In this document: piece after piece, positions 1-64,000 of the stretch
Layout: each line of letters opens with the position of its first letter
Numbering within the stretch: position 1 is the stretch's first letter
NCBI GenBank assembly: GCA_963719495.1
Contig: CAVRCI010000013.1
Coordinates: forward strand, 192,001-256,000
Direction: 5' to 3'
DNA length: 64,000 nucleotides
Source: an uncultured Verrucomicrobiae bacterium
GTDB taxonomy: Bacteria; Verrucomicrobiota; Verrucomicrobiia; Chthoniobacterales; JAATET01
The notes under the pieces: generated by a model
The model's input: only the letters and a program-made list of their open reading frames with translations
Databases searched by the model: none
What the model was told of the DNA's origin: nothing
Translations under genes and position numbers: made by a program

Positions 1-152
1 GAAACGTCGACCGTCTCGGTGCGCTCGGCGTTCACCGCTTCAATCGGGACGTTCGCGGAAGCGTTCGTGATTTCCTGCGGCGTCTGCGCGTGAAGGACGC
101 CCGCGGCCAGGGCGGCGAAAGCGGTTCGAATGGAAGTGCTCCTCAGTTTCAT
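1..152 (-). CDS. 5' part of a secreted protein continuing the TonB/ExbBD/TpsB operon (runs off the window; possibly an outer-membrane porin)
   Basis: ATG at 152, 11 bp after the tonB-like stop; reads MKLRSTSIRTAFAALAAGVLHAQTPQ (signal-peptide-like) and stays open to the window edge. Confidence 0.6.
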   Translation of the reverse strand, partial: MKLRSTSIRTAFAALAAGVLHAQTPQEITNASANVPIEAVNAERTETVDV

Positions 153-163
153 CAAATTAGTCT

Positions 164-874
164 TCAAGGTCGTTTGGCCGTGATCCGCATCACGATGGGC
201 ATGGGCATGTCTCCGGGCGGCGGACCCGCCAGACGAAGACCCGTCAAAACTTCCGCCGCCGCGCCACCGCCCGAAACACGCGTGATCCGGCCACTGGAGT
301 CGGCCCAGACCCGCACCTCCGACGTCATCGCCGCGCTCCGTGTCCGCTTGTCGGTCCGCAGAGCCTGCGCGACTGCCGATTGCACTCCAGCGGCGTAATT
401 GCCCCACACGGTCCCGCCAGCGCCACCGCCACCCGGACGTCCGCCACCGCCGATGCGCATGCCATTCCCGGATCCGCTCAGACCGAAGCCGTCCGGTGGG
501 CCGTCGCCTTGCAGACTGGTTCCCATCGGTTCGTCCGGCGGCGATTCCGGTTCGGGAGCGTCGACGGGCGCCGCCTCGGCGACCGGGTCCTGCATGACCA
601 TGTCGTCCTCGGGTTCCGTTTCCTCCCGCTCCTGCTCGATGGGTTCGGGCGTCGCGGGTGCCGGCGTGGGCGGCGGAGGGGGTGGTGGCGGCGGCAGCGT
701 CACCATCGTGATGCTCTGCTGCGCTCGCTTGGGCTTGGATTCGCCGCCGCTTCCCAGGAAGAAATACGCCGCGCCGCCCGCGACGACCAATGCCACCACG
801 ATCAAGACGCCGAACTTCGCGAAGAACCCGCGCTCGTCCTCGTCGTCGTCCTCGATCTCGTGATACTCCGCCAT
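164..874 (-). CDS. TonB-like energy transducer
   Basis: Single N-terminal TM, poly-Pro/Glu-Pro linker, C-terminal TonB/TolA-like domain (VRVWADSSGRIT...PPPGDMPMPIVMRI); directly follows exbD. Confidence 0.8.
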   Translation of the reverse strand: MAEYHEIEDDDEDERGFFAKFGVLIVVALVVAGGAAYFFLGSGGESKPKRAQQSITMVTLPPPPPPPPPTPAPATPEPIEQEREETEPEDDMVMQDPVAEAAPVDAPEPESPPDEPMGTSLQGDGPPDGFGLSGSGNGMRIGGGGRPGGGGAGGTVWGNYAAGVQSAVAQALRTDKRTRSAAMTSEVRVWADSSGRITRVSGGGAAAEVLTGLRLAGPPPGDMPMPIVMRITAKRP

Positions 875-884
875 CGTCCGCTGA

Positions 885-1283
885 TTACTGGGGGGCCTGC
901 GTGGCCAACCCGACCTTCTCGACGCCGACGCGCCCGACGACGTCGAGCACGTTCATGATTTGCTGATACTGCGTGGCGCTGTCGCCCTTCACCACGACCG
1001 GGAAGTCGGGCGTGCGCGCCTTCTCCGCGGTCAGCCGACTCTCCAATTCCTCCAACGACACCGGCAGCGTGTTTTGAAAAATCTGCCCCTCGCTGTTGAC
1101 CGTGATCGCCTGCACCTTCGACTCCGCGATCGACGGCGACTTGCTGGCCTTCGGCAGATCGACCTTCGTCCCCTGCACTCCCGCCGTCGTCATGATGATG
1201 AAGATCAGCAACAGCACGAGGTAGAGATCCACCATGGGCGTGACGTTGATGTCGTCGTAGGACTTGTTGTCTCCGGCCTGCAT
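885..1283 (-). CDS. exbD: biopolymer transport protein ExbD/TolR
   Basis: DINVTPMVDLYLVLLLIFII motif, VDLPKA, VVVKGD..TQY. Confidence 0.92.
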   Translation of the reverse strand: MQAGDNKSYDDINVTPMVDLYLVLLLIFIIMTTAGVQGTKVDLPKASKSPSIAESKVQAITVNSEGQIFQNTLPVSLEELESRLTAEKARTPDFPVVVKGDSATQYQQIMNVLDVVGRVGVEKVGLATQAPQ

Positions 1284-1292
1284 CGTCGGCGG

Positions 1293-3212
1293 TTAGTGGT
1301 CGCTCGCCCGCGCGACTTCGGCGTGGGCGGGGCGGGTCTCGGAGCGGTCGGTTGTCGGCACGGGGACGACACTCGGCGTCGGCGTGGGATAAAACTCCGC
1401 CATTTTTGCAACGAATTCGTCATTGAACACCTGCATCGACGCGAGCAAATCGCGGATGCGCGAACTCAGGAAGCTGTAGATGAACAACGCCGGGATCGCC
1501 ACGAGCAGCCCGAACACCGTCGCCAGCAGAGCGCTCGCGATGCCGGGCGCGATCGAATTCACGTCGACCTCGCCGGACTTCGCGATGATCGCGAAAGTGA
1601 TCATCACGCCGACCACCGTGCCGAGCAGCCCGACGTAGGGCCCACCCGCGATGCTGATCGTCAGGAAAATGAGGCCTTTGTTCATGCGGTGATTTTCGTG
1701 AACGATTCCCGTTTCGAGGCTGGCCTTGATGGCCTGAATCGAACGCGCCGACAGTCCCTTCGCGCGATTCCCGTTTCCGACGCGGTGGCGGATCTCCTCC
1801 GAGCCGATGTGGTAGAGGTGGTAGACCGGCGACTTGTGCATGAGCTTGGACATTTTCCCGCTCACGTCGGCCATGATCCCACCCTCGCGATCGAGCGCGG
1901 TCAGGTCGCTCGAGACCTTGCTCCACTGCTTCATGAAGGCCTCCGTGCCCTTCTGGATTCGGTTGAGGTAATTGTATTTCTGGATCGCGACCCACCAGCC
2001 CAGGATCATCATCAGGATGCAGACGCCGACCGCGATCCAGCCGTCAAACATCATGTTCTTCGCGATGTCGCCGAAGAGCATCACGTGCTCCATCGCGCCG
2101 CCGTGCTCGCCGGACGCGTGGCCGCTCACCTCCGACTCGCCGACCTGTAGCAACTTGGCCGCGGTCGAAGACGCGCCTTCGTTGACCGCGAGGAACTTCG
2201 CTTTGCCGAGCGGCATCGCCGCGTTCATCACCTGAAGCTCGTCGAGCTCGCCGATGAATTGCGTGTCGCCCGCGTCGACGTCTCCGCCCAGCGTGAGGCC
2301 ATTGGCAAACGCCGGCAGCGCGCTCGCGATCGTGCCGTAGGTCTCCCCGTCGACGAGCAGCGTCGCGATTCCCGCGTCGACGCTCACCGCGACGTGCCGC
2401 CACGTCCCCGCCGCGATTGGCTCACCAGCCGCGGTCTTTTGCGTCGTGCCGCCGGCCTTGATTTCCAGAAACGGCACGCCGCCCTCGATCCCGAGCACGA
2501 ACCCATTCGCGCCGTCGCGACGACTGAAGATCACCGCGCTCGGCTGGTCCACCACCGGTTTCACCCACGCGGCGACCCCCGCGCCGCCACCCGCGGTCCA
2601 CGCGAGCGTCGGCGAGGCTGGCACGACGATCGACGTCTGACCATCGAGCCGCAGGCCGCTCCCGATCATGGCGCCGGGCACCGTTGCCCCGCCATTCTCG
2701 GCGTTGTTCCCCGCCGCCGACGCGTCCGTTGGCGGCTGGGCGGCAAAGTGGTAGACCAGAACGGTCGAGCCGCCGTAGGTGCCCGCCGGGTCCTGCACGC
2801 TTTCGACGCCCTCGGCGAGGTTGCCGTAGTAGAGCCAGAACTTCAGCGGCGCGTCGGCCTTCACGTCCTCCGCCTTCATCCACACGAACGCCTCGTTGAG
2901 CAGCGCGTCGTATTTCTCGATGTGATACGGGATCAGCGTCTCGCCGTCCTCGGCCACGAAGCGGATGTCGCTGCCGTCGGGCCGGGCCGAGGCGAAGTTG
3001 AAGTTTCCGTCGTGCAGCCGCACCAGCACCGACGTCTCCCCGACGGGATCCGCGATCGCCCCCGCTTCCGGACCCGCATCGATCGTGAAAGGCGTGCGGA
3101 TCGTCCACTCCTCGTTCCACCAGCCCTCGGGTGCCGCGCTGGCCGATTGATTCAGCCCTCCGAGGAGCAGCCCGGCGAGCAGCAGCGTTTTCAAATTCAA
3201 TTTTCGCATCAT
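1293..3212 (-). CDS. DUF2341/LamG-domain MotA/TolQ/ExbB proton-channel protein
   Basis: Signal peptide; WW..W..R...DGSDIRFV (DUF2341-like); LamG-like WRHVAV...GELDEL; C-terminal GPYVGLLGTVVGVM...IAPGIASALLATVFGLLVAIPA ExbB signature. Confidence 0.88.
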   Translation of the reverse strand: MMRKLNLKTLLLAGLLLGGLNQSASAAPEGWWNEEWTIRTPFTIDAGPEAGAIADPVGETSVLVRLHDGNFNFASARPDGSDIRFVAEDGETLIPYHIEKYDALLNEAFVWMKAEDVKADAPLKFWLYYGNLAEGVESVQDPAGTYGGSTVLVYHFAAQPPTDASAAGNNAENGGATVPGAMIGSGLRLDGQTSIVVPASPTLAWTAGGGAGVAAWVKPVVDQPSAVIFSRRDGANGFVLGIEGGVPFLEIKAGGTTQKTAAGEPIAAGTWRHVAVSVDAGIATLLVDGETYGTIASALPAFANGLTLGGDVDAGDTQFIGELDELQVMNAAMPLGKAKFLAVNEGASSTAAKLLQVGESEVSGHASGEHGGAMEHVMLFGDIAKNMMFDGWIAVGVCILMMILGWWVAIQKYNYLNRIQKGTEAFMKQWSKVSSDLTALDREGGIMADVSGKMSKLMHKSPVYHLYHIGSEEIRHRVGNGNRAKGLSARSIQAIKASLETGIVHENHRMNKGLIFLTISIAGGPYVGLLGTVVGVMITFAIIAKSGEVDVNSIAPGIASALLATVFGLLVAIPALFIYSFLSSRIRDLLASMQVFNDEFVAKMAEFYPTPTPSVVPVPTTDRSETRPAHAEVARASDH

Positions 3213-3221
3213 CGTCTTGGG

Positions 3222-4853
3222 TTAAAATTCTCCCCAGACCCGGAACGTCAGACGCCAATCGCCCTCCGCCGTGTTCGCCTGGCTGATTAAAGGCAGACCC
3301 GCGTCGAGCGAGCCGTAGAGGTAATCGAAAAGTTGCAGCCGACTCCCCGCGCCGACGCTCGTGAGCGTAAACTGGCTTGTCTGTTGCGGCAGCGGATCGT
3401 TGATCGTCGTCATCCCGTAATCCCAGAAGGCGTAGACCCGCCAGTCGTCGATCCCGTAGAAATCCTCCACCGCCGGCGTCCGTGCCTCGATCGTGCTCAC
3501 GAACGCATTGTCTCCCAGCGCCTCGGCCTCGAGGTAGCCCCGCACCGTGTCCAAGCCGCCGATGGCGAATTGCTCGCTGTCGACGAGCGCGTCGCCGCTC
3601 GCCTGACCTTGAATCTGACCGTAGAGCTGAAAGCCGTAAGGCAGGTCCTGCGTGTGGGCCAGATCGCCACGGAAGTAGAAGAACGACCCATCCGCGTTGA
3701 AGCGGCGGTTGTCGAAATCCCGCTCGCTGCTCCCCGCGCCGGAGAACGCCCACGTCACGCCGGCATTGATCTCGGTGATCGAGAGCTCGGTCGCCTTCGC
3801 CGCGTTGTAGGAAAGCGTGAAAGGATAATAGGTGATCGGGGTCGCGATGAACTGATCGGTGAATTGCAAGTCCTGCTGGAGGTGCTTGTAATCGAGGCCG
3901 AAGCTCAACGAATGGTAGAACCCGTCGTAGCGCGAAGGCAAAGTCGCCATGAGCCGCCCGCCGATGATCTCGCCATTACCCGCGACGGCCGATCCGCCGA
4001 GCGTCGAGATGTTGCTGTTCTGCCGCGTCGCCGTGAACATCGCGCTTAGCCACGGGATCTGGGGCGCGCGAGCGATGTAGTAAAAAGAATAAACCTGCGC
4101 GTCGTCGATCTCCTCCGGCGCGATCTGAAAACTGAACCCGATCGTGTGCCCGAGCTGCCAGAGGTTGCCGTAGCTAATGCCCCCGTTCAGTCGAAGCGGC
4201 GTCGTGTTGGCGATGTAACGGTTATTGAGCTCGAAATTTCCGTGGAGCGGGAATTTGTCTTCGACCGTGAGATCGACGTCGACCGTGCCGGGATCGAACC
4301 CAGCCTTGAGCGTCGGGGCCACGCGGCGGTCGGCCAATTGGTTGATCTCGACGATCTCGCGGGCGACGTCGTTGAAGTTCGGCACGTTCCCCTCGGCCAG
4401 CGAAGGCACCCGCTTCTTGATTTCGTCGATGTCGTAAAATCGCGAGCCGCGCACCCTAAGCCGCCCGACCGGGGCCTCGACGACGTTCAGCAGGATCACG
4501 CCCCCGCGCGCGGTTTGTTCGGGGATTTCGACGGCGACGGACTGGTAGCCCTTTTCGTGATAAGCCGACTCGAGCGCCGCCCGGGCGTCCTCGACGTCCG
4601 CCTCCGATCGCCCTGGACCCATGTAGGGATAGACGGCCTCCTCGACCTCGATCGGCGGCAGTTTGGTCGACCCGTTAACTCTGTATTCCTGGATGTAGAG
4701 TGATCCCAATTCGGTTTGCGTCCGCACGGTTGCTGCGGGTTCGGACCAGCCGCGAGCAGCGGTCACCAGCAAGGCCAATCCGAGCGCCATCGGGACGCTC
4801 GCGCCCGAGCGCGAACGCCCTGACGGGACGCGGTTGAATTTGCCGAGGTTCAT
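3222..4853 (-). CDS. ShlB/FhaC/HecB-family (TpsB, Omp85) outer-membrane transporter
   Basis: POTRA-like N-terminus (ALESAYHEKGY), FAIGGLDTVRGY loop-6 motif, C-terminal Phe. Confidence 0.9.
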   Translation of the reverse strand: MNLGKFNRVPSGRSRSGASVPMALGLALLVTAARGWSEPAATVRTQTELGSLYIQEYRVNGSTKLPPIEVEEAVYPYMGPGRSEADVEDARAALESAYHEKGYQSVAVEIPEQTARGGVILLNVVEAPVGRLRVRGSRFYDIDEIKKRVPSLAEGNVPNFNDVAREIVEINQLADRRVAPTLKAGFDPGTVDVDLTVEDKFPLHGNFELNNRYIANTTPLRLNGGISYGNLWQLGHTIGFSFQIAPEEIDDAQVYSFYYIARAPQIPWLSAMFTATRQNSNISTLGGSAVAGNGEIIGGRLMATLPSRYDGFYHSLSFGLDYKHLQQDLQFTDQFIATPITYYPFTLSYNAAKATELSITEINAGVTWAFSGAGSSERDFDNRRFNADGSFFYFRGDLAHTQDLPYGFQLYGQIQGQASGDALVDSEQFAIGGLDTVRGYLEAEALGDNAFVSTIEARTPAVEDFYGIDDWRVYAFWDYGMTTINDPLPQQTSQFTLTSVGAGSRLQLFDYLYGSLDAGLPLISQANTAEGDWRLTFRVWGEF

Positions 4854-4884
4854 CGAATGAGTAATCCCTTCACAAATAGCGAAA

Positions 4885-4911
4885 CCAGCGCGGGCATTTC
4901 ACCCGCGCTGG
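4885..4911 (-). terminator. intra-operon stem-loop (terminator or mRNA-stabilising hairpin)
   Basis: Perfect 10-bp stem CCAGCGCGGG/CCCGCGCTGG followed by TTT on the minus strand, between the PstS-like gene and tpsB. Confidence 0.5.
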
Positions 4912-4968
4912 CACGCTGATTGGCGGAGAACAATTCCTGCGGTCTTGGCAGAAACTGCTCCCGATTCA

Positions 4969-6165
4969 TTAGAGGTAAGTCGGCAGGACGACGCCGCCAT
5001 CGGTTGGGCGCGCCACGTTCATTTCGTTGAGCTGAATCTCTGCCGTGACCACGGTGATCTGGTTGCCGAGCGCGGTCGTCACAGATTTCTGCGCCGCCGA
5101 CGCAGCCGGGTTGGTCAGCAGATGCTGGTAGCTCCAGAAGGTGTATTTACCTTCGACAACGTTTTCCTTGCTGAAAAAGACGCCGTTGAAGCTCAAGGCG
5201 CGGGCCGGACCGGCGAAGGTGCCGCTGGTCGTGGAAGTCGCCCGGCCGAGATCGCCGGTGCCCATGTAGCCCACGTACCACCCACCGATGCCGGGGACGG
5301 TCGTGCGCCGCAGGTTGTCGGCCAAGGTGCCGCCACTCGTGAACCCTTCGGTCGAGGCGAGTAGAGTCTGATCGGCCACGGTATTGCCGGAGAGGATCGG
5401 ATTGAACTGGCTCACCGTCGAAGTGACACCAACGCCAGTCTCGGCAAACGCGATCACGCGCGTTCCGGAATCGTCGTTACGACCGATGCCGAAGATCAGG
5501 CGAGGATGCGCCCCACCGAAGTTCTCCGGCTTATCACCCCACGTGCTGTTGAAGGTCGCGGTGCGATCGATGGCCAATCCCGAGAAGAGAGCGAGCGGAA
5601 CGAAGCCGACGCCGTTGTAGATCGCCTGAGCTTGGTTGCTCGTGATGTTCGTCACGCTGGCAGGTGCGCCCGTGCTCACCGCCCAGCCGAAGGCCACGAT
5701 GCCGACAATCTTGTCCTGCAACGTCACCGACTGAAAGGGCGTCGACGACTGAAACGAATCCGACATGGTCGCCTGCGGGACCTCGTTGACCAACGGGAAG
5801 CCGGCGGAAGGAGCGTTCTGAACAGCCGTGGTGCCAGTCGGGTGGTTGTCCGGCAGGTATTGCGCCGTGCCGCCAGTGACGACGGCCTCGATCCCGCCGA
5901 CCGATCCGCCAAACGAGGTCTTGATGGTCACGGACGCGCCTCCGATGACGAGATTGCCCTTGTAGATCGAGCGGGAAGCTCCGGTGGCGGATGTGCCGTT
6001 GTAAGCCGACGTGTAGCCAGGCTGCAAGATCTGCTGGATGGCGAGGTTGGTCTGGGTCCGGAAGGCGGTGGAGCCGGTAATCCGAACGACTGTTGTCTGG
6101 GCCGAAGCGGCCCCGATCGTCGCAAAAGCGACGGCGCAGGCGGCGAGGAGTCTAAGTGTTTTCAT
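4969..6165 (-). CDS. secreted PstS/PBP-superfamily-like substrate-binding protein
   Basis: Signal peptide MKTLRLL..ASA; ITGSTAF, GSVGGI, GRNDDSGTR and GKYTFWSYQH resemble phosphate-binding-protein motifs (GS-S/T, R-x-D-x-SGT, G-x-Y-x-W). Start placed at ATG 6165. Confidence 0.65.
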   Translation of the reverse strand: MKTLRLLAACAVAFATIGAASAQTTVVRITGSTAFRTQTNLAIQQILQPGYTSAYNGTSATGASRSIYKGNLVIGGASVTIKTSFGGSVGGIEAVVTGGTAQYLPDNHPTGTTAVQNAPSAGFPLVNEVPQATMSDSFQSSTPFQSVTLQDKIVGIVAFGWAVSTGAPASVTNITSNQAQAIYNGVGFVPLALFSGLAIDRTATFNSTWGDKPENFGGAHPRLIFGIGRNDDSGTRVIAFAETGVGVTSTVSQFNPILSGNTVADQTLLASTEGFTSGGTLADNLRRTTVPGIGGWYVGYMGTGDLGRATSTTSGTFAGPARALSFNGVFFSKENVVEGKYTFWSYQHLLTNPAASAAQKSVTTALGNQITVVTAEIQLNEMNVARPTDGGVVLPTYL

Positions 6166-6229
6166 AAGGATGGATTGCAGGGTGTTTTTTTTGGGTTGGT
6201 TGGGTTGGTGTTTGAGGTGAGTTGTGGGG

Positions 6230-7048
6230 TCACGCAGTGGCAGCATTCCGCTTCCGGCGAACCCAGTAAAAGAGACCGCCGATGAGGCCAAGGCTTGCCA
6301 GCGCGAGGACCGAAGGCTCGGGGACCGCTGTGAAGGTCACGACCCCCGCATTGGAGATCGCGAAGGTCCCGAGCAGCTCGCCGGGGAGGCCGAAGGTGCC
6401 GGCTCCCGACGTGCCGGGAGGGAGTCGATAGAGATCGAGTCCGGTGGCACTGCCGACCGTGGATTCGATTCCGCCCGGAAAGTAGGAGAAATCGTCATTC
6501 GGCTGCGTGAAAAAGGTATAACTGGTGGTCGCGTCGACGGTATTGTTGATGACCGTCGCCTTACCGCTGTTGGCGGTCGCCTCGCGAGGATTTCCGAGCT
6601 GATCTTCGAGGTAGGCGTTCGCCAGAGTGATGAAGCGATTGCTCGGCTGCGATTGACCCGACGGCGAGAAGCGCGTCCAGGGCTGCGATCCTTCGGCGCG
6701 AGTCGCGTAGATCGTCTGCGACGGATCGGAAGACGACCGGATACCCGACAGGCTCCACGTCACCTGGCTGTTGGAAAACCAAGCGCCGCCGTAGTTCGCC
6801 GAGAGGTCGGCGGCGATGCCCGGGCCGCTGTTGCCAAGGTTGAGCGTCACGGTTTGGTTGGCCGAGAGACCCCGGAACTGCGAAGACGATCCCGCGTTGA
6901 CAACGAGGTCGGACGGATTGCCCTGGACGCGGAACCCGATGAGCAGATCTCCGGAGTTGTAAGTGACGGGAGCCGCTGAAGCGCTTGCGGCCATTGCCAT
7001 CAATGCCGCTGCGCAGCCAAGCGCCGCCGTGGAAGAAGTAATTTTCAT
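6230..7048 (-). CDS. PEP-CTERM sorting-domain surface protein
   Basis: Signal peptide; C-terminal AVPEPS + TM + RRKR. Confidence 0.92.
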   Translation of the reverse strand: MKITSSTAALGCAAALMAMAASASAAPVTYNSGDLLIGFRVQGNPSDLVVNAGSSSQFRGLSANQTVTLNLGNSGPGIAADLSANYGGAWFSNSQVTWSLSGIRSSSDPSQTIYATRAEGSQPWTRFSPSGQSQPSNRFITLANAYLEDQLGNPREATANSGKATVINNTVDATTSYTFFTQPNDDFSYFPGGIESTVGSATGLDLYRLPPGTSGAGTFGLPGELLGTFAISNAGVVTFTAVPEPSVLALASLGLIGGLFYWVRRKRNAATA

Positions 7049-7202
7049 GAGGTATAAGGTGTTGAGTTTTGGTGCGGCTTTGGTTTCTCAGACGCACCGA
7101 GGTCCAACAACGAGTGTTGTGTGAACAATTCGTCACAAACCGTGGCGATGAATTTTCGCCCCGTGAGCAAGGGAAGCCAGTCACCGACCAGCCCGCTGTG
7201 CG

Positions 7203-10200
7203 CTACTCGTCGGAAATGACGCTAGCCTCGACGCCAAGAAGCGCGCGCGAAGGGTGGACGTCCCGCCGCGGTGCCGCGGGACCGATGACTCGCTCCCAGC
7301 CGTCGACTCGCAGCGCGGCGCGTTCGTTCAGCGTCCGCGCAAACGCGTCCGAGTCCTCCGACCCACTGATCCAAGCGCTCATCGCCGCGAAGCTTCCCAC
7401 CGCGACGTAGGAGATCGGCGCTCCGGCAACCTGAGACCGGCCTGCGAGCGCGAACCCGGGCGAGGGTGAGCCGTCCTTCGAATAATGAATGGTCCCCGAC
7501 ACGGGGATCGGCCAGCCGGCTACCGAGCGCACGGTAAGTTTTTCGAGCGACAACCGTCCGTCAAGTCGCGGCGCGCCGAGCGGGCCTCCCAACTTCAAAT
7601 TCCCCGAAAGGGTACCGGCGTCCGCACCACGGCCAATCCGCACGTCGGGGGCAAGCGCGACGCCCGCGTTCCAGGCCCATCCGCCGGGTTCATCCCGCGG
7701 GGCATCCGCCAATTCGACGGACGACGAGGCCTCTATGGAGGGTCTCGCGTCGAAGGTAAAGACCCGGTCGGCGCGCCCGCTAAGAACCTTGATCGAGCCA
7801 TCGACCGTTCCCGTTCCGAAGTCGCCGACCGCCCGAAGACGGATGGCCGCAAGCGCCTCGAGTCCGAACCCGTCGAGCGCGACATTTTCGGCGTTAAGAC
7901 CAAAATCAACCTTCGGGGTTCTTCCACCCTTGACCCCGCCGAAGAATTCCACCGGTCCGCCTCCCAACTCGCCTCGGGCCTTGGTGACCCGGATTTCCGA
8001 CCCGGTCAGTCGGATGCGAGCCGCCAGTCCGGTCACCTTCGGCGCCGACAAGTTCTCGAGGGCGAATTCCCCGTTTTTCACTTCCAAGTCGCCGCTCAAC
8101 TCGGGAGCCAACACGCTCCCCCCAATCCCCACGACGCCCGACAGCGTCCCGCCACTGGCGTCCACCCCGGGGATCAAAGCCCCCAGGACCTTCAAATTGG
8201 TCCGAGGAATGGCGATTTGCGCCGAGATCGGTGCCGTCCGGTCGAAGAATTTCACCTGACCTCCCTCCGCGACCTCGAACGCAAACGGCATCGCGGCGTC
8301 GATCACGAGCGGCTCGAATCCAGCGGAATCCATCGCTCCCTTCGCCCGGAGCCGCGCATCCCGCGTCGAAATCGCCAGGTCCACCGCTGTCCGCGGCAGT
8401 TGGTAACCGCCCGTCGTCACGGCGAGTCCGCGCCCCGAGATCAGCCCTTCGAGCGACAGCTCCGGAAGCGGCCCGCTGGCACCGAGACGAAACGTGACCG
8501 TCCCCGCCGCCACCGCGTCCTGCCCAGCCATCGCCACGAGTTCGGCCAACGGAAGCTCGCCGGACGAAACGCGAGCGTAGACCGGCTTCTTAAGGTCGAA
8601 GACCTCCCGCTTCGGCTCACCCCGCAGGAGCGCGAAAACGTTCACCGGCATGAAGGCCTCGCCGACGAGCAATTCGAGCTGCCGCCTCCGCAGATTCAAG
8701 TCCGCCAGATTCACCCCGGCATCCGAGACCGTGAGCCGGGTGGCGAATACGAGCGGCCCGTTTTGCAGCCGCAGTCGGCTCAAATACACGTTCTCCGGCG
8801 AATACGTTCCCTCGACTTCGCCGGTGATGCCCGTCGGCGTCCACGGCGTCGCCGCGTCCGCCAGCGACGCCCGGAAGACACCCGAATGCGCCGCCGCCGT
8901 CCCGTCGCCCTGCCAGGAGAACGTGAATCCACCCGATTCGAGCCACTTCGCGGCGGCCCCGCCGAGTTTCCCGGTAAAGCGGGAGACGTCCGCCATCGCC
9001 ACCGCGATTTCGCCGGAGTATCGGTGCGGGGCTTTCAGCCCGACCGCCCCCCGGGCCGTCAAGCGATCCGCGCCGCTCCAGAGTTCGACCGACCGCACCT
9101 CCAGCTCGCGGTCGTTGAGAACGGAGGACAATTTCATCGCCGTCCCGGGCAATCCCCGCAGCGTCAATCCGCTCGCCTCGGCGTTCGCGTAGCCGTCCAT
9201 CCGCCCCGCGTCGCCCGAGACCGAAGCGTGCAGTGACAAACGGCCCTCGAGATCCCGCCACGAATCTCCCGCGAAGGTTGCCAATTTCCGCACGTCCTTC
9301 AATTCCACCGAGACGTTGAGCAGAAAGTTCGAATCCAACCACTCGGCGTCCCCGCGCGGGACCGCGATCTCGCCGTTGGCCGTCACCCGGTTCTCTCCCG
9401 CGATCAGTTGAAAATTCGAAAAATACAGCCGCCGCCCAATGAAGTTCGCCCCCATCACCAGCGATTCCCAACGCTCGCCCCGCCGCGTCAGCCCTTCGGC
9501 CTCGAGCCGTACCGCGATCTCGGAATCCGCCCACCTCCCCGGCGTCCCCCGCCACGTCACCCGACCCTCTTTCAGCACTCCGCCGAAGGGCTCCGCCAGT
9601 CCGCTGAGCTTCGCCACCGCTTCCAGGGGTAAATCCGCGACCGACAAGGCGAGATCGACCCGCAGCAGACCCGCCTCCCTCTTCCACGAGCCGTCGCCGC
9701 GCACCTCTCCCCCGCCCACGCCCAAATCCAGACTCACCGACATTCCTCCCGGATCGGCCACGCTCACGACCAACGTCCTCACGTCCATCGCCTCCGCCAA
9801 TTCGAGGTCGCTGAAATACGCCACCCCGTCCCGCCACCCGCTCACCGCCCGCAAGTTCGACCACCCGACCACCCGACCGGCGGCCTCGGCGTCGACATTC
9901 GCGACGGTCACCTCACTCGTCGTCGACTCGCTGAGAGCGCCGCTGATCCCATCCATTCGCGCCCGCCCGTGGTCCGTCGTGAGTTCGAACGAACCGGATC
10001 GCACCGCGATTGTCTTCGGCAACAGCCGCAGCCGCATGGCCGCCCGAGCCTCCCGAGCCTCGGCACTCGTTTCGCCGTCCGTTGTCCGCAGTCCGGACTG
10101 CCGCCCCCGCAGATCGACCACCACGCTCGCACCGATGCAATCCAGCCGGTCGATCACCCTTCCATCGCCGAACAGAACTCCGAACAGCGAGCCGACCGTC

Positions 10201-10505
10201 ACCACGACTTCGTCGGCCGCGACCACAGCCCCCGGCGACGACGGATCGATCTCGCCCGCCCGCACGTCTCGAAGCACGACGGGCCGCAGCAATCCGGCCT
10301 CGACCGATTTCGCCTCCACCCGCCAACCCCAGCGCGGAGCCAGCCGTTCCATCCCAAATCGCACGAGCCTTTCGCTGATCGGTCGGTTCCCCACGAGCGC
10401 CGCGACCACCACAACGAGAAAACCCAGAACCAAAACACCCCGAACGCGCAACTTGCGGCGGGGCTTGGAAGTTGGTGGCAGCGCGCCGTGGGAATCTTCG
10501 CTCAT
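7203..10505 (-). CDS. TamB/AsmA-like translocation/assembly module protein
   Basis: 1100 aa, N-terminal TM anchor, Gly-rich repeated beta-strand pattern (GTLSGNLKLGGPLGAPRLDG). Confidence 0.65.
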   Translation of the reverse strand: MSEDSHGALPPTSKPRRKLRVRGVLVLGFLVVVVAALVGNRPISERLVRFGMERLAPRWGWRVEAKSVEAGLLRPVVLRDVRAGEIDPSSPGAVVAADEVVVTVGSLFGVLFGDGRVIDRLDCIGASVVVDLRGRQSGLRTTDGETSAEAREARAAMRLRLLPKTIAVRSGSFELTTDHGRARMDGISGALSESTTSEVTVANVDAEAAGRVVGWSNLRAVSGWRDGVAYFSDLELAEAMDVRTLVVSVADPGGMSVSLDLGVGGGEVRGDGSWKREAGLLRVDLALSVADLPLEAVAKLSGLAEPFGGVLKEGRVTWRGTPGRWADSEIAVRLEAEGLTRRGERWESLVMGANFIGRRLYFSNFQLIAGENRVTANGEIAVPRGDAEWLDSNFLLNVSVELKDVRKLATFAGDSWRDLEGRLSLHASVSGDAGRMDGYANAEASGLTLRGLPGTAMKLSSVLNDRELEVRSVELWSGADRLTARGAVGLKAPHRYSGEIAVAMADVSRFTGKLGGAAAKWLESGGFTFSWQGDGTAAAHSGVFRASLADAATPWTPTGITGEVEGTYSPENVYLSRLRLQNGPLVFATRLTVSDAGVNLADLNLRRRQLELLVGEAFMPVNVFALLRGEPKREVFDLKKPVYARVSSGELPLAELVAMAGQDAVAAGTVTFRLGASGPLPELSLEGLISGRGLAVTTGGYQLPRTAVDLAISTRDARLRAKGAMDSAGFEPLVIDAAMPFAFEVAEGGQVKFFDRTAPISAQIAIPRTNLKVLGALIPGVDASGGTLSGVVGIGGSVLAPELSGDLEVKNGEFALENLSAPKVTGLAARIRLTGSEIRVTKARGELGGGPVEFFGGVKGGRTPKVDFGLNAENVALDGFGLEALAAIRLRAVGDFGTGTVDGSIKVLSGRADRVFTFDARPSIEASSSVELADAPRDEPGGWAWNAGVALAPDVRIGRGADAGTLSGNLKLGGPLGAPRLDGRLSLEKLTVRSVAGWPIPVSGTIHYSKDGSPSPGFALAGRSQVAGAPISYVAVGSFAAMSAWISGSEDSDAFARTLNERAALRVDGWERVIGPAAPRRDVHPSRALLGVEASVISDE

Positions 10506-10705
10506 CGCGTCGGCAAACCTTCGAACACCCCGTAATCGCTGGAAAAAAACGCCACCCTAAAACGAATACAGCCCGCCGCAACCGAATGGCGCGACGGGCT
10601 GTTGTTCCCCCCAGAACAATCTTTCGATGAGCAAAAGGTAACCGAGTCGCCACGGACGGCAACAGAAATTCGAAGAAAATTAAAAATAGTCATGACGACC
10701 TCTCG

Positions 10706-11242
10706 TCAAACAGCTTGCGCTCCGATCTTGCCGCAATCCCGCTCCCAATACATCGTTTTCGAAGTCATCTCCTCCTGATCGAACTCGAAAAAGCCCCGAA
10801 ACCTGCGTCCCTCCAGCACTCCCGGCAGCCAATGCACGTCGTCGGCCCACATTTCGGCGTAGGGAATCGCCTCCAGCCGGGTCCAGATCGGGAGCGCCTC
10901 GTCGGTTTCGATGAGATCACCCTCGCAATCCGTCGCGAGGTAAACCGCGCATTCCAACGAATAGCCGTCGGCAAATTGAAAGAACAACTCCCCCCGCAAC
11001 GCCATCCCGAGCGGCGTCACCCCCACCTCCTCGCGCGTCTCACGAATCGCCGCTTCCAACGTCGTTTCGCCCGCCTCCAGCCGTCCACCCGGAGCGTTAA
11101 TCTTCCCCGCGCCGAGCCCACGCTTTTTTCGAATGAGCAGAATCCACCCGTCCCGAACGACGAAACACAGCGTCGCCCGTTCCCGCGGCACCCACCCGTC
11201 CCAGGGCGCACCCGTCGGCCGAGCCAACCCCAAGTCACTCAT
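10706..11242 (-). CDS. NUDIX hydrolase (8-oxo-dGTP diphosphatase-like)
   Basis: Nudix box GGRLEAGETTLEAAIRETREEVG; KKRGLGAGK and MWADD..W as in MTH1-like enzymes. Confidence 0.9.
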   Translation of the reverse strand: MSDLGLARPTGAPWDGWVPRERATLCFVVRDGWILLIRKKRGLGAGKINAPGGRLEAGETTLEAAIRETREEVGVTPLGMALRGELFFQFADGYSLECAVYLATDCEGDLIETDEALPIWTRLEAIPYAEMWADDVHWLPGVLEGRRFRGFFEFDQEEMTSKTMYWERDCGKIGAQAV

Positions 11243-11257
11243 CTTCTCACCGAAGCC

Positions 11258-11707
11258 CTACCCGAACCCCGGCAGCAATTGAGTGCTCAACGCCCGGTCC
11301 AGCGACAACCGACCGCCGCCCAGGAAAAGCAGAGCAAACGCCACCATCCCGAGAGCAAACGGATATTCATTTGCCGAGATCCCCTCACCGGCGTGCACGA
11401 TCACGATCGCCCCGGCCATGATCGCCATCACCCCCAACGCCGCCGCCCGCGTGAAAAACCCGAGAAACATCGCCACCGCGACCAGCATCTCCCCGACGAT
11501 CGCCGCCATGGCCACCGCGAACGGCAGGCCCAAACCCTCCACCGACGTCCACATTTTCAGAGTCTGCGTCCAACCCTCGCCGCCGAACCAGCCGAACATC
11601 TTCTGCCCGCCGTGGTAGACGAAAACCGTCGCCAGCAGCATCCGCAAAACGAAGGGTCCAAAGCTCCGCGGAGTGGAGAAAAAAGCGAAGACCGGGTTAC
11701 TGGACAC
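11258..11707 (-). CDS. DoxX family membrane protein
   Basis: LRMLLATVFVYHGGQKMFGWFGG...GFFTRAAA...EYP...GGGRLSLD; GTG start inferred. Confidence 0.88.
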   Translation of the reverse strand: MSSNPVFAFFSTPRSFGPFVLRMLLATVFVYHGGQKMFGWFGGEGWTQTLKMWTSVEGLGLPFAVAMAAIVGEMLVAVAMFLGFFTRAAALGVMAIMAGAIVIVHAGEGISANEYPFALGMVAFALLFLGGGRLSLDRALSTQLLPGFG

Positions 11708-11768
11708 GGGAGCGGATATACCAGCGAACACCCGATTCCAAAATCCAAAATCTCAAATCCAAAATCCG

Positions 11769-11841
11769 TAGGGGCGGCGGGATTCGAACCCGCAACCAAC
11801 CAGTTATGAGCCGGCTGCTCTAACCATTGAGCTACACCCCC
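11769..11841 (-). tRNA. tRNA with CAT anticodon (probably tRNA-Ile2, possibly elongator Met); CCA not encoded
   Basis: Cloverleaf GGGGGTG-TAGCTCAATGGTTAGAGC-GCCGG CTCATAA CTGGT-GCGGG TTCGAAT CCCGC-CGCCCCT-A; lacks the initiator GGG/CCC anticodon stem. Confidence 0.93.
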
Positions 11842-12031
11842 GGTGGCGGGGGCACGTTAGGTGAGCGTCGCGCGGAAAGCACGCGAATCCGCATTGCGGA
11901 CGTGTGATTGGTGACTGGTGACTGGTGATTGGTGGGAATGCAATTCAAGGAGCGGCGGGTTGACTTCGTCGGTCTCCGCTTCGCTCCGGCTCCAGCCGCC
12001 GAAGTTTCACCCACCATTCACCATTCACCAA

Positions 12032-12673
12032 TCACGCAACCCCCACCACGCTCTCCCCCACCACCGCAAACAACCGCTCACCCGCCCGCCGCCGTTGCAC
12101 CACCAAACCCGTCATCCCACCGAATGCCGGAAGGATCGTCCGCCGCTCCCCGACGATGAATCCCGGCAGCCGCAGCGTCTGCCGCCCCGCGCCGACCAAC
12201 CGCACCCCCGGGTGGATGTGACCACACAGAACGTGCCCGCCATCCAGCTCGACCGGCTCGTGCGCCAGCCGCCAGGGCCCCCGCTCGACCCCACTCGGCA
12301 GGATCTCCATCCCCAGCCGCCCCGGCAATTTCGCCGCCCGCCGGTCGTGATTTCCCAGCACGATCTCGATCGTCAGCTCCGACCGCGTCTCCCGCCACGC
12401 CCGCAGCGCCTCCATCGTCCGCGACTCCGCCGAGAATTGGGAATGAAACACGTCGCCAAGAATCCAAAGCCGCGCCGCGCCGTGACGATCCAACAACTCG
12501 CCCAACCTCGTCAAATCCCCCCCCGTCGTCCCCTCCGGCACCGCCGCCAGACCCGCCCGCGCCGTGGCATCCTTCCCGAAATGCGTGTCCGCCACGATCA
12601 CCGTCCGCTCCCCCGCCCAGATCATCGCCCGCCCATCCAGCTTCACCCGCTCCCCCCCGATCTCGACCTCCAT
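12032..12673 (-). CDS. ligase-associated DNA damage response metallophosphoesterase (PdeM-like)
   Basis: ADTHFGK, LGDVFH, GNHD, HEP, CGHIHP, LPAFG motifs; true start at MEVEIGG within the long ORF 12032..13846. Confidence 0.85.
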   Translation of the reverse strand: MEVEIGGERVKLDGRAMIWAGERTVIVADTHFGKDATARAGLAAVPEGTTGGDLTRLGELLDRHGAARLWILGDVFHSQFSAESRTMEALRAWRETRSELTIEIVLGNHDRRAAKLPGRLGMEILPSGVERGPWRLAHEPVELDGGHVLCGHIHPGVRLVGAGRQTLRLPGFIVGERRTILPAFGGMTGLVVQRRRAGERLFAVVGESVVGVA

Positions 12674-12760
12674 CACCGCCCCGCAACTCACCGCGGATCG
12701 CCGACGATTGCAATCCCCTCGGCCACTCGTTAACATTTTCCCACACCACTCAAAAATACC

Positions 12761-13882
<1,122 letters not shown>

Positions 13883-13895
13883 GCGAGCCCGTCGA

Positions 13896-14792
13896 ATGAT
13901 CCGTCCGATTCAGTTCCTGACCGTTACGTTCGCCCTCACTCATTCGGTTTTCGCCGATTTTGACGAAGACCTCGCTGCCGCGAAAGGAAAGGGCCCAGAC
14001 GCCGTTGCGGAATTGCAAAGCAGCGCCGAGGACTCGGAGGCGGACAATCCCGCCTATTACGTCGCTCTGGCGAACTACTGGTTCGCGCGCAGTCAAGCGA
14101 TCAGCATCTCGACCAAACCGGCGGACGACGGGGATTTCGTCATCGCCGATCAGCAGTCGGGCCAATCGATGGGCAGCCTCAGCCGCGGCGGCGTGGTCGA
14201 TCCCGCGTTGGCCGACAAAGCCCCCGCCCTGCTCCAGCGAGCGACCGAACGATTCCCGGCGCGCCTCGACATTGCGCTCGGTCTCGCAACCGTCCTGGCA
14301 GAAGAAAACCGCTACGCTGACTGCCTCGAAACCTTCATTGACCTCACCGATCGATTCCACGCGAAGCCAACGTCATTCGTTGACAAGGACGATCGTCCCA
14401 TGACCGCCGAAGCCACGCGCAAACTGATGGCTAACGGCATCTACGACCGAGCCGCCGATCTTTACGCCGATGAGACCGCGGCTGCGGCGGAAACCTGCCG
14501 ATCGCTCGTTGATCTCGCGATCGAAGAATTTCCGCCCGACCCCCGTCCGCTCAATCTTCTGGCCGCCCTCGACATCCAATCCGGCAACCATGAGGCGGCG
14601 ATCAATTCTCTAAAGAAAGCCCGCGCCATCGACGCAGCCGATCCCATCGTTGCCCTCAATCTAGCGGACCAATATCTCGCGACAGGAAACAAAGCCAAAG
14701 CCCGGGAGATCGCCAACGACCTGCTGGCCAACAATCCGGGCGAATACGAACCCGACGCGCGAGCGATCCTGGACGCGGCGAAAGACAATTAG
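13896..14792 (+). CDS. secreted TPR-like helical protein
   Basis: Signal peptide MIRPIQFL..VFA; Ala/Leu helical repeats ending in FP/DP. Confidence 0.65.
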   Translation: MIRPIQFLTVTFALTHSVFADFDEDLAAAKGKGPDAVAELQSSAEDSEADNPAYYVALANYWFARSQAISISTKPADDGDFVIADQQSGQSMGSLSRGGVVDPALADKAPALLQRATERFPARLDIALGLATVLAEENRYADCLETFIDLTDRFHAKPTSFVDKDDRPMTAEATRKLMANGIYDRAADLYADETAAAAETCRSLVDLAIEEFPPDPRPLNLLAALDIQSGNHEAAINSLKKARAIDAADPIVALNLADQYLATGNKAKAREIANDLLANNPGEYEPDARAILDAAKDN

Positions 14793-14853
14793 AGTCGATC
14801 GACTCGTCGGCGCATTAGACCATTCATCGTAAATAATCCGATAACTCGCAAAA

Positions 14854-14946
14854 TGTAGCGGCGGTCTGTGACCGCCGCAGATCTCGCGACCCGAAAATTA
14901 TCGACGCTGCTCAAGACGACGGCGGCGGTCGCAGACCGCCGCTACA
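14854..14946. repeat. GTAG-type REP doublet (REPIN-like)
   Basis: TGTAGCGGCGGTCTGTGACCGCCG (14854-14877) inverted against CGGCGGTCGCAGACCGCCGCTACA (14923-14946); each arm is itself palindromic. Confidence 0.8.
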
Positions 14947-15092
14947 GGAATGGTCAGGTGAATCGTAAGATTTGGTATTGGTGGCAAGGAAGACCCGGAT
15001 GCCCGCACGAAGGCGCGAAGAATCAAACGGCTATCGAATTCCTTCGCGGCCCCGCGCCTTCGCGCGAGACGCGTCACTCACGCGAACCGACG

Positions 15093-15527
15093 TCACTTCC
15101 GGGCCGCGACGGTCTTTAGATCACGCAGCGCGCGGTCGCCGTCGTCACGAATCTGCTCGTAGGTCACGAGGCCGTATTCCTTGGTGAGAGACGCGTCGAG
15201 CAGCGCCACTTTGGGAATGTATTTTCCCTGCGACGAGATCAGCTTCGAAACGTTCTTGGGGATGTCGGAATAATTTTTGACGTAGACGACCACCGCGGAT
15301 GTCCGGAACGTCCGCAGGATCGATCCGGTGGCATTCTGACAAAGTCCGCACGTCGTATCCTTGTCGGTGTAGACGAAAGCGATCGGCTTGTTGGATTTCT
15401 CCGCCGCCGCCTGCGCCTCGGCGAGCTCGGACGCCTCGAACGAGTTCGAGGGGAATCTGATCTCGGCGAACAGAGGAGAGACGGAAATGCTTAGAATCAA
15501 AGTCGTGATGAGTGCCCGTAATTTCAT
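15093..15527 (-). CDS. secreted thioredoxin-like protein
   Basis: Signal peptide; AQAAAEKSNKPIAFVYT..TTCGLC (CxxC) and downstream YIP cis-Pro-like motif. Confidence 0.6.
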   Translation of the reverse strand: MKLRALITTLILSISVSPLFAEIRFPSNSFEASELAEAQAAAEKSNKPIAFVYTDKDTTCGLCQNATGSILRTFRTSAVVVYVKNYSDIPKNVSKLISSQGKYIPKVALLDASLTKEYGLVTYEQIRDDGDRALRDLKTVAARK

Positions 15528-15588
15528 AATTCGTCATTACGCTGCGCGGGCCATCGTGTCAACGAGCCCGAGCGAGCCCGACCCGTAG

Positions 15589-15750
15589 GGTAGGGCAGCC
15601 GCGCCGCCGGGTGCCCACTTTAGTTACCAATGGGGGTGGTTTACGAAGTGTCTTCGGTCTGCTCGGAAGCGCGCGGCAGGACGGAGCGCCGCGGGTGGTT
15701 CGCTCGACCGGCGTGAAAGTCACGGAACCCGGCGGCGCGGCTTCCCTACC
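15589..15750. repeat. GTAG-type inverted repeat pair (REPIN-like)
   Basis: GGTAGGGCAGCCGCGCCGCCGGG (15589-15611) vs CCCGGCGGCGCGGCTTCCCTACC (15728-15750), 1 mismatch. Confidence 0.7.
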
Positions 15751-15788
15751 CTTCTTTGACGATGCCTCGGCTTGCGCCGAGACCGCGC

Positions 15789-17636
15789 CTACTCCACCGT
15801 CACGCTCTTGGCCAAATTCCGCGGCTTGTCCACGTCGCACCCCAGCTCGACCGCGACGTGATACGCGAACAACTGCATCGCGATCGACGTCAGAATCGGC
15901 ATGAGGAATTCCGGCGCGTCCGGCACGAGAATCACGTCGTCCGCGACTCTCGCCAACCGCTCGTCACCCTCGGTCCCAACCGCGATCACCGGTCCCTTGC
16001 GCGCCTTCACTTCCTCGATGTTGCTGAGGTTTTTCTCGAAGACGGCGTCGCGCGGCGCGATCACGACGGTCGGCGTCTCTTCGTTCACCAACGCGATCAC
16101 GCCATGTTTCAACTCGGCGCTCGGGTAGCCGGACGCCGCGATGTAGCTGATCTCCTTCAACTTCAACGCGGCCTCCATCGCGACCGGGTAATTGAATTGC
16201 CGACCCATGAAGAGCATCACTTTCGCCTGCGCGTATTTCTTCGCGATCACCGCGATCCGGTCACTGAGCTCCAGCGTTCGCGCCACCTTCTCCGGCAACC
16301 GCTCGAGCTCGGCTATGATCCTCATTCCCTCGGGATGGGACAAATTCCGAATCCGCCCCATCAGCAACGCGATGAGCGCCTGAATCACGACCTGGGAAGT
16401 GAAAGATTTCGTCGCCGCCACGCCGACCTCCGGCCCGGCGTGCATGTAGACGCCACCGTCGCTCTCACGCGCGATCGTGCTGCCGACGTTGTTGCAGATT
16501 CCGAGCGTCCGGTGGCCCTTCCGCCGACTCTCCCGCAGCGCCGCCAGAGTGTCGGCGGTCTCACCGCTCTGACTGATCACGAAAACCAACGTGTCCTTCG
16601 TCGTCGGAAGATTGCGATACCGAAACTCGCTGGCGAATTCGCACTCGACCGGCATTTTTGCCAGCGTCTCGATGAGGTATTCGCCGATCATCGCCGCGTG
16701 CATCGCCGAGCCGCACCCGGCCAGGATCACCCGATCGACGTCGCGGAGGTCGGAGTTCGACATGTTCAGGCCGCCAAGGATGGCCGTTCCTTCCTCGTGG
16801 GAAAGCCGCCCGCGCATGGCGTCACGCACGGTGTTCGGCTGCTCGAAGATTTCCTTGAGCATGTAATGGGGGTAGTTGCCCTTGCTCACGTCCTTCTCGG
16901 TGAACTCGACCTTGCTGATCTCGAACCCCGCGCCGTCCCCTTGCAGCGTCGTGATCTGGAACGAATCGTCCTGCACGGCGACGATCTCGTAGTCCTTGAG
17001 GTAAACCACGTCCCGCGTGCGGCTCACCATCGCCGCCACGTCACTGGCGATCAGGTGCTCGCCCTTCGCGATCCCCAGGACGAGCGGACTGCCCCGCCTC
17101 GCTCCGACCAGCACGCCCGGCACGTCGGCGTGCAGCACCGCGATCCCGTAAGTCCCGATCACCCGCTTGAGCGCCCGCCGCACCGCGTCGACCAGATCGC
17201 CGGCCGCCGTCCCGCCTTCACGGTCGAATTCTGAACCGATCAGGTGCGCGAGCACTTCGGAGTCGGTCTGCGATTTGAATTCGTGGCCCTGCTCCTGAAA
17301 TTCGGCGCGCAGGTCCTGGTAATTTTCGATCACGCCATTGTGAACCAGCGCCAGCTTACCCGATTGGTCGGAGTGCGGGTGGGCATTCTCGGCGGTCACC
17401 CCGCCATGCGTTGCCCACCGCGTGTGGCAGATCCCGATTTCCCCCGCGAGCGGCGACTCGCCGAGCAGGCGATCCAGCTCGGCGATCCGTCCGACCGCCC
17501 TGCGGCTCGCGATCCCGTCGGCAGTCTGAGTCGCGATGCCCGCCGAATCATACCCCCGGTATTCCAGGCGTCGCAGACCCTGCAACAACACGCCCGAGGC
17601 CTGCGATTTTCCGACGTAACCAACGATTCCACACAT
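15789..17636 (-). CDS. glmS: glutamine--fructose-6-phosphate aminotransferase
   Basis: MCGIVG N-terminus, RLEYRGYDSAG, HTRWATHG, SQSGETADT, DVDKPRNLAKSVTVE C-terminus. Confidence 0.98.
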   Translation of the reverse strand: MCGIVGYVGKSQASGVLLQGLRRLEYRGYDSAGIATQTADGIASRRAVGRIAELDRLLGESPLAGEIGICHTRWATHGGVTAENAHPHSDQSGKLALVHNGVIENYQDLRAEFQEQGHEFKSQTDSEVLAHLIGSEFDREGGTAAGDLVDAVRRALKRVIGTYGIAVLHADVPGVLVGARRGSPLVLGIAKGEHLIASDVAAMVSRTRDVVYLKDYEIVAVQDDSFQITTLQGDGAGFEISKVEFTEKDVSKGNYPHYMLKEIFEQPNTVRDAMRGRLSHEEGTAILGGLNMSNSDLRDVDRVILAGCGSAMHAAMIGEYLIETLAKMPVECEFASEFRYRNLPTTKDTLVFVISQSGETADTLAALRESRRKGHRTLGICNNVGSTIARESDGGVYMHAGPEVGVAATKSFTSQVVIQALIALLMGRIRNLSHPEGMRIIAELERLPEKVARTLELSDRIAVIAKKYAQAKVMLFMGRQFNYPVAMEAALKLKEISYIAASGYPSAELKHGVIALVNEETPTVVIAPRDAVFEKNLSNIEEVKARKGPVIAVGTEGDERLARVADDVILVPDAPEFLMPILTSIAMQLFAYHVAVELGCDVDKPRNLAKSVTVE

Positions 17637-17722
17637 AATTTTCAGGCCTCCAAGAGGGTTTGCAGGGTGACAAAGCCCCCGCCCTCCGGCAAGGTCCATC
17701 CCACCCCAAACCCTACTCCCAC

Positions 17723-19015
17723 ATGAGTCGCAAAGTTCTCTCTCTCACTAAAGGCACCCTCGCCATCATCATGGGCGGCGGTGCCGGCACCCGCCTCTTC
17801 CCCCTCACCAAACTCCGCGCGAAGCCCGCCGTCCCGCTGGGTGGCAAATATCGGCTCGTCGACATTCCGATCAGCAATTGCCTGAACTCCGGCATCCGCG
17901 CGATGTATGTGCTGACCCAGTTCAACACCACGTCACTGCACCGCCACATCACCGACACCTACAAATTCGACGGGTTCAGCCGCAGTTTCGTCGACATTCT
18001 CGCCGCCCAGCAGACCCCCGAGGGTTCGGATTGGTATCAAGGCACCGCCGACGCCGTCCGGCAGAATCTCCGCTACTTCCTCGAGCAACCCTACGAGCAC
18101 TTCATCGTCCTGAGCGGCGATCAGCTCTACCGGATGGATTACCGCGACATCATCCGACAGCACATCGAGCGTGACGCCGACATCACCCTCGGCGTCATCC
18201 CGGTCAACCGCGACGCCGTCCCTGGATTCGGCATCATGCACACCGACGAGGACAAGCGTGTGATCGAATTCGTCGAGAAACCGAAAGATCCCGCCGTCCA
18301 GGACACCCTTCGCATCCCGAAGCCCATCCTGCGTTCCCTCGGCAAGCACGAGGACGAGGAGCTCTTCCAAGCCTCGATGGGCATCTACGTCTTCAACCGC
18401 CAGGTTCTCGTCGATTGCCTCGACAACGACCTCGCCGACTTCGGCAAAAACATCATCCCGGCCGCCATCGAGCGGAACAAAGTCGACGCCTACATTTTCG
18501 AGGGTTACTGGGAGGACATCGGCACGATCCGCGCGTTCTTCGACGCGAATCTCGCCCTCGCCGACGACGAGCCAGCCTACAATTTCTACACCGGCGGCGA
18601 CCCGACCTTCACGCAGCCGCGCTTCCTGCCCGCGAGCTTCATCCGGAATTCCCGCATCGACAGCGCCATCGTCTCCGACGGCAGCCACATCCTCCACTCC
18701 ACCATCCAGCGCTGCTCCATCGGCATCCGGAGCATCATCCGCGAAGGCAGCACCGTGCAGAACACCGTCATGATGGGCGCCGATCACTTCGATGCCGACT
18801 TGCCGAATACCGACCCCCACCTCCCGCGCATCGGCATCGGCAAGAACTGCCACATCGATCACGCGATCCTCGACAAAAATGTCCGCATCGGCGACGGCGT
18901 CACGATCACCCGCGAAGGCAAGGAGAAGGACTTCGACGGCGATGGTTTCTACGTGCGCGACGGGATCGTCGTGATCCCGAAGAACTCCGTGATTGCCCCC
19001 GGCACTCGGATTTGA
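17723..19015 (+). CDS. glgC: glucose-1-phosphate adenylyltransferase
   Basis: GGGAGTRLFPLT..RAKPAVPLGG, WYQGTADAV, SGDQLYRMDY, ASMGIYVF, YWEDIGT. Confidence 0.97.
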   Translation: MSRKVLSLTKGTLAIIMGGGAGTRLFPLTKLRAKPAVPLGGKYRLVDIPISNCLNSGIRAMYVLTQFNTTSLHRHITDTYKFDGFSRSFVDILAAQQTPEGSDWYQGTADAVRQNLRYFLEQPYEHFIVLSGDQLYRMDYRDIIRQHIERDADITLGVIPVNRDAVPGFGIMHTDEDKRVIEFVEKPKDPAVQDTLRIPKPILRSLGKHEDEELFQASMGIYVFNRQVLVDCLDNDLADFGKNIIPAAIERNKVDAYIFEGYWEDIGTIRAFFDANLALADDEPAYNFYTGGDPTFTQPRFLPASFIRNSRIDSAIVSDGSHILHSTIQRCSIGIRSIIREGSTVQNTVMMGADHFDADLPNTDPHLPRIGIGKNCHIDHAILDKNVRIGDGVTITREGKEKDFDGDGFYVRDGIVVIPKNSVIAPGTRI

Positions 19016-19033
19016 CCACAGTCCGGGTTTCCG

Positions 19034-19714
19034 ATGATTGAATCCCGAGCCGCCGAGCGACCCACCCGATTTTTGGCAAAAGCGCGCACGGCCCTCGGTA
19101 TCGCGGCCCTCGCCGCCAGCCTCCTCGCGCTCGGCGGTTGTCTCTACGACACGCCGATCACCGCCAACGCGTCGACGAACATCGACACCCGCCTCCTCGG
19201 CGTCTTCGAATACAAGGAGCGCATCCCGAACGCCGAGCTCGAGGACGACACCGACGAAGCGTCGAAATTCAAGATTCACCGCGCCGCCATCATTCCGCGC
19301 GACGAGGATACCTACTGGATCTACTACAAGAACTTCAGCGAATCCCCCGCCAAGGTTTTGCGCTTCATCGGTTGGATCTCGCGCGTCGACGGCGACTATT
19401 ACCTCTCGATGCAGGACGACACCGTGGACTCCCCGGCGCTCGGGAAATTTGCCTTCGTGAAATTCGATTGGAGCTTCCCCGGCAACTTCACGATCTCCGC
19501 GCCGAACATGCAGGGCGTCGAGACGGTCGAGACCCCCGAAGAGATGCGCCGCGCCCTCCGCGCCCGCCTCGCCGACGACACCCTCTTCCCCTACGAACCC
19601 ACCCCGTGGGACAAAATCGCCCGCGTCTACTGGGACCGCAAAGCCGAGAATCCCACCATCGAGATCCCCCGCGAATTCGAAGAAGGCGCGACCGAAAATT
19701 TCCCCGGCCTCTAG
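19034..19714 (+). CDS. hypothetical lipoprotein
   Basis: Lipobox LGGC after a hydrophobic stretch; typical codon usage. Confidence 0.7.
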   Translation: MIESRAAERPTRFLAKARTALGIAALAASLLALGGCLYDTPITANASTNIDTRLLGVFEYKERIPNAELEDDTDEASKFKIHRAAIIPRDEDTYWIYYKNFSESPAKVLRFIGWISRVDGDYYLSMQDDTVDSPALGKFAFVKFDWSFPGNFTISAPNMQGVETVETPEEMRRALRARLADDTLFPYEPTPWDKIARVYWDRKAENPTIEIPREFEEGATENFPGL

Positions 19715-19935
19715 GGAATTCTCCGCTCCCCACCAGCCAAACGGGGCGAGGACGTCTCGTCCTCGCGTTAATAAATTCAGGAGGGCGGGACGCCCTCCCA
19801 CCATTTGATCCAGCCCATCGGACCTTCGGCCCGATCCACCCAGAGGCAGAAACCGAGCACCACGCCCAGAATTTCCACCCCGCCGCACCCCCGCCGAACC
19901 TTGTAAAGCCCGGCAATCCTGTCATTTTCCCCGCA

Positions 19936-21315
19936 ATGGCATCTTACGATTTGATAGTGATTGGCGGCGGTCCCGCCGGGTATGTTGGCGCGATTCGGGC
20001 CGCTCAGTTGGGTAAAAAAGTCGCGTGCGTCGAAATGGATCGAGCCGGCGGCACCTGCCTCAACTGGGGCTGCATCCCGACCAAATCCCTCCTCAAAAAC
20101 GCCGAGGTCTACCAGACGATGACCCAGCACGCCGACGATTTCGGCCTCTCGTTCGACAACCTCACCTTCGATTGGAGCAAGGTGATCGGTCGCAGCCGCA
20201 AGGTCGCCGACAAGCTGGCCGGCGGTATCGAGATGCTCTTCAAGAAGAACAAAATCGACTACATCCGCGGCGAAGGTGCCATCCCCAAGGAGGGCAGCGT
20301 CGAAGTCACCGACAAGGACGGCAAGCAGACCACCTACGAAGCGAAGAACATCCTCATCGCCACCGGCGTCGTCACCCGACAGATGCCCGGCTTCCCCTTC
20401 AACGGCAAATCCGTCATCGGCTCCAAGCAGGCCATGGTCCTGCCCGAGCAACCGAAGGACATCATCATCATCGGCGCCGGCGCGATCGGCATCGAATTCG
20501 CCTACTTCTTCAACGCCTTCGGCACGAACGTCACCGTGATCGAAATGCTGCCCAATATCCTCCCCGTCGAGGACACCGAAGTCAGCCAGACCCTCGAAAA
20601 ATCCCTCACCAAGCAGGGCATCAAACTCCTCACCGGCACCAAAGTCGAGAAGGCGGAAGCGACCAACAAAGGCGTCAAAATTACCGTCTCCGGCAAGAAG
20701 GACGAGACGCTCGAAGCATCCATCGCCCTCGTCGCCATCGGCGTCTCCCCGCTGCTCCCCGGCGGAATGAAAATCGAGCTTACCGAAAAGGGCTCGATCA
20801 AGACCGGCGACCGCTACGAGACCAACGTCAAAGGCGTCTACGCCGCCGGCGACATCATCGGCCCCCCGTGGCTCGCCCACGTCGCCAGCTACGAAGCCAT
20901 CCAGGCCGTCGAAGGCATGTTCGACGTCTCCGACCCAAAGCGCGTCACCCTCTTCCCGGGCTGCACCTACTGCCACCCGCAGGTCGCCAGCACCGGCCTC
21001 ACCGAGCGCGCCGCCAAGGAACAAGGCATCAAATACAAGGTCGGCAAATTCCCGTTCATGGCGTCCGGCAAAGCCCTCGCCGTCGGCGACAGCGAAGGCT
21101 TCGTCAAACTCATCATCGGCGAAGAACACGGCGAGATCATCGGCGCGCACATCATCGGAGCCGACGCGACCGAGATGATCGCCGAACTCGGCCTCGCGAT
21201 GAACCTCGAAGCGACCTACGAGGAGATCGGCGGCACCATCCACGCCCACCCGACCCTCAGCGAAGCCGTCATGGAAGCCGCCCACGCCACCCAGGGCCAC
21301 GCCATCCACTTCTGA
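19936..21315 (+). CDS. lpdA: dihydrolipoyl dehydrogenase
   Basis: GGGPAGY, GGTCLNWGCIPTK redox motif, GAGAIGIE, HAHPTLSE. Confidence 0.98.
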   Translation: MASYDLIVIGGGPAGYVGAIRAAQLGKKVACVEMDRAGGTCLNWGCIPTKSLLKNAEVYQTMTQHADDFGLSFDNLTFDWSKVIGRSRKVADKLAGGIEMLFKKNKIDYIRGEGAIPKEGSVEVTDKDGKQTTYEAKNILIATGVVTRQMPGFPFNGKSVIGSKQAMVLPEQPKDIIIIGAGAIGIEFAYFFNAFGTNVTVIEMLPNILPVEDTEVSQTLEKSLTKQGIKLLTGTKVEKAEATNKGVKITVSGKKDETLEASIALVAIGVSPLLPGGMKIELTEKGSIKTGDRYETNVKGVYAAGDIIGPPWLAHVASYEAIQAVEGMFDVSDPKRVTLFPGCTYCHPQVASTGLTERAAKEQGIKYKVGKFPFMASGKALAVGDSEGFVKLIIGEEHGEIIGAHIIGADATEMIAELGLAMNLEATYEEIGGTIHAHPTLSEAVMEAAHATQGHAIHF

Positions 21316-21429
21316 AGTGAACCCGGTGTCCCGGTTGGAAGTTGAGAGTTTGTAGTTGATAGCAGCTTCAAGCAGCGGCGATTTGCAATCGCCGAACCAA
21401 CCCAGAGGCGAAGCCTCACCCCTTTCACC

Positions 21430-22377
21430 TCACCGCCACCGCGGAGCCCACCGCGGCTTGAGCCACGCCGACACCCAGAACCCCGCCCCGATCAGCACCA
21501 AAAACAGCGACAAGAACTGCCCACGCGTCAGCCCCCACGTCAGCGCCGCATCCGGCTCGCGAAACGCCTCACCCACGATCCGCAGCACGGCGTAAGCCAC
21601 GAAAAACGCACCCGTCACCACCCCATCGCGCGTCTTCACCATCGTCCGCAGCACCCACAACAGCACGAAGAGCACCAAGCCCTCCAACGCCGCCTCATAG
21701 AGTTGCGAAGGATGCCGCGGCGCCAGGCCACCCGCCAGCACTTCTCTCAACGCCGCCGAAGTCCGGCTCGCTGGTTCGATCACGTCGACCGTCGTCCAAT
21801 TTGGATTGATCGCCACCGCTCCGCGCACGATCTCCCGCCGCGCCGCGTCGGGCAGGTCCGCCGAATACAATTCCTTGGGAAACTGCACCGCCCACGCGAC
21901 CGAAGTGATCCGCCCGTAGAGCTCGCCGTTGATGAAATTCGCCACCCGCCCGAAGAAGAGTCCGAGCGGCACGACCACCACCAGATTGTCCCCCAGATTG
22001 CGCCAGCTGACCTCGTGCCGCCGCGAATACCACAGCGTGTAGAGCGACATCCCGACGATCCCACCGTGGCTCGCCATCCCGCCGTCCCACACCTTGAAGA
22101 GGCTCATCGGATCCGCCACCAGCGCGTCGAAATTGTAGAGCAGCATGTAACCCAGCCGCCCCCCCAGCAGCACCCCGAACATCGCCCCCCAAATGATGAA
22201 ATCGCTCACCTTTTCCGGCGCCAGGTCCGAGTAACCCTTCTTCGCCAGCCACCGATACACCGAGATCCCCACCACGAACGCCGCCACGTAGGCCAGCCCA
22301 TACCAGCGCAGGCCAATCGAGTCGGTCAGCCGAATCAAAAACGGACTCAGATCGTGGACGTAATACGCGAGCGACAT
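21430..22377 (-). CDS. lgt: prolipoprotein diacylglyceryl transferase
   Basis: LRWYGL, GGRLGY, GGMASHGG, GRVANFINGELYGR, HPSQLYEA. Confidence 0.97.
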   Translation of the reverse strand: MSLAYYVHDLSPFLIRLTDSIGLRWYGLAYVAAFVVGISVYRWLAKKGYSDLAPEKVSDFIIWGAMFGVLLGGRLGYMLLYNFDALVADPMSLFKVWDGGMASHGGIVGMSLYTLWYSRRHEVSWRNLGDNLVVVVPLGLFFGRVANFINGELYGRITSVAWAVQFPKELYSADLPDAARREIVRGAVAINPNWTTVDVIEPASRTSAALREVLAGGLAPRHPSQLYEAALEGLVLFVLLWVLRTMVKTRDGVVTGAFFVAYAVLRIVGEAFREPDAALTWGLTRGQFLSLFLVLIGAGFWVSAWLKPRWAPRWR

Positions 22378-22614
22378 CGGGCGCGTGAGATTGCACGCCC
22401 GCCCGGGCCGGATCAACTTTCATCTCCGATCTCAGGGCGTGGTTGAAAGCGCGTCCAGAGCCGGGCCGGAAGGAGGGAGTGCAATTGCGACCAAAGCGCC
22501 AGCACGTGTCGAGCCGCAGGCGAGGCCGACGCGGGTGGCCAATGACCGCCCACGCGGCGAAGCAAACCTCCGGCTACGCTCGGCGTCTGCGACAAAGCGC
22601 CCCAGCTTCCCCGA

Positions 22615-22816
22615 TTCCCTGTAAAATGTGACGGCCGTCACATTTTACAGGGAACGAATTGGCGGCGAAAGCCTCGGGGGGGCCGCGTCTTGCCGCTGGC
22701 AAGCCGGAGCCCGCCCGTCGGAAGGACCCCGGATCCAGGGGTCCCGGGCCGGAGAGCGGCGACCCAGCGGAAGAATCCGCTCCCGATAAAACGTAACGGC
22801 CGTTTCGTTTTATCGG
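22615..22816. repeat. two related long palindromes in a long intergenic region
   Basis: Perfect 40-bp palindrome 22615-22654 and 34-bp palindrome (1 mismatch) 22783-22816 sharing TAAAAyGTrACGGCCGTywCrTTTTA. Confidence 0.85.
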
Positions 22817-23081
22817 TCGACGCCGCGAAGATCTGGGAGGGGAGAAGGGCCCGAAGGGCGCTCGGATGAGATGGGAGACCCGATGCCGCCGGCCGTTAAA
22901 TCGCGGCGATTCCCACTCCCACGGATAAGTCGGCCGCGTCGCAATGCCCCCTCGGTCAGACGTTGCCGCCGTTCGCGAGACTCTCCTTCCGGTCAGCGCG
23001 GGCTCCCGATCACACCTCCGAGCGTTCACCCCGGGTGTTTTTGAATTTACACGACCCACGGAACCGGATTTAGCTTCCCCC

Positions 23082-23285
23082 GTGAAACCCGCCCTCCTCA
23101 GCCTGTCCTTCGTCACGCTCTGCCTTGCCTCCTGCACCACGCTGGAAAATCGGCGAGACCTCTACTGCGGAAGCGACGTCGTCTGCGGCCCCTACACCAA
23201 GATGCTCTGCCACGGCATCCCGGCCACCGAGGAGACCGAGATCACCGTCGTCGCGACCGACTTCAAGTCCGTCAACGGGAAGTAA
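23082..23285 (+). CDS. small lipoprotein
   Basis: GTG start, MKPALLSLSFVTLCLAS-C lipobox. Confidence 0.7.
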   Translation: MKPALLSLSFVTLCLASCTTLENRRDLYCGSDVVCGPYTKMLCHGIPATEETEITVVATDFKSVNGK

Positions 23286-23392
23286 GACGCCCCGGTGGAA
23301 GCCGAGGTCACGACGCTCCCCCGGTCAAGCTCCACCATTCACCATTCACGAGTCGCCAATCACGCACGAGCGCTCGCGCGCGACGTGCCACC

Positions 23393-24115
23393 TCACCGCC
23401 GCTGCAGTTTGCTCAAGAGCCGCAGCATTTCGAGGTAGAGCCAGATCAGCGTCACCATCAGGCCAAACGCGCAATACCACTCCATGAAGCGTGGCGCGCC
23501 CGCCGCGACACCCCGGTCGACCGAGTCGAAATCCATCACCAGATTCAGCGCCGCGATCCCGACCACCAACAAGCTGAACCCGATTCCCATCATTCCACTT
23601 CCGTGAATGAACGGCACCTGAACGCCGAAGAATCCCAGCACGAACGTCACGATGTAGACCAGGAAAACGCCGCCCGTCGCCGCGACCACGCCCATCCGGA
23701 ATTTCTCGGTCACCTTGATGATTCCGCTTTGATACAGGAACAGCATCATCGCCATCACGCCGAAGGTCAGCATCACCGCCTGCAGCACGATTCCTTGGAA
23801 CTGCTGATTATACATCGCCGAAATCCCGCCCAGGAAGAGCCCCTGCAGCAGCCCGTAAATCGGTGCCGTGATCGGAGCCCACTCTTTTTTGAAAATCGTG
23901 ACCAGCGCCACGATCAAGCCGCCAATCGCACCGCCCCACATCAGCGGCGCCGCCAGCGGCCCCTCCAGATTCCACGTGAAGGTCGCTCCGAGGACAACCA
24001 GCGCCAGCAGAATGCCGGTCTTGGAGACCGTGCCCGAAACGGTCATCGCCGGACCCTGCCGGACGGAAATTTTTTCAAAAGTGCCACTATTGAGCGTCGG
24101 ATTGCCGGAAGTCAT
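23393..24115 (-). CDS. Bax inhibitor-1/YccA-family membrane protein
   Basis: 7 TM segments; SGNP N-terminus, QAVMLTFG, NLVMDFD...GAPRFMEWY.AFGLMVTLIWLYLEMLRLL. Confidence 0.88.
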   Translation of the reverse strand: MTSGNPTLNSGTFEKISVRQGPAMTVSGTVSKTGILLALVVLGATFTWNLEGPLAAPLMWGGAIGGLIVALVTIFKKEWAPITAPIYGLLQGLFLGGISAMYNQQFQGIVLQAVMLTFGVMAMMLFLYQSGIIKVTEKFRMGVVAATGGVFLVYIVTFVLGFFGVQVPFIHGSGMMGIGFSLLVVGIAALNLVMDFDSVDRGVAAGAPRFMEWYCAFGLMVTLIWLYLEMLRLLSKLQRR

Positions 24116-24212
24116 GCGGTCTTCATAATCCACGCCCCGCCCGACGGCAAATCCGAAAGGAAAAGCAAACGGCTCGGCGGGCAGGTGCGTAACTAAAGGC
24201 GTGGACGCGACA

Positions 24213-24812
24213 ATGACCGAGATTAACCTGCCGGACACGGTCGGCGTGATCGCGCTGCCCGGGACGATCCTCTTCCCGGGCGCTCTGCTTCCGCTCTACA
24301 TTTTCGAACCCCGCTACCGCGACATGCTCGCGAATTCGCTCGAAGACGAGCGCGTTTTCGCGGTCGCCATGCAGCGCTACGGCGACGAGGAGGTCCACGG
24401 AATTGGCGGAGCCGGCCTCGTCCGCGCCTGCGTCCGCAACGTCGATGGCACTTCACACCTCATCCTCCACGGTATCGCCCGCATCCGGTTCACCGAATGG
24501 TTGCAGACCGAGCCCTACCGCGTCGCCCGCATCGAGCGCCTGGAATCCCGCAACACCCACGACCCCGAGGCCGAAGAGCTTGCCCACACCGTCCGCGACG
24601 TCTGCCGCGGCCTCTCGGACCAGGGCTACGAACTCCCCAGGCACTTCGAAGCCTTTCTGGAGCAAGCGAAGTCCCCGGAGGCCCTCAGCGACGCCGTCTG
24701 CTCGACCCTCATCCCGGACGCCGAAGCCCGCCAAGCCCTCCTTCAAGAGCTCGACGTCGTCACCCGCCTCCAAGGCTTCCTGGAGATCCTGAAGGGCCAA
24801 CTCGGCGAGTAA
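24213..24812 (+). CDS. LON peptidase N-terminal (substrate-binding) domain protein
   Basis: LFPGALLPLYIFEPRYRDM motif; no AAA+ or protease domain; alternative GTG start at 24201. Confidence 0.88.
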   Translation: MTEINLPDTVGVIALPGTILFPGALLPLYIFEPRYRDMLANSLEDERVFAVAMQRYGDEEVHGIGGAGLVRACVRNVDGTSHLILHGIARIRFTEWLQTEPYRVARIERLESRNTHDPEAEELAHTVRDVCRGLSDQGYELPRHFEAFLEQAKSPEALSDAVCSTLIPDAEARQALLQELDVVTRLQGFLEILKGQLGE

Positions 24813-24866
24813 TCTTCAAGAGACGGCGCGCTTCATCCGCCGAAGCTTTTCAAGGAGCGGTAACCC

Positions 24867-25226
24867 CTAGGCGTTCGCCAAAGCGGCCGTCTCCTTGCAG
24901 GAACCATTCTCCGGATTCACCAGCACGATGTAGGTCGCCCGCACGACGGCATCCTCCGCGACCCGACACTCGCCCCCGTCCAGTGCCACCATCGGTGCCG
25001 TCACCCGCAGATGGTGCTCACTGTCGCCACCCTCCGTTTGAAGCATCACGGGCCCGGCCCCACACACCGTCCCGTCCTCGGCGATGTCCAGAAACTCGAC
25101 GTCGAAAGACGCCACGTCCACCCTCCGCCGCACCGGCTGGTGCGGGTCGTAGACCCCAAGCGCCAAAGACCCCACTACGTATTCGCTCAGAACCTTCGCG
25201 ACCAACTCTTCGTCGATTTCATCCAT
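24867..25226 (-). CDS. hypothetical protein
   Basis: ORF from MDEIDEEL with host-like codon usage. Confidence 0.5.
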   Translation of the reverse strand: MDEIDEELVAKVLSEYVVGSLALGVYDPHQPVRRRVDVASFDVEFLDIAEDGTVCGAGPVMLQTEGGDSEHHLRVTAPMVALDGGECRVAEDAVVRATYIVLVNPENGSCKETAALANA

Positions 25227-25392
25227 GGAAAAGCCGCCGTATATCGACCGATCCGACGGAAATCGCAAGGACTTTGCCCCGACCTGAATCCGACATTTCG
25301 CGTGAACCATATTTCCCAATCCACGCCGCGGCCCGGCACCAGCCAGCCGCCAGGGAAGGAACCAAAAACGCGGCCAACCCCGAACTCCCGAC

Positions 25393-25602
25393 ATGCAACG
25401 CCACACCAAAGAACCTCTCGCCAAAAATCCTCCGTCGACTCCCCTCGAAGCCCAGAACCCCGAGCGCCTCGATCCCATTTCCGAGGACCCCATCCCTCAG
25501 CGGACCGACATGTCCGCCGAGCAGAAAGCCGGTTTCAGTCAGCCCGGGGAGACCGACGAACGCGTCGAAGAGTCCCGCTCGGACGACGGACGAACCCATT
25601 GA
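25393..25602 (+). CDS. small hydrophilic hypothetical protein
   Basis: 69-aa acidic/Pro-rich ORF with typical GC3. Confidence 0.5.
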   Translation: MQRHTKEPLAKNPPSTPLEAQNPERLDPISEDPIPQRTDMSAEQKAGFSQPGETDERVEESRSDDGRTH

Positions 25603-25677
25603 TTTGCCAAAATCGTCGCACCACAGACATCCGACGCCGCCCCCGCTTCCGATCCTCGCACACAAACTATTTTCAAA

Positions 25678-26031
25678 ATGACTGATCCGACCACCCAATC
25701 CGACCCACTCGCCGCCGACCACGCCGCCCCCGAGATTTCCGAAAAAATCGAAGCCGCTGGTTGTTGCGTGACCGAGACCGCCAAAGACCACGTCTGGCTC
25801 ATCTCCGGCACCCTTCTCCTTCTGGGCATCCTCATTGGTGCCGCCGCGACGCGGGCAACCGCCCCGCAGCCAACCCTTCGAAACGCCGCCCGCCGATCGT
25901 TCCGCTCCGCCCAGCGGAACACCAAGCAGGCGACCCGCCGCGTCGCGTCGCACTTGCCGCCCCGGATCCGCCCGGAGTTCAGCTTCGCCGATCGGTTCGC
26001 GAACGTCGCCGAACACCTCAAACTTTGGTAG
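25678..26031 (+). CDS. hypothetical single-TM protein
   Basis: ATG after an AT-rich leader; one TM followed by a basic stretch. Confidence 0.55.
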   Translation: MTDPTTQSDPLAADHAAPEISEKIEAAGCCVTETAKDHVWLISGTLLLLGILIGAAATRATAPQPTLRNAARRSFRSAQRNTKQATRRVASHLPPRIRPEFSFADRFANVAEHLKLW

Positions 26032-26229
26032 CGCGAAGGCCTTCCTTCTCGGAGGGGCCTCGAGAAACCCGGTGAAATCAGGATTCCCGGCGTCCGTTTT
26101 TCTCCTCACCCGGATCGGTCGCAGCGCGACGTCGGTGGACGATTCGGAAGCCCCGCGGTCATCGACGCCGTCAACGCCGGTGATCGATAACCGCAACGTC
26201 GGCGGTGCCGAGGCCACCGAGATCTCGGA

Positions 26230-29200
26230 CTAAGCTGCCGCGCCCCCAGGCAGCATCACGGTAAAGGTGGCGCCCTTTCCGACACCCGCGCTCGCGGCTT
26301 CGACGCTCCCACCGTGCGCCTCGACCGTGGCCTTGGCAATCGCCAAACCCAGTCCCAGGCCGCCGTATTCTTTCGTCACTTCGGCACCTCCCTGCGTGAA
26401 TGGATCGAAGACGGATTCCAGAGCCGCAGGCTCGATCCCGATCCCATCGTCCCCAACCTCGATCTTCACGTCCGAAGCTCTCGCCCGTAGGGCGATTCGG
26501 ATTTCACCGCCGCTCGGCGAGAACTTCGACGCGTTCTTGATGAGATTCCAGATCGCCTGCTGCAGGCGGGCCGAGTCGCCCACATAGTCCCCACGGGTCG
26601 GCTCGATTTCCACGGTCATTCGCTGGTCCTTGGCCTCGATGTCCGGTCGAGAGATTTCGATCGCCGACCGCGTCGCTTCGGCCAGATCCACCGGTTCGCG
26701 CCGGATTTCGAGCTTCCCATTCCCGATCCGAGTGACGTCGAGCAAGTCGTCGATGAAGTCCGCTTCGATCCGCACGTTCCGTTTGATCATCACAAACGCC
26801 TCGCGCACGTCGTCCGGCAAATCCTTCCGCCGCGACAAAGTCTCGACCGCCATCACGATTGGGGTCAGCGGCGTTCGTAATTCGTGCGAAAGCACCGCCA
26901 GGAAATGGTCCTTGGCTTTACCGGCCACCTCCACCTCCGTCCGCGCTTGCTCGCTGGCCACGACGGCCTCCAGCAATTCCTCCCGGCTCCGGCGCAGGGC
27001 TTCCCCCACTTCCCGCGCCTCCGTGCGGTCGCGCAGAATTTTAACGAATCCGATCAGGTGCCCGTCGCCGCGTCGCATCGGCATCAGCGACCCACTCGCC
27101 CAGAAACGCTCCCCACTCTTCCGCTCGTGCCAGCGCTCGTCGCTCGCGCAGCCGCGCTCCCGGGCCGCCTCCACCTCCCTTCCGGGAATGCCCAGCTCAC
27201 AGTCCTCTTTGGTGAAGATCAGGTCGATCGGCGAACCCAGAACCTCCGCCTCCCGGTAGCCCAGGATGGTTTCCGCCCCCGCGCTCCAGCTCGTGATCCG
27301 ACGCTCCGCGTCCGTCGTGAAGATCGCGTAATCCCGCGCGTTCTCGATCACGAGGCGCAACCGCTCGGCCGTCGCCCGCGTCTCCTCCTCCGCCTTCCGC
27401 CGCCCCGTGAGATCGATGAACGTCAGCACCACGCCCGAGATCCGGTCCTCCATCGTCCGATACGGCAGCACCCTCGCCAGAAACCAACGCCCATCCGCGT
27501 CCCGCACCTCCCGCTCGACCGGCGTCAATCGCTCCAGCACCTGCGCGGCGTCCCCGCTGAGGTCCGCGTAATCCAGTCGGTGCGTCAGGTCCGACAACGG
27601 CCGGTTTAAATCCCCCGGAATCAGCCGGAAAATCGACACCGCGCTTGGCGTGTAACGCTTGATCCGCAGTTCCCGGTCGAGGAAGATCGTCGCGATGTCC
27701 GTCGACGCCATCAGATTCTGCAGGTCGTTGTTCGAGCGGCCCAGCTCGTCGACCTTGCTCTTCAGTTCCTGATTCACCGTCGTCAGCTCCTCGTTGATCG
27801 ACTGCAACTCCTCGCGGCCCGTCTCGAGCTCCTCGGTCGCCGACCGCAGCTCCTCGTTCATCGCCTGCAGCTCTTCGTTCGACGCTTTCAGCTCTTCGGT
27901 CTGCGCTTCATTGTTTTCCCCCGATTCGCGCAGTCGCCGCTTCACCAGCTCGACTTCTTCCTCGAGCTGACTCACCAGATCGCTTTCCCCGGACGCCGCC
28001 AGAGCCGCCCCCGGCGTATCGCCCCCCGGGTGTCCGTCCTCCCGCTCCCGAAACACCACCAAAAGAAGAGCCGCCACCAGGTCCTGCGCCGGCCTCACCC
28101 CGATGTCCACCACCCGCGTCTCCCCCGCCACCGCCATCCGCACCCCCGCGACATCCACCGAAGTCCCCGTCTTCGTGGCCTGGTAGAGCGCCACCCTCAG
28201 CTCCGCCCGCAACCCCTCGTTCACGACCCGCAGCAGATTCGCCGTCGGCTCCCCGCTCGAAAATTGCAGGAAACGCCCCACCGATTTCGACATGTGGAGG
28301 ATTTCGTAATTCTCGTCCACCAACAGCGACGGCGGACCCAGACGCTCGATCAATTGAAAATGCACGTCCGCCCACTTGGCGTCCGTCATCCCATCCGGCA
28401 CCACCGAAGCCGGAGCGCTCTCCCGATCCTCGTAATCCCGCCTCGACGGCAGCCCGCCACTCTGGCGTTCGAACATTTGCGACAACGTCGGCGCCCCCGT
28501 CGGCACCGGAAGATTCGTCCGGGAGATCGCCAGCCGCCGATACAGTCGATGCTTCTTGTCGAGCGGCGCGAACAGCGCCGTCGCCTCCTCCGCCGACTCC
28601 GAAATACTCAGAAACAACCGCCCCTCGCCGCGCAACGCGAAGTGGAATACGTCGAAGACCCGCTCCTGCGACCCGCGACTCAGGTAAATGAGCAGATTCC
28701 GGCACGACACCAGATCCAACTGCGAAAACGGCGCGTCCTTCAACAAATCATGCAGCGCGAAGAGCACCACCTCCCGCAGTTCCCGCTTCACCCGATACCC
28801 CCGGTGCTCGCGGACGAAAAACCGCTTTAGCCGGCCCTCCGACACGTCGGCCTGGATCGTGTCCAGATACATCGCCGCCCGCGCGGTCTCGATCGCCTGC
28901 TCGTCCAGATCCGTCGCGAACACCTGGATCCCCGGCGGCGCGTCCAGCGTCGCCGCGTGCTCACACAACAACATCGCCACGGAATAAGCCTCCTCGCCCG
29001 TCGCGCACGCCGGCACCCACACCCGCACGTGATCGCCCGGCCCCTTCCCTTCGAACAACCGCGGCAGGTCCGCCGCCAGCGCCTCGAACGCCCCCACGTC
29101 CCGGAAAAAATTCGTCACGCTGATCAGTAAATCCTGCAACAGCGCCCCCGTCTCCCCCGCGTGCTTCCGCATGAAACCCAAATAATCGTCCAGCGTCTGC

Positions 29201-30000
29201 ACCCCGCACACCTGCATCCGCCGCCCGATCCGCCGCAGCACCGTCGCCCGTTTGTAGCCGCTGAACTCATGCCCCGTCTTCACCCGCAGATGCGCCAGCA
29301 CATCCCGAAGCGCCGTCTCGTGATCCCGGTCGTCCGACGCCGCCCGCTTCGACTCCGCCACCGGCAGCGGCAACTTCACCCGCGCCGCGTTCGACCAATA
29401 CTCCACCAGCCGCTCCGGCATCTCGCGCACCGGCAGCACCCAATCCACCATCCCCGTTTCGATCGCCGACCGCGGCATCCCATCCTGCTCCGCCTCCACC
29501 GGATCCTGCCCGATCGTCAACCCTCCGCGCTCCTTCACCCGCTTCAACCCATTCGCCCCATCCCCGTCCGACCCCGACAGCACGATCGCCGTCACGCGTT
29601 CCCCGTGCGTCTCGGCCAACGTTCGGAAAAAATGATCCACCACGTATCGGCGCTGACTCAGCTCGGCCCCTTCCATCAGCTGCAGGTGACCGTCCACCAT
29701 CGACAGCCGCTTCCCCGGTGGAATCACGTAGACCCGGTCCGCCTCCACCCGCACCCTCCCCCGGATCTGCTCCACCGGCATCGTCGTCGACCGCTGCAGG
29801 ATCTCCGCCAGGATGCTGTCGTGCTCCGGCGACAAATGCACCACCACGATGTAAGCGAAACCGCTCTCGGCCCCCGCGCACTCGAAAAATTTCTGCAAAG
29901 CCGGCAACGATCCCGCCGAACCGCCCATCCCCACGATGCGCAATCCTCCCTCCGAAGCGTTGTCCGCCTCCCGTTCATCCAGCATCTCGTCCGGCGTCAT
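26230..30000 (-). CDS. CheB methylesterase-CheR methyltransferase-PAS-histidine kinase hybrid
   Basis: GGSAG/VVHL/SGSDGDG (CheB), ISVTNFFRD/PACATGEEAYS/SCRNLLIY (CheR), NEELQ coiled coil, PAS domains, SHELRTPL H-box, GGLGLGL G2 box. Confidence 0.93.
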   Translation of the reverse strand: MTPDEMLDEREADNASEGGLRIVGMGGSAGSLPALQKFFECAGAESGFAYIVVVHLSPEHDSILAEILQRSTTMPVEQIRGRVRVEADRVYVIPPGKRLSMVDGHLQLMEGAELSQRRYVVDHFFRTLAETHGERVTAIVLSGSDGDGANGLKRVKERGGLTIGQDPVEAEQDGMPRSAIETGMVDWVLPVREMPERLVEYWSNAARVKLPLPVAESKRAASDDRDHETALRDVLAHLRVKTGHEFSGYKRATVLRRIGRRMQVCGVQTLDDYLGFMRKHAGETGALLQDLLISVTNFFRDVGAFEALAADLPRLFEGKGPGDHVRVWVPACATGEEAYSVAMLLCEHAATLDAPPGIQVFATDLDEQAIETARAAMYLDTIQADVSEGRLKRFFVREHRGYRVKRELREVVLFALHDLLKDAPFSQLDLVSCRNLLIYLSRGSQERVFDVFHFALRGEGRLFLSISESAEEATALFAPLDKKHRLYRRLAISRTNLPVPTGAPTLSQMFERQSGGLPSRRDYEDRESAPASVVPDGMTDAKWADVHFQLIERLGPPSLLVDENYEILHMSKSVGRFLQFSSGEPTANLLRVVNEGLRAELRVALYQATKTGTSVDVAGVRMAVAGETRVVDIGVRPAQDLVAALLLVVFREREDGHPGGDTPGAALAASGESDLVSQLEEEVELVKRRLRESGENNEAQTEELKASNEELQAMNEELRSATEELETGREELQSINEELTTVNQELKSKVDELGRSNNDLQNLMASTDIATIFLDRELRIKRYTPSAVSIFRLIPGDLNRPLSDLTHRLDYADLSGDAAQVLERLTPVEREVRDADGRWFLARVLPYRTMEDRISGVVLTFIDLTGRRKAEEETRATAERLRLVIENARDYAIFTTDAERRITSWSAGAETILGYREAEVLGSPIDLIFTKEDCELGIPGREVEAARERGCASDERWHERKSGERFWASGSLMPMRRGDGHLIGFVKILRDRTEAREVGEALRRSREELLEAVVASEQARTEVEVAGKAKDHFLAVLSHELRTPLTPIVMAVETLSRRKDLPDDVREAFVMIKRNVRIEADFIDDLLDVTRIGNGKLEIRREPVDLAEATRSAIEISRPDIEAKDQRMTVEIEPTRGDYVGDSARLQQAIWNLIKNASKFSPSGGEIRIALRARASDVKIEVGDDGIGIEPAALESVFDPFTQGGAEVTKEYGGLGLGLAIAKATVEAHGGSVEAASAGVGKGATFTVMLPGGAAA

Positions 30001-30105
30001 CGGTGCGAAGGTAGCACGCCCATCGCGCCGGGCGGCAATGAATTCATCACCCCCGCCCCGCCCCGCGGCGTCCACTTTGCCACCGACAGACGAATCCTTC
30101 TAACC

Positions 30106-30474
30106 ATGAATTCACCCAACCAACGCATCGAAGTCTCCGGATCCGGCGTCGGCGAAATCAGCGACGCCGACGTCGAAAACCGCGCCCGCGAACTCGCCAC
30201 CGGCGACGGTCGCACCGAGCCCAACGAAGTCGACTTCGACCACGCCCGCCGCGAACTCCACGTCCCCGCCGAGGACAGCGGCGAAACCCCCGAGCCCGGC
30301 GACGGAATTGCCGCCGAGACCGATCTCGACCCACCCGGGACCACCGGTCACAAGACGGCCAACCAATTCCTCGAGAACGAAGACCACAACGACAGCGCCG
30401 ACCTCGTCCGCGAAGGCCTCGACGAAGCCGACCACGACACCCGCACCAAGTCGGGCCACCCGGAGGGCAGTTAA
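30106..30474 (+). CDS. acidic hypothetical protein
   Basis: ATG-start ORF (MNSPNQRIEV) with strong host codon bias. Confidence 0.6.
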   Translation: MNSPNQRIEVSGSGVGEISDADVENRARELATGDGRTEPNEVDFDHARRELHVPAEDSGETPEPGDGIAAETDLDPPGTTGHKTANQFLENEDHNDSADLVREGLDEADHDTRTKSGHPEGS

Positions 30475-30475
30475 C

Positions 30476-30688
30476 GTGGGTTACATCCTCACCGCCATCG
30501 CCCTCCTGCTCATCATCGCCATCGTCGTGGCCGTCCTGCCCGCTCTCTCCGGCAAAGGCACCGCCGCGGCGGGTCGCGGCGACGACCGGGACGAAGCCCC
30601 CGTCACCCGCTCCAACTTGGGCGGCCCCCAGGAGGAAAAAATCGCCGACCAAGCCCGCCCCTCACAGCCGGAAAATCCTCCGGGTTAG
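30476..30688 (+). CDS. small single-TM protein
   Basis: GTG 1 bp after the upstream stop; N-terminal hydrophobic helix and hydrophilic tail. Confidence 0.55.
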   Translation: MGYILTAIALLLIIAIVVAVLPALSGKGTAAAGRGDDRDEAPVTRSNLGGPQEEKIADQARPSQPENPPG

Positions 30689-30934
30689 AGCACCTTCCAA
30701 CCAGCTGGCTGATTCGATCAGTTCAGCGGCGAGAGGGCGTCACGCCCGCTCAATTCAAGCGCGGGGGCGTCCCACCCCCGTCTTCGTCGGCCTCGCGGAG
30801 GCCATCCACCCATCCGAGCCAGCCAACCCGCGCCAAAGTAACGCAGGCTCCCAGCTTGCGCGAAGGTCGGCTTGGCATCCGACGGGATGCTCACCCCACG
30901 ATCGATCGCCACCGATTCACCCCACCACTCGGTC

Positions 30935-32023
30935 TCAGGCCACTTCACCATCGACCAAGCCCGGCTGCATCGCCGCGGGCCGATCCGCCGCCGTCGCAAG
31001 TTCGACAAACGACCCCGCGTCGCTCGAAGCCTCGAAAGCCCGCATCACTTCGAGCACGTGGTGCGCAAGTTCGCCGGAGCACCGGTGCGGTCGATCCTTC
31101 TCGATCGCATCGACCAAGTCGGCCAACCCGAGCGAACGACTGTTCGAGTCGTAGGAATGGACCGACTCGGCTTTTTCCCGTTCGCCGTTGCCAAGCTGCA
31201 CCCACACCTCGCCGCCGAAAGCATTCGGGTCGGGAACGAACAGCGTCCCCTCGCTCCCGTAGATTTCGATGTGCGGCAGCGAAGCCGAGTGAATGTCGAA
31301 GCTCATGATCACGGTCGCAATCGCCCCGTTGGCGAATTCGACCGTTCCCGCGTGGTGCGTCGGAGTCTTCACCGGGAAGTCCCGCGGCTCGACGTCCGCT
31401 GCCGTCACCCGGCGCGTCTCGAAGCTCCGTCGCGTCATCCCGCAGACCCGCCGCGCCGGTCCCAGCAAATTCACGAGGCTGGTCAAATAGTAGGGCCCCA
31501 TGTCGAGCATCGGCCCCCCGCCATCCAGGTAGAAGTTCTCCGGATTCGGATGCCAGTGCTCCATGCCGCGGCTCGTCATGAACGCCGTCGCCGCGACGGG
31601 AGTCCCGATCACGCCTTCGTCGATCAGTCGTCGCGCCGTCTGGCCGGAAGCTCCCAAAAACGTGTCCGGTGCCGATCCAATCCGCCGCCCCGCCGAAGCC
31701 GCCGCCTCGAGTAGACGCCCCGCCTCGCCGACGTTCAGCGCGATCGGCTTCTCGCTGTAAACGTGCTTCCCCGCTTCGAGCGCGCCACACCCCACCGTCA
31801 CGTGCGCCGCCGGAATCGTGAGATTGAGAACGATGTCGATGTTCGGATCGGTCAGCAGCTCCGCCGGACTCTCCGCCGCCGCGATCCCGAATTTCTCCGC
31901 CTGAGCCTTCGCCCGCTCGGAGTCCAGATCGGCCACCGCCGCAAAGTTCAAATTCGAAAACCGCCGACCAGCTTCCAAATAGGCCGTCGAGATATTTCCG
32001 CAGCCAACAATTCCAATGTTCAT
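30935..32023 (-). CDS. Gfo/Idh/MocA-family oxidoreductase
   Basis: IGIVGCGNIS, GKHVYSEKP, GGGPMLDMGPYY. Confidence 0.93.
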   Translation of the reverse strand: MNIGIVGCGNISTAYLEAGRRFSNLNFAAVADLDSERAKAQAEKFGIAAAESPAELLTDPNIDIVLNLTIPAAHVTVGCGALEAGKHVYSEKPIALNVGEAGRLLEAAASAGRRIGSAPDTFLGASGQTARRLIDEGVIGTPVAATAFMTSRGMEHWHPNPENFYLDGGGPMLDMGPYYLTSLVNLLGPARRVCGMTRRSFETRRVTAADVEPRDFPVKTPTHHAGTVEFANGAIATVIMSFDIHSASLPHIEIYGSEGTLFVPDPNAFGGEVWVQLGNGEREKAESVHSYDSNSRSLGLADLVDAIEKDRPHRCSGELAHHVLEVMRAFEASSDAGSFVELATAADRPAAMQPGLVDGEVA

Positions 32024-32092
32024 AAAAAATCAGTGTCCATTCGTGTGAATCCGTAACCCATCGGTGGTTCCTCGCCCTCGGATCCAGACAAG

Positions 32093-33868
32093 TTACTCCG
32101 TAATGATATCCCGGTAAGTCTTCCCCGTCGGGATCATCGGCAGCACGTGCTCCGTGTAAGGCACCGTCACGTCGAGCACGTAGGCCTCGTCGGAATCGAG
32201 CATCCGCTGGATCGCGCCACGCAGGTCCTTCTTGTGACTCACCCGCTCGACCTTCACGCCGAAGCCCTCGCAGATCGTCACGTAGTCGGGGTAGATCCGC
32301 TTGGTGTCCTTCGGATCACCCAGGAACGTGTGCCCGCGGTTGCTGCCGTAGAACCGATCCTCCCACTGCACCACCATGCCAAGGTGCTGATTGTTGAGAA
32401 TGATCGCCTTCGCCGCGATCCCCTCGACGTGCGCCGTCGCCAGCTCCTGCACGTTCATGAGGAAGGAACCGTCACCGTCGATGTCGATCACCTGCCGGTC
32501 CGGGCAGGCCACCTTCGCGCCGAGCGCCGCCGGATAGCCAAATCCCATCGCGCCGAGACCCGCCGAAGTCAGCAGACTGCGCGGCCGGTCGAAGTCGTAG
32601 AACTGCGCGGCCCACATCTGATGCTGGCCCACCCCGGTCGTGATGATCGCTTCACCCTTCGTCATCTCGCAGAGCAGCTTGATCACCGACTGCGGCTGGA
32701 TCACGTCGGGCGTGTCCTTGAATTTGAAAGGATTGTCGGCCTTCCACTGCGCGATCTGTTTCCGCCACGCGGGGTAAAGGTGGTCCTTCTTCGAAGACCG
32801 CTTGAATCCCGCCTTGTCGAGCATCTGATTGGCCCGCCCGAGCGCGTATTTGAGATCGCTGAGGATCGGCAGCTTGACGGTCTTGTTCTTGTTCAGCTCC
32901 GAGTTGTCGATGTCGATGTGGACGATCGTCCCGTGCTCGCAGAATTTCTCGACCTTGCCGGTCACCCGGTCGTCGAAGCGCACGCCGATCGCGAGGAGAA
33001 TGTCGGCCTCGTTCACCGCGTTGTTCGCGTAGACGGTCCCGTGCATCCCGAGCCACTTCAGCGACAACGGATGACTCTCCGGAAAACTCCCGATGCCCAT
33101 GAGTGTCGTCGCCACCGGGATCTGCGTCCGCTCGGCGAATTCCAGCAACTCCTCGGACGCGTTGCCCGAAATCACACCGCCGCCGCAATAGATCATCGGC
33201 CGCTCCGCCGTCGTGATCATCCCGATCATCTCGTTGAGCGCCACGTCGTCGGCCCTCTTGTCCACGTCGTATCCGCGGAACGCGATCGATTTTGGATAAA
33301 TCGGCTGCGCGAATCCGTTCTGAATGTTCTTCGGAATGTCCACGACCACCGGACCCGGCCGCCCGCTCTCCGCGATGTAAAACGCTTCCTTGATGATCCG
33401 CGGAATATCGTTGATGTCCATCACCAGGTAGCTGTGCTTCACCACCGGCAGCGTCATCCCGAAGAAATCCGTCTCCTGAAAAGCCCCGCGCCCGATCATC
33501 TCCTGCGGCACCTGGCCCGTCACCACGACCATCGGCACGGAGTCCATGAACGCGTCCGCGATGCCCGTCACCAGATTCGTCGCGCCCGGCCCCGACGTCG
33601 CCATGCACACACCCGCCCGCCCGGTCGCCCGACCGTAGGCCTCGGCGGCGAAAACTCCGCCCTGCTCGTGGCGCGGGAGGATGGTGCGGATTTTCTTCGA
33701 CCGCGTGAGCGATTGGTGGATCGGCATCGAGCAGCCGCCGGGGTAGGCGAAAATGACGTCCACGCCCTCGCGCTCGAGGCAGCTGACGAGAATGTCGGCC
33801 CCGTTCATCTTCTCCCCCCGATCGGGAGCTGCTTTCGCCGCGCTGCGAGTCGTCGTTTTGGTAGCCAT
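32093..33868 (-). CDS. ilvB: acetolactate synthase large subunit
   Basis: [37 protein letters not shown] ThDP-binding motif. Confidence 0.96.
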
Positions 33869-33930
33869 AAGAACCCGGAAAATTGCCCGCGAACCCACAA
33901 GAGATCAAGTCCGAACGGCCCGTCGGCAGG

Positions 33931-34674
33931 TCAAAGCGCCGACCCCGCCCGCCCGCCCGCCGCCAACGCCGCGCGCAACCGCCCCTGCGCCGCCCGCCCC
34001 AATCGCACCGGCTCGGCCATCCCCGTCAGCCAAAGCAGGCCCTCGTCCCGCGACACCCGCCGCCACCGCGCGACCGCCCCCCGGTTCACCATCAGCGACC
34101 GATCCACCCGCACGAATCGATCCACCGGTAACGCCCGTTCGTAGCGCCCCAGCACTTGACCCACCAGCAGCGGAGGTTCTCCCGCGACGAACACCCGCGT
34201 GTAATCCCCCTCAGCACGCAGCGCCACGATCCGGTCCACGGCTGCCACGACCGTCCGCCCCGGGAGCCGCAGACAGATGCGATCGTCCGCAACGTAACCG
34301 CCCGGCCAATCCCCGTCCGCCCCGCAGGCCGCCCGCAGCCGCTCCACCGCCACCCCCAGCCGCGCGACCCGAACGGGCTTCAACAAATAATCGACCGCGT
34401 CCACCACGAAAGCCCGCACCGCGTGCTCGGCGTGCGCCGTCACGAAGACGACCTTCGGCCCCTCCTTCCGCCCCTCGAGCAACCGGAACCCGTCCGCCCC
34501 CGGCATCTGCACGTCCAGAAAGATCCCGTCCGGCTTCTCCCGATCCAAAGCCTCGCCAGCCGCCGCGACCCCGTCCGCCTCCGCCACGACTTCCACGTCC
34601 GGAAACGTCGCCAACGCCCGCCGGAGCGCCTGCCGCGCCAGCCGCTCGTCATCCACCAGCATCACCCGAAGCAC
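33931..34674 (-). CDS. LytTR-family response regulator
   Basis: LVDDE, FLDVQMPG, FVTA, AVDYLLKP receiver; C-terminal AEGDYT/FVRVDRSLMVN LytTR domain; overlaps the kinase stop. Confidence 0.9.
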   Translation of the reverse strand: MLRVMLVDDERLARQALRRALATFPDVEVVAEADGVAAAGEALDREKPDGIFLDVQMPGADGFRLLEGRKEGPKVVFVTAHAEHAVRAFVVDAVDYLLKPVRVARLGVAVERLRAACGADGDWPGGYVADDRICLRLPGRTVVAAVDRIVALRAEGDYTRVFVAGEPPLLVGQVLGRYERALPVDRFVRVDRSLMVNRGAVARWRRVSRDEGLLWLTGMAEPVRLGRAAQGRLRAALAAGGRAGSAL

Positions 34675-35690
34675 GGCTCGCCCTCCAAGCTCAACGAAGC
34701 TGTCACCACGCCATCGGATTGACTCAGCTCGAATCCCGACCGGCCCGGATAATGCAGTTCCAGCCGCCGCCGCAGCGTCTCCAGCCCCACCCCCTCCCGC
34801 ACCTCCAACGTCGCCGGGAGCCGCCCCGGATTCGACACCTCGATCCGCAACCGCTCGCCCGCGCAACCCGCCACGACCTTCACCTCGCAGCGCTCCGCCG
34901 CCAGACCGTGCTTCACCGCGTTCTCGATCAGCGGCTGCAGTAGGAAACTCGGCACCGTCCGATCCCTCGCCGCCGTCTCGACCTCGATCACGGCCTCCAT
35001 CCAATCCCCGTAGCGCGCCTGCTCGATCCGCAGAAACGCCACCATCGCGTCGATCTCCGTCGCCAGCGGGGTCACCAACCGATGGCGCTGATCCAACGAA
35101 TACCGCAGATAATCAGACAGCTCGTGCACCATCTCCTCCGCGACCGCCGGTTGATTCGGGATCTCCGCCGCGATGTTGTTGAGCGAATTAAAGAGAAAAT
35201 GTGGATCCAGTTGCGACCTCAGCAGATCCAGTTCCGTCCGCTCCGCCTGCTCCATCGCCCGATCCGCCAGCCGCGTCGAACGCCGCGCGAAAAACGCCAG
35301 ACTCCACGCCAGAAACGCGAACCAGCTAAAGACCAACCGCAGCAGCCATTCCTCGCGCGGCGACCAGTTTGTCGGCGTCTGCCCCGTCAAATCCGACCAG
35401 ATCAGTGCCAGCACCGTCACGAACAACCCGGCCGCCAGGCTCACCCCGACAATCAGTGCCGCCGTTGGCACGCCGAAGGGCTTCCGCAGCGACGACCGCC
35501 GATAGATCCTGTTCAGTGCGCCGGACAAAACAAATGCCGCCGGTTCCAGCAGCAACGTGAAGGACAGCGCCTCGCCCCAACTCTTGAACAACAACACGCG
35601 GATCAAAAACGCCGCCATCGCAAATCCACCCCAGGCCAGCGCGTTCCACCGCCAGAAATTCCCGGTTTGATCCGAACGCCACGCCAGCAT
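34662..35690 (-). CDS. LytS/YehU-type membrane sensor histidine kinase
   Basis: 4 TM helices; LRSQLDPHFLFNSLN, LQPLIENAVKHG, GVGLE. Confidence 0.92.
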   Translation of the reverse strand: MLAWRSDQTGNFWRWNALAWGGFAMAAFLIRVLLFKSWGEALSFTLLLEPAAFVLSGALNRIYRRSSLRKPFGVPTAALIVGVSLAAGLFVTVLALIWSDLTGQTPTNWSPREEWLLRLVFSWFAFLAWSLAFFARRSTRLADRAMEQAERTELDLLRSQLDPHFLFNSLNNIAAEIPNQPAVAEEMVHELSDYLRYSLDQRHRLVTPLATEIDAMVAFLRIEQARYGDWMEAVIEVETAARDRTVPSFLLQPLIENAVKHGLAAERCEVKVVAGCAGERLRIEVSNPGRLPATLEVREGVGLETLRRRLELHYPGRSGFELSQSDGVVTASLSLEGEPCFG

Positions 35691-35734
35691 CGCGCGACAC
35701 TACTCACGCCCGCGGCGAACAAGCGACGTCAACG

Positions 35735-35786
35735 GCCCGATTCGGCGATTTTTTTGCCCGATTCGTCGAATTTAAAGATACATTCG
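35735..35786. promoter_or_regulatory. candidate LytTR-binding direct repeats
   Basis: GCCCGATTCGGCGA (35735) and GCCCGATTCGTCGA (35756); core ATTCG at 35740, 35761 and 35782 (exact 21-bp period). Confidence 0.7.
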
Positions 35787-35811
35787 TTTCGTTCGCTGCA
35801 ACCATTGGCGA

Positions 35812-38800
35812 ATGCGATTCGCTAACCTCCGTTCCGCCTCCTTCCTCTCGCTCGCAATTTTCTCCCTCGCGTCCATCCATTCAGCCTCGGCGCACGGCTC
35901 CATGGCCGATCCGCTCAGTCGATCCTACGCCGTCTTCCTCGGCAATCCCCAGTCCCCCGACAACCCCGCCCACGCCGCGGCCATCGCCGCCGCCGGCACC
36001 CAGGCCTTCTACGATTGGCACGAGGTCAACGGCCTGTTTCCCGGCCGCGATTACCAGACCCGCATCCCCGATGGCCAGCTCCCCGGCGTCGGTCGCGCCA
36101 AATACGCCGGCCTCAACCTCGCCCGCACCGATTGGCCGACCACCCCCGTCGCCCCCGGCCCCTACGCCTGCACGTTCTTCGCCCCCACCCCGCACGAACC
36201 TTCCACCTTCGAACTCTACCTCACCAAACCCGGCTACGATCCGACCCAGCCCATCAAGTGGTCCGACCTCCAACGGCTCCCCGACCCGACCGACCTCCGC
36301 CTTGAAGGAGCCAACTACCGCTTCACCGCCCAATTCCCGCAACGGACTGGTCATCACGTCCTCTACGTCATCTGGCAGCGCATCGACCCCGCCGGCGAAG
36401 CCTTCTTTTCCACCAGTGACCTCCTCTTCTCGGGATCCGGGACCAACCCCACGCCAACTCCCACTCCCGCCCCAACCCCCACGCCGCAGCCGACTCCACA
36501 GACGACCCTTTCGACGCTCGAAATCACCAGCGACTGGGGCAGCGGCTTCGTCGGACGCATCACGACCGAAAATCCCACTCACTCGCCGCTCAACGGCTGG
36601 ACGCTGCAGTTCGATCTGCCCCGCGACATCGTCAATCTCTGGGACGCCGTGATCGTCTCCCACGTCGGCGACACCTACACGGTTCGCAACGCCAGTTGGA
36701 ACGGCAACGTCGCCGCCCATGGCTCGTTTGCGTTCGGGTTCCAAGCCGCCGGCGGCGACGGGAACCTCCAACCCACCAACGTCCGACTCCTCTCCGCCGG
36801 AGCGCCCACTCCGACTCCGACGCCCGCTCCCTCTCCGAGTCCCACGCCAAACCCAACACCGGTTCCAACTCCGACTCCAACTCCCACGCCAACTCCCACG
36901 CCGACTCCAACTCCAACTCCAACTCCAACTCCCACGCCGACTCCAACTCCGACTCCAACTCCAACTCCGACTCCGACTCCAACTCCCACGCCAATTCCCG
37001 GCTCACCGAACACGACCGTCAATCTTGGGTCCGCACTCGTCACCTTCACCGTTAACAACGACTGGGGTGGCGGCTTCGAAGGACAGGTGTCCGTGAAGAA
37101 CCTCACCTCGACCACACTCCGCGCTTGGAACGTCTCCTTCGACCTGCCTCGAACCATCGCGAACGTCTGGAACGCCCGCATCGCGTCCCAGTCCGGCTCC
37201 ACCTTCCGCTTCAACGCCAAGACCTTTTCCTGGAACCGCGACATCCGACCCGGTGCCACCGTTTCCTTCGGGTTCATCGGCTCCGCCGGGAACCTCCGCA
37301 CCTCGCCCACGAACTTCGCCTTCTCCTCCAGCGGCGCCGTTCCAAACCCAACGCCAACGCCAACGCCAACGCCAACGCCAACGCCAACTCCCACTCCCAC
37401 TCCCACTCCCACTCCGACGCCAACGCCCACTCCCACTCCCACCCCAACTCCCACTCCGACGCCCACTCCGACGCCCACACCAACGCCCACACCAACGCCA
37501 ACTCCCACCCCGGGCAGCTTCAACTACGGCGAAGTCCTCCAGAAATCCCTCTACTTCTACGAAGCCCAACGTTCCGGTGCTCTTCCCGCCGACACCCGCG
37601 TCGTCTGGCGCGGTGACTCCGCCCTTGGCGACGGCTCCGACGTCGGCGTCGACCTCACCGGTGGCTACTACGACGCCGGCGATCACGTCAAATTCGCCCT
37701 CCCCATGTTCGGCTCGCTCACCCTCCTCGCGTGGGGCGGCATCGAATACCCCGCTGGCTACGGCACCGAGCGCGACGCGCTCCTCGCCACCGTCCGCTGG
37801 GGCACCGACTGGATCCTCGAGGCCAACCCCGCCCCCAACGTCCTCTACGGTCAGGTCGGCAACGGCGGTCTCGACCACGCCTACTGGGGACCGGCCGAGA
37901 CGATGACGATGGCCCGCCCGGCCTACGCGATCACCGCGCAAAAACCCGGCACCGAGATCGCCGGCGAAGCCGCCGCCGCCCTCGCCGCCTCCTCGATGCT
38001 CTTCCGCAATGACGATCCGACCTACGCCGCCACGCTCCTCGCCCGCGCCCGCCAGCTCTACACTTTCGCCGATACCCACCGCGGCACCTACACGGCGGCA
38101 ATCCCCGACGCCGCGGCCTACTACAATTCCTACTCCGGCTACGACGACGAACTCCTCTGGGCCGCCGTCTGGCTTCACCGCGCCACCGGCGAAGCCCCCT
38201 ACCTCCAGGCCGCCGAATCCCTCTTCACGCAAAAATTCGCGACCGCCACCCCGCGTTGGACCCACAACTGGGACGACAAAGGCTACGGTGCCGCCCTCCT
38301 CCTCGCCCAACTCACCGGCAAACCCGTTTACAAGACGATGACCGAGCGCTTCCTGAACTATTGGACCACCGGCGACAACGGTGCCCGCGTCACCTACACG
38401 CCCGGCGGCCTCGCCTGGCTCGCCCAGTGGGGATCCCTCCGCTACGCCACCACCACCGCCTTCCTCGCCGGCCTCTACGCCGACCGCGTCCGCGACGTCG
38501 GCACCCGCTACGCCGACTTTGCCAAGCGCCAGGTCGACTACGCCCTCGGCGACAACCCCGCCAACCGCTCCTACGTCGTCGGCTTCGGCAACAATCCTCC
38601 CATCAATCCCCACCACCGCACCGCCCACGGCTCCTGGGCGAACTCGATCACCAACCCCACCGACAACCGCCACATCCTCTACGGCGCCCTCGTCGGCGGA
38701 CCCTCCTCCGCCTCCGACACCGCCTACGTCGACGACCGCACGAACTTCATCACCAACGAAGTCGCCCTCGATTACAACGCCGGCTTCACCGGCGCCCTCG

Positions 38801-39330
38801 CCCGACTCCGCCAAATCCACGGCGGCAACCCACTCGCGAATTTTCCGCCGACGGAACTCCCCGACGACGAGTTCTTCGTCGAGGCCAGCATCAACCAGCA
38901 GAACTCGAACTTCACCGAGATCCGCGCCCTCCTGAACAACCGCTCCGCCTTCCCGGCCGGCGCGTCCGACTTCCTCTCCTTCCGCTACTACCTCGACCTC
39001 TCGGAACTCCTCGCCACCGGCTACCAACCCACCGACCTCGTCGTCACCTCCGCCTACAACCAAGGCGCGACCGTCACCGGCCCGATCCTCCACGACGCCG
39101 CCCGCCAGCTCTACTACCTCTCGGTCGACTTCACCGGCACGCGGCTCGCCCCCGGCAGCAGCCAAACTTTCCGCAAGGAAATCCAATTCCGCATCGCCGC
39201 GCCGACGACCGCCGCGTGGAACCCCACCAACGACCCATCCTACCAAGGTCTCGCCACCGGCACCCCCCGGAAGACCGCCACCATCCCCGTCTTCCAAGGC
39301 ACCGAACTCCTCGAAGGCACCGTCCCCTGA
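35812..39330 (+). CDS. multimodular secreted enzyme: AA10 LPMO - CBM2 - CBM2 - GH9 - CBM3c with Pro/Thr linkers
   Basis: Signal peptide ending ASA then His (HGSMADP.SR); YDW, WQR..EAFF; two CBM2 (DWG.GF, W, WNG/WNR); GH9 [31 protein letters not shown]3c FFVEAS...FTEIRA. Confidence 0.93.
36805..36993 (+). repeat. (Pro-Thr)n linker-coding 6-bp tandem repeat
   Basis: CCN-ACN repeats between the two CBM2 modules. Confidence 0.9.
37348..37512 (+). repeat. (Pro-Thr)n linker-coding 6-bp tandem repeat
   Basis: CCN-ACN repeats between CBM2 and GH9. Confidence 0.9.
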
Positions 39331-39452
39331 GAGTGCGCTCTGGAGCCACCCCCGGCAGGGCGAGGCTCCCGCCGAGCCGTGGCAAAATCCGCAAACCCGC
39401 CGCCGCGCACGAGAGTTGACGAATCCCCGCCAGTCTTCTACGCCTCGCCCGG

Positions 39453-40133
39453 ATGTCACTCAAAGTCCTGCTCGCCAACAATCGCCGCTGGTCCGACGAC
39501 ATTCGCGCCGCCAACCCCGGGTTTTTCCCCGGCCTCGCCCGCCAGCAGAATCCCGATTACCTCTGGATCGGGTGCGCCGACAGCCGCGTGCCCGCCAACG
39601 AAATCGTCGGGCTCCCACCCGGCGAGATTTTCGTCCACCGCAACGTCGCCAACCTCGTCGGCACCACGGATTTCAATTGCCTCGCCGTCGTCGAGTTCGC
39701 CGTCCTCATCCTCAAGGTCAAACACATCATCGTCTGCGGCCACTACGGCTGCGGCGGGGTCAAGGCCGCCTTCGAGCGCCACCAGATCGGACTCATCGAC
39801 AACTGGCTCCACCCCATTACGCTCATCGCCGAGAAGCACCGCCCGCTCATCGACGAAACCCCCGACCCCGAACGCCAGCTCCGCGTCCTCTGCGAGCTCA
39901 ACGTCGTCGAGCAGGTCCGCACCCTCTGCACCACCTCGCTCCTCCGCGACGCCTGGCTCGCCGGTCAGGAACTCTCGATCCACGGCGTCGTCTACGGCCT
40001 CAAGGACGGTCTCCTCCACGATCTGAACACCACCGTCACCGACTCCGACGGCATCGGCCCGGGCTGCGACCGCGCCGTCGCCGGCATCGCCACCCGGCTC
40101 AGGAACGGGACGCCCACGCCACCAGACCGCTGA
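39453..40133 (+). CDS. can: beta-class carbonic anhydrase
   Basis: WIGCADSRVP, HRNVAN, CGHYGCGGV, LCELNV. Confidence 0.95.
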   Translation: MSLKVLLANNRRWSDDIRAANPGFFPGLARQQNPDYLWIGCADSRVPANEIVGLPPGEIFVHRNVANLVGTTDFNCLAVVEFAVLILKVKHIIVCGHYGCGGVKAAFERHQIGLIDNWLHPITLIAEKHRPLIDETPDPERQLRVLCELNVVEQVRTLCTTSLLRDAWLAGQELSIHGVVYGLKDGLLHDLNTTVTDSDGIGPGCDRAVAGIATRLRNGTPTPPDR

Positions 40134-40737
40134 CGAGCGCGTCCTTCGTCGCAAACGTCCGCCCGAGCTCCCCGGCGCGACCGAGCAGCCCGAAGCCCGG
40201 CCCAAACGCCGCCCCGTTCACCACGCAGGCGTCCGTCCGCGCTTCGGCCAACTGACGCCGACCCGCCGCCAGCGCGTCCTCGCGCCCACCGACCAGCTCG
40301 TATTTCCAACCCACGATCCGCGCCCGCGGGAACCAATCCCGCAACGAGACGATCACCTTCGCCGCCGGTTCCAAGCGCAGCGTGATCGCGCCGGAGCGGC
40401 TCGAGATTTTCGCGGAATCGAGCGCACGCCCCGCCGCGTCCTCGACCGCCGCGAGCACGAAATCCGCCAGCGCCGCCGCGTGAAAAACGACGTCCGCCTC
40501 GCGCCAGACGAGCGCCGCCGCCAGCTCATCGTTCGTCTCGAAATCCACCCGCTCCACGCCCACGTCGAGCGCCACCCCGGCCGTCGCCGCCACCGACCGA
40601 AAGCAAATGACCTCCCACCCAGCCGCCGCGAGCCCGTTCGCCAGCCGCATCCCCAGCTCGCCGGTCGAGAAATTCGAAATCCGCCGCACCCCGTCGATCG
40701 GCACCACCCCCGGCCCACAAGTCACCAACGCCCGCAT
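40099..40737 (-). CDS. stand-alone phosphopantothenate--cysteine ligase (CoaB-like) domain
   Basis: VTCGP...IDGVRRISNFSTGELG, HAAALADF, KISS, IVGWKYE; no CoaC domain. Confidence 0.8.
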   Translation of the reverse strand: MRALVTCGPGVVPIDGVRRISNFSTGELGMRLANGLAAAGWEVICFRSVAATAGVALDVGVERVDFETNDELAAALVWREADVVFHAAALADFVLAAVEDAAGRALDSAKISSRSGAITLRLEPAAKVIVSLRDWFPRARIVGWKYELVGGREDALAAGRRQLAEARTDACVVNGAAFGPGFGLLGRAGELGRTFATKDALVSGLVAWASRS

Positions 40738-40908
40738 ATTTTTAATTCAAGGAGCGGCGGCTTCCAGCCGCCGAAGTTTCAAACCACCAAGCACGCCGAC
40801 CTCATACCACACCCTCCCGCCCAACCTGAAGAAAGCTTTGACACGCCCCGTGCCGATATTAATTTGCGAGACCGGATTCCGGACCATTTCTCTTTCCTAA
40901 AAAATCTC

Positions 40909-41406
40909 ATGAACCTCAATAAACTCGCATCCAGCCCCACTCCGGAACCCGCACCCATGGGTGGCTCCGGCAAGAACGTTCTCGCCAACGACGTCGAGAT
41001 CAAGGGCACCATCAAATTCGACAACGAACTCATCTGCGACGGTAAAGTCGAAGGCGAGATTCTCTCCGACGGCGTCCTCGTCATCGGCAAGAACGCCGTG
41101 GTTCGCGGCGAAGTCATGACCAAGGCCGTCACCGTTCACGGCACCGTCCTCGGCAACATCACCGTCACCGAGAAGGCCGAGCTCAAAGCCAGCTCGCAGC
41201 TCACCGGCGACCTCACCGCCTCCCGCATCGTCATCGAGGAAGGTGCCACCTTCGTCGGCAAATCCGAAGTCACTCCGAACAAAAATTCGAGCCGCCCCGC
41301 ACCGACCAAGCCAGCGGACTCCCCGCCGTCCTCCGATTCGAAATCCGGTTCCCCGAACCAACCCGCCTCGCAGCCGGACCGGGCCAAGGAAGTCGCCAAC
41401 GCCTAA
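40909..41406 (+). CDS. bactofilin (polymer-forming cytoskeletal protein)
   Basis: VEIKGTIKF..L..DGKVEGEI...IG..AVVRGEV...V.G.V.GNI...IEEGATFVG beta-helix; disordered tail. Confidence 0.92.
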   Translation: MNLNKLASSPTPEPAPMGGSGKNVLANDVEIKGTIKFDNELICDGKVEGEILSDGVLVIGKNAVVRGEVMTKAVTVHGTVLGNITVTEKAELKASSQLTGDLTASRIVIEEGATFVGKSEVTPNKNSSRPAPTKPADSPPSSDSKSGSPNQPASQPDRAKEVANA

Positions 41407-41455
41407 CCGGCGTCTGACCACCGCTCCGCGCTCCGCCAGCGCCGGGATTTGACCA

Positions 41456-42241
41456 ATGTTTGGCGCAATCCGAAAAATTCCGACCACGTGCCCGCACTGC
41501 GGATTCGTTCAAAACGAACCCGCGGCGCTCCTCTCCACGTTCTGCCGGAGCTGCGGCGACCACTACTCGACCACCGCCGCGCCGCCGAACCCGGCCGCCA
41601 TCCCGGTCACCATCCCCGCGGCCCTCAGGGCTCAGACGAGAACTGTCGACTGCGCCGGTTGCGGCCTCGACCACACCGTCTCCGCCCAAATCCACTCGTC
41701 ACGCTGCCCCACCTGCGGCACCGAGACCCACCTCTCCGACGTTCACATCACCAGCCACTTCGCCCGCCCGGTCGACACCCGTGGCACGATCCACGTCGCC
41801 CGCACCGGTTACCTCAATGCCCCCCACACCCGCTGCGCGAACGCCCGCATCGAGGGCCAATTTTCCGGACGCATCGACTGCGCCGGCACCCTGCGTATCC
41901 GAGGCGAAGGCATCTGCCGCGCCCGCATCGAGACCCGCACCCTCATCATCGACCGCGGGAGCGACTTCCGCTTCGCCTTCCCCATCCGGGCCGACGAAAT
42001 CCTCATCCGCGGCCACGTCGAAGCCGACATTTTCTGCCCCGGCACCATCCGCGTCGGCCGCTACGGCTGGCTCGACGGCGACGTCCACACCCGCTCCCTC
42101 ATCGTCGACAAAGGCGGCGCCTACGAAGGCTCCGTCGAGGTCGCCACCACGATCATCGACAACTACCCCCGGGCCGGCGCCATCCGCCCACCGGAAATCA
42201 AAGTCCTCCCCGCCTGGCAATCCATCTTCGCCACCGCGTAG
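41456..42241 (+). CDS. zinc-ribbon + bactofilin-like domain protein
   Basis: CPHC..CRSC and CAGC..CPTC pairs, then a bactofilin-like pattern (IEGQFSGRI, IRGHVEADI, LDGDV, VDKGGAYEG). Confidence 0.75.
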   Translation: MFGAIRKIPTTCPHCGFVQNEPAALLSTFCRSCGDHYSTTAAPPNPAAIPVTIPAALRAQTRTVDCAGCGLDHTVSAQIHSSRCPTCGTETHLSDVHITSHFARPVDTRGTIHVARTGYLNAPHTRCANARIEGQFSGRIDCAGTLRIRGEGICRARIETRTLIIDRGSDFRFAFPIRADEILIRGHVEADIFCPGTIRVGRYGWLDGDVHTRSLIVDKGGAYEGSVEVATTIIDNYPRAGAIRPPEIKVLPAWQSIFATA

Positions 42242-42247
42242 GAAGTT

Positions 42248-42325
42248 GGGGAGCGCACGCGTCCCCGCGTGCGAGCGACGGCGTCCCGCCGAAGCACCCG
42301 GCAAGTCGAGCGAAGCGAGAGAGCC
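42248..42325 (+). repeat. dispersed double-hairpin repeat, copy 1 of 3
   Basis: Shares GGGAGCGC..GCGTCC..GCG and GGCAARTCGAGCGAAGCGAGAGAGCC with 54841-54918 and 60553-60629. Confidence 0.85.
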
Positions 42326-42343
42326 AAACGCATCCAACAAGAC

Positions 42344-42442
42344 TGTCATGTTGAGCGAAGCGAAACATCTCTGGCTGACACTCATTCACAGCGCGAACTA
42401 CGGAGTGTAAGTCAGAGATTCTTCACTTCGTTCAGAATGACA
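42344..42442. repeat. TGTCA-ended imperfect palindromic REP-like element
   Basis: TGTCATGTTGAGCGAAGCGAAACATCTCTGGCTGACACTC inverted against GAGTGTAAGTCAGAGATTCTTCACTTCGTTCAGAATGACA; related element at 57839-58013. Confidence 0.8.
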
Positions 42443-42548
42443 AAATGGGTTCCCACCGGGGGTCTCCGCTCCGCTCCGGCCTCCAGCCCGTGGCGTCGGG
42501 CTTCCAGCCCAACGCCACCAACCCAAACGCGAAGCGTCCAACTACTAA

Positions 42549-43238
42549 CTACTCAGCATCGTCCGCTGCGGAAGGCGCCCTCATCCCAGCCGGAGTCGCC
42601 ATCGCCTCCAGCTCTCGGAAGACCGGCTCCGCACTCTGCGCCGCCACCGACCGGGGATACTGATCCGCCAGTCGCTGATACGTCTTCAAAGCCTCGTTGC
42701 GATCCCCTTCCGCCAGCAACAGCTCCGCTTTGAACAACATCGCCACCGGAGCCGCGAACGAATCCCCGGTCACGTCCACCACCGATTGGAGTTCGCCTTC
42801 CGCGTCGCCCGACTTCCCGACCAGCGCCAGATTCTCCGCCAACGCCACCTTCGCCAGTGGTGCGAATGGATGGCCCGGCTGCGCCTCCACGAATTTCGTC
42901 AGCGTCGCATTCGCTGCCTCGAGATCATCCGCATCCCGCTGCATCAGCGCCAGCAGCATCGCCGCGTTCCCGGCGACCACCTTGCCGCCGCGCTCGTCGA
43001 TCACCGCCCGCAATTCCTCCGCCGTCTTCGCGTTCGCAAACGCCGTCTCAGCCGCAATCCGAGCTGATCGCGCGACCGCGAACCAACTCGCCGCCACCAC
43101 GAGCACCACCAACAACGCAATCGCGCCGATGATCAGCCGCCCCTTGTGCTTCGCCCAGAAAACCTCGAAATCGTCGAGGTTCGAGTCGTAAATCGGTTCA
43201 TCCGTCGCTTCGGACGGAAGGTTAGTTTGGTTTGCCAT
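42549..43238 (-). CDS. membrane-anchored TPR protein (YfgM-like)
   Basis: FWAKHK + TM followed by TPR helices ending YPRS. Confidence 0.7.
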   Translation of the reverse strand: MANQTNLPSEATDEPIYDSNLDDFEVFWAKHKGRLIIGAIALLVVLVVAASWFAVARSARIAAETAFANAKTAEELRAVIDERGGKVVAGNAAMLLALMQRDADDLEAANATLTKFVEAQPGHPFAPLAKVALAENLALVGKSGDAEGELQSVVDVTGDSFAAPVAMLFKAELLLAEGDRNEALKTYQRLADQYPRSVAAQSAEPVFRELEAMATPAGMRAPSAADDAE

Positions 43239-43249
43239 GATAAAGAATC

Positions 43250-44215
43250 CTACGCCGACACCGCCGCCCGCGCCTCGTCGGCCAGCGGCGTGCTCAGGTA
43301 GCGCTCGCCCGTCGAGCAGGCCACCGTGACGATGAGCTTGCCGGCATTCTCGGGCCGCTTCGCCAGTTCGACCGCCGCGTGCACGTTCGCCCCTGAGCTG
43401 ATCCCGCCGAGGATTCCCTCCTCCTTGGCCAGCCGCCGCGCCATCGCGAAGGCGTCGTCGTTCGAAACTTGAAAAACCTCATCCACCACGTCGAGGTGAA
43501 GGTTGTTCGGCACGAACCCCGCGCCGGCACCCTGAATCTTGTGCGGCCCCGGCTTGAGCGGTTCGCCCGCCCGCGTCTGCGTGATCACCGGCGATGCGTC
43601 CGGCTCGACCACCACGACCTGGAAGCCCGGCTTGCGCGACTTGAGCACCTCGCCCACGCCCGTCGCCGTCCCGCCCGTCCCGACCGCCGCGACGAAGATG
43701 TCGATCCCGCCGTCCGTGTCGTCCCACAGCTCCTCGGCCGTCGTTTTCTGGTGAATCGCCGGGTTCGCCGGGTTGTTGAACTGCTGCGGCATCCACGAGT
43801 TCGGCGTCTCCTCCACGATGGCCTCGGCGCGCGCGATCGCCCCCTTCATGCCCTCCGGCCCCGGCGTCAGCACGAGTTTCGCCCCCAGCATCGCCAGCAG
43901 AGTCCGCCGCTCGACGCTCATCGTCTCCGGCATCGTCAGGATCAATTTATAGCCCCTCGCCGCCGCCACGAAGGCCAGAGCAATCCCGGTATTCCCACTC
44001 GTCGGCTCGACGATCGTCGTCTCGGCGTCGATCAACCCCCGCTCCTCGGCGTCCTGGATCATCGCCATACCGATCCGGTCCTTCACGCTGCCCAACGGAT
44101 TGAAAAATTCGCACTTCACGGCGATCGTCGCCGGCAGTCCCTTCGTGATGCGGTTCAGTCGAACGAGCGGCGTGCAGCCCACCGTTTCGACGATGTCGTT
44201 GTAGATTTTACCCAT
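43250..44215 (-). CDS. cysK: cysteine synthase A
   Basis: [11 protein letters not shown] (PLP Lys), [29 protein letters not shown]. Confidence 0.97.
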
Positions 44216-44292
44216 GGAGATCGCCCTTGTGAGGAAGTGGGAAGCTACCCAAGGCCCCTTGTCAGCGCAAAAGAATTCTCCTAACCTGACCC

Positions 44293-44571
44293 ATGGCCAC
44301 TCTCCTCACCGATTCCCAGATCTCCGACCACCTCGCCACCCTCACCGATTGGAAACTCGAGGAAAAATCCATCACGCAGACCTTTGAATTCAAGAGCTTC
44401 ACGACCGCCATGGAGTTCGTCAACGAAGTCGCCGACCTCGCCGAAGACGCCAATCACCACCCCGACATCGACATCCGCTGGAACAAGGTCACCCTCACCC
44501 TCTCGACCCACAGCGACGGCGGCCTCACCAAAGCCGACACCGACCTCGCCGCGCAAATCGACGACCTGTAA
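44293..44571 (+). CDS. pterin-4-alpha-carbinolamine dehydratase
   Basis: [21 protein letters not shown] motif. Confidence 0.93.
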
Positions 44572-44711
44572 CGCCAGCATCCCGCTGGCAGGATCCCAGC
44601 GAGCGAAGCGCCCGCGCCACGACGAGCCCCTCGTCCCGGACTTGACGCCCACCCCGCGTGCGCTACGTATTCCCAAAGCGGGCCATCCCCGCCATCGATC
44701 TTTTTCACCAA

Positions 44712-44788
44712 TCCGTCGGCCTAGGAAAGCAAGGGTGGAAGTCCCTCACTGTCGCGCAAAGGTCATAGTCCGGTTTCGAACCGACGGA
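44712..44788 (+). ncRNA. cobalamin riboswitch, short (AdoCbl-variant / class II-like)
   Basis: Closing stem TCCGTCGG/CCGACGGA; AGGAAAG junction; AGGG-TGGAAGT-CCCT T-loop stem; ACTGTCGCGCAA.GGT; AGTCCG B12-box-like segment; lies in the 5' leader of an operon. Confidence 0.8.
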
Positions 44789-44913
44789 GAAAACCGCACC
44801 GCCCTGCGATGGGCAACGGCGCCGCGTAAGCGTCCGTGCGGGGGGAGTCCTTTCTGATTTTTCGGGGGAAAGGCTGTCCTAACACATCCCCGTGTCTCAA
44901 ATCAGAAAAACTC

Positions 44914-45609
44914 ATGATAAAGTCACTTCTTCGGAAGCTCCTCGTCGCGTCGACCCTTGCCGCCGCCGCACTCACCACGTCCCTTCAATCGGCCCCGATC
45001 ACGGGATTCGACGACATCCAACTCTGGTATGGCACCGGCACCAACCGCGCCGGCTTAGTTATCGACTGGAACGACGGCAAATCCTCCAACAGCCTCGCGT
45101 GGGGCTTTCGCTGGAACGGCACCGCCACCGGCGAGGACATGTTCACCGCCGTCGCCGGAGCCATCGCCACATTCGCCAGCGGCACTCCGGCACCCCCACC
45201 TTCCCCCGACGGTTTGGGCGACCCAAGTCTCGCGCTCTACCAGCGCCAGTTCTCGTCCGGAAATTCCGTCGACCGCATCACCTTCGATCTCAACGGCAAC
45301 GGTGCGCTGGACGCGGGTGACAACGACCAGAACAGCGATGGGTTCATGAATGGGTTTTGGAGCTATTGGAACGACGAAGGCACCGGCGACTACCCGACAA
45401 GCTGGACGGACGCACCAGTCGGTTTCTCGGACCGCGACCTCGTAAACGGAAGCTGGGACGCCTGGAGCTACGTTCCAGATTTCGACGGAATCCCACCCCG
45501 CGCCGCCATCGCGGCGGTCCCTGAACCCAGATCCATCTGGCTCCTGATCACCGCCGTCAGCACAGCCATCGTAATCGCCGTCACCCGCCACCGCCGTGCA
45601 AAACTCTGA
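44914..45609 (+). CDS. PEP-CTERM surface protein, candidate cobalamin-binding
   Basis: Signal peptide; Trp-rich body (IDWNDG, LAWGFRWNG, FWSYW, GSWDAWSY); AVPEPRS + TM + RHRR. Confidence 0.85.
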   Translation: MIKSLLRKLLVASTLAAAALTTSLQSAPITGFDDIQLWYGTGTNRAGLVIDWNDGKSSNSLAWGFRWNGTATGEDMFTAVAGAIATFASGTPAPPPSPDGLGDPSLALYQRQFSSGNSVDRITFDLNGNGALDAGDNDQNSDGFMNGFWSYWNDEGTGDYPTSWTDAPVGFSDRDLVNGSWDAWSYVPDFDGIPPRAAIAAVPEPRSIWLLITAVSTAIVIAVTRHRRAKL

Positions 45610-46385
45610 TGCGGCCGCATCGAAGTTTTGCAAGGTTTGGGGGTTTTCGTGCGTTCACGCTGATCGAGATTTTGGTGACCCTCGCGGTGGTAGTTGCTCT
45701 CGCGGCGCTCACTACCCAAGTCGCGCGCGCCGTCTACCTGCGATCTTCGCTGGCCGTGTCAGCGGCCAACATTCGGGCCCTGTCCGTGGGCGCGGCGCAA
45801 TACCTGGCCGAGAATAACCATCGCTTCTGGAAATTTCGCGAAGACTCCTCCGACGGGACAACTTGGTGGTGGGGGTTCGAGACAACAGCCAGTCGGGCTC
45901 GCCCGGAAGGTGATCGCACCTACGATCCAAGTCGCGGACCCCTCCGCGAATTCATCCCCGCAGGCACTCGTCCGGACCCCAGCTTCGCGTTGAGCGGCTC
46001 GGCGTTTAAACCAAAGTTCCAAAGTGGCTACGTCGGTGCCGGCTACAACGTCCTCCTCTGCGGCGGATTCGCCGGCACCCGGACCAATCCCCTCGCCGGT
46101 CGAAGCTACTGGGAACTCAGCGACCCTTCGAAAGTCGTCGTCTTCACCACCTCCGCTCAGGTCTACCCCTTCGGTTCCGCCAGCAAACCCCGGATCGAGG
46201 AGTTTTACGGCATCGACCAACGCGAGACGACCGTCCACTTCCGGCACGGAGGATCGGCCATGGTCGCCTACGCCAGCGGCGCCAGCGGCTTCCTCCCGCC
46301 CGACGAATCCACCCTCGACAAACGGGCACCCGAAGCGAAAATCGGTCGCTTCGCACCCGTCGGCAGCCGAAAATACCTGGAATGA
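45609..46385 (+). CDS. prepilin-type N-terminal cleavage/methylation domain protein with H-X9-DG-like C-terminus
   Basis: RAFTLIEILVTLAVVVAL; HFRHGGSAMVAYASG (H-X9-SG); TGATG overlap with the upstream gene. Confidence 0.85.
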   Translation: MRPHRSFARFGGFRAFTLIEILVTLAVVVALAALTTQVARAVYLRSSLAVSAANIRALSVGAAQYLAENNHRFWKFREDSSDGTTWWWGFETTASRARPEGDRTYDPSRGPLREFIPAGTRPDPSFALSGSAFKPKFQSGYVGAGYNVLLCGGFAGTRTNPLAGRSYWELSDPSKVVVFTTSAQVYPFGSASKPRIEEFYGIDQRETTVHFRHGGSAMVAYASGASGFLPPDESTLDKRAPEAKIGRFAPVGSRKYLE

Positions 46386-46978
46386 AAACACCATCCGCCC
46401 GCCTCACCACCCCGATTCTCGCCCTCGCGCTCGGCCTTCTCCTCGTCGGAGCCTTCTTCCGCGTCATCCGACTCGAAGCCCTCCCCGCCCTCCCGAATTT
46501 CGCCCCCCTCATGGCCATCGCCCTCTGCGGTGCCCTCGTCCTCCCCGGTGCCGTCGCCATCCTCGTCCCGCTCACCGCCCTGATCGTCTCGGACGTCCTC
46601 CTCAACTTCCACTACGGCTACCCCGCCGTCGGCTCCGACGAGCTGCTCCGCTACGCCATTTACGGCATCGGCATCGCCTCCGGCATCGCCCTCCGCGGCC
46701 GCCGCGCCCCGATGATCTTTGGTGCCGTTGCCGCAAACTCGTTCCTCTTCTACCTCGTCTCGAACACCGCGTCCTGGTTCGGCAACTTCGGCTACGCGCA
46801 GACCGCCGCCGGCTGGGTTCAAGCCCTCACCGTCGGCCTCCCCGGATTCCCGCCCACCTGGGTCTTCTTCCGCAACTCCCTCGCCAGCGACCTCCTCTTC
46901 GCGGGCATCTTCCTCGGAGCGCTCGCCCTCGTGCGCCAGTCTCGCCAGACGCAATCGCCTCAGCTGGCAAAAGTTTAA
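46382..46978 (+). CDS. DUF6580-like putative transporter (ECF S-component-like, about 6 TM)
   Basis: LPNFAPLMAIAL.G, PL.AL.VSD, SFLFYLVSN..SW, Y.QT.AG....TVGLP.F, FRNSLASDLLF; ATGA overlap. Confidence 0.75.
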   Translation: MKTPSARLTTPILALALGLLLVGAFFRVIRLEALPALPNFAPLMAIALCGALVLPGAVAILVPLTALIVSDVLLNFHYGYPAVGSDELLRYAIYGIGIASGIALRGRRAPMIFGAVAANSFLFYLVSNTASWFGNFGYAQTAAGWVQALTVGLPGFPPTWVFFRNSLASDLLFAGIFLGALALVRQSRQTQSPQLAKV

Positions 46979-48111
46979 CTCTTCGCCGCGGAGTAGAGTT
47001 CTTCCAAAGAACTCAACAAAGCCGCCTCGGAGAATGCTTCCCGAACCGTCGCGGCACCCGCCCGCGCAACCCGCTCGAATAACGCCGGATCGCCCACCAG
47101 CCGCTCGACGGCCCGCGCCAGACCCGCCGCATCTCGCTCATCGACGAGCAGCCCATTTTCGCCGTCGATAACCACCTCAGGAATTCCCCCGTGCTGCGTC
47201 GCCACAACCGGCAGACCGCTCGCCATCGCTTCCAGCAGCGAATTCGGCACCCCCTCGGAGTCCCCCGCCGCCCCCTCACTCGGATGAATGAAAACGTGCG
47301 CCCGAGCCATGATCTCCTGCAAGCGCCCCTGATCCACGAAGCCCGCAAAATCCACGCGATCCGCCACCCCAAGGTCCTCCGCCAGAGCCCTCAACTCCCC
47401 CTCCATCGGTCCCGATCCGACGATCGCCAGTTCCGCGTTCGGCAAATCCATCCGCGCAAACGACCTCAGCGTGGTCGCCAGTCCCTTTTTCGCAATCAGC
47501 CGCGACGCCTGCACCAGCCGAATCCCACCGTCGTCCGGCAGCCACCGCTCGACGAACTCGACCTCTGGCACCACCGTCCGCACCACCCGCACTTTCCCGC
47601 GCGGACAACCCATCGCCACCAACCGCTCGACCAAAGCCTCCGACCGGCAAGCCACCCACGCCGCCCGCGCGAACAACTCCGCCCGGGCCGCCGCGTAACC
47701 CTCCGAGGCAATCGCCCCCGTCACGTCCGCCCCGTGAAACGACACGACGAACGGGATCGGCAGCCGCCGCAGCAGCGGCAGCAAATGCACCGCCACATTG
47801 CCAAAGAAAACGTGCAGCACGTCGACCGATTCCTCCCGCAACAGGTTCAGCACCGCGTCGCCCTCCCTTCCGCTAAGCTGCCACGGATGCCCGGTGAGAT
47901 ACCGCTCCACCGCCCGACCCCAGAACCGGAACGCCGTCCGCCGAACGAGGTGCAACCGCTCCGTCGGAAAAACGTCCGCGTTCTCGATCTTCTGAGCGAT
48001 CACGATCGGCCGAAAAATCGCCGAAGCCACAATCTGCCGCCACACGTGGTGCATTTCCGGCTTGAGATACGTCGCGCAGAAAAACGCGACCCGCGGCGGC
48101 CTAGAAATCAA
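46975..48111 (-). CDS. GT4-family glycosyltransferase (WcaL-like)
   Basis: VSFHGADV, SRLIAKKG, GDSEGVPNSLLEAMASGLPVVATQHGGIPE; TTG start inferred. Confidence 0.9.
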   Translation of the reverse strand: MISRPPRVAFFCATYLKPEMHHVWRQIVASAIFRPIVIAQKIENADVFPTERLHLVRRTAFRFWGRAVERYLTGHPWQLSGREGDAVLNLLREESVDVLHVFFGNVAVHLLPLLRRLPIPFVVSFHGADVTGAIASEGYAAARAELFARAAWVACRSEALVERLVAMGCPRGKVRVVRTVVPEVEFVERWLPDDGGIRLVQASRLIAKKGLATTLRSFARMDLPNAELAIVGSGPMEGELRALAEDLGVADRVDFAGFVDQGRLQEIMARAHVFIHPSEGAAGDSEGVPNSLLEAMASGLPVVATQHGGIPEVVIDGENGLLVDERDAAGLARAVERLVGDPALFERVARAGAATVREAFSEAALLSSLEELYSAAKS

Positions 48112-48412
48112 GCGCGAACAGGATAAACCCGCGAGGCTTACCGGGCTGCTCCGGATTCTCCGAGACCGTGCCATTCGTCCGTCCGTTCCCCGCCGACTTC
48201 GGAGCCGCCGGATTCACCAATTGCCACGGGCGGGTCTCGTTGAAGATTTTCGCAACGATCCCACCCACCGCCGGATCCGGTGCCACCGTGATCTGCTCGG
48301 TCGCTGGCTGAACCGGAATCTCCTCCTCCCCCTGAAAAACCACGAACTCCTGCCCCCAACTCCCAAACGAAGCAAACATCCCAAAAGCCAAAGCCAGCAA
48401 AAGCGTCTTCAT
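48101..48412 (-). CDS. small secreted hypothetical protein
   Basis: Signal peptide MKTLLLALAF; PWQLVNPAAP..GNG; C-terminal Phe. Confidence 0.65.
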   Translation of the reverse strand: MKTLLLALAFGMFASFGSWGQEFVVFQGEEEIPVQPATEQITVAPDPAVGGIVAKIFNETRPWQLVNPAAPKSAGNGRTNGTVSENPEQPGKPRGFILFALDF

Positions 48413-48634
48413 AGCAAATGAGTAACCGTCAAGGAGCGGCGATTTGCAATCGCCGAACCAAGCAAACCGGCGAAGCCGGCAACAAAAACGAGGCAACCCG
48501 CGCCAGCGGGAGCCGCCCGCATCCCCTTCCCGCATCCTTCGCTACCTTCTGTTCAAAAGCTGCATCTGCATTCGATCGCTCAGGGTTGACTCGCTCGCCC
48601 CCGGTCGCCCGTCGAGTCAGCCAGCCGCCAGCGG

Positions 48635-50242
48635 TCACCCCCCAAATTCACGTCGGCTCGCCGCCACCAATTCCGCATACGTCTCCGACGGTCGGTCCCC
48701 CAAATGATCCTCCACCGACCGGTCCGAACCCGCCGCGTAGTCCACCGAAAACAGCCCAAACCGCGCCGTGTAGGAACCCCACTCGTAGTTATCCGTCATC
48801 GACCAATGCAAATAACCCACCACAGGACACCCCTCCCGCCGCAGCTTGGCGACCTCCGCCAAATGGATCCGCAGGAACTCGCTCCGAGTCATTGAATCCG
48901 ACCTCCGATCCGCGTCGCGATTGTCCCGCCGCCGCCGGTGCGCCATCCCATTCTCCGCGATGAGCAGCGGGCGGTCGTAAAACTTCGTGTAGTAATCGCA
49001 GAAAAAGTGCAGCCCCTCCGGCAGCATCCGCCAGTCCCACCACTTGCTCGTCATCCCATCCATCAACCAAGCCTTGAGCCCCTTGGTTTTGAACTCCAGA
49101 TCGCGGAAGTTCGGAGGCCGAAAGACGTGTCCCCCGAAAGGGTCGTAGTAATCGAGACCGATAAAATCCATCACCCGCGCCCGCTTGGAGGCCGCCAATT
49201 CATCAAGGTAGAACCGAAAATTCTCCGCCGTAAAATACCGCGGTGCCAGCCACCCAATGAACCCCGCCAGCACCCGCCCCAAAGTCACAAAAAATCCCCC
49301 CCGCAAAGGCAACCGAGCCGCCTTCAAAGCCAACCGCAAAGTCTCGTTATTTTGCGCAAAGAGCTTCGCAAGCCCCGTAGAATCGACATCCTCTCGATCA
49401 CCAACCCCGACGCGCGAAGCGCCACTCCGACCTTCGACCTTCCGACCTTCCGACCTTGGACCCTCAGCCATCACCCCGCCCGACTCCCGCAAAGTCAGCA
49501 AGTCCAGAATCACCTGATCCGACCAATACACGTCGCTGCAGAACGTGTTCGTCGTCACTTGCACGCCGCCCCATCCCTGATCCTCGTAAAGATCCTTGAT
49601 CACGTTGTAAGCCCGCACGTGCGCCGCCAGCATGCGATTGAGAACGCCCACTCCGGCCATCAAGCCCCGCTGCTTCCCTGGGAAATGCGGCGCAAGGTAG
49701 GTATTCTGGATCAGAATGTTCGGTTCGTTCAGAGTGATGATCCACCGGAGCGGCTCCGTCCCATGCTCGCCGACCAACCGAGCGTTGATCCGCTCAACGG
49801 CGACGCGCGTGTATTCCGAAAACAGCCCGACCGTCCGATCGTCCAGCCACGCGTCCACTCCCAGCCACGCCGGATGCGTGAAATGCTGCAGCGTCACCAC
49901 CGGCTCCAGCCCGCGCACCCGCGCCGCCGCGATCCGGTCCGCGTAAGCATCGATCGCCTCGAAATCGAACGCCGGAGCCTGATCCAATCGCGTCATCGAC
50001 GTCGAAGGCTGAATCCGCGGCCACTCCAACCCCAGCCGAAACGCGTTGAGACCCATGGCCCGCGCCCGGTCGAAATCCTCCTCGTAGCGCGACCAAAACT
50101 CCGCCGCCCGCCCCGTCGTCTCCACCCGCCCCGACCGCTCCGCCGCCGCCCAGTTATTCTGCGGCTCCCCGGCCCCGTTGTATCCACCCTCGCTCTGATA
50201 CCCCGAGGTCGAAACCCCCCACAAAAAATCCCTGTCGCTCAT
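48635..50242 (-). CDS. glycoside hydrolase family 1
   Basis: WGVSTSGYQSEG, TLQHFTHP.W, TLNEP (acid/base), IAENG (nucleophile), WS..DNYEW. Confidence 0.92.
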   Translation of the reverse strand: MSDRDFLWGVSTSGYQSEGGYNGAGEPQNNWAAAERSGRVETTGRAAEFWSRYEEDFDRARAMGLNAFRLGLEWPRIQPSTSMTRLDQAPAFDFEAIDAYADRIAAARVRGLEPVVTLQHFTHPAWLGVDAWLDDRTVGLFSEYTRVAVERINARLVGEHGTEPLRWIITLNEPNILIQNTYLAPHFPGKQRGLMAGVGVLNRMLAAHVRAYNVIKDLYEDQGWGGVQVTTNTFCSDVYWSDQVILDLLTLRESGGVMAEGPRSEGRKVEGRSGASRVGVGDREDVDSTGLAKLFAQNNETLRLALKAARLPLRGGFFVTLGRVLAGFIGWLAPRYFTAENFRFYLDELAASKRARVMDFIGLDYYDPFGGHVFRPPNFRDLEFKTKGLKAWLMDGMTSKWWDWRMLPEGLHFFCDYYTKFYDRPLLIAENGMAHRRRRDNRDADRRSDSMTRSEFLRIHLAEVAKLRREGCPVVGYLHWSMTDNYEWGSYTARFGLFSVDYAAGSDRSVEDHLGDRPSETYAELVAASRREFGG

Positions 50243-50760
50243 CAACCGACGGACTCTAATCCCATTCCACGTCGAGCCGCAAGCCGCCGGAAGAGCGGCA
50301 AACATTTCTTGACGGACGACTGACAGCCCAGACAAATCAGGGTCTGCGGGGACGATAAGGGTCTCCGAGTCCCCAAATCAGCGGATGGGAAAATGAACGA
50401 AGGTCATGGATTACGCTTTGTCGGTGGAGACCGCGTTTGGGGGAAGCCTTCGACGTCGATGGACTCGAGCATTTCGCCGAACGTGGCTTCCCGCACCTGA
50501 CTCCTCAGCGCCAAGTCGCGGAACAGCTACTTCTCAAAATTTTTCACGCCGAAGAGGTTCGCGAGAGCGTGCTGGCGTCAGCTTGGTGTCGAATTCTTAA
50601 CAATTCGCGGTTCGAATGCATCGCCGCCTTCGCTATTCTCCGCTCGGAAAACATCATCGGCAGTCGAATTGGCCCGATCTGTGCTCCATGCTTGAACACA
50701 GTGTCCGATGGACAGTTCCAAAGCAGCAGCAAACTACCCTACCAAAATCCGCACAAACCC

Positions 50761-51498
50761 ATGAAAAAGACACTCCTTGCCTCTACCTTCGCTCTATCTG
50801 CCGCCCTCGTCGGGCAAGCTCAGGTGCTCTTCAACGAAATCAGCGCGAGCACCACTAGTACCGATCTCGAATTCGTCGAATTTTACTCGACCATTGCTAA
50901 CGCCGACCTCTCGGGATTCACTTGGCTCCGGATTGAGAGTGGCGACACCGGTCAATTTGGCGACGTGACGAACGGAGCCAACCTTGGAACCGCCACCGGA
51001 AATCTTTTCTTTTCGAGCACCTTTGCCGGCGGTGCGCTGGAGAATGGGGCATCCACCTTCCTGCTCGTATCGAACTACACTGGAACATTCACGTCGACAG
51101 ATCTCGACACCAACGACGACGGAACCTTCGACGTGACGCCATGGGATGCGATCATTGATTCTGTTGCTATCAACATCGACAATGATGACACCGTGTTTTT
51201 CTACAGCCCTGTCATCCTCGGCCCTGGAATCGATGGCGCGACAAGCACGTTCGGTCCGGGGGGCGCGGCACTAAAGGCGGATGGCGTCGGCGGAAATGCT
51301 TCCAATTGGGTCCGTCTGGACTTCAGCCAAAACACCAACGGATCGACACCGAACACGCCGTATGCGCTTAATCCTGGGGTCGACTACGACCCGACCGGCG
51401 GTACTCTCAATGCGGTTCCCGAACCCAGCACCATTGCCATGCTCATCTTGGGAATCGGCTCTGGATTGCTCGCCCTGCGTCGCCGACGCGCAGCCTAG
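50761..51498 (+). CDS. PEP-CTERM surface protein
   Basis: Signal peptide MKKTLL..AQA; VLFNEI...EFVE (lamin-tail-like); DLDTNDDG Ca-binding-like motif; AVPEPS + TM + RRRRA. Confidence 0.9.
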   Translation: MKKTLLASTFALSAALVGQAQVLFNEISASTTSTDLEFVEFYSTIANADLSGFTWLRIESGDTGQFGDVTNGANLGTATGNLFFSSTFAGGALENGASTFLLVSNYTGTFTSTDLDTNDDGTFDVTPWDAIIDSVAINIDNDDTVFFYSPVILGPGIDGATSTFGPGGAALKADGVGGNASNWVRLDFSQNTNGSTPNTPYALNPGVDYDPTGGTLNAVPEPSTIAMLILGIGSGLLALRRRRAA

Positions 51499-51538
51499 GC
51501 CGCTTTCCATCAAGTGGCCCCTGGATGGTGAAATTCAG

Positions 51539-51574
51539 CAAACCCGGGTGAGATTCCGACTCGCCCGGGTTTTT
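51539..51574 (+). terminator. rho-independent terminator
   Basis: AAACCCGGGTGAG/CTCGCCCGGGTTT stem followed by a T-run. Confidence 0.75.
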
Positions 51575-51624
51575 GCTGCCGCGATCTAAAAAGTTCAGCT
51601 GTCGCCTAGACCAATCGACCCACC

Positions 51625-52958
51625 GGTATGAACCGAGGACATAGGTGACAGATTGACCGAGGACATGGGTGACAGTTCAGGGTGGTGAATGCCCTGGCAA
51701 AACGAGTCACCGATGGAACAGAAACAGAGATTTGTAAGTTTGCTGACGAGCGACCGGTTCACGATGGTGGAGCTGTGCGAAAGTTTCGGCATCTCGCGCA
51801 AGACGGGTCACAAGTGGAAGGCGCGATACGAGGCCCACGGGATGGGCGGACTAGAGGATTGGAGCCGGGCCCCGAAGACGGTGACGAGCAGGACAGAAGA
51901 AGCGGTGGAGCGGCTGATTGTGGCCGAAAAGCGGTTACATCCGACGTGGGGGCCGAAGAAGATCCAGCGAGTGCTCGAAGTGAAGCACGAAGTGGATCGT
52001 TTACCGGTCGTAAGCACGGTGGGAGAGGTTCTCAAGCGGCACGGGCTGGTGAAGGCGCGCAAGCGGCGAGGAGGCCTCTTCACGGTGGAACGAGGGACGC
52101 TGACGCCGCCGGAACGCTGTAACCACGTGCTCGGAGTGGACTACAAGGGATGGTTCCTGCTGGGTGACGGCGAGCGTTGCGATCCGTTGACGGTGAGCGA
52201 TCTGCACAGTCGATACCTGATGAAAGCGGAGGCGATGCCGGACATGACGGTAAAGTGGACGCAGCGCGAGTTCCGCAGTGTATTCAAGCGCTACGGGCTG
52301 CCGGAGATCATTCGCGTGGACAATGGCTCCCCGTTCGCGTCGATGGGACCAGCGGGATTGAGCAGACTGAGCGTGTGGTGGATCGGATTGGGTATCGAAG
52401 TGCAGTTCAGCCGACCTGGCTGTCCGCAGGACAACGGCTGCCACGAACGGATGCATCGCACGATGAAGGCCGAATGCTGTCAGCCGGGAAGCGCGAACCG
52501 TTGGGCCCAACAGCAACGTTTTGACCGGTGGCGCAGAGTCTTTAACGACGAGCGTCCGCACGAGGGCATCGGCATGAGGACACCGGCGCAAGCCTATCAA
52601 CCCTCCCTGCGCCGGTTGGACGAACGCATCAAACCTGCGCTCTACGAGGCAGGGGTGGAAACCAAGCGGGTGAACAAAGCAGGCTTCATCTCCTTGAATG
52701 GAAACAACTGCTTCGTCGGCGAGTCACTGATCGGCGTCGATGTGGCCGTGGAGGAATCGCCGGAGACAGGGCTGCTGGCCGTTCGATATGCCAATGTGAA
52801 GCTCGGGTGGCTGGATCGGACTCCCAACGCTCGGCTCCGGCCTACGGCCTACGCCGAGCGTTGGGAGTCGAAGCTTGCTCCCGCAAGCCATGAAAACTAA
52901 CCCTCTAAGTGTTACCTATGTGGTCGGTTTATCTGTAACCAATGTTCCCGTTCATACC
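51625..52958 (+). mobile_element. IS481-family insertion sequence
   Basis: Imperfect ~50-bp terminal IRs GGTATGAAC...GTTCATACC with duplicated subterminal ACATrGGTrACA motifs; single DDE ORF; lower GC than host. Confidence 0.88.
51689..52900 (+). CDS. IS481-family transposase (HTH + rve integrase core)
   Basis: MPW start, FGISRKTGHKW HTH, DYKG, D..SRY, RVDNGSPF, PQDNGCHERMHRT, NDERPHE. Confidence 0.93.
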   Translation: MPWQNESPMEQKQRFVSLLTSDRFTMVELCESFGISRKTGHKWKARYEAHGMGGLEDWSRAPKTVTSRTEEAVERLIVAEKRLHPTWGPKKIQRVLEVKHEVDRLPVVSTVGEVLKRHGLVKARKRRGGLFTVERGTLTPPERCNHVLGVDYKGWFLLGDGERCDPLTVSDLHSRYLMKAEAMPDMTVKWTQREFRSVFKRYGLPEIIRVDNGSPFASMGPAGLSRLSVWWIGLGIEVQFSRPGCPQDNGCHERMHRTMKAECCQPGSANRWAQQQRFDRWRRVFNDERPHEGIGMRTPAQAYQPSLRRLDERIKPALYEAGVETKRVNKAGFISLNGNNCFVGESLIGVDVAVEESPETGLLAVRYANVKLGWLDRTPNARLRPTAYAERWESKLAPASHEN

Positions 52959-52971
52959 ACCAAAGAGGGGC

Positions 52972-53007
52972 TGCACGCCGCAGGGGTCATGCACGCCGCA
53001 GGGGTCA
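52972..53007. repeat. 18-bp tandem duplication
   Basis: TGCACGCCGCAGGGGTCA twice, just outside the right IS end. Confidence 0.8.
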
Positions 53008-53048
53008 GTCCGTTCATTGGTTCAAAACCCTCTTCCCCGCTCACCGAC

Positions 53049-54050
53049 TCACAACAACTCCGCGATCTGGACCGCATTCAGCGCCGCCCCCTTGAGCACC
53101 TGGTCGCCGCAAACCCAGAAGCTCAGCGCGTTGTCCCACGCGCAATCCAGCCGGAGCCGCCCCACTTCGCAATCGTCTCTCCCGGCGACGTTTAGGGGCA
53201 TCGGGTATTCGCCCTTGCCGGGTTGATCCACCACGCGGACGCCGTCGAATCGGTCGATCACCTCCCGCGCCTCGCGGACGTTCACCGGCTTCTCGAACTC
53301 CGCCGTCACCGCCACCGAGTGCGCCCGGTAGACCGGCACCCGCACGCACGTCACCGACGCCCGAAACATCGACAAATGCAGGATCCGCCGCCCTTCGTTC
53401 TGCATTTTCATTTCTTCGCGGGTGTAACCGCTTTCGAGAAACGAATCGACCTGCGGGATCACGTTGAACGCGATCGGGTGCGCGAAAACCGACGGTGTGG
53501 GCGAATCGCCGCAACCGACTGTTGCAATTTGTTCGCGTAGCTCCCCGATCCCCTGGGCTCCGGCACCGGACACGGCCTGATAGCTCGAAGCGACCACGCG
53601 CTTCACGCGAAAGCGCTGATGCAGCGGAAAGAGCCCCATCAGCGTCACGATGGTCGTGCAATTCGGGTTCGCGATGATGCCTTGGTGATCCTTCACGTCC
53701 GCGCCGTTGATCTCGGGCACGACGAGCGGCACCCCGTCGTCCATCCGGAAGGCGGAGGAATTGTCGACCACCACCGCGCCCGCGTCCACGGCGTGACGGG
53801 CGTATTCCCTCGAAATTCCCGATCCCGCGCTGAAAAGCGCCACGTCGACTCCACGGAACGAATCCGCCGTCAATTCCTGGACCACCACATCCTCGCCGCC
53901 GAACGAAAGGGTCTTCCCTGCTGACCGCGCCGACGCCAGCAGCTTCAACTTCCCGACCGGAAACTCGCGCCGCCGCAGCACGTCGAGCATTTCGACTCCG
54001 ACCGCTCCCGTTGCTCCGACGATGGCCACGTGATATTGCTTGCTACTCAT
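53049..54050 (-). CDS. asd: aspartate-semialdehyde dehydrogenase
   Basis: VGATGAVG, DNSSAFRM, ANPNCTT, YQAVSGAG, CVRVPV..AHS, LKGAALNAVQIAE. Confidence 0.97.
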   Translation of the reverse strand: MSSKQYHVAIVGATGAVGVEMLDVLRRREFPVGKLKLLASARSAGKTLSFGGEDVVVQELTADSFRGVDVALFSAGSGISREYARHAVDAGAVVVDNSSAFRMDDGVPLVVPEINGADVKDHQGIIANPNCTTIVTLMGLFPLHQRFRVKRVVASSYQAVSGAGAQGIGELREQIATVGCGDSPTPSVFAHPIAFNVIPQVDSFLESGYTREEMKMQNEGRRILHLSMFRASVTCVRVPVYRAHSVAVTAEFEKPVNVREAREVIDRFDGVRVVDQPGKGEYPMPLNVAGRDDCEVGRLRLDCAWDNALSFWVCGDQVLKGAALNAVQIAELL

Positions 54051-54064
54051 ACCCTTGGAAAAAA

Positions 54065-54562
54065 ATGGAGCAGACCACTACCCCACAAATCCAGCCCGTC
54101 CAATCCCCATTTTTACCCGCGCTCCGAGTCTCCGTGTCCGCCCAGCGGCTCGACCTGCTCCACGGCTCCGACGCGATGCGATCCTACCCAATCTCGACTT
54201 CGAAATACGGCCTTGGTTCCGAACCCAACAGCTACCGCACTCCGCTCGGCCGCTTTCGGATCGACGAGATGATCGGCGGCGGCGCCCCGGCGGGTGCCGT
54301 TTTCGTCGGGCGGCGTCCGACCGGCGCGATCGCGCCACCCGGCGGGACCGAGGATTACGTCCTCACCCGCATTCTCTGGCTCACCGGACTCGACGACTCC
54401 AACGCAAACACCCGCTACCGATACATCTACATTCACGGCACCAATCAAGAAGACCTCATCGGATCCGCCGCCAGCCACGGCTGCGTGCGGATGCGCAACT
54501 CCGACGTCATCGATCTCTTCGACCGCGTCGCACCCGGCACTTCCGTCGAGATCGTCGCATAA
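54065..54562 (+). CDS. L,D-transpeptidase (YkuD) domain protein
   Basis: TPLG.F, IYIHGT...IG..ASHGCVRM catalytic motif; start uncertain. Confidence 0.88.
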   Translation: MEQTTTPQIQPVQSPFLPALRVSVSAQRLDLLHGSDAMRSYPISTSKYGLGSEPNSYRTPLGRFRIDEMIGGGAPAGAVFVGRRPTGAIAPPGGTEDYVLTRILWLTGLDDSNANTRYRYIYIHGTNQEDLIGSAASHGCVRMRNSDVIDLFDRVAPGTSVEIVA

Positions 54563-54635
54563 TTTCGTTGTGTCCCCCCGGGGATCTGACTAAATGCCCC
54601 CAGCATCTCGCTAAGAAAGGAGGGGAAATTATCTA

Positions 54636-54755
54636 ATGAAACTCGTTAAAATCGCAGCAGTTGTCGCCATGGCGGCAATCTCGTTCGCCATGACCGCGTG
54701 CGAAACAGCTCCGGAGCCAGCTCCGCCGCCAGTCAGCATGGGCATGTCCAAGTAA
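54636..54755 (+). CDS. 39-aa small lipoprotein (below the ORF-track cutoff)
   Basis: AAAGGAGG RBS; MKLVKIAAVVAMAAISFAMTA-C-ETAPEPAPPPVSMGMSK; terminator follows. Confidence 0.8.
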   Translation: MKLVKIAAVVAMAAISFAMTACETAPEPAPPPVSMGMSK

Positions 54756-54784
54756 TTTAATCCTCGCAAGAGGACCAACCGGGG

Positions 54785-54819
54785 CCGGGAGCGTTCGAAA
54801 GGACGCCCCCGGTTCTTTT
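54785..54819 (+). terminator. rho-independent terminator
   Basis: CCGGGAGCGTTC-GAAA-GGACGCCCCCGG followed by TTCTTTT. Confidence 0.7.
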
Positions 54820-54840
54820 GTGCCCCGCCGTCGACGAGGT

Positions 54841-54918
54841 GGGAGCGCCCGCGTCCCCGCGGGCGAGATGCGGCGTCCCGCCGCATCAACCAGGCAAGTC
54901 GAGCGAAGCGAGAGAGCC
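54841..54918 (+). repeat. dispersed double-hairpin repeat, copy 2 of 3
   Basis: Same family as 42248-42325. Confidence 0.85.
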
Positions 54919-55007
54919 GATCGCGTAAAACCTTCTCCCGCTCGCCGCAGGGGTTGCCAAGCCGCCTCTCCAGGTCCAGCCACTCGACAAGCGCCGTTTT
55001 TTCGACC

Positions 55008-55583
55008 TCACCCCGCTCCGCCCAAGACCGCCTTCCGGCTCACAAACCGACTCCCCGCCAGCGAAAATCGCCAGGGCAGCTCCGCCCCCCGCGAGATCCC
55101 GATCCGCCCGTCCGCCACCAGCTTCGGGCGCCCGACCCCAGCGTGAAAGCCGTGCGCGGGATCCGCGCACAGATCCATCCCATGCTCCGCCGGACCGATC
55201 CCGACCGCCTGCGTCAGCTTCCCCGGCCCCGAACACAGATCCTTCACCGCACCTCGACCGCGCCGCTCCGCCATCCGATCCAGACCCGCCACCGGCTCCA
55301 AAGCCCGGATGAGCACAAACCCCGTCCGTCGCCCCTTCACCAACACGTTGAGCAACCAGTGCACGCCGTAGTTCAGGTAAATGTAAGCCGTCCCCGCCAC
55401 CTCCCGCTCGACGAACGCCACCGCACTCGGCCGAAAAAACGTGTGGCACGCCGGATCCCCCACCGCATCGTAAGCCTCCGTCTCCACGATCACTCCGCGG
55501 CAATCCCCCCAAACCAACGAAGCCCCGACTAACTCCCGGGCACAAACCAGGGGCTCCCGCTCGAAAAAAGCCCGCTCGATCAC
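55008..55583 (-). CDS. DNA-3-methyladenine glycosylase (MPG/AAG family)
   Basis: IVETEAY, YIYLNYGVH..LN, VLIRALEP, SGPGKLTQA, RIGIS..PWRF. Confidence 0.93.
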   Translation of the reverse strand: MIERAFFEREPLVCARELVGASLVWGDCRGVIVETEAYDAVGDPACHTFFRPSAVAFVEREVAGTAYIYLNYGVHWLLNVLVKGRRTGFVLIRALEPVAGLDRMAERRGRGAVKDLCSGPGKLTQAVGIGPAEHGMDLCADPAHGFHAGVGRPKLVADGRIGISRGAELPWRFSLAGSRFVSRKAVLGGAG

Positions 55584-55622
55584 GAGACCAAAATCCGAAA
55601 TCCGAAATCCGAAATCACAAAT

Positions 55623-56381
55623 TCACAGCCCCGTTGGGTGGTCAAGAAACTCCCACGGCAATTCCCACCGCCGCGCCACCTCGGCCGCCAGCGCCTTCAC
55701 GCCGAAAGTCTCGGTCGCGTAGTGCCCCGCGTAGATCAGATTGACGCCAAGCTCCTCCGCCAGCGAATACGTGTGGTTCGCCCCCTCCCCCGTGACCAGC
55801 GTATCCACGCCCTCCGCCGCAACCTTGGCAATCAGCTCACCGCCACCACCCGTCACGACCCCAATCCGCCTCACCCGGTCCGGTCCACCCGGCGCGAGGT
55901 GCACCGGCGATCCCACCGCCCGCTCGACCCGGTCGATCAGGTCCTCGATCCTAAAATCGACTGCGGCCCGCAGCCCGTATTTCACGAACGGCTCCGTCTC
56001 CTCGATCCCGAGCGCCCGCGCGAGCAACGCGTTGTTTCCCAGCGTCGGATGTTGATCCAGCGGCAGGTGGGAACTGTAAACCGCCAACCCGCCCTCCATC
56101 GCGACCCGCAGCTTCCGAAACGCCGCCCCTTCCAGCCGCCGCGCCCCGCCCCACATCATCCCGTGGTGCACGATGAGCAAATCCGCCCCGGCATCCACCG
56201 CCAATTCGAACACGGCCTCGCAACCATCCACCGCCGCCGCCACCCGAGTCACCCGACCGGACGCATTCTCCAGCTGCAAGCCATTGTGCGCGTTCGGGTA
56301 ATCCTCGATCTCCGCCACGCGCAGCTCCGAGTTCATCCAATTCACGATCTCTGTCAGAGTCCCTTCCATCTCCAAGAACAT
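55623..56381 (-). CDS. Nif3-like dinuclear metal center protein
   Basis: NGLQ, HHG, HLPLD.HP..GNN, TGE, AGHYATE.FG; start may be a few codons downstream. Confidence 0.93.
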   Translation of the reverse strand: MFLEMEGTLTEIVNWMNSELRVAEIEDYPNAHNGLQLENASGRVTRVAAAVDGCEAVFELAVDAGADLLIVHHGMMWGGARRLEGAAFRKLRVAMEGGLAVYSSHLPLDQHPTLGNNALLARALGIEETEPFVKYGLRAAVDFRIEDLIDRVERAVGSPVHLAPGGPDRVRRIGVVTGGGGELIAKVAAEGVDTLVTGEGANHTYSLAEELGVNLIYAGHYATETFGVKALAAEVARRWELPWEFLDHPTGL

Positions 56382-56504
56382 GGAGAGCCAGAAAAATAAT
56401 GAAATTCATTTTCACCCCTTCCACTCCTCCCCCCCTGCACGGCCCCCCGCATCAATCCTGAAAATCCTGTCAATCCTGTCCCATTCTCCTAACTTTCCCG
56501 ACCC

Positions 56505-57623
56505 ATGTTAAAAGCCGGAATCGTCGGCCTACCCAACGTAGGCAAGTCCACCCTCTTCAACGCCCTCACGCGAACGCGCAAAGCCGCCGCGGCCAATTTT
56601 CCTTTCTGCACCATCGAGCCAAACGTCGGCATGGTCACCGTCCCCGACCCCCGACTCGACGCCCTCGCCAAGCTCTCGAACTCGGAAAAAATCCTCCCCG
56701 CCGCCATCGAGTTCGTCGACATCGCCGGCCTCGTCCGCGGCGCCTCCGAGGGTGAAGGCCTCGGCAATCAATTTCTCTCCCACATCCGCGAAGTCGACGC
56801 CATCGTTCAGGTCGTCCGCTGCTTCGACGACGAAGACATCCACCACGTCGCCGGCAGCGTCGACCCCGTCCGCGACATCGAAGTCATCAACACCGAACTC
56901 ATCCTCGCCGACATGGCGTCGCTGAATAAACAGAAGAACCGCCTCGAGAAATCCGCCCGCTCGGGCGACAAGCAGGCCAAAGCCGAGCTCGCCCTCCTCG
57001 AGCGGCTTCTCCCCCACCTCGACTCCGGCAAACCCGCCTCCGTCTTCGAACTCGAGCCCCACGAGAAGCCCACCCTCGCCGGCCTTTTCCTCCTCAGCGC
57101 CAAACCCAGCCTCTTCGCCTGCAACGTCAAGGAGGACGACCTCGCCACCGTCGAATCCGGCGAATCTCCGGCTGGCAAATTCGTCGCCGCGGTCCGCACC
57201 TACGCCCGCGAACACCTCGCCTGCGAATCCGTCGTCATCTCCGCCCAGATCGAATCCGAGCTGGCGGAACTCCCCCCCGAGGAAGCGCTGGAATTCCTCA
57301 CCGGTCTCGGCGTCACCGATTCCGGAGTCTCCCAACTCATCCGCGCCGCCTACGCTCTCCTCGGCCTCCGCACCTACCTCACCACCGGCCCGAAAGAGAC
57401 CCGCGCCTGGACGATCCACGACGGCGACAAAGCCCCCGCCGCCGCCGGCGTCATCCACAGCGACTTCGAGCGCGGCTTCATCGCCGCCGAGACCATCGCC
57501 TTCGACGACCTGATGACATTTGGCTCCCAAGCCAAAGCCCGCGAAGCCGGCAAGCTCCGCATCGAAGGCAAAGACTACACCGTCAAAGACGGCGACGTTC
57601 TCGAATTCCGCTTCAACGTCTAA
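56505..57623 (+). CDS. ychF: redox-regulated ATPase YchF
   Basis: [51 protein letters not shown] end. Confidence 0.98.
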
Positions 57624-57838
57624 AGGACAGCGGGCGAAACCGCCCATCCCCCAAACTGTCAGTCTGAGGACCACGAAGGCGCAAGCGCGTCCAGAAGCCC
57701 TGGATGAGAAGGCGGTGCCAGCCGACCCCATCTGGCATGTGGAGGGCAGCCGGAGCGAAGCGGAGACAGTCGGGATACTTCCGAAAACGCTCTGCCGAGC
57801 CGTGGCTTTCTCGTTGGATTTTGCGCCACAGAAGACGA

Positions 57839-58013
57839 TGTCATTCTGAGCGAAGCGAAGAGCCATCGACAGCCTCTCACTTCGAAACTCATGAACAGAG
57901 GCAATCTCTGGCTCACACTGTTTCAGACGACTCCGCTTCCCCGGCATCCCCCCGACTCCTCCCTCCACCAAGCCCAGAGAAACCAGAGATGTTTCGCACC
58001 GCTCAAAGTGACA
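57839..58013. repeat. TGTCA-ended REP-like element related to 42344-42442
   Basis: TGTCATTCTGAGCGAAGCGAAG...CAGAGATGTTTCGCACCGCTCAAAGTGACA. Confidence 0.7.
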
Positions 58014-58108
58014 GATTTGTTCAAAATCCCACCCACCCCCGACCAGCCAAGCCCCGTCCCCCGAAACTTCCCCCCAACCGCCCTCCCAAGCACGCACGAT
58101 CTGAGACC

Positions 58109-58705
58109 ATGAGATCCCACTTTTTCCTCGCCCTCCTCAGTCTCCCCGTCCTCGCCAGCGCCCAAGTCTCACCCTCCACTTCGCTTCCAGCGTCCGGCGC
58201 GGCATCCGGCACCGTCGAGGGCGCCCGCAACCGCACGACGCAAGTCGTGCCGAACGGCTACATTTCCCAGGGCGAAAAAACCTATGTCCTCCGGGACGGC
58301 CGGGTTTTTCAGCTCAAAGAAGCCATTTCGTTGCAAATCCGACCCAACGGGACCCTCGTCAATTTCGACGGCGAAGAAACGGTAATTCCCGCCGGAATGA
58401 TGCTCACGTCGGACGGAAGGATCGTCGAAGCGCCCGACCTTCCCACGCTCTCGGACGACTCATCGGCGGTGACCTACTCGATGGATCGGTCCACCGACAG
58501 CGAGACCAAACCCATGGCGGCTGACTCCATCGAGGAGAAGCAGCCTCTCGCGGACGAGGACTCCGACTTGAACACCGGCGTCGGCCCGCAGGGATCGCAG
58601 GAAAATATCGACAACGACAACCTGAACTCAGAAACCACCGCGACCAGCGGCGTGGGCCAGGACGGCCTGAGCGGCGGAACGACGAGCACTGATGTGCCTG
58701 ACTGA
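58109..58705 (+). CDS. secreted hypothetical protein with acidic low-complexity tail
   Basis: Signal peptide MRSHFF..ASA; short beta-rich domain (IRPNGTL..DG...GMMLTSDG). Confidence 0.65.
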   Translation: MRSHFFLALLSLPVLASAQVSPSTSLPASGAASGTVEGARNRTTQVVPNGYISQGEKTYVLRDGRVFQLKEAISLQIRPNGTLVNFDGEETVIPAGMMLTSDGRIVEAPDLPTLSDDSSAVTYSMDRSTDSETKPMAADSIEEKQPLADEDSDLNTGVGPQGSQENIDNDNLNSETTATSGVGQDGLSGGTTSTDVPD

Positions 58706-58814
58706 AGAAGTCGAGCGGCGGCACCCGGCCAATCCGCGGATCAGACCAGCACCGTGTCAAAGAGTGGAAAATCCGCTGAGGGGGCACGAAATGTCCGGAA
58801 AGCGAGAGAAAAAC

Positions 58815-58888
58815 TGCACCGGGCGGGGGTCGAACCCACAACCTCTGCCTTCGGAGGGCAGCACTCTATCCAATTGAGCTACCGGTGC
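58815..58888 (-). tRNA. tRNA-Arg(CCG)
   Basis: GCACCGG acceptor stem; anticodon arm CTGCC CTCCGAA GGCAG; GGTTCGA T-loop. Confidence 0.95.
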
Positions 58889-59004
58889 GCTGAACTGCCG
58901 AATATCCCCAACGTCGACCCCGATTGCAAGTCCCACCTCGAGGTTTCCGCCTCGACTTTGCCCCCCACCGCCGACGAAATCTGCCAACCGCCCCGCTTTC
59001 CAAA

Positions 59005-59032
59005 TTGACACCGCCGAGCAAACCGCTACTCT
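59005..59032 (+). promoter_or_regulatory. sigma70-type promoter of tRNA-Arg(ACG)/rnc
   Basis: TTGACA-N16-TACTCT about 17 bp upstream of the tRNA. Confidence 0.55.
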
Positions 59033-59049
59033 CCACGGTTCCTGTCATT

Positions 59050-59123
59050 GCAGCTGTAGCTCAATTGGATAGAGCACCTGACTACGGATCAGGAGGTTCG
59101 GGGTTCGAATCCCTGCAGCTGCA
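59050..59123 (+). tRNA. tRNA-Arg(ACG)
   Basis: GCAGCTG/CAGCTGC acceptor stem; CCTGA CTACGGA TCAGG; GGTTCGAATCC. Confidence 0.96.
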
Positions 59124-59217
59124 CGACCGGGACTCATCCACGCGCAACGCGTGATCGTCCGGACAGGGTTATCCGGACTCCATGGCACTCGAGGCGCAAC
59201 AAATCCCGCGTTCGCTG

Positions 59218-59997
59218 ATGAATCCGCTCGAAGAGCGGATCGGCTACAAATTTCGCAACTCGCTCCTGCTCGCGGAAGCCCTCACGCACGCCAGCATCTC
59301 GCTCGAACGCAAGAACTACCCGTTTGACAACCAGCGGCTGGAATTCCTCGGCGACGCCGTCCTCCAGCTCGTCGTCACCGAGCACCTTTACCAGATGTTC
59401 CCCGACTTCCCCGAAGGCCAGCTCACCAAGCTCCGCACCCGCATCGTCTCCCGCAACGGCCTCAAAATCCACGGAGCCGAAGTCGGCCTCGGCGGCCACC
59501 TCATGATGGGACGCGGCGAGGATGCCAGCGGCGGCCGCATCCGCCCCTCGACTCTCGCCGACGCCTTCGAGGCCCTCATCGGCGCCATGTATCTCGATGG
59601 TGGCTACGACGTCGTCCGCGATTTTCTCCTTCGCGAAGCCGCCGCCGAATTCGCGGAAATGAAGTCCCAGCCCGAGGAAATCAACCCCAAAGGCCGCCTC
59701 CAGGAAATCCTCCAAGCCATCTCCCCCAGCGCGCCGCACTACGAGGTCCTCGCCCAGACCGGACCCGAGCATCAGAAGCAATTCGACTGCCGCGTCGTCT
59801 GGAACGACCTCGTTCTCGCGACCGGCTCCGGTCGCAGCAAAAAACAGGCCGAGGTCGAAGCCGCCACCCTCGCTCTGGAATCGAGAAAGTGGATCCCCGC
59901 CGCGAAACCCGTCGCCCAGCCAAAACCAAAAAAGTCGCGTCAGTCGAAAAATCCGGCTCGACCTACCCCCAGCCAACCGCTGGAAGTGTCGCCATGA
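59218..59997 (+). CDS. rnc: ribonuclease III
   Basis: ALTHAS, NQRLEFLGDAVL, LADAFEALIGA, C-terminal dsRBD (NPKGRLQE, GSGRSKKQAE); alternative start 59182. Confidence 0.97.
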   Translation: MNPLEERIGYKFRNSLLLAEALTHASISLERKNYPFDNQRLEFLGDAVLQLVVTEHLYQMFPDFPEGQLTKLRTRIVSRNGLKIHGAEVGLGGHLMMGRGEDASGGRIRPSTLADAFEALIGAMYLDGGYDVVRDFLLREAAAEFAEMKSQPEEINPKGRLQEILQAISPSAPHYEVLAQTGPEHQKQFDCRVVWNDLVLATGSGRSKKQAEVEAATLALESRKWIPAAKPVAQPKPKKSRQSKNPARPTPSQPLEVSP

Positions 59998-60548
59998 TCT
60001 ACCCCTTTTCGCTCGCTTTCGTCGGCATCGTCGTGGGCCTGCTCCTCATCGGATCACACGTCTTCGCCCTCACATCGCCCGACATCGTTCGCCCTTTCCT
60101 GAAAACGTTCCCGCGCTCCCGTGCGGCCGGCACCGTCCTGCTCGCGATCGCGGCCATCTGGTCCTTCTGGCTCGTCAGCACGATGGACCTCGGCGAGTTC
60201 GCCCGTCTCCGGCGATTCCTCGTCATCGCCGTCCCCGTCGGTGCCGTCCTGACTTGGATGTTCGTCGACGAATTCCTCGCCGTCCGCAGCCTCGGCATCC
60301 TCGCCCTCCTCGCCGCCGGCCCCGTCCTCGAGGCCGCCTTCCTCCGCCCCGAGTTCACCCGCCTCCTCATCGTCAGTCTCGCCTACCTCTGGATCTTCAC
60401 CGGCCTCTTCCTCGTCGGCATGCCCTTTCTTCTCCGAGACCTCCTGGCGTGGCTCCTCCCCAGCGCCAAACTCTTCCGCCAAGTCAGCTGGGCCGGCGTC
60501 ATCTACGGAGCCACCATCCTCCTCTGCGCCCTGACTCTCTGGCATTGA
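59994..60548 (+). CDS. hypothetical integral membrane protein
   Basis: ATGA overlap with rnc; 5-6 TM segments; DEFLAVRSLG motif. Confidence 0.75.
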   Translation: MIYPFSLAFVGIVVGLLLIGSHVFALTSPDIVRPFLKTFPRSRAAGTVLLAIAAIWSFWLVSTMDLGEFARLRRFLVIAVPVGAVLTWMFVDEFLAVRSLGILALLAAGPVLEAAFLRPEFTRLLIVSLAYLWIFTGLFLVGMPFLLRDLLAWLLPSAKLFRQVSWAGVIYGATILLCALTLWH

Positions 60549-60552
60549 CGCG

Positions 60553-60629
60553 GGGGAACGCACGCGTCCCGCGTGCGAGAGGCACCGTCCCGGTGCCTCA
60601 CCCGGCAAATCGAGCGAAGCGAGAGAGCC
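60553..60629 (+). repeat. dispersed double-hairpin repeat, copy 3 of 3
   Basis: Same family as 42248-42325; followed by a GGAGCGGCGATT..AATCGCCGAACCAA REP-like copy. Confidence 0.85.
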
Positions 60630-60909
60630 GAACTTCCAGGAGCGGCGATTCGTAATCGCCGAACCAACCCAAAGCGCACAGCGCTCCAACTCCCCAACGA
60701 AACCCGCGGACCACCCAACGAAACCCGCGGGCGCGATGAAGGCTGAGAAAGAAAATCAGACAGGATTTAGAGCAATCTCGAAGGCAATGGCGACCTCAGC
60801 AAGAACGGACAAAATGGAGCGGAGACGTCTCGTTCTCGTGTTTGGATCAGGAGGGCACCCTCCCCCCGCTTGCCGGATCAAATCGTCCAAGCAAGTTGAA
60901 AGTGCTCTA

Positions 60910-62123
60910 GTATCCTGTAACGACTAAAGCTGCGGATATAACCGTCTCAATTTGACCCGCGCGTCGGCGGTGGTGAAGCGCCACGAAGTGGTGCGGGCGG
61001 CTTCGTTCCGGGCGGCCTCCCAAGCCGCGACTTCCGAGCGCAGCGTTTCAATGTTAGGAATGCGACGATTCAGGCATTGGGACTGAAGGACACTGAACTC
61101 GATCTCGGCGACATTGAGCCAACTGCCATGTTTTGGGGTGTAGTGGATCTCAAGGCGTTGGGCCAGTCGGCGAGCTTCCTGGGGAGGGAAGGCTTCGTAG
61201 AGCGAAGCGATGTTGTGCGTATTGAGGTTGTCCATGACCAAGCGCACCTTGGTCGCGTGGGGATAGCGTTCGTCGAGCATGCTGCGAATGAACTGAGCCC
61301 ATTGGATGCGGGTGCGGCGCTCGGTGATTTCCAGATGTCTGCGTCCGCCCAGCGGCTCGACTTCGAGGAAGATTTCGGCCACGCCGTTGCGGACGTATTC
61401 GTGGTCTTCGATCCGCGCCCTGCCGGGAGCGCTGGCGATGGGCGCGTGGACTTCGCCAACGAGTTGCTTGCTCGACTCATCCATACAGACGAGGGGGAAG
61501 CGCGCATCGTAGGGTGCGTGATAGAGTTCGAGAACGTCCTCCATGCAAGCAACGAAAGCGGCGCTGCCGTCTGGAGGGATCTTCCAATATTTGCTCAGAT
61601 GAGGGCGTAATTCGTTTTTTTTAGAGACCGCTGAATGGTCATCGTCGAAACGCTGGGGGCAATCTTGAGTTCCACGACTTTGTCGGCGAGAAGACGGACG
61701 GTCCACCGGGCGCGTCCATCGGGAGGATCGGAGCACGCCAAGGCGGTCACCCTCGCGTCAAAGGCTCCATCGAAGGTAATCCTCGGAGGACCGGTTCTCG
61801 GCTTGCGTCCAAGCGCTGCCTCCAACCCATCCTCCACGAAGCGCTCCTTGATGTGTTCGACGGTGCGAACGCCGATCCCCAGAGCACTGGCGACATCCGC
61901 CACCCTCCACACTGTTCTACCTGGCGCGTGCTCGCCAACGTCGCAAAGTAAAAGTGTTCGAGCATGCACATATCGCCTGGCGTCGGTTTTGGAAGTCCGG
62001 CCCAGCGCGCTCAAATACTCACGTTCGGACTCGGTTAAAGTGATGCGGTATCGATTTGCCATCCACCCACATACCGCTCCGATGAGCGCGACTCAATACG
62101 CAATATAGCGCGTTACAGGATAC
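60910..62123 (-). mobile_element. IS630-family insertion sequence
   Basis: Terminal IR GTATCCTGTAACG/CGTTACAGGATAC, inserted in CTAG with TA duplication (60908-9, 62124-5). Confidence 0.93.
60924..62062 (-). CDS. IS630 transposase in two frames (orfA 61595-62062 HTH; orfB DDE ending 60924) joined by a -1 frameshift
   Basis: HTH RWTVRLLA; CMDES, VMDNLNTH, YTPKHGSWLNVAEIE; A8 run at 61615-61622 at the frame junction. Confidence 0.88.
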
Positions 62124-62229
62124 TAGCGCCCGTCTGATCTTCAAACCATATCGTCTCCCGAGGCCGAGGCTCCCACCGAGCCGTTACCTTTCGAGCGAAC
62201 CTCACGCGCTTCCGCCCGCTCCAGACGCG

Positions 62230-62260
62230 AAAAGACCCACTCCGAAACCGGAGCGGGCCT
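62230..62260 (-). terminator. terminator after the RRM gene
   Basis: Minus strand AGGCCCGCTCCGG-TTT-CGGAGTGGGTCTTTT. Confidence 0.7.
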
Positions 62261-62285
62261 TCCCGATTAAATCGAAGTCGCTGGA

Positions 62286-62651
62286 TTAGTAACGGCCGCC
62301 ACGGTCGCCACCACGGCCACCACGATCCCGGTCGCCGCCGCGACCACCGCCGCCGCCTCCGCCACCCTTGTAGCCGCCACCGCCGCCGCCCGGAGGACGG
62401 TCCTCGCGGGGACGAGCCTCGCTCACGCGAAGGGGACGTCCGTCCATGTCTTCGCCGTCGAGCTTCTCGACCGCGGCTCCCGCCTCGGCGTCGGAGCCCA
62501 TGGTGATGAAGCCAAAACCGCGCGAGCGGCCGGTTTCACGATCGGTGACGATCTGCACGGAAGAGACCGTGCCGCATTGTTGAAAGATTTCTTCCAGCTC
62601 GGACTCGGTGGTCTGATAGGAAAGGTTTGCTACGTAAAGTCGGTTGCCCAT
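62286..62651 (-). CDS. RRM RNA-binding protein with Gly/Arg-rich tail
   Basis: RNP2 LYVANL, RNP1 RGFGFITM, DRETGRS, RGG tail. Confidence 0.95.
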   Translation of the reverse strand: MGNRLYVANLSYQTTESELEEIFQQCGTVSSVQIVTDRETGRSRGFGFITMGSDAEAGAAVEKLDGEDMDGRPLRVSEARPREDRPPGGGGGGYKGGGGGGGGRGGDRDRGGRGGDRGGRY

Positions 62652-62881
62652 TGCTGAATAAGTGATGTGTGTTTGTGTTCGGTCCCGATCGCTCGGGCTT
62701 CACATCGGTTGATTCATTCAACGGTGACGGTCGGCCTGGGAACTGGAGTTGAGGGTTGGAGATAGTGAGGATTCGATCTGATTGCAATAGAAAAATCGCG
62801 CTCTTCGGAATGAATTTCGCTTCCGCCGGTCAACACACCAGGATTGATCCGCCACCAACTCCCGATCATCCTCCACCGCCC

Positions 62882-63679
62882 ATGCCGGATCCCACCGCCA
62901 CCGCCTTCCTCCTGCGAGGCGACCAATTCGAACCCACCACCGGGATTCCGCCGACGGATCGCGGCTTCCGCTACGGCATGTCGGTCTTCGAAACCATCGC
63001 GATCCACCGGGGCAAGCCGCTCTTCCTGGAGGCACATTTCGAACGCTTCGAACGGTCCGCGGCTTCGTTCGCACCGGACCCAGTCTGGCGCGAGGCCGCG
63101 GCCCAGCTGCTCGCCAGCCCACCCGCCACCGAGGGCGTCATCCGCCTCTACATCACCGCGGGTAACGGATTTCCCAGCGATCCAATCACCGCCCCCCGCA
63201 TCCTCGCGCTGGCCGAAACCCAATCCCTCGAACCCGGCCCACCCACCACCTGCCGCACGATCGCCTTCGATCCCCAACCCCTCCCCGCTGTCAAAACGGG
63301 AAACTACTGGCCGCACATCGCCGCCCTCCAGCGAGCCCGCCTCGCCGGAGCCGACGAGGCCATCCTCACCACCCGCGAAGGACGTATGATCTCCGCCAGC
63401 ATGGGCAACGTCTTCTTCATCACCAACGACACCCTCGTCACGCCGCCGCTCGCCGACGGCCCGCGCGATGGGGTGGTCCGTGCCTGGATCTCCGAAAAAT
63501 TCCCCACCGCCGAACGAACGATCACCCGCGCCGACCTCCCCACCCTCGATGCCGCCTTCATCACGAACAGCCGCGTCGGCATCCGCGAGATCGCCCGCAT
63601 CGACGACCGCCCCTTCCCCCCGTTGCCCCTCGTCGCCCGAATCGCCGCAACCTACCGCTCCGAGATCCTCCGTGCGTAA
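62882..63679 (+). CDS. class IV aminotransferase (PabC/IlvE-like)
   Basis: DRGFRYGMSVFET, H..RF..SA, KTGNY, GNVFF, TPPL....GVVR, FITNS. Confidence 0.88.
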   Translation: MPDPTATAFLLRGDQFEPTTGIPPTDRGFRYGMSVFETIAIHRGKPLFLEAHFERFERSAASFAPDPVWREAAAQLLASPPATEGVIRLYITAGNGFPSDPITAPRILALAETQSLEPGPPTTCRTIAFDPQPLPAVKTGNYWPHIAALQRARLAGADEAILTTREGRMISASMGNVFFITNDTLVTPPLADGPRDGVVRAWISEKFPTAERTITRADLPTLDAAFITNSRVGIREIARIDDRPFPPLPLVARIAATYRSEILRA

Positions 63680-64000
63680 AGAAACCACCGACCCCCTTGC
63701 CGCCATCGACGCCGCTCTCGGATCGAAAATCGAAAATCGAGAATCGAGAATCGGCCAAGTCGTCCCCGCGGCCCAACCCGCCGTCGCCGCCGTCCTCATC
63801 CGCCGCCACCCGAAGACCACCGTCTGGATCGTCTGCCCCGACGCCCGACGTCAGGAGGAAGTCGCCGCCGACTTCCTCGCCTGGGGCGCCGACCCGGTCC
63901 TCTTCCCCGAACTCGAACAAATCACCGACACCGAAGGCCTCGCCGACCCCGAAATTCTCTCCGAGCGCCTCGAAATCCTCGGCCGCCTCGCCACCGGCGA
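63672..64000 (+). CDS. mfd: 5' end of transcription-repair coupling factor (partial)
   Basis: GTG overlapping the upstream stop; WIVCPD...QEE...LFPELE......DPEILSERLEIL resembles the Mfd N-terminus; open to the window edge. Confidence 0.65.
   Translation, partial: MRKETTDPLAAIDAALGSKIENRESRIGQVVPAAQPAVAAVLIRRHPKTTVWIVCPDARRQEEVAADFLAWGADPVLFPELEQITDTEGLADPEILSERLEILGRLATG

Follow-up and report, generated by a model that had tools for sequence, protein, structure and literature searches.

A cobalamin riboswitch-led three-gene operon as a likely B12 acquisition system working without a TonB-dependent receptor in a verrucomicrobial genome

The window, a 64,000-nucleotide stretch of DNA from an uncultured Verrucomicrobiae bacterium, contains three overlapping genes preceded by a conserved, structured leader (Table 1). 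Both stop/start overlaps lie where the preliminary description had placed them: TGATG at 45607-45611 holds the stop codon of gene 1 and the start codon of gene 2, and ATGA at 46382-46385 holds the stop codon of gene 2 and the start codon of gene 3. A sequence check sets the gene 1 ATG at 44914. The same description had the operon ending against a convergent gene and lacking btuB, btuF and btuCD. Indeed, a GT4 glycosyltransferase gene meets gene 3 at its end, and no match to these families is found among the three operon products and the two flanking genes scanned. For comparison, we used the host genome (G000, 98.6% complete), 61 related genomes, which are mostly metagenome bins and not independent of each other, and 80 Verrucomicrobiota loci collected by a gene 2 search.

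Table 1. Coordinates of the operon, its leader and the convergent neighbour in the window
Feature	Position	Strand	Description or basis
Riboswitch aptamer core, compact, AdoCbl-II-like	44708..44792	+	RF01689 match, own covariance model, covariation
Conserved leader extension: three-way junction, hairpin, predicted AUG-proximal sequestering helix (expression platform)	44793..44913	+	RNAalifold and duplex energies
Gene 1	44914..45609	+	231 aa; signal peptide, PEP-CTERM anchor, predicted transcobalamin-beta-like domain; candidate surface B12 binder
Gene 2	45609..46385	+	258 aa; prepilin-like: N-terminal methylation motif, long helix, beta head
Gene 3	46382..46978	+	198 aa; DUF6580 membrane protein; candidate solitary inner-membrane B12 carrier
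GT4 glycosyltransferase, convergent with gene 3	46975-48174	-	abuts gene 3 end at 46978

By sequence comparison, the leader is a member of the cobalamin riboswitch clan (CL00101). This had been proposed before, and taken alone the copy in the window remains under the Rfam cut-off: at gathering score, the whole window yields three tRNAs and no riboswitch, and a permissive scan of 401 nt yields a match to RF01689 (AdoCbl-II, the class II formerly named AdoCbl-variant) at 44713-44787 with 24 bits against a gathering score of 36.5 (E 0.0026). The reading of this sub-threshold score as a chance match is outweighed by the comparative data across relatives. Of 20 loci from relatives, 18 have a cobalamin-clan match just 5' of their gene 1 orthologue, and the gathering score is reached in 14 of these 20, by RF01689 in eight and by RF00174 in six. 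In the 80 loci collected through gene 2, the compact element (at least 52 bits with our own covariance model, R1) is found in 43 and RF00174 scores at or above gathering in a further 19; one or the other precedes the orthologues in 62 of the 80, and eight loci have no riboswitch despite ample upstream DNA. Searches of the host genome with RF00174 (150 of 402 candidates scored) and RF01689 (150 of 311) returned nothing and are insensitive, as both also missed the window's own element.

The proposed pairing is further supported by covariation. Column by column, twelve orthologous leaders are 90% identical, and compensatory changes occur in P1 and the first hairpin. Among 60 aligned R1 matches, changes on both sides occur in 10 of 19 pairs, a value reached by none of 500 shuffles, and in this alignment, which had been fitted to the model, 89.1% of the paired cells can pair, compared with 78.5% in shuffles (0/500) and 33-51% when the pairing is slid. 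The element also lies 5' of a gene whose product has a predicted B12-carrier fold. Its compact three-hairpin junction closed by P1 resembles that of AdoCbl-II (RF01689). By comparison, the P2 helix of RF01689 is mostly replaced by invariant CCUAGG...UCGAACC segments without standard pairs (at one pair that was tested, 43 of the 45 cells are unpaired), and the aptamer is followed by 120 nt of conserved extension, which forms a three-way junction of its own and stays conserved up to the start codon. RNAalifold, run on 18 leaders, places 43 pairs, 11 of them with compensatory changes. A predicted duplex of the 5' strand of the extension hairpin with the 24 nt before the AUG has -16.5 kcal/mol for own pairs, compared with -14.6 kcal/mol for cross pairs, with a permutation p of 0.0026 over sequences that are related and not independent. 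We infer that the extension serves as the expression platform. The leader represents a compact variant of the cobalamin riboswitch with a conserved second domain, poorly scored by Rfam models. A kissing-loop between the loops of the first aptamer hairpin and the extension hairpin was dropped, as comparison by eye revealed no complementarity.

Gene 1 encodes a protein with a PEP-CTERM tail. TIGR02595 scores 16.4 bits (cut-off 16), PF07589 matches 16 of 19 family members, and the tail reads VPEPRSIWLL...RHRRAKL, comprising the PEP motif, a hydrophobic span and a basic end. In addition, the host genome contains two exosortase (PF09721) matches with E values of 6e-45 and 9e-42. In the body of the protein, no Pfam domain is detected in any of the 19 family members at E up to 1, neither DUF4465 nor DUF4430, the Pfam name for the transcobalamin-type beta domain, and the family profile matches no PDB sequence. 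A literature search on DUF4430 returned nothing on bacterial uptake among the matches listed. The AF2 model of gene 1 (pLDDT 88.3, pTM 0.80), compared by VIA-align with 48,161 structural representatives, gives intrinsic factor, haptocorrin, transcobalamin, the transcobalamin beta domain and the bacterial protein 3u7z as the top five matches (Z 12.6, 11.9, 11.5, 10.8 and 10.2, respectively), with rmsd values of 1.8-2.3 Å over 96-108 residues of what is a predicted rather than a solved structure; the sixth match drops to Z 6.0. Foldseek ranks 1-16 are likewise all transcobalamin or intrinsic factor, none of them at E 0.001 or better. On the predicted model, the transcobalamin/intrinsic-factor beta-domain fold can be confidently assigned to gene 1. 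As compared with the transcobalamin group, gene 1 has no sequence-level match and no alpha domain, and carries a lineage-variable insertion as well as the PEP-CTERM anchor. It adds a bacterial family with this predicted fold that is undetectable by sequence.

Two relatives carry a different protein in the slot of gene 1. At locus L054, a DUF4465 protein with a Pfam PEP-CTERM tail stands between the same riboswitch and gene 2, and in genome G006 a riboswitch is followed by a DUF4465 protein and then by a gene 2-like pilin. Experiments have shown B12 binding by DUF4465 proteins of PVC bacteria (PMC13398666). The earlier suggestion that the anchored protein captures corrinoids at the surface is supported indirectly, by the predicted B12-carrier fold and the DUF4465 replacement, and the modelled fold of gene 1 is consistent with such capture.

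Gene 2 shows the features of a prepilin at its N-terminus. TIGR02532, the prepilin N-terminal motif, scores 19.6 bits against 16.3, Pfam N_methyl scores 16.8 bits, under its cut-off of 21.2, and the family profile matches only pilin N-termini in the PDB. The AF2 model (pLDDT 80.5) comprises a helix of residues 18-68 followed by strands; Foldseek finds nothing significant for it, the top two matches being type IV pilins at E about 1, and the head domain has no significant structural relative. An H-x9-DG motif lies near the C-terminus of gene 2 orthologues, with S replacing D in the window's copy, and at E up to 0.1 gene 2 is not matched by an NCBIfam model of the H-X9-DG prepilin-associated family (TIGR04294). 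PVC bacteria have expanded families of prepilin-like proteins (DUF1559/H-X9-DG), on which a literature search found nothing relevant. Machinery that could act on such a protein is encoded in the host genome, namely a prepilin peptidase (Peptidase_A24) and five secretin ORFs. A predicted complex of gene 1 (residues 27-200) with gene 2 (residues 41-258) scored 0.01 and gave no usable answer. Gene 2 is tied to B12 by position alone.

Across lineages, the riboswitch, gene 1 and gene 2 form a conserved core, and a gene 1 relative lies 5' of gene 2 in 72 of the 80 loci. Of the four-part arrangement expected from the preliminary description, these three parts are conserved, whereas only 13 of the 80 loci have DUF6580 after gene 2. 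Furthermore, gene 1 and BtuB have distinct distributions: gene 1 occurs in 23 and full-length BtuB-like genes in 11 of the 61 related genomes searched, and in none do they occur together. In sister families, RF00174 lies 5' of a btuB-like gene in all six loci examined. Literature searches for PEP-CTERM proteins with a cobalamin riboswitch, or for a Verrucomicrobiota cobalamin riboswitch with BtuB, found nothing relevant.

The gene content of the host genome indicates a need for imported B12: it contains a MetH-like ORF of 1251 aa, and neither MetE nor the B12 synthesis markers CbiC, CobQ and CobS were found in it. No TonB-dependent receptor was detected with the barrel, Plug or BtuB models (PF00593, PF07715 and TIGR01779). 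The single FecCD/BtuC-type ABC permease was considered as BtuCD and rejected, as it sits in a heme operon with HemS and a periplasmic binding protein. Judged by gene content, the riboswitch-led operon is the best candidate for B12 acquisition in this genome. We consider it likely, with a probability of roughly two in three, that the three genes constitute a B12 acquisition system working without a TonB-dependent receptor.

In the proposed mechanism, gene 1 would be exported and anchored by exosortase through its PEP-CTERM tail, and its predicted transcobalamin-beta-like domain would bind corrinoids at the surface. Gene 2, once processed by the prepilin peptidase, may cooperate with a secretin and with machinery of the type II secretion or type IV pilus-like kind, so that the ligand, or the binder with its cargo, passes the outer membrane and periplasm. 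The CbrT-like DUF6580 protein would carry B12 alone across the inner membrane. When B12 is plentiful, the riboswitch is predicted to shut the operon, probably by hiding the ribosome-binding region. A search for sequencing runs listed two DNA metagenome runs from a single study and no RNA run.

The inner-membrane step depends on the nature of gene 3. This protein matches PF20221 (DUF6580) with 107.5 bits against 27 (E 1e-30, profile positions 8-158 of 162); a protein-atlas look-up returns DUF6580 and nothing further, and a literature search on DUF6580 found no paper. The sole PDB match of the DUF6580 profile is 6fnp_A, a 182-aa membrane chain of ECF-CbrT; the match is weak at 23.9 bits, with E 0.025 for 10 sequences and 2.5e-4 for 26, and the alignment covers about 145 residues with a common (I/L)PN(V/F)xP motif. 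Gene 3 may thus be distantly related to CbrT, a B12 S-component, the link being a weak one. Solitary S-components such as BtuM exist, and as for these, an ECF module was not found in the host genome by an EcfT (PF02361) search. A likeness to BtuM itself was dropped, as no BtuM chain is among the PDB matches. Unlike BtuM, which binds cobalt via cysteine, the alignment of 26 DUF6580 sequences has no invariant or nearly invariant cysteine column. CbrT of Lactobacillus delbrueckii (6FNP; PMC5997447) is, like gene 3, a small multi-span membrane protein, although DUF6580 is a separate Pfam family of marginal similarity.

The earlier idea of gene 3 as inner-membrane B12 carrier gains from the CbrT similarity and the missing ECF module, and loses from the wider distribution of the family. 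DUF6580 occurs in 43 of the 61 genomes at about one copy each, whatever the B12 system, a cobalamin riboswitch is missing within 1.5 kb of the gene at 19 of the 20 unlinked loci, and DUF6580 adjoins a 2-oxoacid dehydrogenase E1 gene in 11 of 22 loci. Together with its infrequent place after gene 2, these data would fit a housekeeping membrane protein with another substrate, a chance neighbour here, B12 being moved over the inner membrane by another system. Such an account is somewhat doubtful, as the sole PDB relative is B12-specific, gene 3 overlaps the gene 2 stop codon in the window, and the genome's only FecCD system lies in the heme operon. In addition, DUF6580 lies between gene 2 and metH in six loci (in a seventh, L080, MetH follows gene 2 and no DUF6580 is detected). 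EcfT is found in only 5 of the 61 relatives, compared with 43 for DUF6580, and the BtuB-bearing families f5, f6, f7 and f15 (15 genomes) have DUF6580 in all 15, FecCD in none and EcfT in two.

The arrangement of a riboswitch, a surface B12 binder and transport genes is also found in Bacteroides, in which, according to PMC13398666, BtuB is accompanied by the surface lipoproteins BtuG, BtuH and BtuJ1/J2, BtuJ being a DUF4465 protein as in the binder slot of the two relatives above. By comparison, the host operon contains no TonB-dependent transporter, its binder is PEP-CTERM-anchored rather than lipid-anchored and predicted to be transcobalamin-beta-like rather than a jellyroll or propeller, and the obligatory partner is a pilin-like protein. 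This parallel raises the question of whether genes 1 and 2 are accessory scavengers or reservoirs like BtuG, BtuH and BtuJ, with B12 entering by another outer-membrane channel and the pilin only holding or displaying the binder. The predicted fold and the DUF4465 replacement indeed support binding and not translocation, DUF4465 proteins elsewhere are accessory to BtuB (PMC13398666), and the gene 2 head has no informative structural match. We nevertheless regard a purely accessory role as unlikely, as no TonB-dependent receptor was found in the host genome, gene 1 and full-length BtuB never coincide in the 61 genomes, and the same type of gene pair stands at the usual place of a receptor in the heme operon.

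Returning to the riboswitch-controlled uptake system, the low Rfam score of the window's copy could alternatively indicate decay, with B12 sensing lost and the operon constitutive. This copy contains one A more than its higher-scoring relatives and differs from them by three or four substitutions, and the closing pair of the third aptamer hairpin is A.G, likewise in about half of the family. Decay is nonetheless highly improbable, as the aptamer keeps all invariant columns and scores 103.7 bits with R1, inside the range of the other members, the same variant is found in two same-genus genomes (L004 and L011), and its C-to-A/A-to-G pair of changes is seen again in another family (L022). Least probable of all is a B12-repressed surface or pilus function apart from uptake, such as adhesion or a substitute for some process that does without B12: isozymes that do not need B12 are also under the control of cobalamin riboswitches, and methionine-pathway genes often follow gene 2, but the products are exported and have no enzyme domains, the predicted fold of gene 1 matches B12 carriers specifically, and DUF4465 B12 binders take its place in two loci.

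The heme operon of the same genome comprises, in order, a PEP-CTERM protein, a gene 2 homologue, HemS, a periplasmic binding protein, FecCD and an ATPase, and its pilin aligns with gene 2 at an hhalign probability of 97.9% (E 6e-13). The PEP-CTERM and pilin pair there occupies the usual place of the receptor gene. As the same type of pair opens the heme operon, a general receptor-free import module is suggested. Tentatively, a surface binder of the PEP-CTERM type, specific for one ligand and coupled to its own pilin-like protein, might be a general modular import device. It would be at work in PVC bacteria, Chthoniobacterales among them, for which searches find no TonB-dependent receptors, with secretin or type IV filament machinery pulling large nutrients across the outer membrane; the B12 and heme operons would be two instances, and peptide and glycan loci would carry further pairs. 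Pilus-dependent mucin import by Akkermansia muciniphila (Davey et al., as described in bioRxiv 10.1101/2024.03.27.586211) likewise implicates pilin-like proteins of a Verrucomicrobiota bacterium in the entry of a large nutrient, whereas here the substrate would be a vitamin, control is by a riboswitch and each pilin-like gene has a dedicated PEP-CTERM binder.

The operon bears on how a vitamin of 1.3 kDa can enter diderm bacteria that have no TonB-dependent receptors, and on the PEP-CTERM and pilin-like genes that many Verrucomicrobiota and Planctomycetota possess by the dozen without explanation. With B12 as its defined ligand, a riboswitch reporting on that ligand, a recognisable binder fold and a pilin that recurs in the heme operon, it makes the function of these two large orphan families testable by binding, knockout and uptake assays.

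Downstream of the conserved core, metY-metX begin 10-33 nt past gene 2 in several lineages; B12-repressed methionine-precursor genes would be odd.

Support for a link between the operon and B12, and for a binding role of the product of its first gene, is good, though indirect. The genes lie where the preliminary description placed them, with both stop/start overlaps (TGATG at 45607-45611 for genes 1 and 2, ATGA at 46382-46385 for genes 2 and 3) and the convergent gene, and family scans confirm its labels of PEP-CTERM, prepilin-like and DUF6580 protein for genes 1, 2 and 3, respectively. A spacer of 340 nt separates gene 1 from the pterin-4a-carbinolamine dehydratase gene.

Features of the B12 operon region (window positions) and of related gene pairs in the host genome, G000
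Feature	Location	Strand	Basis or surroundings
Cysteine synthase-like ORF	43250-44215	-	Label from translation alone; upstream of the B12 operon
Pterin-4a-carbinolamine dehydratase	44293-44571	+	Pfam 2.5e-32
Gene 1	44914-45609	+	PEP-CTERM tail, TIGR02595 16.4 bits (cut-off 16); no Pfam domain
Gene 2	45609-46385	+	Prepilin N-terminal motif, TIGR02532 19.6 (cut-off 16.3)
Gene 3	46382-46978	+	DUF6580, 1e-30
GT4 glycosyltransferase gene	end at 46975		Convergent with gene 3
Heme-uptake operon	L152 (G000:C9:171000-187000), 5440-11953	-	Begins with a PEP-CTERM + pilin pair
PEP-CTERM + pilin pair	L153 (G000:C13:131000-141000)		Beside MFS_2 sugar transporter and GDSL esterase
PEP-CTERM + pilin pair	L154 (G000:C1:249000-259000)		Beside M20 peptidase and two peptide ABC permeases
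PEP-CTERM + pilin pair	L155 (G000:C9:86500-96500)		Beside LacI regulator and heparinase II/III-like lyase

On the window sequence alone, the case for the cobalamin riboswitch claimed upstream of gene 1 would be weak. No riboswitch reached its Rfam gathering score in the window scan, a permissive scan gave an AdoCbl-II (RF01689) match at 44713-44787 with 24 bits against a gathering score of 36.5 (E 0.0026), and the minimum-free-energy fold of the leader was not better than shuffles (z -0.29). The claim stands through comparison with relatives, which settles the leader as a cobalamin riboswitch. A cobalamin-clan match lies directly upstream of gene 1 relatives, on the same strand, in 18 of 20 loci, and 14 of these matches reach the gathering score (8 AdoCbl-II and 6 classical Cobalamin, RF00174). 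Twelve compact leaders align with 90% column identity and show compensatory changes in P1 and the first hairpin; R1, the covariance model built from them, scores the window leader at 103.7 bits and has at least one copy in G000 (150 of 4889 candidates scored).

With gene 2 as the query, 80 further loci were fetched from public Verrucomicrobiota genomes, mostly metagenome bins; ORFs in relatives were called by simple scripts. In 43 of them an R1 element precedes gene 1, and RF00174 reaches the gathering score in 19 of the 37 loci without a strong R1 match, resulting in a riboswitch in 62 of 80. Among the other 18, seven are cut by a contig end, three carry a low-scoring R1 match at the expected position, and eight have ample upstream DNA in which neither R1 nor RF00174 was seen. 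Gene 2 is the most constant partner, with a gene 1 relative upstream in 72 of the 80 loci; riboswitch, gene 1 and gene 2 form the conserved unit. Across 60 matches, in an alignment fitted to the model, 89.1% of cells are paired compared with 78.5% in shuffles and 33-51% in slid controls, and both-side changes occur in 10 of 19 pairs, a level that none of 500 shuffles reached. One pair proposed for P2 proved not to be a base pair (non-standard in 43 of 45 cells). At the closing position of the third aptamer hairpin (window 44760-44775; column pair 115-145 in alignments A4 / A5), 21 distinct sequences have C-G and 23 a non-standard A.G. The C-to-A change is always accompanied by an A-to-G change one base past the 3' partner, also in another family (L022), suggesting a possible tertiary contact or a different pairing register. 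Four aptamers of 112-116 nt (L056:3195-3310, L046:3051-3162, L020:1236-1347 and L087:3173-3284) align with the compact model over its full length at 73-76 bits and carry an insertion of ~30 nt within the core.

Conservation extends ~120 nt past the aptamer, up to the start codon. For this extension, 43 pairs are predicted, 11 of them showing compensatory changes; they make up a hairpin and a three-way junction. The 5' strand of the hairpin is complementary to the 24 nt preceding the AUG, and the duplex averages -16.5 kcal/mol in own pairs and -14.6 in cross pairs (p 0.0026 by permutation among related, hence non-independent, sequences). Given this complementarity, the leader is predicted to control the operon at the level of translation.

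Gene 1 relatives are present in 23 of the 61 related genomes, and no fewer than 239 proteins belong to the family at a threshold of E 1e-5, all annotated simply as 'hypothetical' or 'PEP-CTERM sorting domain-containing'; no Pfam body domain was found among 19 members scanned. The AlphaFold2 model of gene 1 is confident (pLDDT 88.3, pTM 0.80), and ranks 1-16 of a Foldseek search are all transcobalamin (TC) or intrinsic factor, none at E 0.001. An independent VIA-align search against all structural representatives returned intrinsic factor (2pmv_A, Z 12.6, rmsd 2.1 Å over 108 residues, chain residues 290-399), haptocorrin (4kkj_A, Z 11.9), bovine transcobalamin (2bb6_A, Z 11.5), the isolated TC beta domain (5no0_A, Z 10.8, 101 of 105 residues) and a bacterial protein (3u7z_B, Z 10.2), with the next match at Z 6.0. 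From these matches, gene 1 is predicted to contain the beta domain of the eukaryotic carriers. In addition, a DUF4465 and PEP-CTERM protein occupies the gene 1 slot at one locus (L054), between the same riboswitch and the same gene 2, and in the related genome G006 a Cobalamin riboswitch precedes a DUF4465 protein and then a gene 2-like pilin. DUF4465 domains have been demonstrated to bind B12, including some from Coraliomargarita, Haloferula and a planctomycete (PMC13398666); neither pilins nor PEP-CTERM are named in that paper (0 occurrences).

The host genome (98.6% complete) encodes a 1251-aa MetH-like ORF, and MetE, CbiC and EcfT were not found in it; CobQ and CobS were found neither there nor in any of 21 genomes searched. 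The operon has no btuB, as first noted, and in G000 as a whole no TonB-dependent barrel, Plug domain or BtuB-like match was found. Close relatives have a weak plug match on one ~755-aa ORF that G000 lacks. Of the 61 genomes, 11 (families f5, f6, f7, f15 and one f9 genus) have a full-length BtuB-like gene at E 1e-50 or better, and none of the 11 carries gene 1; in the other f9 genus gene 1 is present and a BtuB-like match was not found, and two gene 1 genomes (G041 and G057) show weak plug-region matches only (E 3e-13). RF00174 is located upstream of all six BtuB-like loci examined. The exclusion pattern follows phylogeny, so the mutual exclusion of gene 1 and BtuB represents few independent events.

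Matches of the gene 2 profile in the PDB are confined to pilin N-termini, and its model (pLDDT 80.5), a 50-residue helix with a beta head, has no significant neighbour in the structure search. In 14 inspected loci with an absent or weak gene 1 match, the upstream ORF bears a PEP-CTERM-like tail in 12. Because of its position, the missing receptor and a parallel in heme uptake, gene 2 may relay the ligand. The sole FecCD permease of G000 belongs to the heme-uptake operon, which encodes, in order, a PEP-CTERM protein (306 aa), a prepilin-like protein (282 aa), HemS/ChuX, a periplasmic binding protein (Peripla_BP_2), FecCD, an ABC ATPase and an AraC-type regulator. The pilin-like protein of this operon and gene 2 are homologs (E 6e-13 and 97.9% probability in hhalign, 203 columns), and its PEP-CTERM protein has only the anchor in common with gene 1. 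The pair occupies the usual slot of the TonB-dependent heme receptor gene. The B12 and heme operons are two instances of a PEP-CTERM and pilin pair in one genome; no published account of the riboswitch, PEP-CTERM and pilin arrangement was found in the literature searched. G000 contains 27 pilin-like ORFs, five with a PEP-CTERM ORF directly upstream, together with two exosortases, a prepilin peptidase and five secretin ORFs. Pilus-dependent mucin import is reported for Akkermansia (Davey et al., as described in bioRxiv 10.1101/2024.03.27.586211). In several Chthoniobacterales lineages, metY (Cys_Met_Meta_PP) begins 10-33 nt past the gene 2 stop, with a metX-like hydrolase gene next (loci including L061, L066, L067, L108 and L110), and metH or metK follows gene 2 in other loci, which raises the question of co-transcription of the B12 operon with methionine-pathway genes.

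A role for gene 3 as the B12 carrier is plausible but contested. A 26-protein DUF6580 profile has a sole PDB match (E 2.5e-4, ~145 residues), to the membrane chain (182 aa) of the B12 transporter ECF-CbrT, 6FNP (PMC5997447). DUF6580 may instead have no general B12 role: it follows gene 2 in just 13 of the 80 loci and is not the regular member of the unit that had been supposed, 43 of the 61 relatives each have roughly one copy, a cobalamin riboswitch lies near just one of 20 loci unlinked to genes 1 and 2, pointing the other way, and a 2-oxoacid dehydrogenase E1 gene adjoins it in 11 of 22 unlinked loci. However, DUF6580 sits between gene 2 and metH in six loci, EcfT is rare (5 of 61 genomes), and among the 15 genomes of the four BtuB-bearing families, DUF6580 is present in 15, FecCD in 0 and EcfT in 2, all of which favours the carrier role. 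Outside the families with genes 1 and 2, E1 alpha lies beside DUF6580, often with gidA on the opposite side (L125, L126, L128, L132, L133, L141, L143-L145, L147 and L149; also L116 and L120), and an E1_dh paralogue likewise comes after the riboswitch-controlled btuB of family f5. In three loci (L048:5297-6415, L059:5147-6406 and L065:2875-3912), an ORF of 346-420 aa that matches nothing in Pfam separates DUF6580 from metH.
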